Counted from the stretch's first letter, positions 1 to 64,000 are shown. The stretch is 64,000 nucleotides of DNA from Candidatus Zhuqueibacterota bacterium (GCA_049322915.1 JBMOPW010000003.1:100318-164317), one strand, 5' to 3'. Notes: a model not told the origin generated them from the sequence alone. Program-made: numbers and translations.

Positions 1-552
1 GAGTCATCTGGAACTCAGAACCAGTATGCCCAACGCCTCGATGACATCGAGAGAAAATTCGACAGCATTTCCCAGTTCAGTGACCTGACGCCGGATAAGC
101 TTCGCGAAGAATTGATTGCCGGCATTCGCATGCTGGGCGAGCGCGTTTCAAAAGCCATCTCCGACATCAATGGCCGATTCGAAAATCTCACAGCAAGCAT
201 TGCGACGCAGCCGGCGGCAGAACCGATTCCCCCAAAGGAACCGGTGGAGGCCGCTTTTGCGCCCATCAAAGAGAGCGGCCTGTTAGAAAAAACAGATTTC
301 GAACTGGTCCCCCGCGACGCGGTAAAACGGCTGTCCGAGCTTTTCAGAAAGCAGTCGTCCGCGATTAAATCCTTCATTGACAAACAGGAATCCAAACTGA
401 CTGAGTTTGAATCGCTCCTCCGAACGTACGATAAAGAGAATTCCACGCTGCTTGAACTGTTAGAAAAGAGAGTGAAGCGGAACTTCATCATTTCTATCAT
501 GGCGATTATTGCAGTTTTAATGGGGTCCGTTTTTTTGAACCTGGTCATGTAA
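1..552 (+). CDS. hypothetical coiled-coil protein with C-terminal transmembrane helix (5' partial)
   Basis: Frame +1 is open from base 1 to TAA at 552; hydrophobic C-terminus FIISIMAIIAVLMGSVFLNLVM. Confidence 0.65.
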   Translation, partial: ESSGTQNQYAQRLDDIERKFDSISQFSDLTPDKLREELIAGIRMLGERVSKAISDINGRFENLTASIATQPAAEPIPPKEPVEAAFAPIKESGLLEKTDFELVPRDAVKRLSELFRKQSSAIKSFIDKQESKLTEFESLLRTYDKENSTLLELLEKRVKRNFIISIMAIIAVLMGSVFLNLVM

Positions 553-798
553 TCCCGGTAGCCTTGCCTCGCTCCACCGAAATTCTTCCCTGATACAAGT
601 CCCAAGCTGACGCGGTGGGAATTATTTTAATAGCAGGTCGTTAGCGCATTCCTCGTATTTCAATGCGGCGCCTTCAGCAGGCTACGCTGTGTTTTGGTCC
701 GCCCGAAACAAATGACATCTACGTTGCTCTCATCCGCCATTCGCAGAATCAGCGACGCGGCACAGCAGCGTATTTTTACATTGAATCTTTTCGGCCGG

Positions 799-1308
799 CT
801 ACTGGGCAATTTTCTCGGCTAAATCCGCTAACAATTCCAGCACTTTGAACAATTTAGTTTTCTTGATAATCTTCCCGGATTCCTCATAAATGAGTTTGTC
901 CCCATCGAGGATCATCAGAAATTCTCCCAATTCCATGAGCGTCGCCCGGATGGATGGCGGGAATAGCTTGACCAGGTCATCCACATTGTTGCCTTCGACA
1001 ATATATTTTTTATCGAACGAGCGGTCGTTGAACATGATGTCCCTGGTGCCGAATAACTTGGTCAGTTTTTGAATGATCCCTTCGCGGTAGATTTTCAGTT
1101 TGAACTTGCGTTTATTTTCGATCAAAAGTTCGAAATGGGTCAGGAAGATATGCACCTTTGGCGCAGCCGGAATGAAGATCATTTTCAATACAAACGGCAG
1201 GCCTCTGTAGCTGCCGGTCACCAGCGACATTCCATCCTCGCTGATGCGGTACTTTCCACCCACCTCATTCGCGAAATCCTTCCAGGGATTTTCTGTGTCT
1301 TGCAACAT
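799..1308 (-). CDS. hypothetical protein
   Basis: 169-aa ORF with protein-like composition and AAGG upstream. Confidence 0.6.
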   Translation of the reverse strand: MLQDTENPWKDFANEVGGKYRISEDGMSLVTGSYRGLPFVLKMIFIPAAPKVHIFLTHFELLIENKRKFKLKIYREGIIQKLTKLFGTRDIMFNDRSFDKKYIVEGNNVDDLVKLFPPSIRATLMELGEFLMILDGDKLIYEESGKIIKKTKLFKVLELLADLAEKIAQ

Positions 1309-1532
1309 ATCGATTGTGCCTTTTGGTTAATGTTATTGACGAAACCCGGAATGGGACCGTCGACTCACTACGCTTTTTTCCAGGCACCCTCTCTCCAAAC
1401 CGCGGGCGATGTTTTCACTCAGTCAAAGTCCAAATGTGATTGCTTCCACCTGTGGCTGACAGCCGCAATCAGTACCCGGTCAAAAACGCTGCGATGCAAT
1501 GCGCAGAGCGCGAAGAACAGCCTGTCTGTCAC

Positions 1533-4025
1533 TCACTTCATCAATACTATTTTTCGAGTCAGGACATCACCATTGCTTGCCGCACGGATGAAATAGACTC
1601 CGCTCGTCAGAGATTCCCCCAATGCATCGCTGCCGTCCCAATCGATTTTAAAATTCCCGCTTTCAACGCGTTCATTCATTAACGTCCGGATCAACTGACC
1701 GCGAGCATTGAAAATCGTAATCCGCATGACGCCCGGTTGCTGAACGGAGAAGGACACGGTGGTGCTGTTGTTGAATGGGTTGGGTACGTTCTGCGACAAT
1801 GAAAAGCCAGCGCCCTGATTGTCGATGGCCTCCCGGCTGACGCCAGACTCAATTTTAATATATTTGATGGCGACGTCATCCAGATACCAGCCGGCCAGGG
1901 GCGCTGCATTGTCTCCGTCGCTCCCGAAACGAAACCGCAGATGGAGCCGGGTCGCTGCGCACGACGCCAGGTCGAAAACCTCCGACTGCCAGGGATGGCT
2001 GCCGGAAAAAATCCCAGTGCCCGGGGCAAAGGGTCCGGATTCAATCCCATCGGGAATGGCAAATGGGTAACCATCCACAGGGGAAAGCTGCATCCACGCC
2101 GAGGTGGTATCCGGCCGCCACTCGACAATTCCCCCGTCGTACGCAAAGGAAGGATCGTCGGCATCGGTTTCGGCCTCCATCCAGGAATAAAAAGTCAGTT
2201 CAATCCGCTTCGCTGGCGGCACATCGAAGGCAGGCGCATAAAGCGAGCCATCCGCTGAATCAGGATAGGTCCGGCTCAGGCATGTCGCCCACACGTTCCC
2301 GCCCGAGTTAGCCTGGGCTGGCCCGACGCCCGGCTTTCCCCATTGCCACAACATATCGCCCGCTGTGAAATTGCCGTTACCGGTTTCAAAGTCCGCCCTG
2401 AAAAGAAATTCGGCCGGCGACATGTTGTAATGAAGCGACCGATTCTCAAAAACAGCGATGGAATCGGTTTCGCTCATGAATTCATTGCTGGTAATTTTCA
2501 CGGCATAGTGACCGGCCGGGACCAGGAGTTGAAAGGAGCCATCCATTTGCGTCGCCGCAGAAAAACGGCCAGGCCCGGTGAATTGAAGATTCGCTGCCAC
2601 CGGCGCTCCGCTGATGCTGTGCGCCACTGTGCCGGTAATATTGTAGCTATCGGTTGGCGCCAATCGAACATCCAGCCGGGTTGTCTTCCCGGCTGAAACG
2701 ATGACGGAATCGACCTGCCGCGCATGATACCCGTCCGCCAGGAAACGCAGCGAATACACGCCGGGGAGCAGCATGCGGTAATAGTCGCCCATATCAGGAT
2801 CGCTGTACACAGCGTGTTCGTTGCCGACAACTTCAATCGTGGCAGCAATCGGCAGTCCGGTGAGCGAATCCGAAATGACGCCCCGCACGCCCCAGTGAAC
2901 CGCTTCGAGGTAGGCGAGCATGGATTCCCGGTTGTCCTCCCAGAACGTCGGCAGCAGCGACGCCGCCGGCCAGGAAACATCGCTGAGTTCAATCGTCACC
3001 TCGTTGGCGCCGCAATAGATATAGTTCCAATCCTGCATGCCGCCGTAAATGACATACCAGTCCGCGCCATTGGTGATGCCGTATTGAAAATCCAGGCTGC
3101 TCCACATGGGCGCATTGTGAATCGAGTAAGCCTTCGCCAATGTCACGAACAATTCATCGTCCGGGCATACGGTGTAAACCGGCAGACCGGTCGAGTTGGA
3201 ATCGTACGGATAATTCACCACCACCACACCTGTGTGAAAATTGGCCGAGAGCACGAACGAATGGTTGAATCCGAAATTCATCACCGCCTGGGTCTCCAAT
3301 TGGCGGCCGACAATGGAGTTGTTCGGGTCGTCGATACGGTCCGGGAAATTCCGGTTCAAGTCAATGCCATTTTGATTCCAGCGCCGGCGCGCGATGTAGC
3401 CATCCGGGTTCATAAGCGGCATGATCCAGATTTCCGTCTCATCCACCAAAAAGGTGATTCGGGAATCCTGGCCATAATTCTCTAACAGGTGTCGCATGAA
3501 GTACAGGCACAATTCCATGCCCACCGGTTCATCGCCGTGCATGGAAGAAATATATTTGAATTCCGGCTCAACTTCTTCAGCGGCGACATGATCGCTTATT
3601 TTCACAAACCAGAGATCGCGGCCAAGCACCGATTTCCCAATGCTCTGAAGCTGACACAGATTCGGGTACTGCTGCGCCAGCAGTTGCAGCTCCGCTGTCA
3701 ATTCATCAAACGTGTGATAGGCATCCATGGGATTCGCGCTGTTCTTCGTGGCCAACCAGAGGCTGTCCGCGTATTGCCGTGAAACGTCCGGCTCAATGGC
3801 GATTTCGAAACCGGCGGCAATCAGCCGATGCTGTTCGGCTGAAGTCACATAGGCGTACACATTCCGGCGCACATCGACTTTCACAATATCAAATTTCTGC
3901 TGAGCCAGCCAGGAGATGTCCTGAGATGACACGTTCGCTATTTTCATCAGAACGGCGTCCGATTGGGCGAACATCGGAACTGCGAGAGCAAGAATGATTG
4001 CAACGATGGAAATGAAAGATTTCAT
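1533..4025 (-). CDS. secreted M14 zinc carboxypeptidase with carboxypeptidase regulatory-like domains and C-terminal FlgD-Ig/T9SS-like sorting domain
   Basis: Signal peptide; HGDE zinc motif, NPDG, DLNRNFP, SANFH, GGMQDWNY, EVTIELS; C-terminal QNVPNPFN...WDG...SGVYF. Confidence 0.92.
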   Translation of the reverse strand: MKSFISIVAIILALAVPMFAQSDAVLMKIANVSSQDISWLAQQKFDIVKVDVRRNVYAYVTSAEQHRLIAAGFEIAIEPDVSRQYADSLWLATKNSANPMDAYHTFDELTAELQLLAQQYPNLCQLQSIGKSVLGRDLWFVKISDHVAAEEVEPEFKYISSMHGDEPVGMELCLYFMRHLLENYGQDSRITFLVDETEIWIMPLMNPDGYIARRRWNQNGIDLNRNFPDRIDDPNNSIVGRQLETQAVMNFGFNHSFVLSANFHTGVVVVNYPYDSNSTGLPVYTVCPDDELFVTLAKAYSIHNAPMWSSLDFQYGITNGADWYVIYGGMQDWNYIYCGANEVTIELSDVSWPAASLLPTFWEDNRESMLAYLEAVHWGVRGVISDSLTGLPIAATIEVVGNEHAVYSDPDMGDYYRMLLPGVYSLRFLADGYHARQVDSVIVSAGKTTRLDVRLAPTDSYNITGTVAHSISGAPVAANLQFTGPGRFSAATQMDGSFQLLVPAGHYAVKITSNEFMSETDSIAVFENRSLHYNMSPAEFLFRADFETGNGNFTAGDMLWQWGKPGVGPAQANSGGNVWATCLSRTYPDSADGSLYAPAFDVPPAKRIELTFYSWMEAETDADDPSFAYDGGIVEWRPDTTSAWMQLSPVDGYPFAIPDGIESGPFAPGTGIFSGSHPWQSEVFDLASCAATRLHLRFRFGSDGDNAAPLAGWYLDDVAIKYIKIESGVSREAIDNQGAGFSLSQNVPNPFNNSTTVSFSVQQPGVMRITIFNARGQLIRTLMNERVESGNFKIDWDGSDALGESLTSGVYFIRAASNGDVLTRKIVLMK

Positions 4026-4130
4026 AGGCGAATAGAATTTGTATTATTTTTTCTGATCGCCCGGGATATTTATCCCGGGCATCCGGATCAGGAGTTTACC
4101 AGTTCACGTCCGGCGCGTTTATCCTTTGTG

Positions 4131-5372
4131 TCAACGCGCCAGTTCAGTTTTCAGCATCAGGCCGAATCGTCGCATCCCTTCATCGATTTCCTCCGCCGAA
4201 ACCATGCTGAAGCTGGCGCGCACGTTGTTCGTGCAACCGTTTTGCGATGAAAATGCGTCACCGGGCACCAGCAGCACCTTGACCTGACTGGATTGCTCGT
4301 CGATCATCCGGCGGGCGTTGCACGATTCCGGCAATTCGAACCAGATGAACATGCCCTCTCCCGGGATATTGAACCTGACCGATGACGGCAGATATTTCTT
4401 CGCCGCTGCCACCATCGCGTCCCGATTCACGCGGTACGATTCGCAATTCTTCCGAATGAGTTCCCTGAAATTTTTATACCCGGCTGCCTGCAGATAGCGC
4501 AACAGGATGACCTGAATGAACGTGCTCGTGTGCAAATTGGCGGACTGCTTGAACAGGACGAACTGCCGCATGATTTCCGCCGGCCCGGAGACATATCCGA
4601 TGCGCAGGCCCGGCGCGAAAATCTTTGAAAAGCTGTCCAGCCGAATCACCCGGCCGTGGGTGTCGAGAGACTGCAAGGTTGGAAGCTGGGGACTGTTGTC
4701 GAGTTTGACCAACTGATAGGGATCATCCTCCAAAATGAGCAGATCATAGGCATTGGCCAGTTCCAGCATGTGCTTGCGCCGATCCAGCGCCAGGGCCACT
4801 CCGCCCGGGTTGTGGCCGTTGGGAATTTCGTAAATGAATTTGGGCAGTGGTTCGCCCGTCTTTTCGATCATTCGGAGCCTTTGCTCCAGAATGTCCGTCT
4901 GCATCCCGTGAGCGTCCAGCGGGATGGCAATGAAATTGTTGGTGAACGACCGGAACGCGGATAGCGTCCCCGGGTAAATTGGTTCGGATAGCACAATGCG
5001 GTCATCGTGGTTGGCGAACAGATACGGCATGATGAACAGACCTTCCTGGCAGCCATTGAGCACGACGATTTGATCGTCGTTCAGGTCCACGCCGTCCTTG
5101 AATTTCTGCCAGCCCTGAAGTTCTTTTTTCAGATTGGCGTTCGCATCCGACGGGCCATATTGGGAGGCTGTGGTCAATTCTTCGCCATTGATCGAGATTT
5201 CCCGTCCGTCCTTAAATTGAATTTTAACGCTATCAAATACAAACGTGTCCGGGTTGGGATAGCCCCCGCCCAATGAAATCATGCCTTCAATGTTCATAAA
5301 TTTTTGCAGTTCCCGGATTGCCGAAGGCGCTTTGCCCCGGGCTCGCTCCGCTAATCGTTCCTGAATATCCAT
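4131..5372 (-). CDS. PLP-dependent aminotransferase class I/II (2-aminoadipate transaminase/MocR-like)
   Basis: ISLGGGYP, HNPGG, EDDPY, SFSKIFAPGLRIG motifs. Confidence 0.92.
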   Translation of the reverse strand: MDIQERLAERARGKAPSAIRELQKFMNIEGMISLGGGYPNPDTFVFDSVKIQFKDGREISINGEELTTASQYGPSDANANLKKELQGWQKFKDGVDLNDDQIVVLNGCQEGLFIMPYLFANHDDRIVLSEPIYPGTLSAFRSFTNNFIAIPLDAHGMQTDILEQRLRMIEKTGEPLPKFIYEIPNGHNPGGVALALDRRKHMLELANAYDLLILEDDPYQLVKLDNSPQLPTLQSLDTHGRVIRLDSFSKIFAPGLRIGYVSGPAEIMRQFVLFKQSANLHTSTFIQVILLRYLQAAGYKNFRELIRKNCESYRVNRDAMVAAAKKYLPSSVRFNIPGEGMFIWFELPESCNARRMIDEQSSQVKVLLVPGDAFSSQNGCTNNVRASFSMVSAEEIDEGMRRFGLMLKTELAR

Positions 5373-5723
5373 GCAATACCTCGGCGTGTGTTTGAATATA
5401 ACATCGGGGTGATTAAAATTATCGGCTCCATGACATTCAGCCAGTCAACCTGTAACCTTCAGAGTAACTGCTATTTCCTTGTTTTTCTCACAGCAGTCAA
5501 TCCCCTGACCGCAACCGCCGGGACCAGCTCTTTTTCTCCATCGGAAAATTGGAGCGCAATATGTCCGGCAGCGGATTTGAACGGCCGGGAATTGAACGAA
5601 TGTCAGGCGAATATAAGAAAAATAATTTACAGAAGCAATATCAAATCAACGAAGGATTGCTGAGAAATGAGGGATCGCCGGGCAATGACCGGCCAGCGCC
5701 CGGCTGAACGCCAATGGGACGGT

Positions 5724-6527
5724 CTATTCAGGATTTTTGAACAGCGCCCTCAGATTGACGGGCTCGGTATTGCTGCGCTCAATCAGCGCCACTGCGGTGT
5801 TTTGCATGATCTGGAATTTATGACATTCCAGTTTTTCCCGCGCCGATTGCAGGTCATAATCGGATTTTCGGTTGCTCCACGCTTCAGGGAGACCCGGGGT
5901 CACTTTCACGTCATCCTCCATGAACAGGATGCGATTGATCCATTCTCCCACCTGATGCTGCAATTGCGATATTTGCTGGATGGCCTGTTCGATGACGCCG
6001 AGACTCTCATGCGAGAAATTCTCAGTGAGGGAGCGCGTTCCCAGCGATGCGCTGGAACAATCATCTTTGAGAGAAATCACCAACGCCTCCGGAATGGCGC
6101 CAGCAAGAACGAATTCCCGCCGGCCAAAACTGCCATTTAGCAGGGTGTCATTCCCGTAGCGGGTTTGCAGCACAATGCGGTCGATCTCATCGTTCAGACT
6201 CTCCAGCTTCATGGAGAAAAGAAATCGCTCGGCCAGAATCGATCGTTCGTTCACTGCCTGAAACATCTTTTTCTGCATGGCCAGCACATTGTCATTGATC
6301 CTCATGAGACTGCCCTCGGCCAGGGCGAGCAGTTTTTTCAAATCCGCCACGGAGTGAATCGCACCCCCGGGATCGACGTTCTGGTATTTAACCGACTGAT
6401 AATTTTCCCGTCGGTCGGCCAGCGCCTCATTGAATTTTACACTCATCGAAAGGCGATAGTGTGGCTCTGTTTCAGCGCCATTTATTAGACCCTTGTCTGC
6501 GGTTTTGTCCTGCAAAGATTCTCTCAT
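5724..6527 (-). CDS. highly divergent flagellin-like protein
   Basis: AEGSL...EIDRIVLQTRYGNDTLLNGSF resembles the flagellin N-domain (AEGAL...EIDRIA..T.FNG..LLNGS); C-terminal IEQAIQQISQLQHQVGEWINRI...QIMQNTAVALIERSN resembles the flagellin C-domain. Confidence 0.75.
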   Translation of the reverse strand: MRESLQDKTADKGLINGAETEPHYRLSMSVKFNEALADRRENYQSVKYQNVDPGGAIHSVADLKKLLALAEGSLMRINDNVLAMQKKMFQAVNERSILAERFLFSMKLESLNDEIDRIVLQTRYGNDTLLNGSFGRREFVLAGAIPEALVISLKDDCSSASLGTRSLTENFSHESLGVIEQAIQQISQLQHQVGEWINRILFMEDDVKVTPGLPEAWSNRKSDYDLQSAREKLECHKFQIMQNTAVALIERSNTEPVNLRALFKNPE

Positions 6528-6533
6528 GTTGCG

Positions 6534-8765
6534 CTACTCTCTCAATTCGCTCTCAGTTAAATTCAGTCCTGATTTCATTGCCGTCAGTTTCAAATTTTCC
6601 AGCGTGGTCTCGCACGATTTATCCAGCGAATAGGCTATTTTAAATTGCTTCAATGCCTCTTCATAATCTTCTTCCAGGAAATAGATTCTGCCCAGGTAAT
6701 TGAACGCTTCCACCATGTCCGGGAAAAATTCCCCGACTTTGCTCAGCAGCACGATCGCTGAATCCTTTTCGCCCATGAAATCGCTGATAACGCCGGCATT
6801 GTAAAGCGCTCGTCCCTGTTCCGGGAAAAAGTCGGCGATGTTCATAAATTCCTGGAAAGCCTTCTCGAACAAACCCTGGGCTGCGTACTCGTACCCGGTC
6901 TGAAACATGGTCTCCAGTCGTGATTTTGAATGCAATGGCTCCATCTCTTTTTGCTCTCTCACACAGCCCGCCGGCATCGACAATTGAAACGAAACGCCGT
7001 ACCATAGTTTCTCGCCATCGCGGATTTCATCTATAGTGACATTGTGCTGGTCGTGGAAAAATGAACGAAGCGAGTCCCGCTGAAAGCTTCGCAGAAATAC
7101 CCCGGCGCGCGGCTCCGCAGACAGGAGCTCACTGCGAAGATTTTCGAATGGCCGGGCCAGTACCGCAATAAAGACATGCCCATTCGGTTTCATCACCTGT
7201 TTAAGTTCATTCATCACCCGGGACATATCCAGCGCATGTTCCAGAATCTGGAATAGCAGCGCCGCATCGAATTGCTCCCCGTAAAAATAGCGAGTCAACT
7301 TGTGCGCCTTGCCTCTGACCCATTCCACCTGGCTCACATCGGTATAGACCGGCGGCGTCATTGTCTGTGCGAAGTGAATATTGTGTTCCGAAATATCCAG
7401 GCCGGTCACGTGATAGCCCAGATTGGCCAGGCTGAGGGCGTATTCGCCTTTGTGACATCCCACATCCAGGATGTTCAGAATATCCCGTTTCTGCTGTAAC
7501 TGATCCATCAGCCAGGCATAGCAGGGGTGATTGAAAATTTCTTCATCGAACGGAGTGGCCTTGCTTTGCTCTTCGTACAAATTCACATAGGCCATTTCAT
7601 CCGTAAGATGCGGGTATTGCTGCTCCATGAAATTTCGCTTGCGCTGCAACAATTCGCTATCGCTGAATTTCGTCAGCGCCTTATCGAGCAGCTTTTTCGC
7701 GCGGATCGGATTATCGGATAGCAAAAGCGTTTCGATATGGGCCAGCGTTTGCTGAAGATACAGCTCCTCAATATATCCCTTCAGCGATGCGTCAAAGTCG
7801 ACAAAGGCGATTGACCCGCTTTCGAATTGCTGCCAGGCGCGCCGGGAAAATTTTTCCAGCAGGCTCGGTTCAAAGACAGCCCGGTCAATTTTCCTCTGGG
7901 TGCACAGACTGGCGATTTGATTCAATTCGGATTCCTGTTGCAGATAGTCGACGTACAGCATCCGGGTCACCGCGGCAATCGTCCGGTCGAACACGCGAAA
8001 ATCATTAATCGATAAAAAAATATCAAACAGGTATTTCTGCACAGCGCCGGTCACTTCGTCCCGGTTCATCCTGTGAAAGGCCGCATTCTTCGGCGCCGTT
8101 GCATCATCGTGAAAGAAGGCCAGTTCTATCCGATCATTGTGCAGTTTCTCCAGCGCGCGGAACAGGCCATTGCTCTGAAAGTGGAGACTGTGCGCCTGAT
8201 TTTCTGTCGGGAAATAACAGGTCAGGCAAATGTCGTGCTTCATGTAATAAGGCGCATCAACGTTGAGAGACTCACCCATTTGAGCCGCGCCAATTAAGCG
8301 AAGTTTGTATTCCACGGCCTCATGGTGCGCGCCGCTGCCGGCCGATGTTTTATATGCCGCTGTTGCAGCCGGGATATTGTTCATCGCTGCGAGGCAATCG
8401 CCCATTCGCTCGTGAAGCCCGTCGTCGCTGCGCATCGTCGCCGCGCGCTGATAAAATTCAAGGGCGGTTTTATAATTTTTCTGATGAAAGTGAAAATCGC
8501 CCGAATTGCGCACTGCAACCTCATCGAACGCATCCAATTCCACAGCCCCCTGGAAGCATTGCCCGGACTCAGCGAACTCGCCGATCTCAAAATAGAGGCA
8601 GCCCAGATTGCTCCAGTGAACCGATTGCGCCGCGCCGGAATTCACAACAGAAGTCAAGCGCTCAATTTCGGCCTGAATGGCAGACGCGGTCTCCGGCAGG
8701 GAGGCCTGGTCCAGCCGCTCCGCAACGGCAATGTCTAAATGTTTGGGATCAAACTCAATTTTCAT
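6534..8765 (-). CDS. TPR-repeat protein with central class I SAM-dependent methyltransferase domain
   Basis: N- and C-terminal TPR helices (WSNLGCLYFEIGEF, AFNYLGRIYF); ILDVGCHKG...VTGLDIS...FQILEH methyltransferase motifs. Confidence 0.85.
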   Translation of the reverse strand: MKIEFDPKHLDIAVAERLDQASLPETASAIQAEIERLTSVVNSGAAQSVHWSNLGCLYFEIGEFAESGQCFQGAVELDAFDEVAVRNSGDFHFHQKNYKTALEFYQRAATMRSDDGLHERMGDCLAAMNNIPAATAAYKTSAGSGAHHEAVEYKLRLIGAAQMGESLNVDAPYYMKHDICLTCYFPTENQAHSLHFQSNGLFRALEKLHNDRIELAFFHDDATAPKNAAFHRMNRDEVTGAVQKYLFDIFLSINDFRVFDRTIAAVTRMLYVDYLQQESELNQIASLCTQRKIDRAVFEPSLLEKFSRRAWQQFESGSIAFVDFDASLKGYIEELYLQQTLAHIETLLLSDNPIRAKKLLDKALTKFSDSELLQRKRNFMEQQYPHLTDEMAYVNLYEEQSKATPFDEEIFNHPCYAWLMDQLQQKRDILNILDVGCHKGEYALSLANLGYHVTGLDISEHNIHFAQTMTPPVYTDVSQVEWVRGKAHKLTRYFYGEQFDAALLFQILEHALDMSRVMNELKQVMKPNGHVFIAVLARPFENLRSELLSAEPRAGVFLRSFQRDSLRSFFHDQHNVTIDEIRDGEKLWYGVSFQLSMPAGCVREQKEMEPLHSKSRLETMFQTGYEYAAQGLFEKAFQEFMNIADFFPEQGRALYNAGVISDFMGEKDSAIVLLSKVGEFFPDMVEAFNYLGRIYFLEEDYEEALKQFKIAYSLDKSCETTLENLKLTAMKSGLNLTESELRE

Positions 8766-8946
8766 AGCACCTGTAATTCTTTTGTAAAATTATCATTTGT
8801 AGTACATCCCGAACGGGGCGCCTATTCCGGGACATACGTCCTGGCCATCGTCCGCATCGGTTGGATGTCCTGTGCCATCATTTTTTAGGAATCGGGCAAC
8901 TCCGGTGAAATCATCGCTGTATCTGCCGGGCTGGAATCGCCGTCAA

Positions 8947-10380
8947 TCAATTGGAATGAATATTAGAAATGGAAAGCAGATCCACCAGGCTATAATCATA
9001 GTCAGTCCGCGATCGTTTGGGTTTGAGCAGCAAATCTCCGACACCCTGAGTCAGCACATCTGCCAGTTGGCGATATTCTGACTGGTCCAGAATATGGCAA
9101 CAGTCCAGGATGATCGGCCGATTGAGTTTCTGTTTCAGCACATTCACTGGCAGTGCTGCGAATTCCGGCCAGGCCGTTGCCAGGACAAACATATCGCAGG
9201 CGGCAAAAATTTCCTCGATTGAGCCGGCATAGCTCACATTGTCCATCATCGCCTCGCGCGCGACTGCCATGGCCAGAGGGTCGTACACCGTCACAGGAAT
9301 GTCCTGCTTGTACAACCAGGTCGCCAATTTTATGCCTGGCGAATTTTTGACAATGTCGGTCTGGGGCAGAGAAGCCAGCCCTAAAATGCCGACCCGGCCG
9401 CCTTCCGGCAGGTATTTGAAAATGATGTCCATCATCCGATGAACCTGGCGGCTCAGCAGCGATTCCACCGTTTCCACCAATGGCGTGGCTTTCGTGTGCT
9501 GGCTGTACAGGTAGCGGAGCGCCCGATTTTCGTGACTCAGCCGGATATTGAACGGATTGGCCAGCCAGGTATCAATTTTCAATTTTTCCTGACCATCAAG
9601 ATTCAATGATTTCAAAAGAGCGCTCCAGTCCGCGCCGGGCAGGCTTTCGCACATCTCAGCAAACACATGGGAGAACGATAGTTTTGTGGCCAGATAGGTG
9701 AACGCGGCAATTCGCGCCACTTCCGCATTGATGAAATTCATCCTCTGAATTGGGGCCCGATCCTCAATAATTTTATGCAGCAAATCGACTATGGCATCGC
9801 CGGAATTGACATCGGATTGCCCCAGAATAGCAATCTCCGGCTGGCGCACATCATGAATTGTCCTGCCGGGAGTTGTGAAATCCGGCCAGTAGCAGAGTCC
9901 GAAACCGGCGCCGCATTCTTTCCCGGTCTGTTTTTCCAGCATCGGCAGCAGCACCTGATCGATTGTGCCGGGCATGGTTGCGCTGACTATCACAATGAGA
10001 TGAAAATTGTCCTTCAATTTTATTTCTGCGGCCAGATGGGTGAGAATCGTTTCCAGCGGCTTTGATGAAAATGCGCCGGACAATTCCTGAAAATTTGCCA
10101 CAGTCACAAATGTCACACGGGAGTGATTGACAATATCGAAATAGTTCGGCGCGGACTTCAAGCGGGGTCGGTTTTCTTTCAGCAGGTCGTCCAGTCCCGT
10201 CTCCAGAACCGGCGCCAACCCTTTCTGAAACATCTTTCGTTTATAGTTATCCTCATCGAATCCCAGAATCGAATATCCTTTTTCAGCAAAGCAGGCGGCC
10301 AGGGATACCCCCAATCGTCCCAATCCCACGATTGAAATATTATTGAAATCATTCTTTTGATCCAGCATTGCGTCCTCCAA
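8947..10380 (-). CDS. UDP-glucose/GDP-mannose dehydrogenase family homologue, catalytic residues apparently lost
   Basis: GLGRLG Rossmann motif and overall UGDH domain order; no GGxC catalytic motif (see findings). Confidence 0.85.
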   Translation of the reverse strand: MEDAMLDQKNDFNNISIVGLGRLGVSLAACFAEKGYSILGFDEDNYKRKMFQKGLAPVLETGLDDLLKENRPRLKSAPNYFDIVNHSRVTFVTVANFQELSGAFSSKPLETILTHLAAEIKLKDNFHLIVIVSATMPGTIDQVLLPMLEKQTGKECGAGFGLCYWPDFTTPGRTIHDVRQPEIAILGQSDVNSGDAIVDLLHKIIEDRAPIQRMNFINAEVARIAAFTYLATKLSFSHVFAEMCESLPGADWSALLKSLNLDGQEKLKIDTWLANPFNIRLSHENRALRYLYSQHTKATPLVETVESLLSRQVHRMMDIIFKYLPEGGRVGILGLASLPQTDIVKNSPGIKLATWLYKQDIPVTVYDPLAMAVAREAMMDNVSYAGSIEEIFAACDMFVLATAWPEFAALPVNVLKQKLNRPIILDCCHILDQSEYRQLADVLTQGVGDLLLKPKRSRTDYDYSLVDLLSISNIHSN

Positions 10381-10410
10381 TTCGGCAGTTATGACATTTG
10401 GTTCGATTTT

Positions 10411-11523
10411 TTACAGCACCCGCAATGTCTTAATTTTTTCCATGGTGACATCTTCCGACTTCTCGATGATTCTGCCGGATGAATTCACATAAAAACGTAT
10501 GAGTGGTTCGCCTTCGATGAACATGAGGTGGTTTTTGTAATAGAGCGGGAGCGAGTCGGCGTTGAACACCGGCTGCAAATAAATTCTATTGAACATGAGG
10601 CTTTCCCCGACCAGGCAGCGGGATACGTGACCGGAAAATATTTTGGTGGACCACATTCGAAATAAAATATCGCGCAATGATTCGGTCAGGATATTCCCGA
10701 ATGAAATGTGGATGAATCGGCAGGGACAGACACTCCCATCGGATAAAATGTGAATCGATTTCCACCCGGCCGGACATTGGTACAGTCTGCCATCCTGAGT
10801 AAAATCCGCTTTCACATGCGGCAGTTGAAAAAATTGGCGCACATAGGCCAGTTCATCTCGTGTCAGTAAAAAATTATATTCGCCGGTGTACCCGGCCACC
10901 AGCGCCGGATAATGGACGTTCAATTGAATTTTTTGTCCTTCTGCCAGACGCACAATTTTCTTGAATTCACCATTGTCAATATTCTCATGGGTTGGCATCA
11001 CCTCCATGGTGCAGTTAATTTTCATCTCCCGCGCCGAGTGAAATAGCTGGAATATCTGTTCGAATGAGCCGGGCATGACCAGCGTCCGATCGTGAGTCGC
11101 TGCGCTCGATCCAAACACCTCCAGGCGTATTTCCTTCAGCCCTGCCTTTTTAAATTCACGCAGCCAGCGAGGATCGCTGTAATAGCCATTCGTAACAAGC
11201 GCCGTGGTGATGCCTCTGTTGCGAAACTGAGCGAGAATGTCGGCCAAATCCGGGCGCAGAATTGGCTCACAGCAATAAAATGTGCAATGAGCGCAATTGT
11301 TTTTTGCCAGTTGTTCAGCGACAAACACTGCCTCTTCCAGAGAAATTAATTGCTTGAAGTTCGGCTGCACGCGAAGCAGCGAATGCGGACAGGAGTGGCA
11401 CCGCGAGAAACAGCGAGCGTCCAGGAGCAGGTTCGCATCGGACAAAAAATGCCGGCTCTTTCTTGTCTTCCACTTCCGAAGCAAGGTGTTTTTAATGAAT
11501 AGCAAGTAATTCGAATGTGCCAT
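10411..11523 (-). CDS. radical SAM protein with SPASM/twitch domain
   Basis: CFSRCHSC (CX3CX2C), TNG, THDR, C-terminal CPAG...DGSVCPC...FGNI. Confidence 0.88.
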   Translation of the reverse strand: MAHSNYLLFIKNTLLRKWKTRKSRHFLSDANLLLDARCFSRCHSCPHSLLRVQPNFKQLISLEEAVFVAEQLAKNNCAHCTFYCCEPILRPDLADILAQFRNRGITTALVTNGYYSDPRWLREFKKAGLKEIRLEVFGSSAATHDRTLVMPGSFEQIFQLFHSAREMKINCTMEVMPTHENIDNGEFKKIVRLAEGQKIQLNVHYPALVAGYTGEYNFLLTRDELAYVRQFFQLPHVKADFTQDGRLYQCPAGWKSIHILSDGSVCPCRFIHISFGNILTESLRDILFRMWSTKIFSGHVSRCLVGESLMFNRIYLQPVFNADSLPLYYKNHLMFIEGEPLIRFYVNSSGRIIEKSEDVTMEKIKTLRVL

Positions 11524-11591
11524 GAGAGTCGTGAAATAAAAATGCGGTTCCCCAGTACAACATTTTGGTTAGCTCGTCAGCGAACGTCGTT

Positions 11592-11849
11592 TCATCCCTC
11601 TTTTTTGTCCTGCGAATCTGAATCCTGTTTCTCGTCGGGTGATTGCTTTTCTGCACCCTGGCCATTGGCTTTGGCCGCTTTGTGATTCTCCTCGCGAATT
11701 CGCTCGTACACCTCTTCGCGATGGATGCTGATATGGCGCGGCGCTTCAATGCCCAAACGGACATGACCTTTCTCTATCTCCAAAACAGTAATTTTTACAT
11801 CATCTCCAATTGTAATGCTTTCATTCAACTTCCTTGTAAGGATTAACAT
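11592..11849 (-). CDS. csrA: carbon storage regulator CsrA
   Basis: MLILTRKLNESITIGDDVKITVL...VRLGIEAPRHISIHREEVY; AAGGAG RBS. Confidence 0.97.
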   Translation of the reverse strand: MLILTRKLNESITIGDDVKITVLEIEKGHVRLGIEAPRHISIHREEVYERIREENHKAAKANGQGAEKQSPDEKQDSDSQDKKEG

Positions 11850-11914
11850 ACATGCTCCTTTCCCGATTCATCCACCCCGACACAGTTTTCAAATTCATTC
11901 ATCCATTCAAAACA

Positions 11915-12652
11915 TCATCGCTCATCATTCACAGAAGAGACGGCTTCGGGAATGCTTTGCACCGACTGGCGCTCAAATTTAAAATCGATGATTTCCAACA
12001 GTTTCCCCATGTGCAAGGTCGAAAACATACCGGCCAGGCCCTGGTTCAGATTGGCAACTCTCAATGTTCCCTCTATTTTTTTCAATCGCTTATTCAGCAG
12101 GACAAGCAGCCCAATGCCCGTGCTATCCATCGTGGCCACCCGCCCGAGATCGATAATGAAATCATATCGCCCATTTTCGATCAATCGATCGATCACTTTT
12201 TCCACCCTGGCCGTATTGGACGAATCCAGGCGGTGCTGACATTCAATGACGACTTCCCCGGTTTTCAGCTCGATGACTTTCGTATCTGATCCAATGTGTC
12301 GTTCCATCGCCTTTTCCAGATCATCGTCGCCAAATGGCATAATGAGCACGTCGTCAAAACCCACGGTTTCCACAAGCGATGTGAAACACTGGAGATTCCA
12401 ATGGCAGATGGCAATTTTGGGGACCTCGTGAAGTTGCCGCATGGATTTAATAGTATCCGCCAGTTTGATGCTTTCCGAATTCACAAGGAAAAATTCAACG
12501 ATAATCAGATCGGGCAATGTATGGCGCAGCTTCTTTTCAATTTCGATTCGATCCTTCATGTGAAAAACTGTGTAGCTTTTGCCCTTGAGATACGTGTTCA
12601 GATCTTCCGTGACTCCGGGGAGCGTATTGCAAACAAAAATATTTTCACCCAT
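11915..12652 (-). CDS. pseudo-receiver domain fused to STAS (anti-anti-sigma) domain
   Basis: Receiver-like PDLIIVEF (Glu at the phospho-Asp position) and GFDDVLIMPF; STAS IDLGRVATMDSTGIGLLV; start taken at MGENIF. Confidence 0.8.
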   Translation of the reverse strand: MGENIFVCNTLPGVTEDLNTYLKGKSYTVFHMKDRIEIEKKLRHTLPDLIIVEFFLVNSESIKLADTIKSMRQLHEVPKIAICHWNLQCFTSLVETVGFDDVLIMPFGDDDLEKAMERHIGSDTKVIELKTGEVVIECQHRLDSSNTARVEKVIDRLIENGRYDFIIDLGRVATMDSTGIGLLVLLNKRLKKIEGTLRVANLNQGLAGMFSTLHMGKLLEIIDFKFERQSVQSIPEAVSSVNDER

Positions 12653-12778
12653 CTTTCTTCCCGTGCGCTTATCTGTCCTATTCAATTGTAGATAATGTGA
12701 TTTGTCCGCTGCAATAGACCACCGGCCAGTCAGTCCTTTTTTGACTCCGGCTTCTTCCTGAATAGTGAAGGGACTCGC

Positions 12779-13186
12779 TTATTCTGCAAATTCGAATCGG
12801 TTGTCCGCTTTACCATCATCCTTCTTCGTCGCCGGGGAACGCCCCGGACGCGCCGTCAGCATTTTGAGCAACTGCCAATCGTCGTCGTTCAACTGCATCC
12901 TGTCCGCGATGAGAACCGCCTCGTATCCAGCATTTCTCAACTGGCTCACCCGCAACAGCGTTTGCCGAAGCGAGACGCGCAGTTCTTCCCAGGTATGTTC
13001 GGGATGCCCATTTCCATCATTCAGGCTCAGACTGTTTGCAAGCAAATTGGGGATGGCCACCTTTTCCACTTTTGTCACGCGCCGAAATTTCCGCTTTATC
13101 GTGTAGCTCTTTTTCGCCAGCGGTTCAAAATCCAGACGTTGCTCAATGCTGGTTCTATCGTTGAGTCTTCTCATCCACACCATCAA
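12779..13186 (-). CDS. hypothetical protein
   Basis: 135-aa ORF directly downstream of a sigma-28-like promoter. Confidence 0.5.
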   Translation of the reverse strand: MMVWMRRLNDRTSIEQRLDFEPLAKKSYTIKRKFRRVTKVEKVAIPNLLANSLSLNDGNGHPEHTWEELRVSLRQTLLRVSQLRNAGYEAVLIADRMQLNDDDWQLLKMLTARPGRSPATKKDDGKADNRFEFAE

Positions 13187-13221
13187 CCATTTTATTTCTA
13201 TTCGCTTAGACTTTTAATATC

Positions 13222-13249
13222 ATATCGACAGGCCGCATGAAATTCCTTA
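13222..13249 (-). promoter_or_regulatory. putative sigma-28 (FliA/SigD) promoter
   Basis: Minus strand TAAG-N16-GTCGATAT versus consensus TAAA-N15/16-GCCGATAW, upstream of a csrA/flagellin-like operon. Confidence 0.6.
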
Positions 13250-13468
13250 ACAGATAATCCAATCTTTTCGCTTTGAATCTGAGCGAAAACTGGGACGGAC
13301 GCCATAAATCCGGCAACGGAGCTGTATCGGAAATCAGCCACGCGATGGATGTTCTCTGCCAGGTAGGCTCTGTTTTGCCACCTGCGACTTTGGCTGGCGC
13401 CGGGAGCGCCGCCACTAAAAACGAAAAAATTCAGCCTGGCCGGAGCGGTTTGATGTTCATTTCAAACC

Positions 13469-13501
13469 AAAAAAAAAGGTGATTGACTAATCAACCACCT
13501 T
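13469..13501 (-). terminator. rho-independent terminator of the hdr cluster
   Basis: Minus strand AAGGTGGTTGA-TTAG-TCAATCACCTT followed by a U-tract, just after the hdrA-mvhD stop. Confidence 0.85.
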
Positions 13502-13529
13502 CTGTTGCTGAGCAAGAATTGAAATTTGA

Positions 13530-16019
13530 CTACATCCGCGCCGGCGCAGCAGATTTTTCCGGAGTTGCCTGCTCTTTGGCTGCGCGCTCCTTCTTCGGCC
13601 TGGCTTCTTCGGCCAACACTTTCATGGTATATTCCACTTCATCCTGGGTGACTTTCTGGCGCATTTCTTCAACGGCTTTCATCACTTTGGCCCATTTCTG
13701 CCCTTCGGCCGCGCTGACCCACTCCAATTGCAGCCGCTCCGGCCGAATGCCCGCCTTTTCCAATTTATCCCACAGTTTCTCCACGCGCTTTTGCGTGGCG
13801 CGGTTGGCGTCGATGTAATGGCAATCCGCAAAGTGACAGCCGGAGACCAGCACAATGGGCGCGCCCAATTTGAACGCATGCAGCACAAATTTGTCTTTGA
13901 CGCGCCCGCTGCACATGGTGCGGATGATGCGGGCGTTGGCAGGAAATTGCAGCCGCGACAACCCGGCCAGGTCAGCCCCGGCGTAGGAGCACCAGTTGCA
14001 GGCAAAGGTGACAATTTTGTCCATGTTGTTTTCCGACAGAATCGCTTCGATTTGCGCGTACATCTGAGCATCGGAGAAATGCCGCATGGTGATGGCGTCG
14101 AAGCGGCACTCGGCGCTGCACGTGCCGCAGCCCTTGCACGACGCTTCAATCACCCGCGCCGGCAGTTTCGATTTTTTATCGAATACAATGGCGTTGAAGG
14201 GACACACATTGGCGCAGATTCCGCACATGGTGCAGGCTGCCTCATCCACCTGCGCTGTAATCGCTTCGATTTTAATTTTGCCGGCTGAGAGCAACACCCC
14301 GGCGCGCGCCGCTGCCGCACTGGCCTGGGTGACGCTGTCTTTCACGTCTTTGGGGAATTCGGCGCAGCCGGCAAAGAACACGCCGCCGGTGGGCGCATCC
14401 ACCGGTTTCAACTTGGGATGCGATTCCATGAGGAACCCGTCCGCGGTGCTGGACAGGCTCAATAGCTTTTTCACCGTCTCGTTATCTTTACGGGGAATGA
14501 CGCCGACCGAAAGCACTACCATATCCAGTTCGTGCTCTTCCAGAGTCCGCGTCGTTGTATTTTCCACCGTGAGGTGGAGCTGTCTGGTCTTCGGATTTTC
14601 CTCGATCTCTCCCGGTATGCCGCGAATGTACATCACTCCGGCTTCTTTGCTGCGCATGTACAGGTCTTCGAACCCCTTGCCAAAGGCGCGAATATCCATG
14701 TAAAAAACCTTGACTTCGACATCCGGGTAATGATCCTTAAGGAGCAGGCTGTCCTTCACCGTGTTCATGCAGCAGATGTTGCTGCAATAGGGATTGCCCC
14801 GCTCCGGGTCCTGGGTTCGCGAGCCCACGCACTGGATGAAGCCGACTGTCTTCGGCGTCTGGTGATCCGTGGGACGAATGAAATGTCCCTGGCTGGGTCC
14901 TTCGGAGCAGATGAGCCGTTCGAATTCCATGCTGGTGATGACATTCTCGAACCGCGTGTAGCCGTAATCATCCAGCCTGGTCGGATCGTACACATCCATC
15001 CCGGTGGCGACAATGACGGCTCCCACCGTCACATTCAGCATTTCGTCGCGCATGTCATAATCGATGCACTTTTTATCGCATGCGTCGTAGCATTTGCCGC
15101 AGGCAATGGGATTGTTGCCGAGGCAATTTTCCATATCCAGAATGTATGCGGAAGGCACTGCCTGTGGAAACGGCATGTAAATTGCCTTTCGCGATGACAG
15201 CCCCATCTGGAATTCGTTGGGCACAATAATGGGGCAGACTTTGAAACACTCGCCGCACGCCGTACATTGCTTTTCGTTAACGTACCGTGCTTTTTTACGG
15301 ATGGTCACCTGAAAATTACCAACGTAACCGGAGACGTTTTCGACCTCGCTGTAAGTGAGCAGTTTCACTCGTGGATGTCGACCGACATCCATCATTTTCG
15401 GACCTAAAATTCATATCGAGCAATCCATTGTTGGGTAGGTTTTATCAAGCTGGGCCATGAGTCCACCGATGGATGGCTGTTTCTCCACAAGGTACACTTG
15501 AACGCCGGTATCAGCCAGATCCAGCGCCGCCTCGATGCCGGCAATACCGCCGCCGATGACCAGCGCCTTGCGGTCCACCGGCACTTCCATTTCATGCTGA
15601 ACCGTTAAATGCCTGGCCCGCGCCACCGATACTTTCACCGTGTCCTTTGCCTTCCTCGTTGCAGCGTCTTTGTCGTACAGGTGGACCCAACTGCAATGCT
15701 CCCGGATATTGGCCATTTCGAACAGATAAGGATTCAGGCCTACTTCGGCCACGCAATTGCGGAACGTCGGCTCGTGCATCCGCGGCGTGCAGGAGGCCAC
15801 AACAACGCGATTGAGCTTGTGTTCCACAATATTTCTTTTGATTTCCATCTGGCCGGGATCCGCGCAGGTATACCGATTGACGCACGCAAAAGCGACATCC
15901 GGCAGCGTGGCCGCATAGTCACTCACTGCGTGGCAGTCGACCGAACCGGCGATGTTCAGCCCGCACTCGCAGACAAACACCCCGATCCTCAGTTCCGTAT
16001 CATTCAATTTTTCTGCCAT
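13530..16019 (-). CDS. hdrA: heterodisulfide reductase subunit A fused to MvhD domain; selenoprotein (UGA at 15411-15413 read as Sec), about 829 aa
   Basis: [43 protein letters not shown] in frame; ferredoxin motifs; C-terminal MvhD FACNWCSY...MCSGR...GCHFADCHY. Confidence 0.93.
15375..15394 (-). promoter_or_regulatory. bacterial SECIS-like hairpin of hdrA-mvhD
   Basis: Minus strand TGGATGTC-GGTC-GACATCCA, loop beginning 27 nt after the UGA; coordinates approximate. Confidence 0.75.
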
Positions 16020-16322
16020 CTTGATTCCTCAATTCTGGTTTTTATGTTATTACCCAGCAACTTTTGCAAATTTGAGCAAAAGAATTATATTTGAACCGGT
16101 CATATAGTTTTACTATGTGCGGCTATGCCGCGCTGGGAATAGGGGAAGGATTTACAGATTTTGTTCCAGTATTTTCTATTTAAAAAAATATAACACATTT
16201 TTGTCTACCACTTTTCTTTCTTTTATTTTTAACACAATTAAAAATCCGTGAGAATCTGTGTTATCCGTGTCATCCGCGTTCTATGTTTTTTAATGTTTAC
16301 TTCGTTAGAATTTGATATAGAA

Positions 16323-17228
16323 TTATACCACCTCACTCCCTTCAACCGGCCCGATCTTCGCCATAATCGAATCGAATTTGATGCGGTGCAAGTGCAAGCC
16401 CACTTCTTCAGGTGAAAATCCCTGGGCCAATCCCAAAAGCTGGCAAAAATAAATCACCGGCAAATTGAACTCCCGGTTCATCTTTCGGGAAATCATAATC
16501 TGTCCCATATCGAACGAATTGAAACAGGTGGGACAAATCAATCCCATGCAATCAGCCTGAACCGATTCCATGGAAGCGAAAATTTCGTATGTCATTTCCA
16601 GGGGCATGTCGGCGTCCATACAGCCCTTGCCGCAGCAGAGGAGCTTTTCACTATGCGTGAGCGGCGTTGCGCCCAGCGCTGCAATGAGATTTTCCAGCAG
16701 GTTGGGATAGTCCGCGTCGTCGATGGCCATTATCTGGCTCGGCTTCAGCAAATGACAGCCGTAGTGAATGCCCACTTTCACCCCGGTCAGCGGCCGCTTC
16801 ACCGACGCCCTGATCGGCTCGATGCCGAGATCATCGCGCATCATCACCACAATGTGCTTCACCTTACCGGTGCCCTTGTACTCGCGATTGACCCGCTTCA
16901 ACCGGCGGTTCACTACCTCGCGGAGTCCCTCATCTTCGGCCAGCATGAACCGCGCCTCCTGCAACGTGGATGTGCAGCCGCTGCACATGGTAATCACATC
17001 CAGGCCGGCATCTTCGGCGATGCACAGATTTCTCGCGGCAATGGTGAGCCACTGGACTTTATCGCGCGCCTTGAAATAGATGGGATCCGGGCAGCAGGTG
17101 AACCCGTCCAGGTCGACCAGTTCCACGCCGATGGGTTCCATGGTTTTTCGCACCGACAGTTCCATTTGCGGGTATTTCGCCGGAATCATGCAGCCCCAGA
17201 ATGGCGCCACACGCAGTTTTTTCGCCAT
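16323..17228 (-). CDS. hdrB: heterodisulfide reductase subunit B (two CCG domains)
   Basis: FWGC, TCCP, ARNL, CSGC, HYGCHLLKP, CCG, CPTC. Confidence 0.95.
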   Translation of the reverse strand: MAKKLRVAPFWGCMIPAKYPQMELSVRKTMEPIGVELVDLDGFTCCPDPIYFKARDKVQWLTIAARNLCIAEDAGLDVITMCSGCTSTLQEARFMLAEDEGLREVVNRRLKRVNREYKGTGKVKHIVVMMRDDLGIEPIRASVKRPLTGVKVGIHYGCHLLKPSQIMAIDDADYPNLLENLIAALGATPLTHSEKLLCCGKGCMDADMPLEMTYEIFASMESVQADCMGLICPTCFNSFDMGQIMISRKMNREFNLPVIYFCQLLGLAQGFSPEEVGLHLHRIKFDSIMAKIGPVEGSEVV

Positions 17229-17720
17229 AGTTACCTCGTAGTAACGGTATTATTTCAGGATAAGTTATATTTTATTAAAATCACAAATTTCAAATAAATG
17301 CGCTGCAGGACGCATCTGCCTTCGGCATGATTTCAATTTCAAAATAGCAGGGTCCAAACTTGAATATCAACTGAATATTGAAAATAATGTATCTGCTCAG
17401 CCTCAAAGACTCAAAAACTCGAAGTTAAATTTATTAGTTTGATTCTATATTCAAGGCCTAACAAATTCGAAAATTAACTTTGCCTTCCTTCATGTTCTAT
17501 TGAACTCCCTTCTCCCTGTGGGAGAAGGGCCGGGGATGAGGGAAAGAATTATTACATTATTTTTAATTCTATTGAAGTCAAGCTGAGTAATAGTTACAAA
17601 ATACTCTAAAACATTTCAGTGAATGAACATATTTGTTTGTAATTTGGTTCTTTATCTTTTGAAATTTATTTGATATTTGGATATTGTCATTTTTATTTTT
17701 CTACACATATTGGATACAAT

Positions 17721-18188
17721 TTAGGGTTCGATGATTTTCTGCAACTCACTCACATCGATGTCCTTCAATTCCGGCAAGCCCAAATCTTTCCTGCGGCGAT
17801 TCACCGTGCTGGTAATCACCACGCTGCGCCCGGTTTTTATCAGCGCATCGGAAAATTTGTTGATGTCATCCGGCAGAACGCCATCCTCGGCGCAGAGATT
17901 TTTCAGCGCGATGATCACTTCCACCGGCCGTACATCCTGGGGACACCGCTCATAACAACTGTAACAATTGGTGCATTTCCAGATAATGGAATCCGGCCGA
18001 ATCAAATCCTCTTCTTCGCCAAGCAGTGTTTTAAGCATAATATCCCGCGGATTGAAATCTTCCGAAAACCGCGCTGCCGGGCACACAGCCACGCACGAAC
18101 CGCACTGGTAGCAGTAATTGTGGTGCTTGCCCCCAACAATTTTATTCAACCGCTCCCGAAATTCAAAACTAAGTTTTTTCTGAGTCAT
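17721..18188 (-). CDS. hdrC: heterodisulfide reductase subunit C
   Basis: CYQCGSCVAVCP and IWKCTNCYSCYERCP. Confidence 0.93.
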   Translation of the reverse strand: MTQKKLSFEFRERLNKIVGGKHHNYCYQCGSCVAVCPAARFSEDFNPRDIMLKTLLGEEEDLIRPDSIIWKCTNCYSCYERCPQDVRPVEVIIALKNLCAEDGVLPDDINKFSDALIKTGRSVVITSTVNRRRKDLGLPELKDIDVSELQKIIEP

Positions 18189-18295
18189 AGTAAGCCTTTG
18201 GTGATTGGTTTACTGGTTATTTGTGATTGGTCTGACGTGTACATTAACGACTCAATATATTTATCTAAAAGCTGGTAATATCTAATTGCCAAACG

Positions 18296-19570
18296 CTATC
18301 GCAACAACACCATTTTTTTCACATCCACGAATTCACCCGACTGCAAAATATAAACATACACCCCTGAAGCGACAAAGGAACCGTTCTCATCACAACCATC
18401 CCATCGTAAAGTATAATTTCCTGCCTGTTTCACTTCTCTTACAAGCGTACGTATTTTCTGCCCGAGCTGGTTATAAACCATTAGTGTGGTTTGCCCAGGT
18501 ACAGGAAGTTGAAAACGGATTTCGGTTCCAGAATTAAATGGATTTGGAAAGTTTTGATGGAGAACAATAGTTTCATTCAATTGTGATTTCTTAACATTGT
18601 ATTTCACCTTAGAGACTGTTGTGTCTAAGTATACACTTAATCCATTTATATTTTTGAACCAGATTGCTCCTTTTTTATCTACATAGAAAGCTTGCGCGTC
18701 ATTGCCCAAAACACCTTCTAAAGTTAGATGCTCCCACTGCCGACCATCAAACCTAGAAAATTTTTTTTCTGTAGAGCCATAAGAAGCCCAAATATAATAA
18801 AAGGAATCGATAATGACACTAACATAATTAGATAATAGCCCATCACTTACAGTATACACTTGTACGTTATTCCCATCATAAATTCCTAAACCTCTTCCAT
18901 TAGTACCGAACCAGAGACGATCATATTTATCAAAACTAAAGCTATATGCCGTCCACATCAAGTCTCCCCATAAATAGCTGTTAATATCTGAAAGACCATT
19001 TGTATGTCCAATAAAAAGTTTACCTTTTCGGTCTACACCAAACTCTAAAATTGGATCATATATGGTTGTGCCAGGAACGTAGAAAGGATGCCATTGCAAC
19101 CTGTCGAACCAATATGCCCAGTTAGCCATAGAACCGGCCCATATATAACCTGAGGAATCAACTCCTAAACTTTGAATCCAGGTATCTTTTTCATTTCCAG
19201 AAGGATTGTAATAAGTAAATGTGGAATCGTCATACTTGACCACATATTCCTTAGTAGGGTTGCTCATTGCTACGCCAACAAACCATTTATTATTTTCTTT
19301 ATCTACAACTATTTGATTTTTGAAAAACATTGTACTATCCCAAACAGTTGAATCCACCAAAGTATGCCAGATACCGTTCGTATCTAATTGGCACACAGCA
19401 TTATCTGTCGCAAACCAGTAATTGCCGTATTTATCCTGTGTCATATCAAAAACCACACCTGGCAGTTCATCGGTGTAATACGTCCACACACCTTGCGCTA
19501 TGCAAATAGATATTTTAAAAAATAGCGAAATGATTACTATCATGAGATATTTATTTATCCGTCTTTTCAT
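18296..19570 (-). CDS. AT-rich secreted beta-propeller protein with FlgD-Ig/T9SS-like C-terminal domain, inserted in the hdr cluster
   Basis: Signal peptide MKRRINKYLMIVIISLFF; repeats DKYGNYWFAT, DSSGYIWAG, DRLWFGTNGRGL; QNFPNPFN C-terminal domain. Confidence 0.85.
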   Translation of the reverse strand: MKRRINKYLMIVIISLFFKISICIAQGVWTYYTDELPGVVFDMTQDKYGNYWFATDNAVCQLDTNGIWHTLVDSTVWDSTMFFKNQIVVDKENNKWFVGVAMSNPTKEYVVKYDDSTFTYYNPSGNEKDTWIQSLGVDSSGYIWAGSMANWAYWFDRLQWHPFYVPGTTIYDPILEFGVDRKGKLFIGHTNGLSDINSYLWGDLMWTAYSFSFDKYDRLWFGTNGRGLGIYDGNNVQVYTVSDGLLSNYVSVIIDSFYYIWASYGSTEKKFSRFDGRQWEHLTLEGVLGNDAQAFYVDKKGAIWFKNINGLSVYLDTTVSKVKYNVKKSQLNETIVLHQNFPNPFNSGTEIRFQLPVPGQTTLMVYNQLGQKIRTLVREVKQAGNYTLRWDGCDENGSFVASGVYVYILQSGEFVDVKKMVLLR

Positions 19571-19637
19571 CTTTGCACCTGACATGATAATTCTAAACTC
19601 TGCGCAGAGGAGTGTTTCCCAGGGGAAACCTTTATTA

Positions 19638-20783
19638 TTATTCAACCACCAACTGCGAAACCAACGTCACCAAATCTTTAATCTCCAGATTCACTTCTTT
19701 TTTCAACTGCTCATCCTGAAGCGCGCATTTGTAGTGGATTTCACATTTGGGGCAGGCGGTGATCATCATGTCCGCGCCGGCGCGTTTCGCTTCGCGAAAC
19801 CGGTTCGCCTGAATGGTTTTGGCGACAGCGCCGCAGGTGAGCCAGTTGCCCACGCCGCAGCAGGTCGCTCTTTTCCCGCTCTTTTCCATTTCCACAAATT
19901 CGATATTCGGTATCGCGTCGATGACCGATCGCGGAGCTTCGTATACGCCCATGTGCCGACCCAACCGGCAGGGATCGTGGTAGGTGACCGGGATTTTCAT
20001 CTCCTTAAATTTTATGGATTTATTTTTCACCTGCTCATCTAACATTTCCAAAATATGAACCACTTTAAAACCGAGTTTCCCGAAATAAAAGGGATATTCC
20101 TGGGAAAACGTCTGATACCCCTCCGGGCAGGAAAACACCACGGTTTTGGCGCCGGCCTCCTCGATCAGTTTGAGATTGTGTTCTGCCAACCGTTTGAAAT
20201 TATCCAGGTCCCCGCTCCACAGCATATCGTGGCCGCAGCATCGCTCATCCGGCAGCACCACCGGGGCAACGCCCATTTTATTCAAAAGCTGAATCGCGCC
20301 TTGTGTTGAGCCAACCGATTCCACGTTCAACTCGGAAAAATAGATATCAAAATAGGGCGCGCAACCGACAAAATACAGCACGTCACCTTTCTTGGCGATT
20401 TTCAAATCTTTGGACAGCCAGTCCATGCGGTTCTGTTTCAGCTCTTTGGCGGTCATGATGCGCATGAGCGACTGGAACGCGCCGCCGTGACTGCACTCTG
20501 CTTTTTGGCCGGTGTTCATGGAAATGGACCGAACGTCCCGCATAAACGTGATGTAATCGATTTGGGAGGGACACCGCGTCTGGCACAGTCCGCAGGTTAA
20601 GCACTCCCAGAGCGATTTATCGTGGTACAATGTTTCCTGGTCTTTTAACACGCACTGCATGAGCATGGAACGCGGCGAGAAGCTATGGTTGATCTTGGCG
20701 ACAGGGCAGTTTCCGGTGCATTTTCCGCAGTCGAGGCAGTGATAGGCCCTGGTTCGTCTGATTATTTCGCCGATAGTGTTCAT
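19638..20783 (-). CDS. HdrD/HdrF-like Fe-S oxidoreductase (2x4Fe-4S plus two CCG domains)
   Basis: CLDCGKCTGNCP, CLTCGLCQTRCP, YFVGC, ERCCG, YHDPCRLGR, TCCG, TACPKC. Confidence 0.9.
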   Translation of the reverse strand: MNTIGEIIRRTRAYHCLDCGKCTGNCPVAKINHSFSPRSMLMQCVLKDQETLYHDKSLWECLTCGLCQTRCPSQIDYITFMRDVRSISMNTGQKAECSHGGAFQSLMRIMTAKELKQNRMDWLSKDLKIAKKGDVLYFVGCAPYFDIYFSELNVESVGSTQGAIQLLNKMGVAPVVLPDERCCGHDMLWSGDLDNFKRLAEHNLKLIEEAGAKTVVFSCPEGYQTFSQEYPFYFGKLGFKVVHILEMLDEQVKNKSIKFKEMKIPVTYHDPCRLGRHMGVYEAPRSVIDAIPNIEFVEMEKSGKRATCCGVGNWLTCGAVAKTIQANRFREAKRAGADMMITACPKCEIHYKCALQDEQLKKEVNLEIKDLVTLVSQLVVE

Positions 20784-20893
20784 AAATTAACTCCCTGAAT
20801 GAGCGATGGTAGAGTTTGTATTTTAAAAGCGGTCAGCCTTCAGCAGTCAGCTTTCAGCTTTTTGATCGTTCTGGTCAATCTGACTCCCAACGA

Positions 20894-21394
20894 TTAAGAA
20901 GTGGCTGCGGCCTCCGGTTCCAGCTTCACTTCAGAATCCGATTGGCCTCTCAACGGACTGGGACCGAGGTCCTTGACGTGCGAAATCATTTCGGTCACGA
21001 TATTGGCGAACTTCTGGGATTCCGCCGCTGAAATTTGCTCCAGCCGCACGCGCTGTTTTTCGACACCAACGAGGTGCAGCATCTTTTCCACTTTTTCGAA
21101 ATTCTCCGCCGCCCGGCGGGCGCCAAACATGTAATGGCAATCAGCAAAGTGTCACGTGGCCACTAAAACGCCATCCGCACCCAGCTCGAACGCTTTGATG
21201 ATGAACGCCGGATTGATGCGTCCACCGCACATGACGCGGATGATTCGCACGTTTGGCGGATATTGAAACCGATTCACCCCGGCGCCGTCCGCGGCCGGGT
21301 AGCTGCACCAGTTGCAGCAGAACGCGACCAGTTTGGGGTCGTAATCGTCCTGCTGTTTCGTCGTCTTTTTCCGGGTCTTGGTTTTTCCTGTCAT
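20894..21394 (-). CDS. mvhD: MvhD/FlpD-type [2Fe-2S] subunit; selenoprotein (UGA at 21152-21154), about 166 aa
   Basis: FCCNWCSY...RVMCGGR...[22 protein letters not shown]...ISAAE in one frame. Confidence 0.92.
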
Positions 21395-21869
21395 GAAAAG
21401 TCGCCTTCTTAAATGAGTCTCATTCGCAAGCCTTAAAAGGCTTAACGTATTTGATTTGATATTGTTATCCACGCCAAAAATGACGTAGCTATTCATTGAA
21501 AAAGCTAAAAGTCAGACACCTTGAATAGCCCCGACTTTTAAGTCGGGGAACAGAAAGTCACCTTTGATTTTTGGGCGTTAGCTCCTTTTTAGCGTCGAAT
21601 TATTCTGAGACTGTGCAATTCAGTTTCATTTTTAAAACCAAATTCAGCATTTCAGAATCGATCATTTTGACAATTTCTTTTTCTGTGCGCCTTTGAGACT
21701 CTGAGGCTGGATAGTTACCAAAATTTCAATCGCCAAAACTGCTTGAAAATTGGCTTTTGAAATTTTAAATTTATCTGTTATTTGCTTTTTTGAGTTTTGT
21801 TTTTTCCCGCCTGCAAGTCTCAAAGACTCGAAATTATAAAACAACATTCGAGTCTTCGCGGTGAAAAAG

Positions 21870-24800
21870 CTATTCATTAAAGATCGCTTCCATCTGCGCT
21901 TCAATCTGGTCATTCGTGAAATGGCGAATATCAATCGCGCCGGTGGGACAGACTGCTGCGCAACTGCCGCAACCCTTGCACAGCGCTTCATTCACAAGCA
22001 CGGCCATGCCGCCGTCAGGTGTCTCTTTCAGCGTCAGCGCATTGAATTCGCAGACCTGCACACAGCGGCCGCAGGCGCGACAGAACCGCGTATTGGCCGT
22101 TGACACAATGGGCTCCAGCGTAATCGTGTCCTCGGATAGCAGCGCCGACACTTTGGCCGCAACTGCCGAAGCCTGGGAAATCGAGTCCGCAATATCCTTG
22201 GGACCCTGGGCGCAGCCGCAGAGGAAAACCCCCTCCATGGAAGTCTCCACCGGTCCCAACTTGGGATGCCGCTCCATGAAGAAGCGGTCGGAACTGCGAT
22301 GAATTTTCAGTAAATTCACGAGGGTATCGCTCTCTTTTTCATCCGGCACCATGCCCAGAGATAAAATGACCGCATCCACCGGGTACTCCACAATGTCGCT
22401 GTTCTGCTTGTTCGGCAATGTCAGTGACGACACTTTTTTCTTGCCATTGAATTGCGGCGGGTTATTTTTTTCATACGGAATGAACAGCACGCCGGCGCCG
22501 CGCGCCTCGCGATACATTTCTTCTGCGCCGCGGCTGTACACGCGCACATCGCGATGAAATACCATCACCTGAATACCCATCTTTCGCAGGGCAAGGGACT
22601 GTTTGATCGCAGCCTGACAGCAATAGCGGGAGCACCCCGGATTGCCCTTTGGCCCGCGCGAGCCCACGCACTGAATAAATGCCACTGTTTTCGGTTTCTT
22701 CCCGTCGACTTCCAGGTATTCGCCGCGGGAGATGAGGCTTTCGAAATACTCATTGGTGAACACATTGGAAAAAATGCCGTAACCAAATTCGCCCCGTTCC
22801 GGCATGTAAAGATTGGAACCAATGGCCACGACAATGGCGCCGACTTTGATCGGCTCTGGCGTCATACCAGGGTCATCGTGCGTCGCCAGGTGCACTTCAA
22901 AATTACCCACAAAACCGTGCACCTGCTTTACCTCCGTGGAGGTGTGAACCATGACGCCCAGCCTGTTCAACTCTTTGATTTTATCGGCTATTAAATCCTC
23001 GCCCGAATTGAAACCGGGGTACAACGTGGAAAGGCATCGCACGCGTCCGCCCAGCTCTTTCTTTTTTTCGATGAGACTGACATGAAATCCTTTTCCGGCC
23101 AGGTCGATGGCCGCCTGAATTCCTGCCACACCACCGCCGATGATCAGCGTATCATGATTGACCCGCAATTTACGTATTTCCAGCGGCGTGAGCAGACGCG
23201 CTTTGGCCACGCCCATGCGCACCAGATCTTTGGCTTTCTGCGTGGCTTCCCGGGGATTGTGTTGATGCACCCAGGAGCACTGGTCGCGGATGTTCACCAT
23301 TTCGAACAGGTAGGGATTCAGGCCCACTTTGGCAAGGCTCGCCTGAAAAATCGGTTCGTGTGTTTTGGGAGTACAGGCGGCCACCAATACGCGGTTCAAT
23401 CTGTGTTCAAATATTTTTTTCTGAATATCGGTCTGGGTGCTGGCGGCGCACGCGAACATTGTCTCTTCGCACAGAACAACGTTCTTCAATTTCCGGGCAT
23501 ACTCCGCCACAGCCGCCACATCCACCACACCGGAGATATTGATGCCGCAGTGACAGACGAACACGCCAATGCGCGGCTCCCCGCTGATTTTCACCTGCGG
23601 GATGACCTCCTCGACCCGCTGAATTTTGTGATCCAACACATGCCGGGCAGCCCGAACCGCTGCCCCGGAGGCGTCGGCAATGGAATCCGTGATGTCCTTG
23701 GGACTGATGGCGCATCCGGCGAGGTAGACGCCCTCGCGCGTTGCATCAAGTGGAATTCCGCAGGGATCGCTCTGTTTGAAAAATCCGTCCCGGTCGATCT
23801 CTATCCCCAGCACATCGCCCAGTTGGCGGCTGCCCTCCGATGGCGTCAACGCCGATGAAAGCACGACCACGTCGAACGCCTGCTTTTCAATTTTACCGGT
23901 CTCTGTATTTTCAAAGACAACGACCGATTTGCCAGTCCCTGGATCGTCCACCACCTTGGACGGTTTGGCTTTCACAAAGTGCAGTTTTTTGATATTGGCA
24001 GCGCGCTCGAAAAACTCCTCGAAGCCCTTGCCAAACGCGCGAATATCGATGTAAAAAATGGTCAAGTCCGAATTCGGGTAATGCTCGTGAATGAGCATGG
24101 CGTCTTTCATGGCGTTCATGCAGCAGATGCGGCTGCAATATTGAATATCCCGCTTGATATTGCGCGAACCGACGCACTGGATGAATGCGATGGTTTTCGG
24201 TGTTTTACAGTCTGTGAATTTGACAAGTTCGCCGCGGGTGGGACCGCTGGCCGAGAGGATTCGCTCAAGTTCCATGCTAGTCACCACGTTCTGAAATCGG
24301 GTGTAGCCCAATTCGCTCGCTTCGCGCGGGTCATAGTAGTCGACGCCGGTGCTGACGATGATGGAACCGACATTCTTCTCCACAATCTGGTCGCGCTCAT
24401 CATAATCGATGCAGTTTTTCTCGCACGCGTCCGCGCATTTGGAGCAGGCCAGGGGGAGAGTTCCGAGGCAATCTTTTTCATAACGGATGTAGGCAGAAGG
24501 GACAGCCTGCGGGAAGGGGGTGAAAATCGCTTTGCGGGTGCCCAGTCCGATTTCGAATTCATTGGGCACCGTCACCGGGCAGACTTTGGCGCACTCGCCG
24601 CAGCCGGTGCATTCATCGATATTGACGAACCGCGCTTTTTTCAAAATTCTGACGTTGAAATCACCGGCCTTACCTGTGACTTCGAGGACAACGCTGTTGG
24701 TGAATAGCTGAATATTGGGATGCCGACCGACATCCATCATTTTTGGACCGAGAATTCAGATGGCGCAGTCCATAGAGGGAAAGGTCTTATCGAGCTGCGC

Positions 24801-24923
24801 CATCTTCCCTCCGATGCTCGGTTCGCGCTCCACTAAATAAACCTGGATTTGCGAATTGGCCAAATCCAGCGCCGCCTGCATGCCGGCGATACCGCCGCCG
24901 ATTACCAGTACGCCTTTGTTCAC
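21870..24923 (-). CDS. hdrA: double-module HdrA-like flavoprotein; selenoprotein (UGA at 24756-24758), about 1017 aa
   Basis: GGAGG RBS plus GTG start; GGGIAG...[27 protein letters not shown]; second module [10 protein letters not shown]...GGGVAG; C-terminal ferredoxin. Confidence 0.92.
24718..24735 (-). promoter_or_regulatory. bacterial SECIS-like hairpin of the second hdrA
   Basis: Minus strand GGATGTC-GGTC-GGCATCC (one G-U pair), same spacing from the UGA as in the other hdrA. Confidence 0.72.
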
Positions 24924-25187
24924 GGATTTCCTCCACAATGTGTCTGCGGATCGTTTAAATATTGCTTTTCAATTTTGGTTGCATCGTTGCTGGAAATAGA
25001 ATCACTTTGCTGTCAGACGAACGGACTACCTGGCCGATCATCGACGAATCGAGCGCGCTGCTTGTCATTTCGATCATCCAAATCAAGGGCATGAATCGAA
25101 GAAAGCCGGTTCCCGCATTCGCCAACCCATGCGGTGATCAGGCCAATTACATCTCGACTCGCCGGCTCAGCAGCGTCCGTGCTTTTT

Positions 25188-25742
25188 CTAATTTTTTACC
25201 TGAAACTGCTCCATGCCGAAGTCATAACCCTTATCGAACGCCTTCAGATTGAGCTCTTCAGTGCCTTTGGGCACCGATAATTCCACGGTCTTGCGGACCG
25301 AATCCTTGTCAACAACCTTACATACAGCCGTAAAGAATCCCAGCATCACGATATTCAGGACAATCTTTCGACCGATCTCCTCGGCCAGTCGAGTCGCTGG
25401 CACTTTGTACACCGTGATTTTGTCCCGAACCTGAACGTCCTTGACCAGGTCTTCATCAACCAGCAGGATGCCGTCATTCTTCAATTCAGGCTCAAATTTG
25501 GTGTACGCTTCCTGTGACATGGAAATTAAAATATCAGGTCTGGTCAGATAGGGATAGAGAATTTTTTCATCCGAAACAATGACCTGCGCGCTGCATGCGC
25601 TGCCGCGCGCTTCCGGCCCGAAACTCTGGTTCAGCGTGGCATGTTTACCAGCCTGAATTGCCGCCGCCTTGCCGATGAGATAGCCGCACAAAATGACGCC
25701 CTGTCCACCAAATCCGGTGACGCGTATTTCAGTTTTTGCCAT
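25188..25742 (-). CDS. korC: 2-oxoacid:ferredoxin oxidoreductase gamma subunit
   Basis: GFGGQGVI, QSFGPEARGS, NIVMLG, NLKAFDKG; GAGGAGG RBS. Confidence 0.9.
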   Translation of the reverse strand: MAKTEIRVTGFGGQGVILCGYLIGKAAAIQAGKHATLNQSFGPEARGSACSAQVIVSDEKILYPYLTRPDILISMSQEAYTKFEPELKNDGILLVDEDLVKDVQVRDKITVYKVPATRLAEEIGRKIVLNIVMLGFFTAVCKVVDKDSVRKTVELSVPKGTEELNLKAFDKGYDFGMEQFQVKN

Positions 25743-25961
25743 TATTTTTATTCCTCCTCGGAGAGAGTTTTTCGCCTCGAAGGCGCCAGGACTCGAAGGA
25801 AAACATTTTGTATTGAAAAAAAATTGTTCGGCGTTTTTGCAAAATTTCACTGGTAGTGCTATTCGATTTTCGCCGCTGGAGTTTCAATAATTTTTTATTG
25901 CCATGCCTGTTTTTCTTTTCGAGTCTTAAAGTCTTCGTGGCAATCATCTATCAAACTAAAA

Positions 25962-26852
25962 TCAAGCTGCTTCTTCTTTTGCTTGTTTGACGGCGCCATA
26001 AGGCACGAACTTGTCGCCCAGCTTTTGCGATAGCCAGCCATTCCAGTTATCGATGAATGTGGGTTTTTCCTTGTCAACGAATTTGCCCACGATAATTTTT
26101 TCCTGAAAGGCGATGTCCAGTTCATCGAGACTGGCGCCATGCTTGATCTCGCTGTTATCGTGATAGAATTTCATCAGATCCAGACCGGTGCCCAGTCGAT
26201 TGCGTCGCGCGTACAACGTCGAGCAAGGTGCGATCACTTCGACGAACGAAAAACCGCGTTTGTTCAAAGCCTCGGTCATGGAACGGGTCAGGCGGCGAAT
26301 GTGGAGCGACGTCCATCGGGCGACATACGTTGCGCCGCACGACGCAGCAAGCATCGGCAAATTGAACGGCATATCACTGTTGCCGTAGGGCGACGTGGAA
26401 CTGTTCGCGCGAAGCGGCGTTGTTGGAGCGCATTGTCCGCCGGTCATGGCGTAGATGAAATTATTCACGCAGATCACGGTGAGGTCCATGTTCCTTCGCG
26501 CCGCATGGATGAGGTGATTCCCGCCAATGGAAATTAAATCGCCATCGCCGCTGAACACGATCACTTTCAGCTCCGGGTTGGCCAACTTCAACCCGGTGGC
26601 AAAAGGAATGGCGCGTCCGTGAGTTGTGTGAAACGAATCCAGCTTGATGTAACCAGCTACCCGTCCGGTGCAGCCAATCCCGGAGACGATGGCGATTTTA
26701 TCCAGCGGATAATCGAATTTTTCCAATGCAGCGATGAAACAAGAGACTGCCGTGCCAATGCCGCATGTCGGACACCAGATATGAGGGATGCGATCCATCC
26801 GCAGCAATTTCTCCATGGGATGTTCCGGCAGATTATCTTTTATCGTACTCAT
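25962..26852 (-). CDS. korB: 2-oxoacid:ferredoxin oxidoreductase beta subunit (TPP-binding)
   Basis: WCPTCG, SGIGC, HGRA, GDGD...NN, MTGGQ. Confidence 0.93.
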   Translation of the reverse strand: MSTIKDNLPEHPMEKLLRMDRIPHIWCPTCGIGTAVSCFIAALEKFDYPLDKIAIVSGIGCTGRVAGYIKLDSFHTTHGRAIPFATGLKLANPELKVIVFSGDGDLISIGGNHLIHAARRNMDLTVICVNNFIYAMTGGQCAPTTPLRANSSTSPYGNSDMPFNLPMLAASCGATYVARWTSLHIRRLTRSMTEALNKRGFSFVEVIAPCSTLYARRNRLGTGLDLMKFYHDNSEIKHGASLDELDIAFQEKIIVGKFVDKEKPTFIDNWNGWLSQKLGDKFVPYGAVKQAKEEAA

Positions 26853-28006
26853 TTGACTGCCTCCTGTATTACTTTGAAAATTTTATCCGGATCATGGACC
26901 CAGCCGCCGGCATGGGGCACATGAAATACCTTTGCTTTGCCACAAACCACTCGCTCCAATTCCAGCACCACCTGGCCCAGATTGATTTCCGGCATCACGA
27001 ACGCTTTGGCCGTTTTTGCCAGTTCTCTCACGCGTCGTTCCGGGAATGGCCACACGGTGATCATTTTTACAAATCCCACTTTTATGCCTTTTTCCCGCGC
27101 CTTAAAAACCGCCGGCATGGCCACGCGGGACGTGATTCCGTAGGCCATCACAATGACGTCGGCATCTTCGGTCTGATCTTCCTCGATTTCAATAATGTCG
27201 TCCGCGTTCTTCTTTATTTTATCGCACAGTCGGTTGACGAGTTTGTCCTGGGTTTCCGCGGTCATGACCGGGTAGCCGCGTTCGTCATGGGTCAAGCCGG
27301 TGGAGTGAATGCGATAGCCTTCCCCAACGACGATCATTTCCGGCACCAAATCCTTGCCGGCCTTGTAGGGCAAATATTTATCCGGCGGCAATTTGGTCAA
27401 GCGCCGGGGAGTAATTTCGATGTCATCCGCCGCAGGGATAACGACTTTCTCGGTCATGTGGCCCACGCATTCATCCAGCATCAGCAGCACAGGCACGCGA
27501 TATTTTTCAGCAAGATTAAAGCATTTAATGGTGTAATCGAAACTTTCCTGCGGCGACGCCGGGCTCACCGCGATGATTTCATAGTCTCCGTGAGAGCCCC
27601 AGCGCGCCTGCATCATATCCTGCTGGCCAACCATGGTGGGCAGTCCGGTCGACGGGCCGCCGCGTTGCACGTTCACGACGACGCATGGCGTCTCCATCAT
27701 CACGGCTAATCCGATATTTTCCATCATCAGCGAAAAGCCGGGACCGGACGTGACCGTCATCGTCTTCTTCCCGCCCCAGGCGCCGCCGACCACCGCGGCC
27801 ATGGAACCGAGTTCATCTTCCATTTGAATGAAGATTCCGCCGATAGTGGGAATTCTGGAGACGAACCGTTCCGCCACTTCGGTGGATGGAGTGATTGGAT
27901 AGCCTGCAAAAAACCGACAGCCGGCCGCCAGGGCGCCTTCGGTGCAGGCATGGTCGCCATCGAGATAATGTTCGCCAGTCAAAACGCCTTTGGGATCAGC
28001 TTTCAA
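26849..28006 (-). CDS. korA: 2-oxoacid:ferredoxin oxidoreductase alpha subunit
   Basis: GYPITPSTE, QMEDE, TSGPGFSLM, QRGGPSTGLPT; TTG start with GGAGG RBS. Confidence 0.93.
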   Translation of the reverse strand: MKADPKGVLTGEHYLDGDHACTEGALAAGCRFFAGYPITPSTEVAERFVSRIPTIGGIFIQMEDELGSMAAVVGGAWGGKKTMTVTSGPGFSLMMENIGLAVMMETPCVVVNVQRGGPSTGLPTMVGQQDMMQARWGSHGDYEIIAVSPASPQESFDYTIKCFNLAEKYRVPVLLMLDECVGHMTEKVVIPAADDIEITPRRLTKLPPDKYLPYKAGKDLVPEMIVVGEGYRIHSTGLTHDERGYPVMTAETQDKLVNRLCDKIKKNADDIIEIEEDQTEDADVIVMAYGITSRVAMPAVFKAREKGIKVGFVKMITVWPFPERRVRELAKTAKAFVMPEINLGQVVLELERVVCGKAKVFHVPHAGGWVHDPDKIFKVIQEAVK

Positions 28007-28274
28007 CGATTCGTTCCTCCTCTTTTAAGGTTACAAAAATCGCGAATTCAGGACAGAGCATCTCGCACAACTGACAATGAACGCACGCTTCGGGTTTCAC
28101 TGCTTCCGGCGGATGGTACCCTTTGATATTGAATTCCCCGGAAATTTCCAATACATCCTTGGGGCAATACTCCACGCAGAACGCACATCCCTTGCATCGA
28201 TCTCGGACAATATGGATTTCTCCGTGTGGGACCTTGATTCTGTCCGCATCGAGAGGTTTACGCCAATATTGCAT
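27996..28274 (-). CDS. korD: 2-oxoacid:ferredoxin oxidoreductase delta subunit (2x4Fe-4S ferredoxin)
   Basis: CKGCAFCVEYCP and CVHCQLCEMLCPEFAI. Confidence 0.88.
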   Translation of the reverse strand: MQYWRKPLDADRIKVPHGEIHIVRDRCKGCAFCVEYCPKDVLEISGEFNIKGYHPPEAVKPEACVHCQLCEMLCPEFAIFVTLKEEERIVES

Positions 28275-28429
28275 ATTCGCTCTCCACATTTAGTTTATGA
28301 AATTTTCCAATCGTAGCTTCGGGGGAAATTTAATCCTTCAAACATGATGACTAATTTTGTATCGTTAAAAAGAACGAAGGGGCACATCCGTCGTTATTTT
28401 TTCATAAAGAGATTTGATGCTGAATTCTG

Positions 28430-30085
28430 CTACTTCATCAATATCAATTTCTTTGAATCAAAGAATTTCCCGGCCCGAAAATAACACACATAAATACCCG
28501 AACTGACCTGAATACCTGCATCATCTCGCCCATCCCAATGGGCAAGATGGAAGCCACCAGTTTTATATTCTCCATTGATCAATGTTTTAATTTTTTGACC
28601 CATCATATTATAGATTTCCAATGTGACAAGGTTACTCTCTGGCAATTGAAAACGGATCGTGGTTGATGAATTAAATGGATTCGGCCAATTCTGGGATAAA
28701 CCATATTCACTGGGGAGTTGCGTTTCAATTGGGTGCTTGATCGACGTTATCATCCCTAATTGCCCATACTTATTGACTCGTTGGGCAAAAATACCATAAT
28801 GAGGTTCGCTTTCTCGCTCATACCAGACGATTATTATGCCGTTATCACCATCACTAATCATATCATAATTAGAGTATACCCAGGCATAACATGAAAATAA
28901 AATACCATTATTATTCCATTGTTCTTCACCTTTGTTATTAAGTTTTTGCATTTTTCCATTTTCATTCCACAAACTATCACGAAACACACATATTACATTT
29001 CCTTGCTCGTCTGATAATAAATTTGGATCGCTAAGGTAAAAACCAAAAGATATATTGTCTTCCAACCATAGTAAATTTCCGCTACTATCGATTCTGTCAT
29101 AATGATAAATGTATGAGCTATCGATCCAGGAAATATATGCTCCGTGTTCTCTGTCTTGAACAATGGAAGTCATAAATTTCATAGGAATGCCGGAATCTAT
29201 AAAAATACCATTTTCTTCCCAAAGTGCCACTCCTTCATTATTTAATCGTTGTATATAAAATTTATAGTTAAAATTATTATGATTAAAATAATAGAAAATA
29301 GCCCCTCCAGCCCCATCGGAAACAAGAGAGTAATCCGTCATTCTGCCAGGAATATCAGCCACATGCCAGGTAATTTCGCCATTCATATCAAAACGAAAAA
29401 TTCCCTCGGAACATGAAACAATAAAACCGTTATTTCCGTCGTTGATAATTGCCATTGAGGGATCCTGGCTGAAAAGGGGCGCTAAAATTTTTACTGAATC
29501 TTCAAGCCATAAAAATTCACCTGTTGACGATATCCTTTGTAAATTAATGGCATTATCAACTGGATAATCATAGCTATACTGGCTTGCCCATGCAATTACA
29601 ACACCGCCTGAATCATCCGAAGCCATTCCTGCCTGAAAAGCATAATTAATGCCATTGCTAATGCGCATGCCGTTTTCCTGCCATAATACCTGTCCATTGG
29701 AATCAACGTGCTGGAGATAAACATCAGAACTATCCATTAAATAACCAGGCTTTACGCTGCGGCGAAAATCTAGCCAGACGATATAAGCGCCTCCCTGTCC
29801 ATCACTAGCAATATCTTTAATAGATTGATTCAGTTTTGCCCGGCAAATCGGTACTCCATTTGTTGCCCATTTAAGATATCCCGCGCTATCTATCCTTTGA
29901 GCTACAATATAGTCATAATGCCAGGCGATAATGCCACCTCCTTTACCATCCGTAGTTATAAATGGGCCTTCACCATAGGCACTGATTCTGGCATTCTCCG
30001 AAGGATCCGTAGACCACTGGGCAAAACACAGCTCCAATAATATTAAGAGAAAAACAACTGTCATCAAAGAATATCTGATTTTCAT
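28430..30085 (-). CDS. AT-rich secreted repeat protein with FlgD-Ig/T9SS-like C-terminal domain
   Basis: Signal peptide; repeated SDGxGGAxIxW...QRIDSxG motifs; QNWPNPFN C-terminal domain. Confidence 0.85.
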   Translation of the reverse strand: MKIRYSLMTVVFLLILLELCFAQWSTDPSENARISAYGEGPFITTDGKGGGIIAWHYDYIVAQRIDSAGYLKWATNGVPICRAKLNQSIKDIASDGQGGAYIVWLDFRRSVKPGYLMDSSDVYLQHVDSNGQVLWQENGMRISNGINYAFQAGMASDDSGGVVIAWASQYSYDYPVDNAINLQRISSTGEFLWLEDSVKILAPLFSQDPSMAIINDGNNGFIVSCSEGIFRFDMNGEITWHVADIPGRMTDYSLVSDGAGGAIFYYFNHNNFNYKFYIQRLNNEGVALWEENGIFIDSGIPMKFMTSIVQDREHGAYISWIDSSYIYHYDRIDSSGNLLWLEDNISFGFYLSDPNLLSDEQGNVICVFRDSLWNENGKMQKLNNKGEEQWNNNGILFSCYAWVYSNYDMISDGDNGIIIVWYERESEPHYGIFAQRVNKYGQLGMITSIKHPIETQLPSEYGLSQNWPNPFNSSTTIRFQLPESNLVTLEIYNMMGQKIKTLINGEYKTGGFHLAHWDGRDDAGIQVSSGIYVCYFRAGKFFDSKKLILMK

Positions 30086-30147
30086 CTAAATATCACCTTC
30101 CATCCTATCGGATTAGAGTGAGTTTTTTCGTTTGAACCGATTCATTA
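30002..30147. repeat. about 145-bp direct repeat, copy 1
   Basis: Matches 31752-31897 with few substitutions. Confidence 0.9.
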
Positions 30148-31835
30148 GTTTTGAGTTGATAAAAATAGAGTCCTGATGCGACATCCTGACCATTGATATC
30201 TTTTCCATTCCATGTGATAATATTTTCTCCAACTGCTAAGTTTTTTGATTTTAAACTATACACCTCTTTTCCCAAAATATTATAGATTTTAAAATCAATA
30301 TTACAACAATGAGGTGCTAATAAATAAATTAAGATACTATTATTGAATGGATTTGGATAAGCAGTTTTCAATTTTAATATTTCAGGTAATTTTACCTTCT
30401 TTAAATTTGGAACCAAAGTTGGTCCTCCCAGATAACCATAAACATCAACGCGTTGAGCGCGAAATCCTACAAAATCAGATACAAATTTACCGATTTCATG
30501 CCATAACACTATGCAACCGCCCAAGCTATCAGCTTTCAAACCATGGGACCATGAACTTGCAAGGGTATCGCGCGTTGTAACTGTCGTTATCCAGAGAACT
30601 TCTCCAGTATTAGCTATCTTTGTCAGGTATTTGTACCTTTCTGTTAATAAAAAGGCATCACCATTGGAATCCACAGAAATTTTCTCATCATGCCGATTGA
30701 TCCAATGTGTTGAATAAAAGGATTTATCCCATGATCGATTTCCCTGTCTGTCGAAATGAGTAATGCGAAAAGTATCATTATCAGTATTATAGTAAATATA
30801 GGAACCACCTTTCTGGTCTGATTCAACATCAAAATTATTTCTTTTAATTTTAGAAGTGACAATAATTGGCTCATCTCCCCAGAGTTTATTTCCATCTTCA
30901 TCCAGTTTTTGTACCCTTAAAGTATCGGTCCGAAAATCCTGAAACGCAAAAATTGCTGAATAATTATCAGAAAAACTAAAATCAAAAAAAATATTAAATC
31001 CATAATCACCTGCTCCTATTTCAATCTCCTTTTCACTTATTATTTCTCCTGTATTTGCATTAATCTTTATAAACTTGTCAATAGACACTGGTGGCACAGT
31101 TTCATTAGGATAATAATAGATATTTAGATTCAAATCCTTATCGAGATATGGAATGAGATGATGGCTATAATTAGCTATATTTTTCGGTCCCCAAATAAAC
31201 TCTCCATTACCAGAAATCCGTGCTAAATAGCAGCCGTTCTTTTGGTAATTATCTCCAAAGGTCCCTTCAATTCGATAGAAGCTCACATAAATTCCTCCCT
31301 GTCCATCCAAGCACCAATATGTTATTCGTTGCTTATGGCCGGTACTATCCTCCTCTTCAGGCATTAGTTCCAAACCATTTGGTCCAAACAATCGGTTCCC
31401 ATTGCTATCCAATCGCTGGATATAAGCAAATTGATCGTGATAATCGGATTCTCCATACATACCAATAAATTTTGCTATTTGATATCCAATATAACAACCT
31501 CTTTCACCATCTGACAAAAAGTATTCGATATCTGGGGTCGCGCCTGCTGGAGTTAACCACTGTTCAAGAGGACTGTCACATATTTTTACACCCATTTCAC
31601 CAGGCCAAAGCCGCGCACCATCGACACTCATCCGTTGAACATAAATAACAGCATGTTGTGGGTGAGTCTGCCCTGCTACCAATATTCCATTTTGCATGTC
31701 AGAAGCAATAATTGGGTTTTGTAAATATCTAGAGACAATATTGTTTTCTGCAGGATCAGTCGACCATTGGGCAAAACACAGCTCCAAAAATATTAAGAGA
31801 AAAACAATTGTCATCAAAGAATATCTGATTTTCAT
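30105..31835 (-). CDS. AT-rich secreted protein, paralogue of the neighbour, with FlgD-Ig/T9SS-like C-terminal domain
   Basis: Near-identical signal peptide MKIRYSLMT...CFAQWSTDP; YPNPFN C-terminal domain. Confidence 0.85.
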   Translation of the reverse strand: MKIRYSLMTIVFLLIFLELCFAQWSTDPAENNIVSRYLQNPIIASDMQNGILVAGQTHPQHAVIYVQRMSVDGARLWPGEMGVKICDSPLEQWLTPAGATPDIEYFLSDGERGCYIGYQIAKFIGMYGESDYHDQFAYIQRLDSNGNRLFGPNGLELMPEEEDSTGHKQRITYWCLDGQGGIYVSFYRIEGTFGDNYQKNGCYLARISGNGEFIWGPKNIANYSHHLIPYLDKDLNLNIYYYPNETVPPVSIDKFIKINANTGEIISEKEIEIGAGDYGFNIFFDFSFSDNYSAIFAFQDFRTDTLRVQKLDEDGNKLWGDEPIIVTSKIKRNNFDVESDQKGGSYIYYNTDNDTFRITHFDRQGNRSWDKSFYSTHWINRHDEKISVDSNGDAFLLTERYKYLTKIANTGEVLWITTVTTRDTLASSWSHGLKADSLGGCIVLWHEIGKFVSDFVGFRAQRVDVYGYLGGPTLVPNLKKVKLPEILKLKTAYPNPFNNSILIYLLAPHCCNIDFKIYNILGKEVYSLKSKNLAVGENIITWNGKDINGQDVASGLYFYQLKTNESVQTKKLTLIR

Positions 31836-31897
31836 CTAAATATCACCTCCCATTCTATCGGATTAGAGTGAGTTTTTTCGTTTGAACCGATTCATTA
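31752..31897. repeat. about 145-bp direct repeat, copy 2
   Basis: Matches 30002-30147; includes an orphan copy of the codons for NESVQTKKLTLIR-stop. Confidence 0.9.
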
Positions 31898-32958
31898 ACT
31901 ATACTTTTGCAAATTTGGATATTTTAGAAAACATCAATAAACTAAGGCACCAATTTAGTGAGGCTATCATGTTACCTTTTGTGAAGTATCCACAGTTCAT
32001 TGAAAGTGTCCTGCCGCGTTTTTCGCCATTTTACAAAACCACAACTCCGTCATTTTACTGAATATCTAACGGAGCCGATCGTATTGCCAAGCATCATGTC
32101 ACAGATGGTCTCTTGGTGATCGACGTTTCCGGCGTTCATAAAGAAGGTCACTGTATTGAATCGGCCAAATGAATTTGGGATCATTCCAAGCACTGCTTTG
32201 CATTAGAATATCCTAATGGAAACATTTTCTGGCGATGCCAAACATCTTGACATTGACAGTTGCGAGTTTTCCGGGACATCCTTCGTCACCGTGACCTGGT
32301 ATTCTTGGCATACACACTCTGGGAAATCGAGTCTTGCCTAGTCACGCTTTAAAATTGGATCAAGTTCAATGTTGCTACCGTCGGAATTAAAAGCCTTATG
32401 ATTACATGTGAACTGTTTCGGTCACCAATCTTTTGGGTCTAGTAATGTCAGCACACAGTGACAACCCGACCAACTACTTGCAAAAGCTTTTTTTCATAAC
32501 AGGCGATTGTGTTTCTATTTCTAATTTATGCAAAAGCATTGGTTTAATATAGCACTGAATTTAGCGGACGAGTTCGTATGAACTGGAAGCGAAAGCGCAT
32601 ATTTCCAGAAAGAAGATGAGGATGTGGGATTGTTTACTCTTAATAGAATTCATTTAACTGATGAGAATTTTTTGTATATTAAAATCTCCTATTAATATTT
32701 TAATTTTTATTCCTTTTGTTGATAAACACTTTTACGAATGCTTTAAATAGAAATTAAATGTGGCTGCAGTAATATGGAGTGAAGATAGTTAAGATAATAC
32801 AAAAATTCTAAAAGGCAAGCACTTTTTCAAAATATTTCCGATGTCAGGTCACTTGATTTTTGTGAAAATTTAAGAGGTTCAAAATAATGTTTGTAATAGC
32901 CATGAAATATTTTTATATTAGTGCGTTAGCATTCAATTAAAAGGGTGAGGTTACTATT

Positions 32959-33234
32959 ATGTCCATTCTTGGTTTTTTCATTTTGCTGATCGTGGCATCC
33001 ATCTGCGGAAGCATTGGAGCTGCATTGGCCGGGCGCAAAGGTCTGGGCTGCTTCACAAGCATCGTGCTGGGATTAATCGGGGCGCTCATCGGCACGTGGT
33101 TGAGTCGCGAACTTGGGGTGCACGACCTGCTCGTCATTCATCGCATTCCGATCTTATGGTCCATCGTCGGTTCAGCGGTGTTTGTTGCGCTGATTACTGC
33201 GCTGAGCGGGAATATGCGCACTTCCCGAAAATAA
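32959..33234 (+). CDS. GlsB/YeaQ/YmgE family (transglycosylase-associated) membrane protein
   Basis: Small hydrophobic protein, SIVLGLIGALIG and WSIVGSAVFV motifs. Confidence 0.85.
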   Translation: MSILGFFILLIVASICGSIGAALAGRKGLGCFTSIVLGLIGALIGTWLSRELGVHDLLVIHRIPILWSIVGSAVFVALITALSGNMRTSRK

Positions 33235-33356
33235 CCATTCATAAAATCGCTTCTTCATTCAGCATTGACAATTCACAATTAAAATAAAAGAAATTGTCAA
33301 TTGTGAACGACCCATTGCTGATTGTCAATGAAAAGCAGCGTCAACAGTGTTGGGAA

Positions 33357-34754
33357 TTACCCTTTTCTTTTCGCTGAATAAATATGGTTCAGCAAAAACA
33401 TGAACAGTGAAAATCCCAGCCCGGGGTAAATCGGTTCAATGCCGAAGAGATAAACGCCGGCATTGAATGATTTTGAAAAGACCCAAACGCCGGAGAGCAG
33501 AGCGCTGCCGACCATGGAGACGAGCACAAATTTTTTAGTCATCTTCAATGTTGGATAAAAACTGACGACCATGGGTACGACCAGCGCCGGGGTGCCGACG
33601 GAACCGATGTCCTTCCAGATTCGAACGACAGATTGTGCGGAATAGGCAATGAGCACGGCCAGCGCGCCGCTGAAAATCAGGCCGACCTGAGTGTAGGTGC
33701 GTATCTTCGATTCCGGCGCTCCGTTTTTGAGCCGCCAGAAGAAGTCTCTTCCGATCGTTGTTGCCGCAAGGAATGAGTAGCTATCGACAGTGGACATAAT
33801 CGTTGAGAGCAAGCCGGTGAGAAAGATTCCCAGCACGGCTGGCGGCAGCAGTTTTTGCCCCAGACTGATATACGCGGTGACCGGGTCTTTCAGATCCGGA
33901 AGAATCGCGCGCGCGTAAAGTCCGGTGAAGGTCGTCAAAAAATCAAAAAATATCCAGAACAGAATAGATACGAATATTCCCATCTGGGCCGTTCTCCCGG
34001 ACCTCGCTGCGAAGCAACGCTGGTAAAATCCGGGATCAATCAGCGTGACCAGCGCAATGAAAAACCACACGATAATGTATTGCGCTCCCTGGCCGCCATG
34101 CCAGATGAAATGGGATTGCGGCACATGCGATTGCAGAAATTCCATTCCGCCGTAATTCGCGTACGCCACCGGCAGAATGATCATGAAGCTGCCGAACATC
34201 AAGCCGAACTGAACATAGTCCGTGCGAACCACGGAGCGAAATCCCCCCACGACCACATAGCCCATGGACAACAGCGTCCCGGCGACTAACCCCCAGAACA
34301 GCGAGAGACCGAAGAAAAATTCCATGAGCACGGCCAGCATCAGGATGTAGGCGGCCGGCACGCTCATGATGAAGACAAACACAGCCCCAATCAGGGACAC
34401 TGTCCGGCCGTACGATCGCTCCAGATGATGCGGGATAGTGTACAATTCCAGTGAGCGCGCCTTTCGGGCCAGGAACATTCCGAAAAGCACGGCAGCGACG
34501 TAATAGGGGACGCCAAAGACAAGCCAGTTGGAAATTCCATAGGAATATGAAAATTCACCGACGCCGAGTATACCGCCGTACCAGGTTGTGACCAGCGTGG
34601 CCACAAACGCCGGCAGGGACAACTGCCTTCCGGCCAGCAGAAATTCACTTGCGCTGCTGCCGCGCTCTCTGCGGTACAACGTCAGCCCGATGCTCAGTAT
34701 AATCAGAAAATAGAGAATGACAATGCCCAAATCGATTGGATGTAATCGCTCCAT
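33357..34754 (-). CDS. sodium:solute symporter, probable thiamine/precursor transporter
   Basis: SSS motifs FLLAGR, ATLVTTWYGG, GGFRSVVRTD, YQRCFAA, IMSTVDSY; downstream of TPP riboswitches. Confidence 0.9.
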   Translation of the reverse strand: MERLHPIDLGIVILYFLIILSIGLTLYRRERGSSASEFLLAGRQLSLPAFVATLVTTWYGGILGVGEFSYSYGISNWLVFGVPYYVAAVLFGMFLARKARSLELYTIPHHLERSYGRTVSLIGAVFVFIMSVPAAYILMLAVLMEFFFGLSLFWGLVAGTLLSMGYVVVGGFRSVVRTDYVQFGLMFGSFMIILPVAYANYGGMEFLQSHVPQSHFIWHGGQGAQYIIVWFFIALVTLIDPGFYQRCFAARSGRTAQMGIFVSILFWIFFDFLTTFTGLYARAILPDLKDPVTAYISLGQKLLPPAVLGIFLTGLLSTIMSTVDSYSFLAATTIGRDFFWRLKNGAPESKIRTYTQVGLIFSGALAVLIAYSAQSVVRIWKDIGSVGTPALVVPMVVSFYPTLKMTKKFVLVSMVGSALLSGVWVFSKSFNAGVYLFGIEPIYPGLGFSLFMFLLNHIYSAKRKG

Positions 34755-34821
34755 TCGGCCCCAACCTGTTCCTTTCAGTTTCGGTCCATAGTTGCACTTA
34801 AACATTCGAAGTGACGCCCGA

Positions 34822-37308
34822 TCATAATGTCACTGCAAGCGCGATGTAATAATTCCGAGTCGCTGCCGGCCAGTATGCATCCACGCGATAGGGAGGCCAT
34901 CCGTCATAATAATTGTAGCCAAACGTCTCGTACAGCGAATTGAATACATTGTTCACCCAAAAACTGAACCGCGGTTTCACGTCGCCCACTCCGGGCAGAT
35001 CAATGCTGCCTCCCAGATTGATGACCGTGGAAGAAGCGACAGCCGCTTCTTCCGTGTTGGCAAAATCAATGTACTGTTTGCCGGTATGCAGCAGTTGTAT
35101 CCATGATTCCGCAATTCCAAATTTCACCACCACTTTTCCTTTGGCCTGAAAAATCGGGAAGGCAGGAATCGTCTTGCCGCTGTAGTCAGCGACGCCGCCA
35201 TAGCCGCTCCAGCCGATGGAGTCGCCGCGAAATTCCACAAAATGGTTGGTGGCAAGCGACAGGTTGCTGTTGAACGACAGCCAATGCATTGGCTCAGCGC
35301 GAAGGGACAGTTCCACTCCCTGATGAATCGTTTTGGGGACATTGGCGTGAAGGACGTCGTCGGCGTCGAAATAACGATACCACACCGGGATCAATTCATC
35401 CTTGAAAACCATGCGATACAGATTCAATTTGAACAGAAGCCTGTCCAATTCCAGGGACAGGCCGCTTTCATAATCGAGGAGAAATTCCTCTTTGGTGAGC
35501 GGAGCAGCGTAAGCCGCGGTCAAATCTTTCAACGCCGGGACGCCATTGGGATCATCATGGTCGTAAATATCCGTGTCCGCTGGCTCCCGATGAGCGGTCG
35601 CCGCATTGGCAAAAACAGACAAAGAGGAATTGATGTCATAATGAATCCCCACATGGTAATCAAGAAAATCATACTTCAATTTATACTGATAGCCATTTTG
35701 AAACGCGCCCAGACGTTGCTGATCGAATTCATAGCGATGACCCAGGTACTTCGCATCGAAACTCATGTTCATTTTGGCCAGGGGCTGAAACGCGACATGG
35801 GCATAGACCGATGCGCTGTTTTTTCTGCTCTCGTCCAGATAATAGCGATGATTCTCCGGCACGTTCCAGCCGCCGTCTATTTCGACCACCTCGCCGAAAT
35901 GGTCTGCTCCATAAAATCGGGCGTCGCCGCCCACGGTCACAATCCATTTGGAAATCGTTTTGGAAAACTGACAGACGCCGCCCCGGTAGCCATTCTTCAG
36001 CCACTTCCGTTGTATCAATCCGATGGGTTGAGAATTGTCGCTCACAACATGCGTCAGATTGTACTTGTTCAGAAAATCAGGGACATCGTCACTATCGCCC
36101 TCTCCTTTGAATTGCTCATAATAACCGTCGCCGCGAACGTTGTACAGGATCAGGTTCAACAACCCGCCGCCCAGCTTTCGGGAGTGCTGCAACGAGACAA
36201 TCGATTGTGCAAACACATCTTTGTTGGCGTCGCGACGTCCGCCATTCCAGACCGGATCTGAGTAGAAATTGTAGCGCCGGTCCGTCTTGTCGTCGAGGTC
36301 ATAGCCGTAAAGCGGAATGATCCCCTCCCACGAAAACGCAGTCTCTTCTTCGCCCCAGATGGCCTCCAGCCGGGTCATGCTTGTGGATTTATTCGACTCG
36401 ATGCCGGCGTGAAACGATCGCTGCGTCGTGCCGCTCCCGAAGCGATACCCATCGCTATCCAGCCCACTGAATCGGCCATACACGTGAACGCCTTGCTCTT
36501 TCCAGACGCCGCCGGCATAGCTCAATGAATATTTATGACTGGGAGCATTTAATCCCTTATCGGTAAAATTTCCATAGCCGGTCGTGGCGGTGAAACCAGA
36601 TGGCAGTGATTGAAAATTGGTAGCCAGGTTTACGGCGCCGCCAAAGACTGAAGTCCCGTACAATGCATTGCCCACGCCGCGCTGAATTTGGATGTCGCTC
36701 GTTGCAGCCAGAATATCGCCATGATCGACCCAGTAGACCGCATGCGCTTCCGGGTCATTCAATGGAACGCCGTTGACAAACACGCCAATCCGATCCTGAG
36801 AAAATCCCCGAATTTTCAGATAGGTATAGCCAACGCCATTTCCGGCGTCGGAATAGGCGTACACACCGGGCTGGTCGGCCAGCACCATGGGAATGTCCTG
36901 GTGGTTGTAGCTCTGTCCGATGTCCTCGCGATTCAGCGTTGAAAAGGCAACCGGAGTCTCACCTTCAACGGCGCGCGTCGATTTAACGAGCACCTCTTCG
37001 AGGGTGATGATTGCCGGCGTCAGTTCAATCCTGCCGAGTGTGGGGCGATTTGCAGTCACAGATTGTTTCTCAAAACCAATGTGCGAAATCACCAGTGTCA
37101 CCGGCAATGCAGCGACTTTGATCCGAAAAGCGCCGGACTGGTTGGACGCGACTCCCATCTGCGTGCCTTCCACCAGCACAGCGGCATTCGTCACCGCAGT
37201 GTGCGTTGATTTCGAGACCAATCTTCCCTCGATAACAATGGGCTGCGCCTGTAGCGCCGTGCTCATCAAAAGCAGAGCAGTCAAAAAATAAAACATAAGT
37301 CGTTTCAT
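34822..37308 (-). CDS. TonB-dependent receptor, probable thiamine uptake
   Basis: Signal peptide, CarboxypepD_reg-like N-domain, plug (IRGF...VNGVPLNDPE...IQRGVG), C-terminal NNVFN...RNYY; TPP riboswitch control. Confidence 0.92.
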   Translation of the reverse strand: MKRLMFYFLTALLLMSTALQAQPIVIEGRLVSKSTHTAVTNAAVLVEGTQMGVASNQSGAFRIKVAALPVTLVISHIGFEKQSVTANRPTLGRIELTPAIITLEEVLVKSTRAVEGETPVAFSTLNREDIGQSYNHQDIPMVLADQPGVYAYSDAGNGVGYTYLKIRGFSQDRIGVFVNGVPLNDPEAHAVYWVDHGDILAATSDIQIQRGVGNALYGTSVFGGAVNLATNFQSLPSGFTATTGYGNFTDKGLNAPSHKYSLSYAGGVWKEQGVHVYGRFSGLDSDGYRFGSGTTQRSFHAGIESNKSTSMTRLEAIWGEEETAFSWEGIIPLYGYDLDDKTDRRYNFYSDPVWNGGRRDANKDVFAQSIVSLQHSRKLGGGLLNLILYNVRGDGYYEQFKGEGDSDDVPDFLNKYNLTHVVSDNSQPIGLIQRKWLKNGYRGGVCQFSKTISKWIVTVGGDARFYGADHFGEVVEIDGGWNVPENHRYYLDESRKNSASVYAHVAFQPLAKMNMSFDAKYLGHRYEFDQQRLGAFQNGYQYKLKYDFLDYHVGIHYDINSSLSVFANAATAHREPADTDIYDHDDPNGVPALKDLTAAYAAPLTKEEFLLDYESGLSLELDRLLFKLNLYRMVFKDELIPVWYRYFDADDVLHANVPKTIHQGVELSLRAEPMHWLSFNSNLSLATNHFVEFRGDSIGWSGYGGVADYSGKTIPAFPIFQAKGKVVVKFGIAESWIQLLHTGKQYIDFANTEEAAVASSTVINLGGSIDLPGVGDVKPRFSFWVNNVFNSLYETFGYNYYDGWPPYRVDAYWPAATRNYYIALAVTL

Positions 37309-37515
37309 TTTATCCTCCATCACGTGATGAAATTTTTTGAATAATTACCGCGGATGTCATCCAAACCGCTGCTGCACAAAGCGCCGGTTCCATGACTCGG
37401 GGAAACGAAGGAAGCGAACACCACTAGGGCGCGCGGTATTTTTTTATGCCGCAGATGCCGGCCTCCACCGTCTTCAAGCCACGGACCCTGTTTCATTCGA
37501 ACAGCGGTTCCAATT

Positions 37516-37548
37516 AAAAAAGCCGAATCCCAACGGGGAATTCGGCTT
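37516..37548 (-). terminator. intrinsic terminator (expression platform of proximal TPP riboswitch)
   Basis: Minus strand AAGCCGAATTCCC-CGTT-GGGATTCGGCTT followed by TTTT. Confidence 0.85.
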
Positions 37549-37576
37549 CAACTTCAAGGATGAAATCCTTGTAGCC

Positions 37577-37662
37577 ATTCCGAATCCCTACGCTAGTATT
37601 ATCCAGATCAGGTTCAAGGGTCTGCTCTCAGTTCCGTCATTCCCGGAACACCCCTTCGGAAT
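37577..37662 (-). ncRNA. TPP riboswitch aptamer (proximal)
   Basis: Minus strand GGGGTG...CTGAGAG...ACCCTTGAACCTGATCTGGATAATACTAGCGTAGGGA, closed by P1 TTCCGAA/TTCGGAA. Confidence 0.95.
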
Positions 37663-37832
37663 ATTTTCACTCGGTCTTATTTCATTGTCCTGCCGAGCGA
37701 TTGAAAAGACGCGTGCAAAAGATCAATATTGCTTTTCTCAAAATGGCATTGCGCATATCACAACTCCGGCCGGAGCGCTTGCTCACCATCGACAAATTGC
37801 AAAGCAGCTCGTCGGGCTCATCGCAGCAATGC

Positions 37833-37866
37833 AAAAAAAAATCGACCCGGCGAAATAGGATCGATT
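37833..37866 (-). terminator. intrinsic terminator (expression platform of distal TPP riboswitch)
   Basis: Minus strand AATCGATCC...GGGTCGATT followed by a long U-tract. Confidence 0.85.
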
Positions 37867-37888
37867 CTCAATTGAACTCATTGCTAAT

Positions 37889-37970
37889 TCCGAATCCCTC
37901 CGCTGGTATTAACCAGATCAGGTTCAAGGGTCTGCTCTCAGTTCCGCGATTCCCGGAACACCCCTTCGGA
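37889..37970 (-). ncRNA. TPP riboswitch aptamer (distal)
   Basis: Minus strand GGGGTG...CTGAGAG...ACCCTTGAACCTGATCTGGTTAATACCAGCGGAGGGA. Confidence 0.95.
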
Positions 37971-38094
37971 TGATTGTTTGTAATTTTAAACGTTGCTCAT
38001 TTTTTTCAGTTCCAACATCGGCTGTATAAAATCGGCGCGTTTTCAGGCATTGCCGATTGAACGGCCGTCAGGGAAACGTGCATCGAACAAGCCG

Positions 38095-39120
38095 TCAATG
38101 CAAAATCCGATTCAAATTATCAGGGCTGATTTTAAGCTTGCCGGCTTCGATATCCTTCACCATCGAAACCAGCCGCTGGTTAATGGTGACCGGCAGGTTG
38201 CGCACACTGGCCTTCTCCACAATATATCCGTTCAGGAAATCAATCTCCGTGGGTCGACCGCGTTGCAGCGATTGCAGCGAGGATGATTTCAGGCGACGGT
38301 ATTTCAGGCCAATTGCCACCAGAGTCAGATGTTTTTTGAGCAGTGAAAATGAGAATTTCGCCCGCGCCTCCTGCTCTGTTTTTACAAATTTATAGGGATC
38401 GATTTTACCACCGATCTTCTCCAATTTGATATTCAATGCATCGGCCACAGGCACGGCCTCCCGAAAAACTTCGAGGAAGATATCCCGCGCGACCTTCAAT
38501 TTTAATAAATCACCGAGATACAGGCCACTGATCGCGCCCAGCGTACTGATGCACGAGTTGATGATCAGCTTCGAAAAGAGCGCGCCGTAAATGTTGCTGC
38601 TGATTTCAACCGGGAGCACTTTTTCCAGCAGCGATTTGATGATCAGGATGCGTTGAGTCACTTCGCCATTCAACTCGCCCACAATGAACTCGCCGGTTGA
38701 GGTCAATACCAGCTTACCCGGATTGAGCATCGTCGCGCCCCAGCCGACAACACATCCGACCGTTCGTTCCGGCTTGACTATATCCGCTATGACGTCCTCG
38801 CAAATTCCGTTCTGCAGAGAAACCACCGCTGAATCTTCCTTGAGAAATGGCAATAACTTTTGGGTCACTTCGCGGACATCGGTCGCCTTGACAGCCAATA
38901 GCACAATATCCGGCTTCTTGTTCATCTGAGAAATATCCAGCACTGTATCCGGGTAGCTGATGATATTATTACTGATCCCTTCAATCCGAAGACCGTGGTT
39001 CTCGATCGCTTTGAGAATGCTTTTATGTTTACAGACCAATTGAATTTCGTAATGATGTTTGGAAAGATATCCCGCAATGATACCGCCAACTGCGCCAGCG
39101 CCAATGATAACAATATTCAT
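38095..39120 (-). CDS. panE: 2-dehydropantoate 2-reductase (ketopantoate reductase)
   Basis: IIGAGAVG, LAVKA, SLQNG, KLIIN, SSSLQSL.RGRPTEIDFLNG; AGGAGG RBS. Confidence 0.9.
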   Translation of the reverse strand: MNIVIIGAGAVGGIIAGYLSKHHYEIQLVCKHKSILKAIENHGLRIEGISNNIISYPDTVLDISQMNKKPDIVLLAVKATDVREVTQKLLPFLKEDSAVVSLQNGICEDVIADIVKPERTVGCVVGWGATMLNPGKLVLTSTGEFIVGELNGEVTQRILIIKSLLEKVLPVEISSNIYGALFSKLIINSCISTLGAISGLYLGDLLKLKVARDIFLEVFREAVPVADALNIKLEKIGGKIDPYKFVKTEQEARAKFSFSLLKKHLTLVAIGLKYRRLKSSSLQSLQRGRPTEIDFLNGYIVEKASVRNLPVTINQRLVSMVKDIEAGKLKISPDNLNRILH

Positions 39121-39236
39121 TACTCCTCCTAATTCATTTCCATCGCAGTATATGTGTTGCGACACTTCAGGATAACGGCTCTTCCACACGCACGCAGCTA
39201 CTGATCATTCCAGGCAAACCCGTATCGTGTTCCAAT

Positions 39237-39824
39237 TTATTTGTCTCCGGTTCTGGTAGAAGCAGCACTGAATCTGCCGGCTCCGATGAACCGACTTCGA
39301 AAATACGGTTCTTTGAGATCCGAAACCATCACGCCGTAATTTGTACTCGTATGAGCAAAAAAGGTCTTGTATAAAAAAATCCCAACATGGTCAACCGCGC
39401 TGTCCCGGTCGGATTGAAAGAACAATAAATCGCCCAATCTGACTTCTTTGACACCGATGCGCATGCAGTTAGCGTACATTTGGGAAGCGCTGCGCGGCAG
39501 CTCCAGAGTCATCCCTTCCTGATATACTTTCCAGACAAAACCGGAACAATCCATCCCTCGCCGGTCCGCGCCGCCATATTGATAGGGTGTACCCAAATAA
39601 TACCGCATCTGGTGAATCAGCCCCCGCATCGACATATCCCGATTGGTTCGCTCCAACTTCTGAAGTCGCAAGGAAGACTCGCGAAAGACGGCTGTTCTCG
39701 TAGGTGTGGATGACGTTGTTCGGCTAAACTTACCTGGAGGGGCGCATGAAACAGCACCAATAACTGCAACCAATATGAGGAACCGATACCTGCTTCGCAT
39801 TGTTCTACTCATTGTGATCAGCAT
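39237..39824 (-). CDS. NlpC/P60 family lipoprotein (peptidoglycan endopeptidase)
   Basis: Lipobox-like AVSC; LGTPYQYGG...MDCSGF...GDLLFF...HVGI. Confidence 0.9.
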   Translation of the reverse strand: MLITMSRTMRSRYRFLILVAVIGAVSCAPPGKFSRTTSSTPTRTAVFRESSLRLQKLERTNRDMSMRGLIHQMRYYLGTPYQYGGADRRGMDCSGFVWKVYQEGMTLELPRSASQMYANCMRIGVKEVRLGDLLFFQSDRDSAVDHVGIFLYKTFFAHTSTNYGVMVSDLKEPYFRSRFIGAGRFSAASTRTGDK

Positions 39825-40155
39825 TGGAGTGCATTATTGATTTCGACAAGGTGATTTTTGTATGCTTCATTTATCTGGCAACGCTAAAGTTATAGCAAAA
39901 TTGTTTAAATGTCAATCTTTTTTTTGTAATTCTATTTATTAATGCCTCTGAATATCGCCTCCATTTCAGTTGCTCTCAGCCAAAACATGGGTGTCGGGGT
40001 GCGTGTTCACCCTGCAAATACATGAGATTTCTGACAGGCCAGTTTTGGCGCACCGGCCAGTCGAAAGCCATTGTATTACCGTCATTTCTAAAAACTTGGA
40101 TGAGGCGATGCGGGCTATGGGGCCGCTGCCGAAGTGGTCAGCAAGTGAACTGGCG

Positions 40156-40189
40156 TGTCATCAAGTAGGACAGTGTATCACACTGTACA
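40156..40189. promoter_or_regulatory. putative enhancer-binding-protein UAS pair
   Basis: TGT-N11-ACA (40156-40172) and TGT-N10-ACA (40174-40189), about 100-130 bp upstream of a sigma-54 motif. Confidence 0.45.
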
Positions 40190-40283
40190 ATGAAAGCGCA
40201 GTTCATAACCATCGAGTTCACAGGGCGTACGCTTAACTTTTTATTTTTATTCATGTATTTCAATCCGGAGCCGATCAATTTGA

Positions 40284-40299
40284 TGGCATGATTTTAGCT
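40284..40299 (+). promoter_or_regulatory. putative sigma-54 (-24/-12) promoter
   Basis: TGGCATGATTTTAGCT has GG-N10-GC with TGGCA. Confidence 0.6.
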
Positions 40300-40821
40300 A
40301 CTTCAATTCAACACAACATCGTGATTTATTAACTTTTGCAATCGACAGGGGTTTAGCAGCACAGAGTCAGAAGCATTCAAAAAATACAAAGGATTGAAAC
40401 GCGCGATGCATCATCCAATCGATGTCACTTAAGTTAGTTTGATCGAACGCCCTGCTCTTGATTGATGCAGTCTGCACGAAAATTCAACATCTAAAACCAC
40501 GGTTAAAGACGCTGCATTCGTTGAGTGGGAAGGCTGGACAGCGCGATCTGCTCAGACAGGGAGTTACTTGATGAACGAATCCGTGCATCTCAGTGATTCA
40601 ATGAAGGATTCAAAAAAATACAGCGACAGTGTGAGACATTACGGGTCATAATTTTCGAGGGGATTTTCCAATTCAGTTAACCCTACAACGTCACTTAGAA
40701 TTATTAGTACAATATATCGTATTTTCTGACAACATAACATATAATATATTGTGCAGAACTTGCTAAATGACGTAGTAGGGTTAATTTCTACATCTTACTA
40801 TTCTAACAATGGAGTTGCACC

Positions 40822-41031
40822 GTGAAAGACATTCTGCTGATTGGCGAACTGGCTGAAGAGGATACAAATTTGGACCTGCTGTTCAAACGACCTGACTTTC
40901 GAATTTATAAAACAAATCGCCCGCTCAAGGCGATGAAAATGTTAGAAAAATGCACGCCTGATTTTTTTATGTGCACGGGAGAAATCAAGCAAACTCCGGA
41001 TGGAAAATATTATCTGCAATTGAACGAATAA
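40822..41031 (+). CDS. small hypothetical protein resembling the N-terminal half of a receiver domain
   Basis: GGAG RBS, GTG start; ILLIGE...KAMKMLEKCTPDFFMC pattern. Confidence 0.55.
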   Translation: MKDILLIGELAEEDTNLDLLFKRPDFRIYKTNRPLKAMKMLEKCTPDFFMCTGEIKQTPDGKYYLQLNE

Positions 41032-41217
41032 ATTGAATCAGGGCTGAAGCATAAACGGGTAATACTTCATTTCAATTTTTCTACTGCTATTTTCTTTGAT
41101 TTCATCACTGAAGAAACTTACCTTTATTTCAGTCTTCCAACTCTCGATTAGCGAAGCCAAAGAACAAGGTGACAGGCGCAGTCACTTCAAAAGCCCGGGT
41201 AATTTAATGGAGGATTC

Positions 41218-44200
41218 ATGTTTCTCATGAGTTTTGTGCCGGATCATTTCATTAGTTCAAAACTCCTTCGGAAGAATCGCGACGTTTGGCGCAAGGCGGC
41301 GGTGATACTTGCATTGAGCACAACATTCCTTGCACCAGGAACGCTCAGCGCGCAACAAATACGCATCATGCCATTGGGCGATTCCATCACGCACGGCGAG
41401 CACGGCTCCACACCCATCGGCGGGTTTCGCGATGATCTGGCAGATATGCTTCTCGATGAAGGTATCGATTTCGATCTGGTCGGCACGCTGCATGATGGCA
41501 CCGAGGGCTATCCCCGGCACGAAGGCCATCCCGGTGAAACAGCCCGATATTTGGCCGCGAACATCAACTATTGGCTGAACCAGACCTATCCGGACATCGT
41601 GCTTCTGCACATCGGCACCAATGACATCAATTCCCGTTACTCCAATACTACCATCCGCAACGACATTGAAACGCTCATCGAAAACATCTGGGATTACGAT
41701 CCCAATATCCCGGTGCTGTTGTGCAGCCTCATTCCGCGAGACGACAGCTACAACAGCATCAACACAGATCTGTGCCGGCTCATTCATCAGCTCACGCTGG
41801 AAAAACAGACCGAAGGTAAAGCCATCCGCTATGTAGGCCAGAATGAAATTTGGATCACCAATTACAGTTGGGCCAATGATTACCTGTACGATGCTTTTCA
41901 CCCGAACAATAGCGGCTATTACGTCATGGCCGACGTCTATTTCAGCATTCTCATGAATCAAATCACCGGCACGAGCCAATTCATCACTGACAATTTTAAC
42001 CGCGCCCGTCTGAACATGATTTGGGAAAAATTTGATCCGTATGTGATTTCATCGGATAAACTGACCACTGCATCCGGCGGCAATTACTGGTGGAAGCCGG
42101 CGGTGTACGCCGCTGAAATGGACCCCATTGCTGTCGCGTTTCGCTGGGGCAGCAATGTCAATCCTGCGCTCGATGGCAATGCCGGCCTGGCGCTGCACAT
42201 TCAGGATCACAGTCCCAATTCCAACGGCTACCTTGTCTACAAAGAAAGCGCGACCGGCAATTTGAAACTACACTTTCTCAGCAACGGCGTCGTGGGCGCA
42301 TTGATCGACGAAGCGCCGGGTCTTCAAAGCACTCCGGCGACCGGGGATCGATTCGCCGTTTCCACTTACAGCGATGATCAGGGGCTTCATTTCACCTGCT
42401 TCACCGGGGAAAATTACGATGGCGATCTCATCGACCCGACCAATAGCTACGGCGAAGGCGACGAACAATTCGCCGGCGTTATGCTCGCCGGCACAGCGAA
42501 CAACATCGTCGATGATTTTCAACTCATTCATGTCGCCGGGAGCGCGGCGCGAATCCACGCGATGTCCGGCGACGAACAACAGGGCGATCCTGAAACGCAA
42601 TTAGCCGATTCCCTGGTCGTACTCGTCACCGATGACAACGGCATTCCCATTTCCGGCATCCCGGTCTCGTTTCAGGTCACCCAGGGTGACGCCATCATCG
42701 AGGAACCCGAAGCTGCCAACCATTTTGAATTCGAAGCGGAGTATGGCGAGGTCACCTATCCCATGCAAATCCTCAACGACGCCAATGCTTCCAATGGCCA
42801 GTACGTGGAAGTGCCGCAGGAGTATGCGGACGACTCCGCCGCCAAAGTTGTCTTTCAATTCACTGTCGCCGAAGCTGGAAATTTTGTCGTTTGGGGACGC
42901 GTTAAATCGGCCGGGGATACGCACGATTCGTTCAAAGTGATTATGGATCAGCAGTCGGAAATTGTATGGCACATCTCAGGAAAAACAAATTGGACCTGGG
43001 ACGAGGTGTACATTTACGCCGGCGAAGATCCTAAAATCTTCTACCTCTCTCCGGGGACGCACACGCTCACCATTAAAAATCGCGAATGGGCGTCCAAACT
43101 GGACAAGGTCGTCATCACAAGCGACCTGGACTACAACCCCAATCAATTGAAAAAAACGACGCTCACTTATCATGTCACCGATGCGTCAGGCCGCGCCCAT
43201 GCGTTTGTCATGCTGGGCGAAACGCCGGGCGAGGTTAAAATCAATGCCAGTTCGCCCGATTTTTCGGATTACACGGTATTTTCCGCAACGGTGCTCACTG
43301 AACAGATCCCAACCAGCCTGACTATTATTGAAGGCAACAATCAGGTTGGACTCCCGGGCGCGACGCTCCCTGTTCCATTGACCGTGGAAGTCCGGGACGC
43401 TGCGAATAGTCCAGTCACCAATCTCTCCGTGAATTTTGAAATCACACAGGGAGTCGGGGCCAGCCTCAGCGCCGCCCAGCCAATGCGCACAAACGCCCAG
43501 GGAAGAGCCTCAACCTCGTTGACGCTGGGCTCTGCTTACGGTACCTATGCCGTTCGCGCGAGTTGCCCCGGCTATTCGGTCGCGCCGGTCACATTTCAGG
43601 CAACGGCGACCAGCGCTGTCCTGACCATCTCCGGCGACTGCATTTATTATGAAGACAATCTTGCCATTCCCGATGTGACAGTGAAAACCTCCGGCTCCTC
43701 TGTGGTAACCGCCACTACCAATAGCCAGGGATTCTATCAATTGCAGGGATTAACTATCAACGGCAATTACACCGCCTCGCCGCAGCGGACGCCTTTCACA
43801 GACTGGAACTCGCATCTCATCACCACCTATCAGGCCGCGCTCACGTTGCGCCAGGCGGTCGGGCTGGAGCAATTCAGCGCCAACCGGATCAAGGCCGCTG
43901 ATGTGGATCTGGGCGGAACCGTCACTGCTTTCGATGCGGCGCTCATCGCCCAGTTTGCTGTCGGAATTACCGATCATGCGGATTCCCACGTCGGGGAATG
44001 GGCATTCATTCCGGGATTTCGCTCCTATTTCGGGTTGAATGCTAACATTGAAAATCAGGATTACATCGGAATTCTATTGGGAGATGTTACCGGCGACTGG
44101 AATGATACCTATGGAACGAAGAAAACGAATTCCGGCCAGCCATTGGTCTGTTTCGACCCGCCAACGCTGAATCCGGATTTGACTGTGACCATTCCCATTC

Positions 44201-44796
44201 AGATCGGCCAGCCGCAGGATGTGCTCTCGTGGCAGATTCACATTGTCTGCGACCCGGCCACAACCGAGTTCGTCGATCTGCGCGCCGCCTCCGCGGATGA
44301 GAATTGGCTGAAAAATGAAAATCGGACGGCGAATGACATTCATTATGGCATGTACAGGTCCGAGCCTGTCAGGTGCGATGATGCGCTGGCGCTGCTGACG
44401 CTCCGTCTCAAAAATCCGGCGACGCATCGCATCACGCTGGAAATCCCATATTTCCAGATCAACAATCAGCCGGCGCAGCAAGGCATGGCCGCGATCGATC
44501 TCGACAGCCACCTGCCGGACAGCTTTGTCCTGTTGCAGAATTACCCGAACCCATTTAATCCGGCGACAACGATCCTTTACCAACTCCCGGCGACAGGCTA
44601 TGTAGAGATGGAAATTTTCAATCTCAGCGGCCAAAAAGTGGCTACGCTCATTGCCGGGGAAAAACAGGCCGGCGCGCATCAGATTTTCTGGGACGGTAAA
44701 GACCAGTCGGGCGCTTCGCTGCCGAGCGGATTGTACTTCTGCAATTTGCATTACGGCAAAGAAGTGAAGACCATTCGCCTGTTGAAAGTCAAATGA
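41218..44796 (+). CDS. secreted SGNH/GDSL hydrolase with Ig-like, carbohydrate-binding-like and dockerin-like modules and FlgD-Ig/T9SS-like C-terminal domain
   Basis: MPLGDSITHG, HIGTND, DAFHPN; ADVDLGGTVTAFDAALI; QNYPNPFNP. Confidence 0.88.
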   Translation: MFLMSFVPDHFISSKLLRKNRDVWRKAAVILALSTTFLAPGTLSAQQIRIMPLGDSITHGEHGSTPIGGFRDDLADMLLDEGIDFDLVGTLHDGTEGYPRHEGHPGETARYLAANINYWLNQTYPDIVLLHIGTNDINSRYSNTTIRNDIETLIENIWDYDPNIPVLLCSLIPRDDSYNSINTDLCRLIHQLTLEKQTEGKAIRYVGQNEIWITNYSWANDYLYDAFHPNNSGYYVMADVYFSILMNQITGTSQFITDNFNRARLNMIWEKFDPYVISSDKLTTASGGNYWWKPAVYAAEMDPIAVAFRWGSNVNPALDGNAGLALHIQDHSPNSNGYLVYKESATGNLKLHFLSNGVVGALIDEAPGLQSTPATGDRFAVSTYSDDQGLHFTCFTGENYDGDLIDPTNSYGEGDEQFAGVMLAGTANNIVDDFQLIHVAGSAARIHAMSGDEQQGDPETQLADSLVVLVTDDNGIPISGIPVSFQVTQGDAIIEEPEAANHFEFEAEYGEVTYPMQILNDANASNGQYVEVPQEYADDSAAKVVFQFTVAEAGNFVVWGRVKSAGDTHDSFKVIMDQQSEIVWHISGKTNWTWDEVYIYAGEDPKIFYLSPGTHTLTIKNREWASKLDKVVITSDLDYNPNQLKKTTLTYHVTDASGRAHAFVMLGETPGEVKINASSPDFSDYTVFSATVLTEQIPTSLTIIEGNNQVGLPGATLPVPLTVEVRDAANSPVTNLSVNFEITQGVGASLSAAQPMRTNAQGRASTSLTLGSAYGTYAVRASCPGYSVAPVTFQATATSAVLTISGDCIYYEDNLAIPDVTVKTSGSSVVTATTNSQGFYQLQGLTINGNYTASPQRTPFTDWNSHLITTYQAALTLRQAVGLEQFSANRIKAADVDLGGTVTAFDAALIAQFAVGITDHADSHVGEWAFIPGFRSYFGLNANIENQDYIGILLGDVTGDWNDTYGTKKTNSGQPLVCFDPPTLNPDLTVTIPIQIGQPQDVLSWQIHIVCDPATTEFVDLRAASADENWLKNENRTANDIHYGMYRSEPVRCDDALALLTLRLKNPATHRITLEIPYFQINNQPAQQGMAAIDLDSHLPDSFVLLQNYPNPFNPATTILYQLPATGYVEMEIFNLSGQKVATLIAGEKQAGAHQIFWDGKDQSGASLPSGLYFCNLHYGKEVKTIRLLKVK

Positions 44797-45106
44797 TGGG
44801 AATGACTTCTATCGCCAAAATCTTCAACTGAATTTTATTGAATTCAGGAGTCTTCGATTTGATTGTTCGCACGAGCGCTTCGGCTGAGTCAGGCCGGAGC
44901 GACTCGTCGCTGTTGATCAGAGATATTTAAAATTTCCCCTCACACACAACACATTTCTGAATCACCCGGTTGCGCAACAACGTTCGCCCGCCCCAGTTCC
45001 CTGGCTCACGATGATCAGGTTTTCCTTGATTTTAGAGCCGCGATTCCGTATATTCACTTCCGAAAATCCTACGAAAACCAAACACGTTAACAGGACAGTC
45101 CCGCAC

Positions 45107-46015
45107 ATGGAAACGAAACCAAAACCCAACCTGGGTTTCATCGGCCTCGGTATCATGGGCAAGCCCATGGCTAAAAATCTCATCAAGGCCGGCTATCGGC
45201 TGGTTTGCTACAATCGCAGCGCGCCGGCTGTGACAGAATTAGTCGATTACGGCGCCACTGCCGCCGACTCGTCCGGGCAGGTTGCCCGGCAGAGCGACGT
45301 GATTATCACCATGCTGCCCAACTCGCCTGACGTGGAGTCGGTCATTTTAGGGCCGAACGGCGTTCTGGCCGGCGCCAGCGCCGGGGCGATCATTATTGAC
45401 ATGAGTTCCATAGAGCCGACCGTGTCCCAAAAAATCGCCGCGTGCGCCGGAGAAAAAGGCGTCGCGTTTCTGGATGCGCCGGTGAGTGGAGGCGAGATTG
45501 GTGCTATCGAAGGGCAACTGGCCATTATGGTCGGCGGTGACCAGGCCACGTTTGACGCCTGCCTGGATATCTTTCATACGCTCGGCAAGAGTGTGGTTCG
45601 GGTGGGCGATGTTGGCGCCGGCGGTTACGCCAAACTGGCCAACCAGATCATCGTGGCCATCAATATTGCTGCGGTTTCCGAGGCGTTTGTATTGGGTCAG
45701 AAAGCCGGGCTCAATCCAGCCAGGCTGCTCGAAGCAATTCGCGGCGGACTGGCTGGCAGCCATGTCCTTGATATCAAAATGCCGCCCATCATGGACCGGC
45801 AATTTGCGCCGGGATTCCGGATCGACCTGCACAACAAGGACATCAAAAATGCGCTGAAGACGGCGGACAGCCTGGATGCACCGTTGCCGCTGACCAGCCT
45901 GATTCAGACAATCCTTGCCTCGCTGATCGCTGAAGGCAAGGGCAAATTGGATCATTCGGCCATCATTCAATTCACGGAAAAATTAGCACATGTCGAAGTC
46001 AGAAAGGATCAATGA
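45107..46015 (+). CDS. garR: 2-hydroxy-3-oxopropionate reductase (tartronate semialdehyde reductase family)
   Basis: GFIGLGIMGKPMAKNL, DAPVSGGE, KLANQIIVA, IRGGLAGS, PGFRIDLHNKD. Confidence 0.85.
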   Translation: METKPKPNLGFIGLGIMGKPMAKNLIKAGYRLVCYNRSAPAVTELVDYGATAADSSGQVARQSDVIITMLPNSPDVESVILGPNGVLAGASAGAIIIDMSSIEPTVSQKIAACAGEKGVAFLDAPVSGGEIGAIEGQLAIMVGGDQATFDACLDIFHTLGKSVVRVGDVGAGGYAKLANQIIVAINIAAVSEAFVLGQKAGLNPARLLEAIRGGLAGSHVLDIKMPPIMDRQFAPGFRIDLHNKDIKNALKTADSLDAPLPLTSLIQTILASLIAEGKGKLDHSAIIQFTEKLAHVEVRKDQ

Positions 46016-47100
46016 GCATGGAACCACTGGGCGTAGCAATCATTGGCGCTGGCGGCATATCGGTCGCCCACGCTGAGTCATTCGGGCAATTCGGCGACCG
46101 CGTCAAAGTGATGGCATTCTCGGACGTGGATTTGGACAGGGCGAAAGCGCGCGCCGGCCAGTACAATGCACCCATCGCCGTAACGGACTATTCAGAGCTG
46201 CTAGCTCGGGACGATATTCATATTTTAGCGATTTGCTCGCCGCCGTTCCATCATCTGCAAACCATAACGGACGGCCTGTCCGCCGGAAAACACGTGCTGT
46301 GCGAAAAGCCCATTGTGCTGAATCTGGCGGAACTGGATCGCGTCCAGAAGTTTGTGGATGAAACCGGCCTAACATTCGCCGGCGCGTTTCAATGGCGCTT
46401 CGGCACCAGCGTGCAGCAGGCGAAAGACCTGTACGATAACGGCATGTTCGGCAAGGTCGTCTATGCCACCAATACCATGCACTGGCATCGCACTCAGGAT
46501 TATTTCGATGTGGACTGGCGCCATACCTGGGCCAAATCCGGCGGCGGCATCATTTTCACGCTGGCCTGTCACGGCATGGATGCGCTCATGTACATCCTGG
46601 GCGACATCGAGGCGGTTTCTGCGGAAATGGATGCGTTGAAATATAACATCGAAATTGAGGACACCGGCAGCGTGATCATGCGGTTTCAGAACCGCGCCAT
46701 TGGCGCGATCAACGCCACGGTGAATGCCCAAAAACAGCGCAGCGTGCTGGAGGTGATCGGCACGAAATTAGAGGCGATCTCGTCCGACGATCCTTATTGC
46801 GTGGCCTACGAACCCTGGCAATTCCGTTCCATCGACGCTGAATACGAGAAACTGGTTCATGAATTTTTATCCCGGCAGCATTACACCCATGTGCCAGCCG
46901 GGCATCAGCGGTTGGTGAAGGATTTTGTTGAAGCCATCTGGGAGAAGCGGCAGCCGAAAATTAATATCGATGAAATCCGAAAATCGCTGCAAGTGCTCAC
47001 TGCCATTTTCAAATCGAACCGACTCGGCCGGCGAATTGAACTGCCGATTCAACGGGATGATCCGTTCTACGCCAGTCTGAATCCGAAATCGCACTCATAA
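46012..47100 (+). CDS. Gfo/Idh/MocA family oxidoreductase
   Basis: IIGAGGI, GKHVLCEKP, WR...SGGG...H. Confidence 0.9.
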   Translation: MSMEPLGVAIIGAGGISVAHAESFGQFGDRVKVMAFSDVDLDRAKARAGQYNAPIAVTDYSELLARDDIHILAICSPPFHHLQTITDGLSAGKHVLCEKPIVLNLAELDRVQKFVDETGLTFAGAFQWRFGTSVQQAKDLYDNGMFGKVVYATNTMHWHRTQDYFDVDWRHTWAKSGGGIIFTLACHGMDALMYILGDIEAVSAEMDALKYNIEIEDTGSVIMRFQNRAIGAINATVNAQKQRSVLEVIGTKLEAISSDDPYCVAYEPWQFRSIDAEYEKLVHEFLSRQHYTHVPAGHQRLVKDFVEAIWEKRQPKINIDEIRKSLQVLTAIFKSNRLGRRIELPIQRDDPFYASLNPKSHS

Positions 47101-47178
47101 AAAAAGGACACCCTCCCTGCGATGTCCTTTTGCGTTGAAAACCTGTCAACCCTCTTCGTCTTGCCGGAGAGGGTTTTT
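47101..47178. terminator. hairpin terminators between convergent genes
   Basis: AAAAGGACA...TGTCCTTTT and AACCCTCT...AGAGGGTTTTT. Confidence 0.65.
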
Positions 47179-47179
47179 G

Positions 47180-48202
47180 TTACAAACTATTGATCGAAAT
47201 GCTGCCGCCGGAAGTTCGCAGAAAGACCAACGGGCCCCCGCCATTGACCTGACCGTTCAGTTCATTCTTTTTGATCACCCCTTTGACCGTCACGGGGAAA
47301 TCCGTACTCACGCGTCCGCCGGATGTTCTGGCGTCGATGTTCACAGCGATATCTGCCGGGAGGATTAGCTTGATTCCTCCGCCGGATGTTTTCAGGCTGC
47401 ATTCGCTATCAATTTTCCCGGTGATCCTGGCATAAATACTGCCGCCGGATGTTTTTCCATTGACAGAGCCGGATACGTTTTCGAAATTTAAACTTCCGCC
47501 GGACGTGTAGGCCTCGGCATTGCCAGTCACCCGGTCCAGCGTTATGCCGCCCCCTGAAGTCTGGGCGTAAATCGAGCCCTTCGTCTCTCCGACGGAAATA
47601 CTGCCCCCGGACGTTCGCACATCCACATCACCGTCTGCACCGGCCACTGAGATGCTTCCACCTGAAGTATTCGCCTTCACCGGCCCTTTGACATCCCCAA
47701 TTCGGATGGATCCTCCGGACGTATTCAAATCGATGGCGCCTGTCAAATCAGCGACTTCGATGCTTCCGCCGGATGTGGTAATATCCAGGTCAAACTCCCG
47801 CGGCACCAAAATATCGAAGCGGATTCGCACGCGGTTGAAACCGCTCAGCCAGCGCGGCGACCCGGTGTATTCGCCAAAGACTTGCACGCCGCGACTGTCC
47901 TGGTCGAATGTGACTTCGAAATTATCGAATATCCGTTCGACATCCCGCCTGCTGGCATTCTCGTCATCAAATACGACTTCAATTCTCACTTCCCGCCTGT
48001 CCCAGGTATTGACCTTCACTGAGCCGAGGTCGGATTTCAGAAACAGCAATTGCCCATTCGCCACATCGAAGCTTTTCACAATTTTTTCACGCTGGCTTGA
48101 GGAAAGAGGATCGCTTTTTTCAGCCGCAGAGAGCGAGGCGACACACAAAGAAACCACGACTAAACTGATGAACCATCGTTTCAAATACGTTTTCATTTTC
48201 AC
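47180..48202 (-). CDS. DUF4097 family beta-strand repeat protein
   Basis: Signal peptide; many TSGGSI repeats. Confidence 0.88.
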   Translation of the reverse strand: MKMKTYLKRWFISLVVVSLCVASLSAAEKSDPLSSSQREKIVKSFDVANGQLLFLKSDLGSVKVNTWDRREVRIEVVFDDENASRRDVERIFDNFEVTFDQDSRGVQVFGEYTGSPRWLSGFNRVRIRFDILVPREFDLDITTSGGSIEVADLTGAIDLNTSGGSIRIGDVKGPVKANTSGGSISVAGADGDVDVRTSGGSISVGETKGSIYAQTSGGGITLDRVTGNAEAYTSGGSLNFENVSGSVNGKTSGGSIYARITGKIDSECSLKTSGGGIKLILPADIAVNIDARTSGGRVSTDFPVTVKGVIKKNELNGQVNGGGPLVFLRTSGGSISINSL

Positions 48203-48449
48203 TTCTCCTGGTTAAAATTAAGTTGTGAAAATTTGTACGGCAGGCCACCGGGAAAGTTGCCCTGTCGGAAAAATCAATACAAATTTTTTCCACCCACCCG
48301 GAGGAATGGTCGAATGCGCAAATCCCTTCCTATGCATGATGTCGGGTTCAGGAATCCAATCCGGCATGGTCATTGGCCCGGCCGGGGCCGGGCCGGCGCG
48401 TGTGATTCGCGCTCAACGAACCGCTCCGAATGACGTCTGTTTCTCCAAA

Positions 48450-48492
48450 GAAAAACGCCCGGCAACAATTCGTGAATGTGTTGCCGGGCGCG
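48450..48492 (-). terminator. rho-independent terminator
   Basis: CGCCCGGCAACA...TGTTGCCGGGCG followed by TTTT on the minus strand. Confidence 0.7.
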
Positions 48493-48520
48493 CTAAATTC
48501 AATTGGAACTTTTAATCAGC

Positions 48521-50452
48521 TTACAGCCGCCGAATAAAAATGATATTATCCTCCATCTCAATGGTGTATTTGATGGACGAAGTAAGATCGATCACCACTC
48601 GCGAGAATTTTTGTTCCGGATGATACCCTAACCGCGCCCTGACGAACGGCCCGCGCAGCAGGTCGAAGGTGGTTTCGGCCGGCAGCAGGTAAATGCCATT
48701 GAAATCCAGAACGATTCTGTTGGGCTGCGACATCATGGTATCGGTAAATTGTACCCTGCCGTTGCAGGTGATTTTCAACGTGCTGTCATCGACAGCCTCC
48801 ACGAATTTGATGGCCGAGCCGTCCGGAATCGGCGGCGCATTCTGATTGGTGTAAATCATAAAGTCCACGCGGCGATTTCTGAAACGGCCTTCCTCGGTCG
48901 CATTCGTGGCAATCGGTCGCAATTCGCCATAGCCGATGGGCATGAAGAATCGCATGAGCGTTACACTTTCGCGCGAGGTGAGAAAATCGATGACACTGTC
49001 TACCCGGCGCTGGGACAATCGAATATTGTATTCATCCGAGCCGATGAAATCGGTATGCCCGGAAATGAAGATTTTACATTCAGGATAGGTGTTCAGGATT
49101 TGTCCCACCTGAGTCATAGTCGGATACTCTTCGGGCCGAATCAATGCTTTGTCAAAATCGAAATTAATGCGCATCGTCACCAGCACACTGTCACTCGGCG
49201 CTTCGGAAACGACCTCAATTTTGCCCTTGCTCTCTTTGGCGATTTGCTGAACGCGTTCCAGTCGGCTCTGCATTTCCTGTTCAAGCGCCCGCGTACGTTT
49301 TTCAGTCTCTTCAGTGGCCAATCGGGCTTTCTCCGCTGCGGATAGTTCTTTCTGCAATTCCTCTTTCAGCTTGGACAGTTCCTTTTCCGCGTCCGCAGTG
49401 ACGCCCATTGCATGCAATTGCGTGGTTGTTCCAAACGCAAACACCAGTGAGAACCGATGCGTTGAACCATCGAACGCATCGAGCGGTGTGAAGGCATAGT
49501 CCAGCCGCGTCTGCGAATTGCCAAGCCATTGCATGGGAATTACCAGTCCCATGCCAATGCCCCACCGGTTCGCTTCGTAATCGTGGAATTTATATCCGCC
49601 GCGAATGGCAATGATATCATTGATGATCAATTCGCTGCCGTAATAAGCGCGGAGATTTTGTTCCACCAGCCAGGCCATATCAACATCCATGTTCATTTTG
49701 AGATAATTTCCAATCGGGAAATGAACGCCCACGCCGGCGCGGTATGTTTCCGGCAATGAATCTTCGTGCTGAAAATACTTCAATTTGGTGATGCCAAAAT
49801 TTTGAATTGTGGCGCCGTAGGATATAAATCGGGACCAGTACAACACGCCCAGATCCAGTCCGAGCGCCGTGGCAGATTGATCCGCAAGATTTTGGCGCAC
49901 AATTTTCAAAGCGCCGCCCAGCGAAACCTTCCGGTTGAAAAAATTGACAAACGACCCATAGCCCAGAGTCAGCGCAATATCGTTGCTGCTCACTTCAGCG
50001 CCGGAAGGGACGAAATTTTCATCGAATTCAGTGACGCTGCCCTCATTGAAATAGGAAAAATCAATGCCGATGATGCCGAATTGGGTTGGCAGTGCCAGGC
50101 CAATAGCGCCCTGCTGCGTGTCTTTTATCCAGTTATGAAAATTAATGCCCAAGAGCGGTTTCTCCACGTTTCCCAATCCGCCGATGTTGTAGCGCAGAAA
50201 GTTGATATCATCAGCCAGCCCGGTGAAGGCATCGCCCATGGCAACTTGGCGGGCGGCTGCGCTCACCTGCAGGAATGACGCCCCATATTTCCCAACGCCT
50301 TTCATGGATTGAGCGGACGCAGTTCCGGCAATGTGCGAGATGATCAGCCCGACGATGGTCAGGCAGAGCCAGCCTGCACTGCCTGCTGAACTACGTTTTA
50401 TCATTTTATTTTTTAAAAAAGATATCATATTCAACATCCATTGTTTGTTCAT
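48521..50452 (-). CDS. PorV/PorQ-like beta-barrel fused to coiled coil, OmpA domain and AMIN-like domain
   Basis: GASFLQVSAAARQVAMGDAFTGLADD; INFDFDKA...GHTD..GSDEYNIRLSQRR...NRRVDF; C-terminal PNRIVLDF...RVVIDL. Confidence 0.85.
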   Translation of the reverse strand: MNKQWMLNMISFLKNKMIKRSSAGSAGWLCLTIVGLIISHIAGTASAQSMKGVGKYGASFLQVSAAARQVAMGDAFTGLADDINFLRYNIGGLGNVEKPLLGINFHNWIKDTQQGAIGLALPTQFGIIGIDFSYFNEGSVTEFDENFVPSGAEVSSNDIALTLGYGSFVNFFNRKVSLGGALKIVRQNLADQSATALGLDLGVLYWSRFISYGATIQNFGITKLKYFQHEDSLPETYRAGVGVHFPIGNYLKMNMDVDMAWLVEQNLRAYYGSELIINDIIAIRGGYKFHDYEANRWGIGMGLVIPMQWLGNSQTRLDYAFTPLDAFDGSTHRFSLVFAFGTTTQLHAMGVTADAEKELSKLKEELQKELSAAEKARLATEETEKRTRALEQEMQSRLERVQQIAKESKGKIEVVSEAPSDSVLVTMRINFDFDKALIRPEEYPTMTQVGQILNTYPECKIFISGHTDFIGSDEYNIRLSQRRVDSVIDFLTSRESVTLMRFFMPIGYGELRPIATNATEEGRFRNRRVDFMIYTNQNAPPIPDGSAIKFVEAVDDSTLKITCNGRVQFTDTMMSQPNRIVLDFNGIYLLPAETTFDLLRGPFVRARLGYHPEQKFSRVVIDLTSSIKYTIEMEDNIIFIRRL

Positions 50453-50463
50453 AATGAAAAAAT

Positions 50464-53322
50464 TTATCTCACAATTACTATTTTTTTAATGGTAGATAAT
50501 TCCTGATCAGCGCCCACGATTCGTCCAAACATCTTGACGAAATAGGTGCCGCTGCTCACGGCGTCCCCATTTTGATCTTTCATATCCCACCAGTTATCGG
50601 CAAGGCTGAACTGGTTGAGCGGAATGGGATAGCTGTTGTAGAATCTCAACCGGGAACCGTCGATCTCGCGGATTTTCTGTCCGGCCAAATTATAAATTTC
50701 GATGCGCGGAATCATCAAATCGCCAATGGAAGAAGAGGCCCTGATTCGAAGGATGGAATGCCGGTCGCCATAGAACGGATTGGGCGCCACGTCAAAATGC
50801 AGCGGGCCGCCGCCAAGATTCCACAGGGTGTCCGGCAATGAGGACGCCTGTCGGACCTGGAGGATGGGGAGCTGGTTGATGCTGTCATCGTAATTGATAC
50901 CAATTTTACTGCCGGCAACGGTTTGAATTACACCGTCATTGTTGACCTGAGTCGTGTTGAGCTGCAGCGGCAATCCGGCGATGGACAGGAATTCACCGGA
51001 TTGATAGCTGCCGACGGAATCCGGCATTTCCACCAGGAGCACTTCTTCCTGGTCATTGGTCCCGTGATCAAAAGCTATGATCGCCAGCGTATCCCGCGCC
51101 GGAGAGAGATTCTGGTCGTATTCATTGAGTATCCGAACGAACACGGTATCGCCGATGGAGGCGGAATCAATCACGGCATGGTTCTGATTTTCAAATTGGA
51201 TGAAGCCGGCGGTATCCTCGATGATCATCACGCTGTCGCTGACAACATCCAGCAATGTCGTGGGATCGGAATAGCGCACCACCAGCGTATCCCGATTAAA
51301 AACTTCCAGGTACCCATTTTCAGCGATCGGGACGCCGGTCTTCAAAATGATCGCCGGGATGCTCGGTTGCAGCAAATAGCCGCCGCCTGTCTGACGCGTC
51401 AGATTCACTCGTTGATTGTCGCCGCTGAGCAGAGCGTGCACATCCAGGGAAACGGCGTCCAGTATCTGCTCGAAATTCTGGTCGCTGAGAAAAATGGTCA
51501 CGCGATCGATATATTGCTGGCCGGGCTGAAAACTCTCGGACACGCGGTAATAGTCCGTGGAATTTTTGTCCGCATCGACAAAAGAAATCGCTGCAGCCGT
51601 GGCCGGAGTTGCATCCCAGGTAATTGTCCAATCCTGCAATTTTGGGGTCACTGCGGGAAAATCCGAAGTGAAACTGGCTTTGAGTTGAATGCTCTGCACC
51701 CCCTTCAAACTTTCCACGGTTGAAAGATCGACAATTTTTGTCTCGTACGCAGCATCCGTGAAATCGCTGACTAAGGTTTCGCCTGTTGCAGCGTTCACAA
51801 CGCCAAAATTAATGTGAGCATCTTTCCGATACGACGCTTTATCAGGCAGAATTGAATTGATCGTCAAAGTCTTCCACCTGGTAATGATATATTCTTCCGG
51901 GTCGCGTATTTGTTCGCTGACCATGAGCCCGACCACATCTGTGTCATAATATTTATAGGTGACTCTCACATTGTCGAGACTCGGTGTATACAGTGGATTG
52001 GAAGTTTCCAGGACAGCCAGGAATTGATAGAAACGATGGCCACTGTGGACAGAATTGATTGGAGTCATTGTCTGTGTGTAATAGTCATTCGTCCCGGTCG
52101 GACCATAATAGGGTGCAGTCTCCAGAGCAGCCAGGTTGTTCTCGGATCGTATCTGCAGCTTGATGGATGTGACGCCGGGAATTGTGTCGCCGGACCAGAA
52201 CAGCGAATCGAAGCGGACTTCCTGTCCGAGGTCCCGAAATTCTGAAGAATCAGCCGTCGACGTATAGCCAATTCGGGATGGAAGATTTTTGGTAACGATG
52301 AGTGATTTGTTACTGTTCATTCGATCCGCATCTTTTAATTCAGACAAACTTCGGCTGAATTGCCAGACAATATTTCCGGCTCCATTGACTTCGATCAAAC
52401 GATTGTTGCCGTTATCGCAGATGAGGATATTGCCATTAGCCAAAACATCCGCATCGTTGGGAAGGTTCAATCCGGCGTTCCCGCTCGACGGCAAGCCTGT
52501 GCCAAATTGCCACGAGATGGCATTGGTCTGACGGTTCACTTTGATGACGCGATGTTTGCCCTGATCCGTGATGAGCACCTCCTGCGTCGCGGGAATGTAT
52601 TCCACATCCACAGGGTTGTTCAATTCACCCAGGCCCCAGCTCCAAACGATGGACTTATTGAATTCACGGACGAATATCACGCGGTTGTTGCCTTTATCGC
52701 AGATGACAATGAATCCTGAATCCGGAATGGCAACTGCGTCAGCCGGGTTGCGCAACTGATTATAACCACTACCTTCGGTTTCATCGCCATATTGCCATTC
52801 GATAGAGCTATTCTCTCGGATGACTTTGATGACGCGATGGCGACCCTGGTCTGTGATTAAAACCCTGCGGATATCGTCCTGAATGTACATATAGGAATCG
52901 ACGGGTCTTTCCAGATATTTATCGGTTCCCAGCTCTCCTTTAAATTCCCAGACGACTTCGGGATTGGTAATATCCGGATCCAGCTCGATGACGCGCCTTC
53001 CGCTGCCGTCGGTGACCAGATAGAGATCAGAATTCAGAAACGGGCGATAATCGATATCCTCCGCGGACAGGAGTGATATTTCCGCCGGCCACGACCAATC
53101 CAGACCATAAAGCATCAACTGGTATCCTGCCGGTTCTTCGTATGCCCCGTAAATTGGCGTTAATCTGACGATCGAATCAACGCTGACATGAACGGCTTCG
53201 CTAATTCGATTAAAGGCCGGGACACCGTCGATCCAGCTTCTCGATAAAACGGTTTGAGACCATCCTTCTGCTGTTGCAAAAAGCAGGCAGGTAAAAATGA
53301 TTCGTACAATAATTTTTTTCAT
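50464..53322 (-). CDS. secreted NHL-like beta-propeller protein with FlgD-Ig/T9SS-like C-terminal domain
   Basis: Repeats LxxPxD...LITDQGxHRVIKV...WQYG; C-terminal APNPF...WDMKD...SSGTYF. Confidence 0.85.
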   Translation of the reverse strand: MKKIIVRIIFTCLLFATAEGWSQTVLSRSWIDGVPAFNRISEAVHVSVDSIVRLTPIYGAYEEPAGYQLMLYGLDWSWPAEISLLSAEDIDYRPFLNSDLYLVTDGSGRRVIELDPDITNPEVVWEFKGELGTDKYLERPVDSYMYIQDDIRRVLITDQGRHRVIKVIRENSSIEWQYGDETEGSGYNQLRNPADAVAIPDSGFIVICDKGNNRVIFVREFNKSIVWSWGLGELNNPVDVEYIPATQEVLITDQGKHRVIKVNRQTNAISWQFGTGLPSSGNAGLNLPNDADVLANGNILICDNGNNRLIEVNGAGNIVWQFSRSLSELKDADRMNSNKSLIVTKNLPSRIGYTSTADSSEFRDLGQEVRFDSLFWSGDTIPGVTSIKLQIRSENNLAALETAPYYGPTGTNDYYTQTMTPINSVHSGHRFYQFLAVLETSNPLYTPSLDNVRVTYKYYDTDVVGLMVSEQIRDPEEYIITRWKTLTINSILPDKASYRKDAHINFGVVNAATGETLVSDFTDAAYETKIVDLSTVESLKGVQSIQLKASFTSDFPAVTPKLQDWTITWDATPATAAAISFVDADKNSTDYYRVSESFQPGQQYIDRVTIFLSDQNFEQILDAVSLDVHALLSGDNQRVNLTRQTGGGYLLQPSIPAIILKTGVPIAENGYLEVFNRDTLVVRYSDPTTLLDVVSDSVMIIEDTAGFIQFENQNHAVIDSASIGDTVFVRILNEYDQNLSPARDTLAIIAFDHGTNDQEEVLLVEMPDSVGSYQSGEFLSIAGLPLQLNTTQVNNDGVIQTVAGSKIGINYDDSINQLPILQVRQASSLPDTLWNLGGGPLHFDVAPNPFYGDRHSILRIRASSSIGDLMIPRIEIYNLAGQKIREIDGSRLRFYNSYPIPLNQFSLADNWWDMKDQNGDAVSSGTYFVKMFGRIVGADQELSTIKKIVIVR

Positions 53323-53682
53323 ACTCGTTTACTTTTATTAAATTAGACAAATAGTTGATAGCGAATTAAAATGGATTTATCAATGATGTTATATCTACAA
53401 TGAATATAAACAATTTTTCAAAAAAAGCAAGTAGTTTCTTAATTTTGTAGTCACTTAACTCATTATAAATAAATTGAGATAAAACTCAGATGGGAGATAA
53501 CTTTTTTAGGGTCGCGAGAACAACACGTAACTATTTGAAATTCAAATGCTGAGCTGCTGTGTAATTTCATGCGGATTGATCAGAAACTACATGGTGGTGA
53601 TTCCCGGAAAGAAAAAAATGGAAAAGCATACTGCCCAGGCGAATGAAGAGTAAGACGTGCGGGAGGTTCTATGGGAGGAAAA

Positions 53683-53937
53683 TTATTTGATAAATGACCG
53701 AATCAGAATACTAAAAACCACGGAGATTACAAAGATAATAAAATAGAGTCTGACTGTTTTTAAAGTGATCGTCGGGAATGAAATCGAATAACCTTCCCAG
53801 CCGCGATAAGAGCATTCATGACATCGATATGGTTTTTGATGAAGGATGCACTTACGAATTCGTTCCCAGCTGCTTTTAAAATTTGAACTATGATATTTAT
53901 ACGCACCGCATTTTGGACAAGGTATTAGAGATGGCAT
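53683..53937 (-). CDS. small zinc-ribbon membrane-anchored protein, paralogue 1
   Basis: CPKC...YRCHEC plus C-terminal TM helix; GGGAG RBS. Confidence 0.75.
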   Translation of the reverse strand: MPSLIPCPKCGAYKYHSSNFKSSWERIRKCILHQKPYRCHECSYRGWEGYSISFPTITLKTVRLYFIIFVISVVFSILIRSFIK

Positions 53938-54024
53938 ATATGACTCCCGTTTTTTATTGTAAGATAATACGTCGGAGCCAAATATACAAATTAAATATTA
54001 GTAAAATATTATGCTGAGAAATCG

Positions 54025-54279
54025 TTATCGTAATAAATTCCTGATGAGCAGGCTGAACAAAACGGCGACAAAAAAAACACCTACGTAAATAAGCAACTGT
54101 TTTATTGTCACCCTGGGTTTCAAAATGCTGCTGGAAACCCAGCCACGATACCCGCAACTATGGCAGCGATAGGGTCTGCGATTAAAGAGTGTTTTGATAA
54201 ATCGTTCATACGGACTTCTGGTATGGGATTTGTGAAAAGAATATTCACCACATTTAGGACATGGTATCATCGAAGGCAT
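54025..54279 (-). CDS. small zinc-ribbon membrane-anchored protein, paralogue 2
   Basis: CPKC...YRCHSC plus C-terminal TM helix. Confidence 0.75.
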   Translation of the reverse strand: MPSMIPCPKCGEYSFHKSHTRSPYERFIKTLFNRRPYRCHSCGYRGWVSSSILKPRVTIKQLLIYVGVFFVAVLFSLLIRNLLR

Positions 54280-54479
54280 GAGGCAATCCTGATAGTTATC
54301 ACATTTATTTTCTGTGCGGCGAAATATACAAAAAAATTTTTAGAATTGCAACTTTTATTCAGGGATAGTAAAAATTAAAGCAACAATTCAATGCCTGAAT
54401 GTTCTGCAGACCGACTAATCAGGATGCCCGAACCGTTGCAGTTCAATTGCCTCCTCACTTTTCACGCAATATCCATTGA

Positions 54480-54788
54480 ATTATCAATTGATCTTTAAAT
54501 TTTAGGCACGCTCTTTTTTAATCTTTAAAACTTTTTGATTGTCCATCATTTCTTCTTCTTTGATGGAGTAAAAATCTCTGATCAGTTCTTGCGGTAGCTT
54601 TTGCATTCCAATTAACAATCGACATCGATTTTCGTCTACGCCACTCCATTCACATTGTAATTGGCAACTTCTTTCCAACCTCTTAAATTGAAATATCCAA
54701 TGTAGAAATCAGAGCGATGCGATACTTCAAGCGTTTGCTTTAGGGCTTTATCCAGATAGTTATCAATGTTGTCGAATATTTTTAGCAT
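54480..54788 (-). pseudogene. frameshifted 5' remnant of a PLD-domain/SNF2-helicase restriction-type gene
   Basis: MLKIFDNIDNYLDKALKQTLEVSHRSDFYIGYFNLRGWKEV, then frameshift to CRLLIGMQKLP..., then stop. Confidence 0.65.
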
Positions 54789-54816
54789 ATTTTATTCCAT
54801 ATGTATTTTAGTATTT

Positions 54817-54925
54817 AATCGCGGCGCTGACCCGCGAGCACCCTGACTGGGAGTCCCGCATGCGCGGGGGAGCATGGTACTGACGAAGACAGCGCCGCGA
54901 TTCCGCGCGACGCAGTCGCGCGGAA
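54817..54925. repeat. GC-rich nested inverted repeats (REP/MITE-like)
   Basis: AATCGCGGCGCTG...CAGCGCCGCGATT followed by TTCCGCGCGAC-GCA-GTCGCGCGGAA in an AT-rich context. Confidence 0.6.
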
Positions 54926-55077
54926 CAACAAGCTAACCAGCTAACGTTTGAATAATTATAAAAAGCCCGAGTCCGTCAATCGACGGACTCAGGAATCGGA
55001 ACGTGACTTATGCACGGATCAAAAAAATAGTTATGATGATCCGCACATACTTTTAACTCTAAATAAAAATCTTTTAC

Positions 55078-55755
55078 TTATTGATTACCTGATTGCTCTG
55101 CTGGTGCAGCGCCTGGCGACGGCCATTTGCTTTCAAACAGAGCCAGATGTACCGGATCATTTTCAAATAGTATTCTTCCGACCCGGTTAATTTTGATTAT
55201 GGTATCATATAAATTTTTGAATTGCTGGTAACGGTCTTGAGTTGCCTGCCTCTTTACATCTTTTTTGACTTCCTGAACAGAATCTGTTTGTCGCAGATTA
55301 TTTAAAAACTCACTGCCCTGAGCAAGTATCTCCGGCGTTTGACCGAAGTTAGCCAATTCTGCTTTATATTTTTCAGCAAGGCTGATCAAGACTTCCATCA
55401 CTGTCATCATTATGTTTTCACTATTCACTGCATTCTGGAAATCTTTTGATGGAAAAGAGCTTGCCTGAGATGAATTTTTTCCAAATGCCAATTGCAGCCT
55501 CACCCGAAGCTTCCGCCCCCATTGATAGCAGGCATCTAACGCTTCTTCTTTATCGTTTGTGAGATCGCCCAATTCGACTCTATTTTGAGTTTCTCCTGAC
55601 AGCGCTTCAGCCGCCTGAATTTGAGCGTCAAACTGATCAAGCATTACGTTTGTAATTCCGAACTCAGCCAATGCTGTCAGATTGTTACGCGCACTGGTCA
55701 GCGTTGTTTTTGATACAGAAAGAATGGTCTCTTCTGAAAATCTTGGTCTGTTCAT
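55078..55755 (-). CDS. hypothetical alpha-helical protein
   Basis: 225-aa ORF, AAGGAG RBS, downstream hairpin GAGTCCGTC/GACGGACTC. Confidence 0.75.
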   Translation of the reverse strand: MNRPRFSEETILSVSKTTLTSARNNLTALAEFGITNVMLDQFDAQIQAAEALSGETQNRVELGDLTNDKEEALDACYQWGRKLRVRLQLAFGKNSSQASSFPSKDFQNAVNSENIMMTVMEVLISLAEKYKAELANFGQTPEILAQGSEFLNNLRQTDSVQEVKKDVKRQATQDRYQQFKNLYDTIIKINRVGRILFENDPVHLALFESKWPSPGAAPAEQSGNQ

Positions 55756-56118
55756 GTTGGTTCTCCTTGATTTAATATGTTGTGAGTTGAATTACAAAAA
55801 TTTCCATCTATTAAATGATGCAATACATATCAAATCGCTGCGTGAATGTGACCAGATAATTTTTAATTATGCACGGACACCAAGGAATAGCGCTCACTTT
55901 CTAAAACATGCTGATCACTTGCTGCGCGACAGTGCACACTCGCTGCGGAATGGTGCTCACTCGCTGCGGGATAGTGTGCAGTACCTACGCAATGGTGAAC
56001 AGATTATTTTTGCTAATGCACACGCGCTGCGTTTGACAGGCCATTAATTTAAGTGTATTGATCACTAATTTTGCAGTATTGCCAGTTAATTTTTTATGAC
56101 AACCACTGTGTTGATGAT

Positions 56119-56679
56119 TTATTGTTTTTTTAGTAAATGTTTATTTGCAGTCAGGATTTTGACCCTGGAATTTTTAATCCAAAAATCACGATCATCGGTG
56201 ACAATGGCGATACTTTTTTGTTCTGCAAAAACATGATAATAACAGTCATTGAAATCAGACTTACCAATTATAGAAAATAGCTTTTCAACGCTAATAATTG
56301 AAAAATCATCATCAATTTGTTGAGCAAGTTTTAGTATTTGACTTTTTACAGTTGTCATTACTATAGTCATTAAATCACGATATCCTTGTGTTGTCCGAAA
56401 ATCTTTCTTATAATTGTTATATCTGGACGGATTTTTTTTCTTTTTGATGTTAAATTCGAGTCGACAATAGGCATTAAAAAATTCTGACAGGATTAAAGAA
56501 GAAATATAAATAGTTGAATTCGCTTGAATGAGTCGTTTTAAAAATTGATCATAAATTCTGATAATCTTTTTATTGTAATTTCCCAATGGGCAATAAAGAT
56601 ACATCCAAATATTCGTATCAAATAAAAATGGCTCCGATTTTTTAGGGGCATAAGAAGAAATGTCAATAATATTATTCAT
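56119..56679 (-). CDS. PIN-domain ribonuclease
   Basis: FLFDTNIW, ILSEFFN, DFND, IVTDDRDF acidic active-site motifs. Confidence 0.88.
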   Translation of the reverse strand: MNNIIDISSYAPKKSEPFLFDTNIWMYLYCPLGNYNKKIIRIYDQFLKRLIQANSTIYISSLILSEFFNAYCRLEFNIKKKKNPSRYNNYKKDFRTTQGYRDLMTIVMTTVKSQILKLAQQIDDDFSIISVEKLFSIIGKSDFNDCYYHVFAEQKSIAIVTDDRDFWIKNSRVKILTANKHLLKKQ

Positions 56680-57023
56680 CCGTTTAGCTCTTCTTTTATA
56701 CCGTCTTCTACAATTTTTTTATTTTCAAAATAGTCTTTAGCACGATCCACCACTTTTTTAAGAAGTAGCAGATCATCATTATCCATATTTTCTACCCGAA
56801 GATGTTTTCTCAAAAATTGACTCTGGAATTTATTATAAAGTTGCCCAATGGCGGCATTCAGAAATGTTGAGGTAATCAATTCGATATTGTTGAAATCAAG
56901 AGTAAGTAAAACGTTGTTGTTCAAGGCTTTCTTTATTAACCCGAATAATTGCTCACCATCTTCTGAAGAAACAGCGGCAGTGCTGCCAAGTTTTTCAAAG
57001 ATATTAACAGTTAATTCTTTCAT
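56676..57023 (-). CDS. STAS-like domain protein (DUF4325-like)
   Basis: AVSSEDG...LTLDFNNIELITSTFLNAAIGQLY; GAGGAG RBS. Confidence 0.82.
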   Translation of the reverse strand: MKELTVNIFEKLGSTAAVSSEDGEQLFGLIKKALNNNVLLTLDFNNIELITSTFLNAAIGQLYNKFQSQFLRKHLRVENMDNDDLLLLKKVVDRAKDYFENKKIVEDGIKEELNG

Positions 57024-57037
57024 CAATTCTCCTCTCC

Positions 57038-57910
57038 TCAAAATATATTTTCATGGTCTAGTTCTGTGGATAGCAGATATGAACTTTTATCGTCAATATT
57101 AAATTCAAGATTAACAATGGTGCCTGGAAATTCATGTTCAAATGATTGAGTTATTATTTCATTCTCTTTTTGTTCCCAATAACCATCCGCAGAAATAATT
57201 TGTATCTTTCCACAATTTAAAGTAATAAATTCTCTTATAAGTTTCAAGCCTAATCCACCTGGAATTGATCCCGTTTTTGTTGTATTATTTTCCGCAACTG
57301 CCCATTTAATTGCTTGTTTTCCTGATAAGTTATTCCCTAAATATTCAACGACATTCTTTTTAATTGTAACTCCTAAATCTACTACCGTAAAATCGAGTTT
57401 CAGTTTTCTGGGATAATATTGCCCACAACAGAAAATATGCTGACATTGACCATGAGTAACTGCATTATTAAATATTTCAAAAATGCTTTCATTTATTTTC
57501 TTTCTTAGACGATCAGACATTTTGGGCAGCGCCTTCTGCGATAATAATTCACCATCAAGATAGAATTTAAAAAGTTTCTCATCAGTGGATTTGAATTTCG
57601 TGTATTTAACTGTTGTTCGATAATAATCCTGAAGATTAAATCCACCAAAATGGCTTAAAAATTGATTTCGTTGAAACAAAGTTTCTAATGTCGAATTCAG
57701 GTTTCGAATTTTTATAGTATTTAATTCATTTTCGGCACGATTTAATAAGGCGCCCAATATTGCCAGCAGATTTGCCTCAAACCAGCTTGTATTATTAAAA
57801 TCCAGAATTATTTCTTCGAGCCATAGGTTATCTAATTTTTTACAGAAGTCTATTAAAAAATCATAACCATCAAAATTACTTCCTACTGAACTGGGGAGTT
57901 GAATATTCAT
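57038..57910 (-). CDS. GHKL/HATPase_c ATP-binding protein with STAS-like N-terminus
   Basis: N-box EIFNNAVTHG, G1 VVDLG, G2 GGLGL, FPGTIV. Confidence 0.85.
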   Translation of the reverse strand: MNIQLPSSVGSNFDGYDFLIDFCKKLDNLWLEEIILDFNNTSWFEANLLAILGALLNRAENELNTIKIRNLNSTLETLFQRNQFLSHFGGFNLQDYYRTTVKYTKFKSTDEKLFKFYLDGELLSQKALPKMSDRLRKKINESIFEIFNNAVTHGQCQHIFCCGQYYPRKLKLDFTVVDLGVTIKKNVVEYLGNNLSGKQAIKWAVAENNTTKTGSIPGGLGLKLIREFITLNCGKIQIISADGYWEQKENEIITQSFEHEFPGTIVNLEFNIDDKSSYLLSTELDHENIF

Positions 57911-58012
57911 ATATCAAGTACCTTGAAATATTTCGGACTTTAATTATACGCGTTTTATTAAATTCAAAAAAACATATCAATCAAATGATCAGGCAGTTAT
58001 TAACAAAATATC

Positions 58013-58812
58013 CTATTTAATTCTTATCTCAGGTACGTCTTCTCTAAATTCAGGGTCAATCAATGAAATTTGCTTTCTTACAATTTGGCGTTTTTCAATC
58101 GCAGGCTTAAGACAATAATTGTAAAAATCATTTTTGTTGATATCATCAACACTTTCAACATGAGGGAATAATAATTTTAAGTAAGCACTTGCTAACTTAA
58201 TTATAGCATTTGTATCTCTTTTATCCGCTCCTTTTGGAATATCGAGCAGTTCACTAACTATAAATGTATACTTAGGGGTACTTCTAAGTGTATGCAATAT
58301 TTCCGAAAAATATTCAACATTTAGTGTATACCCTTTAACAATGAGATCTTCATTTACTCGAATTAATTTCCAGCCTTCTAAAAAACCATGGAAACGATCT
58401 AACAAGGCAGACGATTGAAAAAATTTGGGCAGTGTTATGAAATATTTATTATGTACTGGAATCATACTACTTGTGAGCTGAATATTTCCAAGTAGCATCA
58501 TACCTGCTGATGAAATACCATTGTAATTAGCTACTGTAAATTTTCCAGATTCCAAATAATTTTTTAGAGCTCCCTGCAATTCATTCTCATCTGAAAATTT
58601 AATTGTTTCAATTTCATCTAAAGTTACAAAATCATATTTTTCAATTATTCCAGATGCTCTCTGTGCAACATCATAAAATAGTTTTGCTCTCGATACAATT
58701 CCGCCGCTAAACATCCAATTGTATTTACTTAAATTTCCAAAAATATATGATTTTCCAGTTCCCTTTGGAGCGAGTTCAATAATATTGAGGTTAGGTTCTA
58801 AAAATGAAAATA
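58013..58812 (-). pseudogene. brxL: 5'-truncated BREX BrxL-like AAA+ ATPase (no Lon protease domain)
   Basis: Frame extends upstream of the called Met through LEPNLNIIELAPKGTGKSYIFGNLS to an in-frame TAA with no start codon; DEI Walker B, SALLDRFHGF. Confidence 0.75.
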
Positions 58813-58873
58813 ATAATTACACTTTAATTAACTTATAATAACTGGCGGAATGTATTGATTAAAAGCTATCTAA

Positions 58874-59749
58874 TTAATAGTACCCCTTTCCAGGTATTAC
58901 ATGCCTTACTCCACCTCTAGGATTTTCGACATCATTTTTATAGCGTGGAATTAAATGGATATGAACATGATGAATTGTCTGACCTGCTTCTTGATTAATG
59001 TTTATACCAATATTATATCCGTTTGGTTTAAATTTTATATCTAATTTTTGTTTCACCCTATCAACTATCAACCAGCAAGCCCTTTTAGAATGTTCCGATA
59101 GATCAAAATAGTTTGGAATATGATCTTTGGGAATAATCAATGAATGTCCTTTGGAAACAGGATAATTATCATATATTGCGTATGCAGTAGCAGATTCAGT
59201 AATTAATTTAGTTTGATTGGAAAGATTGCAAAAAGGACAATCATTATTTAAGCCAGAATTTAATCTATTAACATGCTGATATTCATAAATTTCACAAAAA
59301 TTTGTTTTAAGGATACTTTTATAAGGTAAGATTACATTACATTGATATGTTTTTACTTTGTGTATATAATGATTTCTATAGCCAACTTTTTTTAAATCTC
59401 TTCTAACGGCAAAATATGCCTTACCACTTGGTTTCAATAATTCAGACACTGCCATTAAGACGTTCATTTGTTCAATAGGTAGAAGAACATTGAGTACGTA
59501 AATGCATATAATTGTATCGAATTTATCAACAGGATATTTTGGTAAATAATACGGATCGTATCCAGTTACATCTATTTGATTAGATTTTAAGAATGTTACA
59601 TCAGCTCCCAGACCACAACCGAAATCTAAAGTTTTTCCATTTATTAAATTTTTAGAAAATAAATTCCTTGTTGGAAAGGATACTTTATCTCTTTGCTTAA
59701 CTGTTAGATGAGAATGTGGATTTTCTGGCGATTGATAAATATTTTCCAT
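58874..59749 (-). CDS. class I SAM-dependent methyltransferase fused to HIT-family hydrolase
   Basis: LDFGCGLG, GYDPYY, YVLNV; CPFC...YPVSKGH...AGQTIHHVHIHLIPR. Confidence 0.9.
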   Translation of the reverse strand: MENIYQSPENPHSHLTVKQRDKVSFPTRNLFSKNLINGKTLDFGCGLGADVTFLKSNQIDVTGYDPYYLPKYPVDKFDTIICIYVLNVLLPIEQMNVLMAVSELLKPSGKAYFAVRRDLKKVGYRNHYIHKVKTYQCNVILPYKSILKTNFCEIYEYQHVNRLNSGLNNDCPFCNLSNQTKLITESATAYAIYDNYPVSKGHSLIIPKDHIPNYFDLSEHSKRACWLIVDRVKQKLDIKFKPNGYNIGININQEAGQTIHHVHIHLIPRYKNDVENPRGGVRHVIPGKGYY

Positions 59750-59921
59750 TCGTGCTTACTTTTAATATAGTTAGACATATTTTATTGTAACCGATCACAG
59801 ACACCATAACAGATAACGTGAAACGCGTTTTCAGTTAATTAAAAAACTAAAAATAATTTTTTTATTTGTAAAAAGAACATTATAGAAGTACGTAGCACGT
59901 TTACCTTGTGATCTCTTACAT

Positions 59922-61040
59922 TTATTTCTGATAAATCCAATTTGAATGAAATCCCATATTTTGAGCAATTTGTATCTGTGGGGAAATAGTATCAAACAAT
60001 TTAGTTTTAAAATCATTATAAGAGAGTGCTCTTATATTTTCAATATTATTTTCTTTGAAGAGAATCGAATAGTCTTCAAGTAATTTAGGTTTTTCTATGC
60101 TTGATATAATTTGAAATCCTTCATATTGTAATTTCGCAAAATCATCAAAGTAGAGTTTCATATTCGGCAAAAAGTCTCCTTTGGCAGAATTTACTTTTTT
60201 AGTGGTTGGTATAATATTCCAATTCAAATCATGTGTAACGAAGCGCCATGGTAAAAAGTGATCTAGTGATAAATTTTCTGTGCCTATTGATTCTTTAGAA
60301 TAAATACAATTAATTGTTTTTGTAATGTTAAATACAATGTTCCAATATCTCTTTGCTTTGATTAAATCTCGCTTCTTTGGTTGGAAAAGTTTACCTGCAA
60401 TATTGGGTACATTAGGATTTTTGTTTTGTAAATATTGCAATAAGTGCCAGTAAGTAAATCCTTCAAGTATGTAGTTATGTTGATTTAGATATATAAACCA
60501 TTCTTCGTTAATTTCAATACCAAATTCTGGAAATTCTATAAATCGATATAAGGAAGGATTATATTCATTATCAAAATTTTTCTTAGACAATTCAATTATA
60601 AGTATGTGTAGTTGCTTATCAAGTCTACCCATTAGATTCTTTTCAAAAAATGGTCGCAAGAATCTGTACGGTACATATTTTGCTAATTTATTAATTTCCT
60701 TTGTAATTTCAATATGAGATGAATTCAATATCTTTTTCAACAATTCAAATTTGTCTATATTTTCTGGTAGGTTTAAATAATTTTTTATAAATAATGTAAT
60801 TTCACTTAACCTATCTAATTTGCCAAATGATAATTGGAAATAATTTACAGGATACCAAACTGTAGAAATCATATTTCCAAAGATTTCATTAAATGATAAA
60901 ATTGTTTTTTGAGAAATTTTTACAATATTTAAAATTGCAAGAAACCAATAAAATTTATAAGAATTGGTAGTGTTATTGAAACATGCTGAAAGCTTATCGA
61001 TAGCAAGTTTATTATGTTTTGGTAAAGTAATAATTTCCAT
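59922..61040 (-). CDS. HNH endonuclease domain protein
   Basis: TNSYKFYW N-domain; CIYS...LSLDHFLPW...HDLNWNIIP...NSAKGD. Confidence 0.85.
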   Translation of the reverse strand: MEIITLPKHNKLAIDKLSACFNNTTNSYKFYWFLAILNIVKISQKTILSFNEIFGNMISTVWYPVNYFQLSFGKLDRLSEITLFIKNYLNLPENIDKFELLKKILNSSHIEITKEINKLAKYVPYRFLRPFFEKNLMGRLDKQLHILIIELSKKNFDNEYNPSLYRFIEFPEFGIEINEEWFIYLNQHNYILEGFTYWHLLQYLQNKNPNVPNIAGKLFQPKKRDLIKAKRYWNIVFNITKTINCIYSKESIGTENLSLDHFLPWRFVTHDLNWNIIPTTKKVNSAKGDFLPNMKLYFDDFAKLQYEGFQIISSIEKPKLLEDYSILFKENNIENIRALSYNDFKTKLFDTISPQIQIAQNMGFHSNWIYQK

Positions 61041-61199
61041 TTTGCAGAGACTTTATTAGATAATGAAAATATTTTTTAAATATCGTTCTAACTTATAGCA
61101 TAATTTGATTTAGATGTCTAATTTGATTAGTCAAATTGCCCCAATAGTACTTTCTTTTGGGCTAATTGGGTGAAAATGTAGATTGGGGTATATTTCAAT

Positions 61200-61745
61200 C
61201 TAGTTTTTAGAATTTTCGACAGTTTCATAAGTAAAAGGAATTTCCATTGTTGTATCAGTAAAAATGGTGATGTATTCATCTGGTGCAAGAACTCTACTCA
61301 CCAAATCCAATACCACCTGTGAATCTTTTCCACCACTAAATGCTACTGAAAATAGATCAACTTTATCTTTATATCTTTTTTGAGTATTTTGGATAAAATC
61401 AATTGCTTCACCTTCAAGCACTTTTAAAATTTCTAAATTATTCTCAATTAGTATTTCAATATTAATAGGTTCAAGAGTCAACTTCTGCAAAATATTAAGC
61501 ATTGGTTTTTCATAAATATTACCACCATTTGCTTCTGCAACAAAGGCACCTTCATAGTAATACCGCCGACCAATTGACCATAATAAAGGTTCTTCACATT
61601 TAGGGTATTTCCAATGATCCCCAAATCCTAATAAGTCAAGTTCTTCAAAAAATACAGGTCGCGGCGAAACTATTGATTGTTCATCGGAAATTGTGTTTGA
61701 TAGTATAATACCGTTATTTTCGTAATCCCATGTTTGTTTAAACAT
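61200..61745 (-). pseudogene. 3'-truncated PAPS-reductase-family gene (BrxP/SspD-like)
   Basis: PRPVFFEELDLLG N-domain, VAFSGGKDS PP-loop, FTDTTME, then a stop shortly after. Confidence 0.72.
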
Positions 61746-61791
61746 AGATAAAAGTCCAGAATTCTCAGTTAACCAAAAATATAATAAGAAA

Positions 61792-63300
61792 TTAAGCGAT
61801 ATATTTCCTGTTCAAAAAAAAGTTTGACTTTTCTTCCTTTACTAATGGCTCATTAAAGTTGTCAATGAATAATCTGTTGATGCTATTTACAAGTTGATTA
61901 TAATCATAATGATTCGACCTTGAATGAACTGTTAATTTCAACCTTGATAATTGACCATTATTTTCAAGGAAAAGATTTATTAAACTCAACTGATTTTCAG
62001 TAAGTTTGATTGATTTTAAAAAAAGTTCATCTATCTCAATTTTGTTATTAGATGTTTTCTTTTCACTTTCTTGTAATGGCTTTTGTATTTTATTTTGTGG
62101 GACATTGTCAGTAAATACCCATTTTTTAAGTGAATAAAGCTTTTTTTTTAAATTTATAATATCTTTTGAGGTTGAGAGAGCATATATAAGGGCGCCGTTT
62201 TTTAAGAGTGGATATTTTTCGTAAACTAATTCTCTAATTTTTTTGTAGGAACAAGGCTTACCAATCTGTTCTAAATAACCAGTTATTAAATTTCGAAGTG
62301 CTTCGGCAATATTCGAAATTTCAGGATATGGAGTTATCCTTCGTATCGATTTTATATATTCTTTTAGTATTCTTATTGTTGATTGCTCATTTTCCAGATT
62401 TATTGAAAGATGTAATATTTTTTTCCCTTCATAACTGATCAATTCTGGATCATTGAAATATAATTCAAGAAAACATCTTAAAAATTTGGACCTTGAATGG
62501 TGTCTAAGTTTTCTTATTGCATTATTATGGATTTGTCGTATTCGTTCTCGTGTTAAACTCATTCTTTGACCAATTTCTTCGTATGTAGACGATTCTTTAT
62601 TCAATAAACCATAGTACCACATGATAACTCTTTGTTCTGCATATTCTAAAGATTTGATTGCATCCCTAAGCTCTATTATAAAAGAAATAAAAAAAAATTT
62701 ATATTCTATTGATCGGAAAGTATTTTGTTCAAAGTCATCCAATTCAATTTCAATACGATCACTAAAATTTTTTGAATCCAATTCATGTTTATCTATTGAA
62801 ATAAAATGCAATAGTGAATAATTAAAACAGTTCGCGTCCGATATAAAAACATTGTTAGATAAGGATTGAACACATAGATTTTTAAAGCTTTTATCATATA
62901 TCCTGTTAATCTCATTTATAACATTTTGAGGATAGCAAATAAGTGAATAAAAACCGGGAGCTATATTTTGTAAATTCCTAAAAATATTTCTCTGCAGATA
63001 ATTTTTAAAGCCACCTTTTGAGAATGAGTAATTATTTATGGCAGAAATACATGCCAAATTCGCCTCCTGAATAAGGTCAAGTAATTCAACGCCTTTATTA
63101 ATGAACTTAAGTACCTCTTTAATTATTATATATTGATTGTTTATTACTAATTCATGTAAGGCATCAATGTCTCCGGATTTATATTTTAATAATAAGCTAC
63201 GCTCCTGAACCGCAGTTAATCTTTTTAATGGTCCTATGCTTTTCAAATAAAGCGCTATAAAATATTTGGAATAATCATTATTTATCAAAGCATTAGACAT
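61792..63300 (-). CDS. sigma-70 family factor-like protein with C-terminal extension (winged-HTH/TerB-C-like)
   Basis: YLKSIG..RLT..QE (region 1.2), LLDLIQEAN (region 2), TYEEIGQRMSLTRERIRQIHNNAIRKLR (region 4), about 230 extra C-terminal residues. Confidence 0.8.
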   Translation of the reverse strand: MSNALINNDYSKYFIALYLKSIGPLKRLTAVQERSLLLKYKSGDIDALHELVINNQYIIIKEVLKFINKGVELLDLIQEANLACISAINNYSFSKGGFKNYLQRNIFRNLQNIAPGFYSLICYPQNVINEINRIYDKSFKNLCVQSLSNNVFISDANCFNYSLLHFISIDKHELDSKNFSDRIEIELDDFEQNTFRSIEYKFFFISFIIELRDAIKSLEYAEQRVIMWYYGLLNKESSTYEEIGQRMSLTRERIRQIHNNAIRKLRHHSRSKFLRCFLELYFNDPELISYEGKKILHLSINLENEQSTIRILKEYIKSIRRITPYPEISNIAEALRNLITGYLEQIGKPCSYKKIRELVYEKYPLLKNGALIYALSTSKDIINLKKKLYSLKKWVFTDNVPQNKIQKPLQESEKKTSNNKIEIDELFLKSIKLTENQLSLINLFLENNGQLSRLKLTVHSRSNHYDYNQLVNSINRLFIDNFNEPLVKEEKSNFFLNRKYIA

Positions 63301-63695
63301 AATAACCTAAATTTAGGGAGTAATCCTAAGATAAATTATTTTATTGAATATTGCCTCTATTCAAACTTCTCAAAAAACTCGATCGAAACGCTGAAGTTCG
63401 CTTGCTCAAATTCAATGCCTTCATCCAACAATATTCTAACGAAAGAACCAATTGCAAAAAACTTTAGAGCGACTGCCCTTCGGATTTAACAAAACAGTTG
63501 GTGATATTCCTAACGTTAAATCCACGCCTGCGCCCTTCGGTCAACCGAATGCATAATTAGACGAAAACATAAATTGCAATTTATAATTTGCTAATTAATC
63601 ATATGTTATTAAAGAATGGATTATTTAATCTTCTTTATTTTGTTTTAAAATTATCTCATTACATATATTACATGAAATTTGATTATTATTGTCGA

Positions 63696-63839
63696 GGGTA
63701 ACCACAATTCCCCACTAAAATGGCTTCAGGACAATTAGTATTCCCCACTATGGGGCAATTACTATTCCCCACTTTTTACTTATTCAGGGCAAATAGAATT
63801 CCCCACTTTTTGTAGTCCAGGGCAATCATATTCCCCACC
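63696..63839 (+). repeat. five about 21-bp sub-terminal repeats (core ATTCCCCAC)
   Basis: Copies at about 63696, 63729, 63753, 63787, 63820. Confidence 0.9.
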
Positions 63840-63932
63840 TGCAACGGTAGATCATCGTTGGATTAAATTGCAATTATTTATTATCTTTTCTCCAAGTAGT
63901 TTGTTTAATTTCACCAAACATGGAGAAAAGCT

Positions 63933-64000
63933 ATGGGATATAAAGAGATCACGGTTATGGACATTTACGAAATTATTCGTCGTTGGCATGACCAACAAAA
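63933..64000 (+). CDS. istA: IS21 transposase IstA, N-terminus (3' partial)
   Basis: GGAG RBS; MGYKEITVMDIYEIIRRWHDQQ resembles IstA N-terminal HTH starts. Confidence 0.65.
   Translation, partial: MGYKEITVMDIYEIIRRWHDQQ

Follow-up and report, generated by a model that had tools for sequence, protein, structure and literature searches.

The hdr gene cluster discussed here lies in a window of 64,000 nucleotides of bacterial DNA (the whole stretch that was analysed) and raises an immediate question: How are three genes decoded whose reading frames each contain a TGA codon, at a position where homologous proteins have cysteine? A sequence-only reading of the window had proposed that these genes, two for HdrA and one for MvhD, encode hidden selenoproteins. 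On the ground of sequence comparison, we consider it very probable (about 0.93) that SelB and tRNA-Sec decode all three TGAs as selenocysteine (Sec), directed by hairpins situated downstream in the coding sequence. The relevant features are the following.

13530-16019, minus strand: HdrA2-type gene, HdrA carrying an MvhD domain at its C-terminus, 829 aa; predicted Sec203 at TGA 15411-15413
15372-15391, minus strand: hairpin of the HdrA2-type gene, UGGAUGUC-GGUC-GACAUCCA, starting 19 nt after the UGA (fold and sequence check)
16323-17228, minus strand: HdrB-like gene without TGA, two CCG domains (Pfam CCG); TIGR03288 306 bits, below the cut-off of 345
17721-18188, minus strand: HdrC-like gene, 4Fe-4S dicluster (Pfam Fer4_8); TIGR03290 108.5 bits, below the cut-off of 160
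19638-20783, minus strand: HdrD/GlpC-like gene, HdrC-like dicluster plus two CCG domains, Cys form without TGA (Pfam and NCBIfam)
20894-21394, minus strand: MvhD gene, about 166 aa; predicted Sec at TGA 21152-21154, U115 in the numbering of the long ORF
21106-21119, minus strand: hairpin of the MvhD gene, CCGCC-GGGC-GGCGG, starting 32 nt after the UGA (folds and sequence check)
21870-24938, minus strand: tandem (fused double) HdrA gene; predicted Sec at TGA 24756-24758 (U61)
24717-24736, minus strand: hairpin of the tandem HdrA gene, GGAUGUC-GGUC-GGCAUCC, with a U.G pair where the HdrA2-type gene has U-A
25188-28006, minus strand: korG (25188-25850), korB (25962-26852) and korA (26849-28006) (NCBIfam)

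Reading frames and conservation of the TGA codons

Translation and re-reading of the codons at their coordinates bear out that the three TGAs are in frame and that the frames continue beyond them. Translation table 11 splits each gene, as had been anticipated for ORF callers: the HdrA2-type gene into 13530-15395 and 15411-16019, the MvhD gene into 20894-21130 and 21152-21496, and the tandem HdrA gene into 21870-24740 and 24756-24938. With the TGA read through, each ORF pair becomes one frame (829, 200 and 1022 codons, respectively) having exactly one TGA, in the contexts MDCSI-U-ILGPKM (U203), VAT-U-HFADCHY (U115) and MDCAI-U-ILGPKM (U61). The 39 long ORFs of the window contain no other in-frame TGA and each of the three coincides with a position occupied by Cys in homologues, so that their occurrence is more than chance would produce.

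The HdrA2-type protein belongs to the family described by the NCBIfam model NF040770 (HdrA2), which it matches with 1192.8 bits (cut-off 1100), the match covering positions 1-776 of the 777 in the model, while possessing the full set of domains that we considered for membership: N-terminal Fe-S, TrxR-like FAD, inserted and C-terminal ferredoxin domains, and the MvhD extension. This extension, which retains Cys, is recognised by Pfam FlpD at residues 669-785, and the protein also aligns to 5ODC_D 6-121. Residues 9-661 align to 5ODC_A 3-650, and since the block 112-214 that includes U203 is ungapped with an offset of 6, U203 corresponds to Cys197 of 5ODC_A. The start codon, ATG 16019, has GAGGA upstream.

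The tandem HdrA protein has a different architecture. Its length is 1022 aa if translation starts at TTG 24938 and 1017 aa if it starts at GTG 24923, the latter being the likelier start and preceded by GGAGGA. Its first half consists of the TrxR-like FAD domain with the predicted Sec and an inserted ferredoxin domain, while its second half is without DCxxC. Three stretches align to 5ODC_A (23-379 to 159-510, 454-625 to 3-174 and 848-1021 to 480-651), U61 being aligned with Cys197. Because its NF040770 score of 1139.7 bits (cut-off 1100) is reached only by summing three stretches of a rearranged tandem, the protein is HdrA-like and not HdrA2 in architecture.

For the MvhD gene, the start is likely ATG 21394, which corresponds to M35 in the long ORF extending to 21496 and has AAGAAGG upstream; orthologues match from about residue 30-42 of the long ORF onward. 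The protein scores 170.8 bits against Pfam PF02662 FlpD (cut-off 22.3) and lies below the cut-off of the VhuD 'exception' model (123.3 vs 215). It displays the motifs CCNWC, VMC and CHxxDCHY, U replacing the first Cys of the last one, and aligns without gaps to 5ODC_D, whereby U115 equals Cys67. That every TGA falls on a conserved Cys column is apparent from these alignments to the solved HdrA and MvhD and equally from homologue counts: 43 C vs 2 TGA for the HdrA column (loci L022-L097), and 75 C vs 4 TGA for the MvhD column in 79 distinct genes, with 18 C vs 7 TGA within the phylum. Close MvhD orthologues divide into seven with TGA and four with TGT/TGC, and TGA recurs at this site in MAGs of Thermodesulfobacteriota, Deltaproteobacteria and Dehalococcoidia. 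A comparison over 21 genomes of the order gave 32 HdrA matches of at least 55% identity, every one of them with TGA (31 have one and one has two).

Could the TGAs be genuine stops, with genes split into separately translated pieces or decaying as pseudogenes? TGA is the commonest stop of this genome, terminating 828 of 1925 long frames overall and, within the window, 13 of the 39 long ORFs, and besides the separate ORFs given by table 11 there is an ATG five codons past the first TGA. However, this ATG (15395) has no Shine-Dalgarno-like sequence upstream, the break would lie inside the FAD-binding domain at the column that is Cys in the 43 homologues, and the same single TGA is present in all 26 motif-bearing HdrA genes extracted from the order, whose frames (802-1049 codons) are intact, a conservation not expected of pseudogenes. 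We regard genuine stops as very improbable.

Selenocysteine machinery and SECIS-like hairpins

The reading of the TGAs as Sec codons predicts a dedicated machinery, which the sequence-only reading had suggested to look for and which is present in the genome (96% complete, a metagenome-type assembly of 45 contigs). It comprises a tRNA-Sec (63 bits; anticodon TCA by ARAGORN), selA (561.6 bits) and selB (364.6 bits), adjacent on one contig, and two selD genes (408.4 and 374.4 bits), one of which has its own in-frame TGA; the scores of selA, selB and selD all exceed curated cut-offs. Another contig carries further Sec genes, a second HdrA and an MvhD.

Hairpins resembling bacterial SECIS elements follow the TGAs. 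In Escherichia coli, the SECIS of fdhF is a coding-sequence hairpin that occurs soon after the UGA and has the apical loop GGUC, of which G and U are needed for SelB binding. The HdrA hairpins share the position within the coding sequence and the GGUC loop with this element, while differing in stem sequence and spacing, the loop lying 27 nt after the UGA in HdrA and 37 nt in MvhD, where it is GGGC. The bSECISearch method reportedly accepts stem-loops with G in the apical loop within a spacing window of roughly 16-37 nt; such a stem-loop is found downstream of the UGA in HdrA (7-8 bp) as well as in MvhD, the latter having a GC stem of 5 bp at the edge of this range.

In the order, the hairpin is present in all 26 HdrA genes that bear TGA, with its GGUC loop starting 27 nt after the UGA. 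Across their 25 distinct Sec sequences, 7-8 of 8 stem pairs hold and the loop is invariant, one pair being U-A (13), U.G (10) or C-G (2). Inside the hairpin, synonymous positions (GAU, GUC, GGU and CAU) are fixed, while nearby four-fold sites vary. Cys-form homologues (n = 41) hold on average 3.4 of the 8 pairs, with a local folding energy of -3.4 kcal/mol, as against -10.7 kcal/mol, although they are not a matched control because they are mostly archaeal and differ in amino-acid sequence. This evidence needs to be qualified also with respect to covariation, which is weak: six of the eight pairs are constant and the observed score is attained in 112 of 500 shuffles, so the case for the HdrA hairpin rests on conservation among related sequences, synonymous sites included. 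The folds of the single sequences are unexceptional (z = -1.88, -0.22 and -0.51), and no Rfam family was matched. As to MvhD, the hairpin, within a stretch of 24 nt, is identical in seven of seven TGA forms and altered in three of four Cys forms. Two points count against it: its large distance from the UGA, and the fourth Cys orthologue (L105), in which it is unchanged.

These data bear upon the possibility that no selenium is involved and that near-cognate or suppressor decoding inserts one of the ordinary amino acids (Cys, Trp or Gly) at the UGA. In its favour, homologues have Cys at the aligned position, and the inserted residue is here a prediction from sequence comparison. Yet the genome has a dedicated tRNA-Sec together with selA, selB and selD, the conserved hairpins are located where SelB-dependent recoding needs them, and TGA is not a sense codon elsewhere and is absent in frame from rpoB, selA and selB. 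Moreover, HdrA and MvhD/VhuD are listed as experimentally verified selenoproteins in Table 1 of PMC13188914, in agreement with what had been stated about these families. An ordinary residue therefore has only a slight chance of being correct. Weaker still, and hardly credible, is the idea of sequencing or assembly errors for TGT/TGC, for while a metagenome-type assembly would need just one base change to give Cys, the same codon recurs in other species whose assemblies are separate (a further 11 HdrA2-type, 14 tandem or related HdrA and 6 MvhD genes), a conservation that excludes error; independently built contigs of one run (X1, depth about 69-83) show no difference at the three sites as well, an agreement that is not independent evidence since this run may be the window's own source.

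The shared TGAs, the Sec machinery and the hairpins together argue for real selenoprotein genes, and not for errors, stops or pseudogenes. Bacterial SelB and tRNA-Sec would decode each UGA, the hairpin just downstream directing the recoding. We infer from these comparisons that selenium is inserted at the UGAs: in both HdrA proteins, Sec would take the place of the Cys197 equivalent in the C-x-x-C motif of the thioredoxin-reductase-like FAD domain, and in MvhD that of the first Cys in C-H-x-x-D-C-H-Y.

Known relatives and the possible role of the cluster

How unusual is this set of selenoproteins? It had been considered notable that three should occur in a single bacterial operon, which is an overstatement, for loci with multiple selenoproteins are on record. 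According to PMC2702500, one deltaproteobacterium, Desulfobacterium autotrophicum HRM2, has Sec-containing hdrA1, hdrA2, hdrL1, hdrL3, hdrD4 and four mvhD, and PMC13188914 mentions a frhA-frhD-hdrA-glpC operon with four selenoproteins; in its Table 1, MvhD/VhuD is credited with a CxxU motif and a maximum of 2 Sec. The loci of Deltaproteobacteria resemble ours in having several Sec forms of HdrA-type and MvhD genes side by side with HdrD/GlpC-like, HdrB and HdrC genes, and in the alternation of Sec and Cys forms among homologues; they differ in lineage, in that the HdrD/GlpC-like protein is of Cys form here, and in that korABG leads the cluster instead of hydrogenase or formate dehydrogenase genes. 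Almost certainly, the three TGAs encode Sec in two selenoprotein families that are already well known, and are in this respect ordinary. The sole new point is the lineage, which is uncultured and KSB1-like (the nearest rpoB, at 82%, is from candidate division KSB1) and in which these selenoproteins had not been pointed out; one paper on KSB1 reports selABD, no selC, and names no selenoproteins.

The same two families appear as Sec proteins in Methanococcales, in the Hdr-Vhu-Fwd complex of Methanococcus maripaludis (PMC13518236, PDB 9SFI), the Sec197 of its HdrA being, via Cys197 of 5ODC_A, the same residue as U203 and U61. The differences lie in the fusion of one HdrA with MvhD and the tandem form of the other in our cluster, and in its bacterial host, for which recoding would depend on SelB and on hairpins within the coding region, the archaeal counterpart being a 3'-UTR SECIS. 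Nor are the Hdr proteins in the window likely to have CoM-S-S-CoB as their substrate. The Fe-S ligand role that had been assigned to the HdrA site is backed through the literature: in PMC9012536, Cys197 is said to coordinate the N-terminal cluster of the partner protomer, whereas the 2026 cryo-EM paper (PMC13518236) reads Sec197 as one half of a Cys-Sec redox pair. The MvhD site, for which the same role had been proposed, would be a putative [2Fe-2S] ligand at the residue aligned with Cys67 of 5ODC_D.

Two further systems are related in architecture. HdrA2B2C2 of Methanosarcina acetivorans, as outlined in PMC6019823, has the same HdrA-MvhD fusion, and the fusion in the window adjoins hdrB and hdrC genes; here, however, the HdrA2-type protein would be a bacterial selenoprotein, and HdrB and HdrC score below equivalog cut-offs. 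In the class II benzoyl-CoA reductase of Geobacter metallireducens, the published description (bioRxiv 10.64898/2026.04.10.717634) depicts BamE as two HdrA units fused into a dimer, in which the domains are permuted and the N-terminal TrxR-like domain contains Cys59-Cys62, BamF as a Sec-containing MvhD homologue and BamD as HdrD-like. Our tandem HdrA likewise starts with a TrxR-like domain (C58-x-x-U61) and forms a trio in a row with MvhD and the HdrD-like protein, a likeness of architecture and description only; BamF has its Sec19 near the N-terminus, whereas the Sec of our MvhD would be at the second motif. Beside the cluster we saw no genes for BamB/C (tungsten AOR) or BamGHI, and PDB sequence searches with the three proteins returned no Bam chains. 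The scanned ORFs, which make up about half of the long ORFs in the window and all lie below 44.8 kb, revealed no [NiFe] hydrogenase genes, nor did any match aldehyde:ferredoxin oxidoreductase or NuoEFG-like families.

The nine-gene cluster is conserved across the order with the arrangement korA-korB-korG, tandem HdrA (Sec), MvhD (Sec or Cys), HdrD-like, HdrC, HdrB and HdrA2 (Sec), the 2-oxoacid:ferredoxin oxidoreductase genes korA, korB and korG keeping their position directly upstream of the hdr genes in relatives. In functional terms, Sec may tune electron transfer beside the bifurcating flavin, either as a [4Fe-4S] ligand or within a Cys-Sec redox pair, both readings coming from the literature, and the two Hdr modules with the adjacent oxidoreductase could serve ferredoxin-linked electron bifurcation or confurcation. 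A bolder and rather unlikely proposal is that the whole array constitutes one selenium-dependent bifurcating or confurcating assembly, in which BamDEF-like and HdrA2BC-like modules are wired to the 2-oxoacid:ferredoxin oxidoreductase, a coupling of which we found no description in the Hdr literature compared here. Should this proposal be true, the pathway would be obligately dependent on selenium, since all HdrA proteins of this genome that have the Cys197 motif are Sec forms.

Three TGA-interrupted genes of the hdr cluster

Calling with table 11 splits each of three genes in two, as the sequence-only reading had expected of standard callers. Reading through the TGA turns each pair of ORFs into a single frame containing one TGA, of 829, 200 and 1022 codons for P0001 (an HdrA-MvhD fusion of HdrA2 type), P0002 (a free-standing MvhD) and P0003 (a tandem HdrA), respectively.

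13530-15395 and 15411-16019, minus strand: ORF pair of P0001
15411-15413, minus strand: TGA, U203 of P0001, context MDCSI-U-ILGPKM
18296-19645, minus strand: 449-aa ORF flanked by the HdrD-like gene and HdrC; domains Reg_prop, FlgD_ig and T9SS C-terminal sorting
20894-21130 and 21152-21496, minus strand: ORF pair of P0002
21152-21154, minus strand: TGA, U115 of P0002, context VAT-U-HFADCHY
21870-24740 and 24756-24938, minus strand: ORF pair of P0003
24756-24758, minus strand: TGA, U61 of P0003, context MDCAI-U-ILGPKM
25188-28006, minus strand: korABG (2-oxoacid:ferredoxin oxidoreductase), directly upstream of the tandem HdrA

The three codons were re-read at their coordinates, their contexts in the translations are identical to those first reported, and the 39 long ORFs of the window contain no other in-frame TGA. 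P0001 (13530-16019) scores 1192.8 bits against the NCBIfam HdrA2 model (cut-off 1100) and ends in a FlpD/MvhD domain, its tail aligning with the solved MvhD chain 5ODC_D. Its residues 9-661 align with residues 3-650 of the solved HdrA chain 5ODC_A, and since the block around U203 is ungapped with an offset of 6, U203 corresponds to Cys197. In P0003, a tandem HdrA of rearranged order, three parts of the protein align with 5ODC_A: residues 23-379 with 159-510, so that U61 is again equivalent to Cys197, residues 454-625 with the N-terminal Fe-S domain (3-174), and residues 848-1021 with the C-terminal part (480-651); the DCxxC motif is absent from its second FAD domain. Its likelier start is GTG 24923, preceded by GGAGGA, rather than TTG 24938, and this GTG coincides with the cluster boundary originally proposed. 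P0002 is an MvhD (FlpD match of 170.8 bits) with U115 aligned to Cys67 of 5ODC_D, and its likely start is ATG 21394, with AAGAAGG upstream. Alignment thus shows a predicted, TGA-encoded Sec in the Cys197-equivalent position of both HdrA proteins.

Decoding and conservation of the TGA codons

The genome, 96% complete in 45 contigs, contains a tRNA-Sec (63 bits; anticodon TCA with ARAGORN), adjacent selA and selB genes that each exceed their cut-off, and two selD genes (C2:57472-58398 and C14:562220-563146); every component of the Sec machinery for which the sequence-only reading had proposed a search is therefore present. One selD has an in-frame TGA of its own and would encode a Sec-containing SelD; the 736-codon open frame around the other suggests a fusion protein. 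TGA is not generally a sense codon here: 13 of the window's 39 long ORFs and, genome-wide, 828 of 1925 long frames terminate in it, and the latter count was the reason to drop table 4 or 25 as an alternative genetic code. The genome has a second Hdr-type cluster on contig C36 (about 100900-114500), which includes another Sec-HdrA (DCSI*ILAPKM), an MvhD with TGA at the other known site (CCNW*AY) and further HdrA-like genes without the motif.

The search of 21 genomes from the same order gave 32 HdrA matches at 55% identity or more, every one with TGA (31 have one, 1 has two), and 10 weaker matches (49% or less), all without it. A motif search of 30 kept loci retrieved 26 HdrA genes, every one with TGA at the site; the four loci without a motif match are L142, which ends at a contig edge, L144, L156 and L157. 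Close MvhD orthologues are divided between TGA (7 of 11) and TGT/TGC (4). In a cross-phylum set, the MvhD site is Cys in 75 of 79 distinct genes and TGA in four, which belong to a same-order relative (L022), two Thermodesulfobacteriota/Deltaproteobacteria MAGs and one Dehalococcoidia MAG; for HdrA the set has 43 Cys genes versus 2 with TGA, both from L022. These counts bear out the claim that the TGA codons fall on conserved cysteines.

Two other explanations, namely sequencing errors for TGT/TGC and pseudogenes, can be ruled out, because the same TGA codons are conserved in separate assemblies. Contigs assembled from sequencing run X1 show 0 differences at all three sites, at a depth of about 69-83, though X1 is possibly the source sample and hence no independent check; runs X2, X3 and X7 yielded only short, diverged pieces from relatives, which carry no information on the three sites. 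Judged by these sequence comparisons, P0001, P0002 and P0003 are genuine selenoprotein genes and belong to known families.

Both HdrA genes have a hairpin, UGGAUGUC-GGUC-GACAUCCA, that begins 19 nt past the UGA (coordinates checked). Across 26 sequences, 25 of them distinct, seven pairs form throughout and the GGUC loop is invariant; one pair varies between U-A (13), U.G (10) and C-G (2), and an eighth, outer pair is present in 10 of 25. The SECIS of E. coli fdhF has a GGUC loop as well. Synonymous positions within the hairpin (GAU, GUC, GGU, CAU) do not change across the set; in the Gly and Pro codons that immediately precede the hairpin, the four-fold sites show all four bases. Because the hairpin hardly varies, its covariation statistic is non-significant (the observed score was reached in 112 of 500 shuffles), and the case for it is therefore argued from conservation. 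Cys-form HdrA homologues (n = 41) keep a mean of 3.4 of the 8 pairs, a suggestive comparison, these homologues being mostly archaeal with different peptides and so no matched control. The MvhD gene has a 5-bp GC hairpin with loop GGGC, beginning 32 nt past the UGA. All 7 Sec forms share the 24 nt around it without a change; three of the four Cys forms differ there (two have U for a loop G, and in one the stem is gone). Single-sequence folding z-scores were unremarkable, and an Rfam scan of 13000-25500 with E up to 5 returned four chance-level matches and no SECIS family.

Cluster order and lineage

Along the direction of transcription, the genes of the cluster are korA, korB, korG, tandem HdrA, MvhD, HdrD/GlpC-like, T9SS-tail ORF, HdrC, HdrB, HdrA2. 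Wherever the locus of a relative extends far enough, the korABG genes lie immediately before the tandem HdrA, fully in G135, G122 and G124 and partly in G132 and G133. Two of these genomes, G135 and G122, have the full order korABG-tandem HdrA-MvhD-HdrD-like-HdrC-HdrB-HdrA2 without the T9SS ORF, G127 and G120 the part from MvhD to HdrA2, likewise without it, and G133 and G132 the part from kor to HdrD. The T9SS-tail ORF, which overlaps the stop of the HdrD-like gene by 8 nt, was dropped as part of the Hdr system; since it is absent from that position in G135, G122, G127 and G120, it appears to be an insertion specific to this lineage. Related T9SS-tail ORFs lie in or near the cluster of G124 and G132. 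The cluster of G124, a genome of the same genus, contains additional T9SS-tail ORFs and two copies each of HdrC and tandem HdrA; there (contig C21, L241/L242) the duplicated HdrC genes are 98.7% and 100% identical to that of the window, and the extra tandem HdrA (65% identity) also has one TGA.

The spacer between tandem HdrA and MvhD (21497-21869) holds a dispersed repeat of ~230 nt with 89 genome-wide BLAST matches at about 80-90% identity (for example on contigs C16 and C26), which may be a MITE-like element; X1 contigs break there, where the depth climbs to about 1300. The remaining two long spacers, 16020-16322 and 17229-17720, contain short repeated pieces with 21 and 10 genome matches, and the bin 17340-17720 reaches a depth of about 1200 in the unrelated groundwater run X7. 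Because the spacers carry repeats, a single transcript of the cluster is not assured.

The best rpoB match, at 91%, is a MAG named uncultured Cytophagia; candidate division KSB1 (82%) and Calditrichia (about 65%) come next. The phylum counts 167 species genomes in our collection. A tRNA-Sec over the Rfam cut-off, which is not fully specific as 5 of 14 control genomes pass it, occurs in 103 of 151 phylum genomes (101 of 149 without the unpublished G158 and G162); the match is at least 61 bits in 97 genomes among the matches listed. SelA exceeds its cut-off in 129 of 167 (127 of 165 without the same two). These tRNA-Sec counts disagree with the main text of a metabolic survey of KSB1 (PMC9012183), which lists selA, selB and selD as present, gives selC as missing and mentions no selenoprotein by name.

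Selenocysteine in HdrA and MvhD

Both families are among the experimentally verified prokaryotic selenoproteins, listed with CxxU motifs and one (HdrA) or two (MvhD/VhuD) Sec residues in an account that also describes a deltaproteobacterial frhA-frhD-hdrA-glpC operon of four selenoproteins (PMC13188914). Sec forms in D. autotrophicum are given as hdrA1, hdrA2, hdrL1, hdrL3, hdrD4 and four mvhD (PMC2702500), and a survey of >5200 bacterial genomes counts Sec-HdrA 103 times, in 42 organisms, and Sec-FrhD/MvhD 131 times, in 53 (PMC5029168). What is added here is modest, namely a record for this lineage, the finding that its phylum has tRNA-Sec, and a kor-hdr array that is conserved, and knowledge of the two selenoprotein families themselves is unchanged.

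According to the M. wolfeii structure (PMC9012536), Cys197 from the TrxR-like domain of one HdrA ligates the N-terminal [4Fe-4S] cluster of its partner, and in fused or tandem HdrAs, Cys197 and the N-terminal domain are lost in complementary fashion. P0003 fits the pattern as described there, yet its Cys197-bearing half comes first. A 2026 cryo-EM study of M. maripaludis (PMC13518236) reports density between Sec197 and a cysteine and proposes a selenylsulfide relay between cluster and FAD, in a role that it calls unresolved. Sec might tune one- or two-electron transfer beside the bifurcating flavin. The passages on MvhD found in the literature do not name its [2Fe-2S] ligands. In a 2026 preprint on class II benzoyl-CoA reductase (bioRxiv 10.64898/2026.04.10.717634), BamE is described as a fused HdrA dimer of permuted domain order that carries a Cys59-Cys62 pair, and BamF, which contains Sec19, as a homologue of MvhD; by that description, tandem HdrA, MvhD and HdrD-like protein of the window resemble BamE, BamF and BamD in architecture.

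Three redox enzymes, 829, about 166 and about 1020 residues long, end up as six fragments in standard annotation, which consequently overlooks two predicted modules of flavin-based electron bifurcation, both here and in related organisms. For the lineage, concrete selenoproteins can now be named in a KSB1-like phylum in which tRNA-Sec is common. For HdrA enzymology, the comparison adds a natural set of variants, with Sec197 fixed across the order and the MvhD site toggling between Sec and Cys, which bears on the role of Cys/Sec197 next to the bifurcating flavin, the question left unresolved in PMC13518236.
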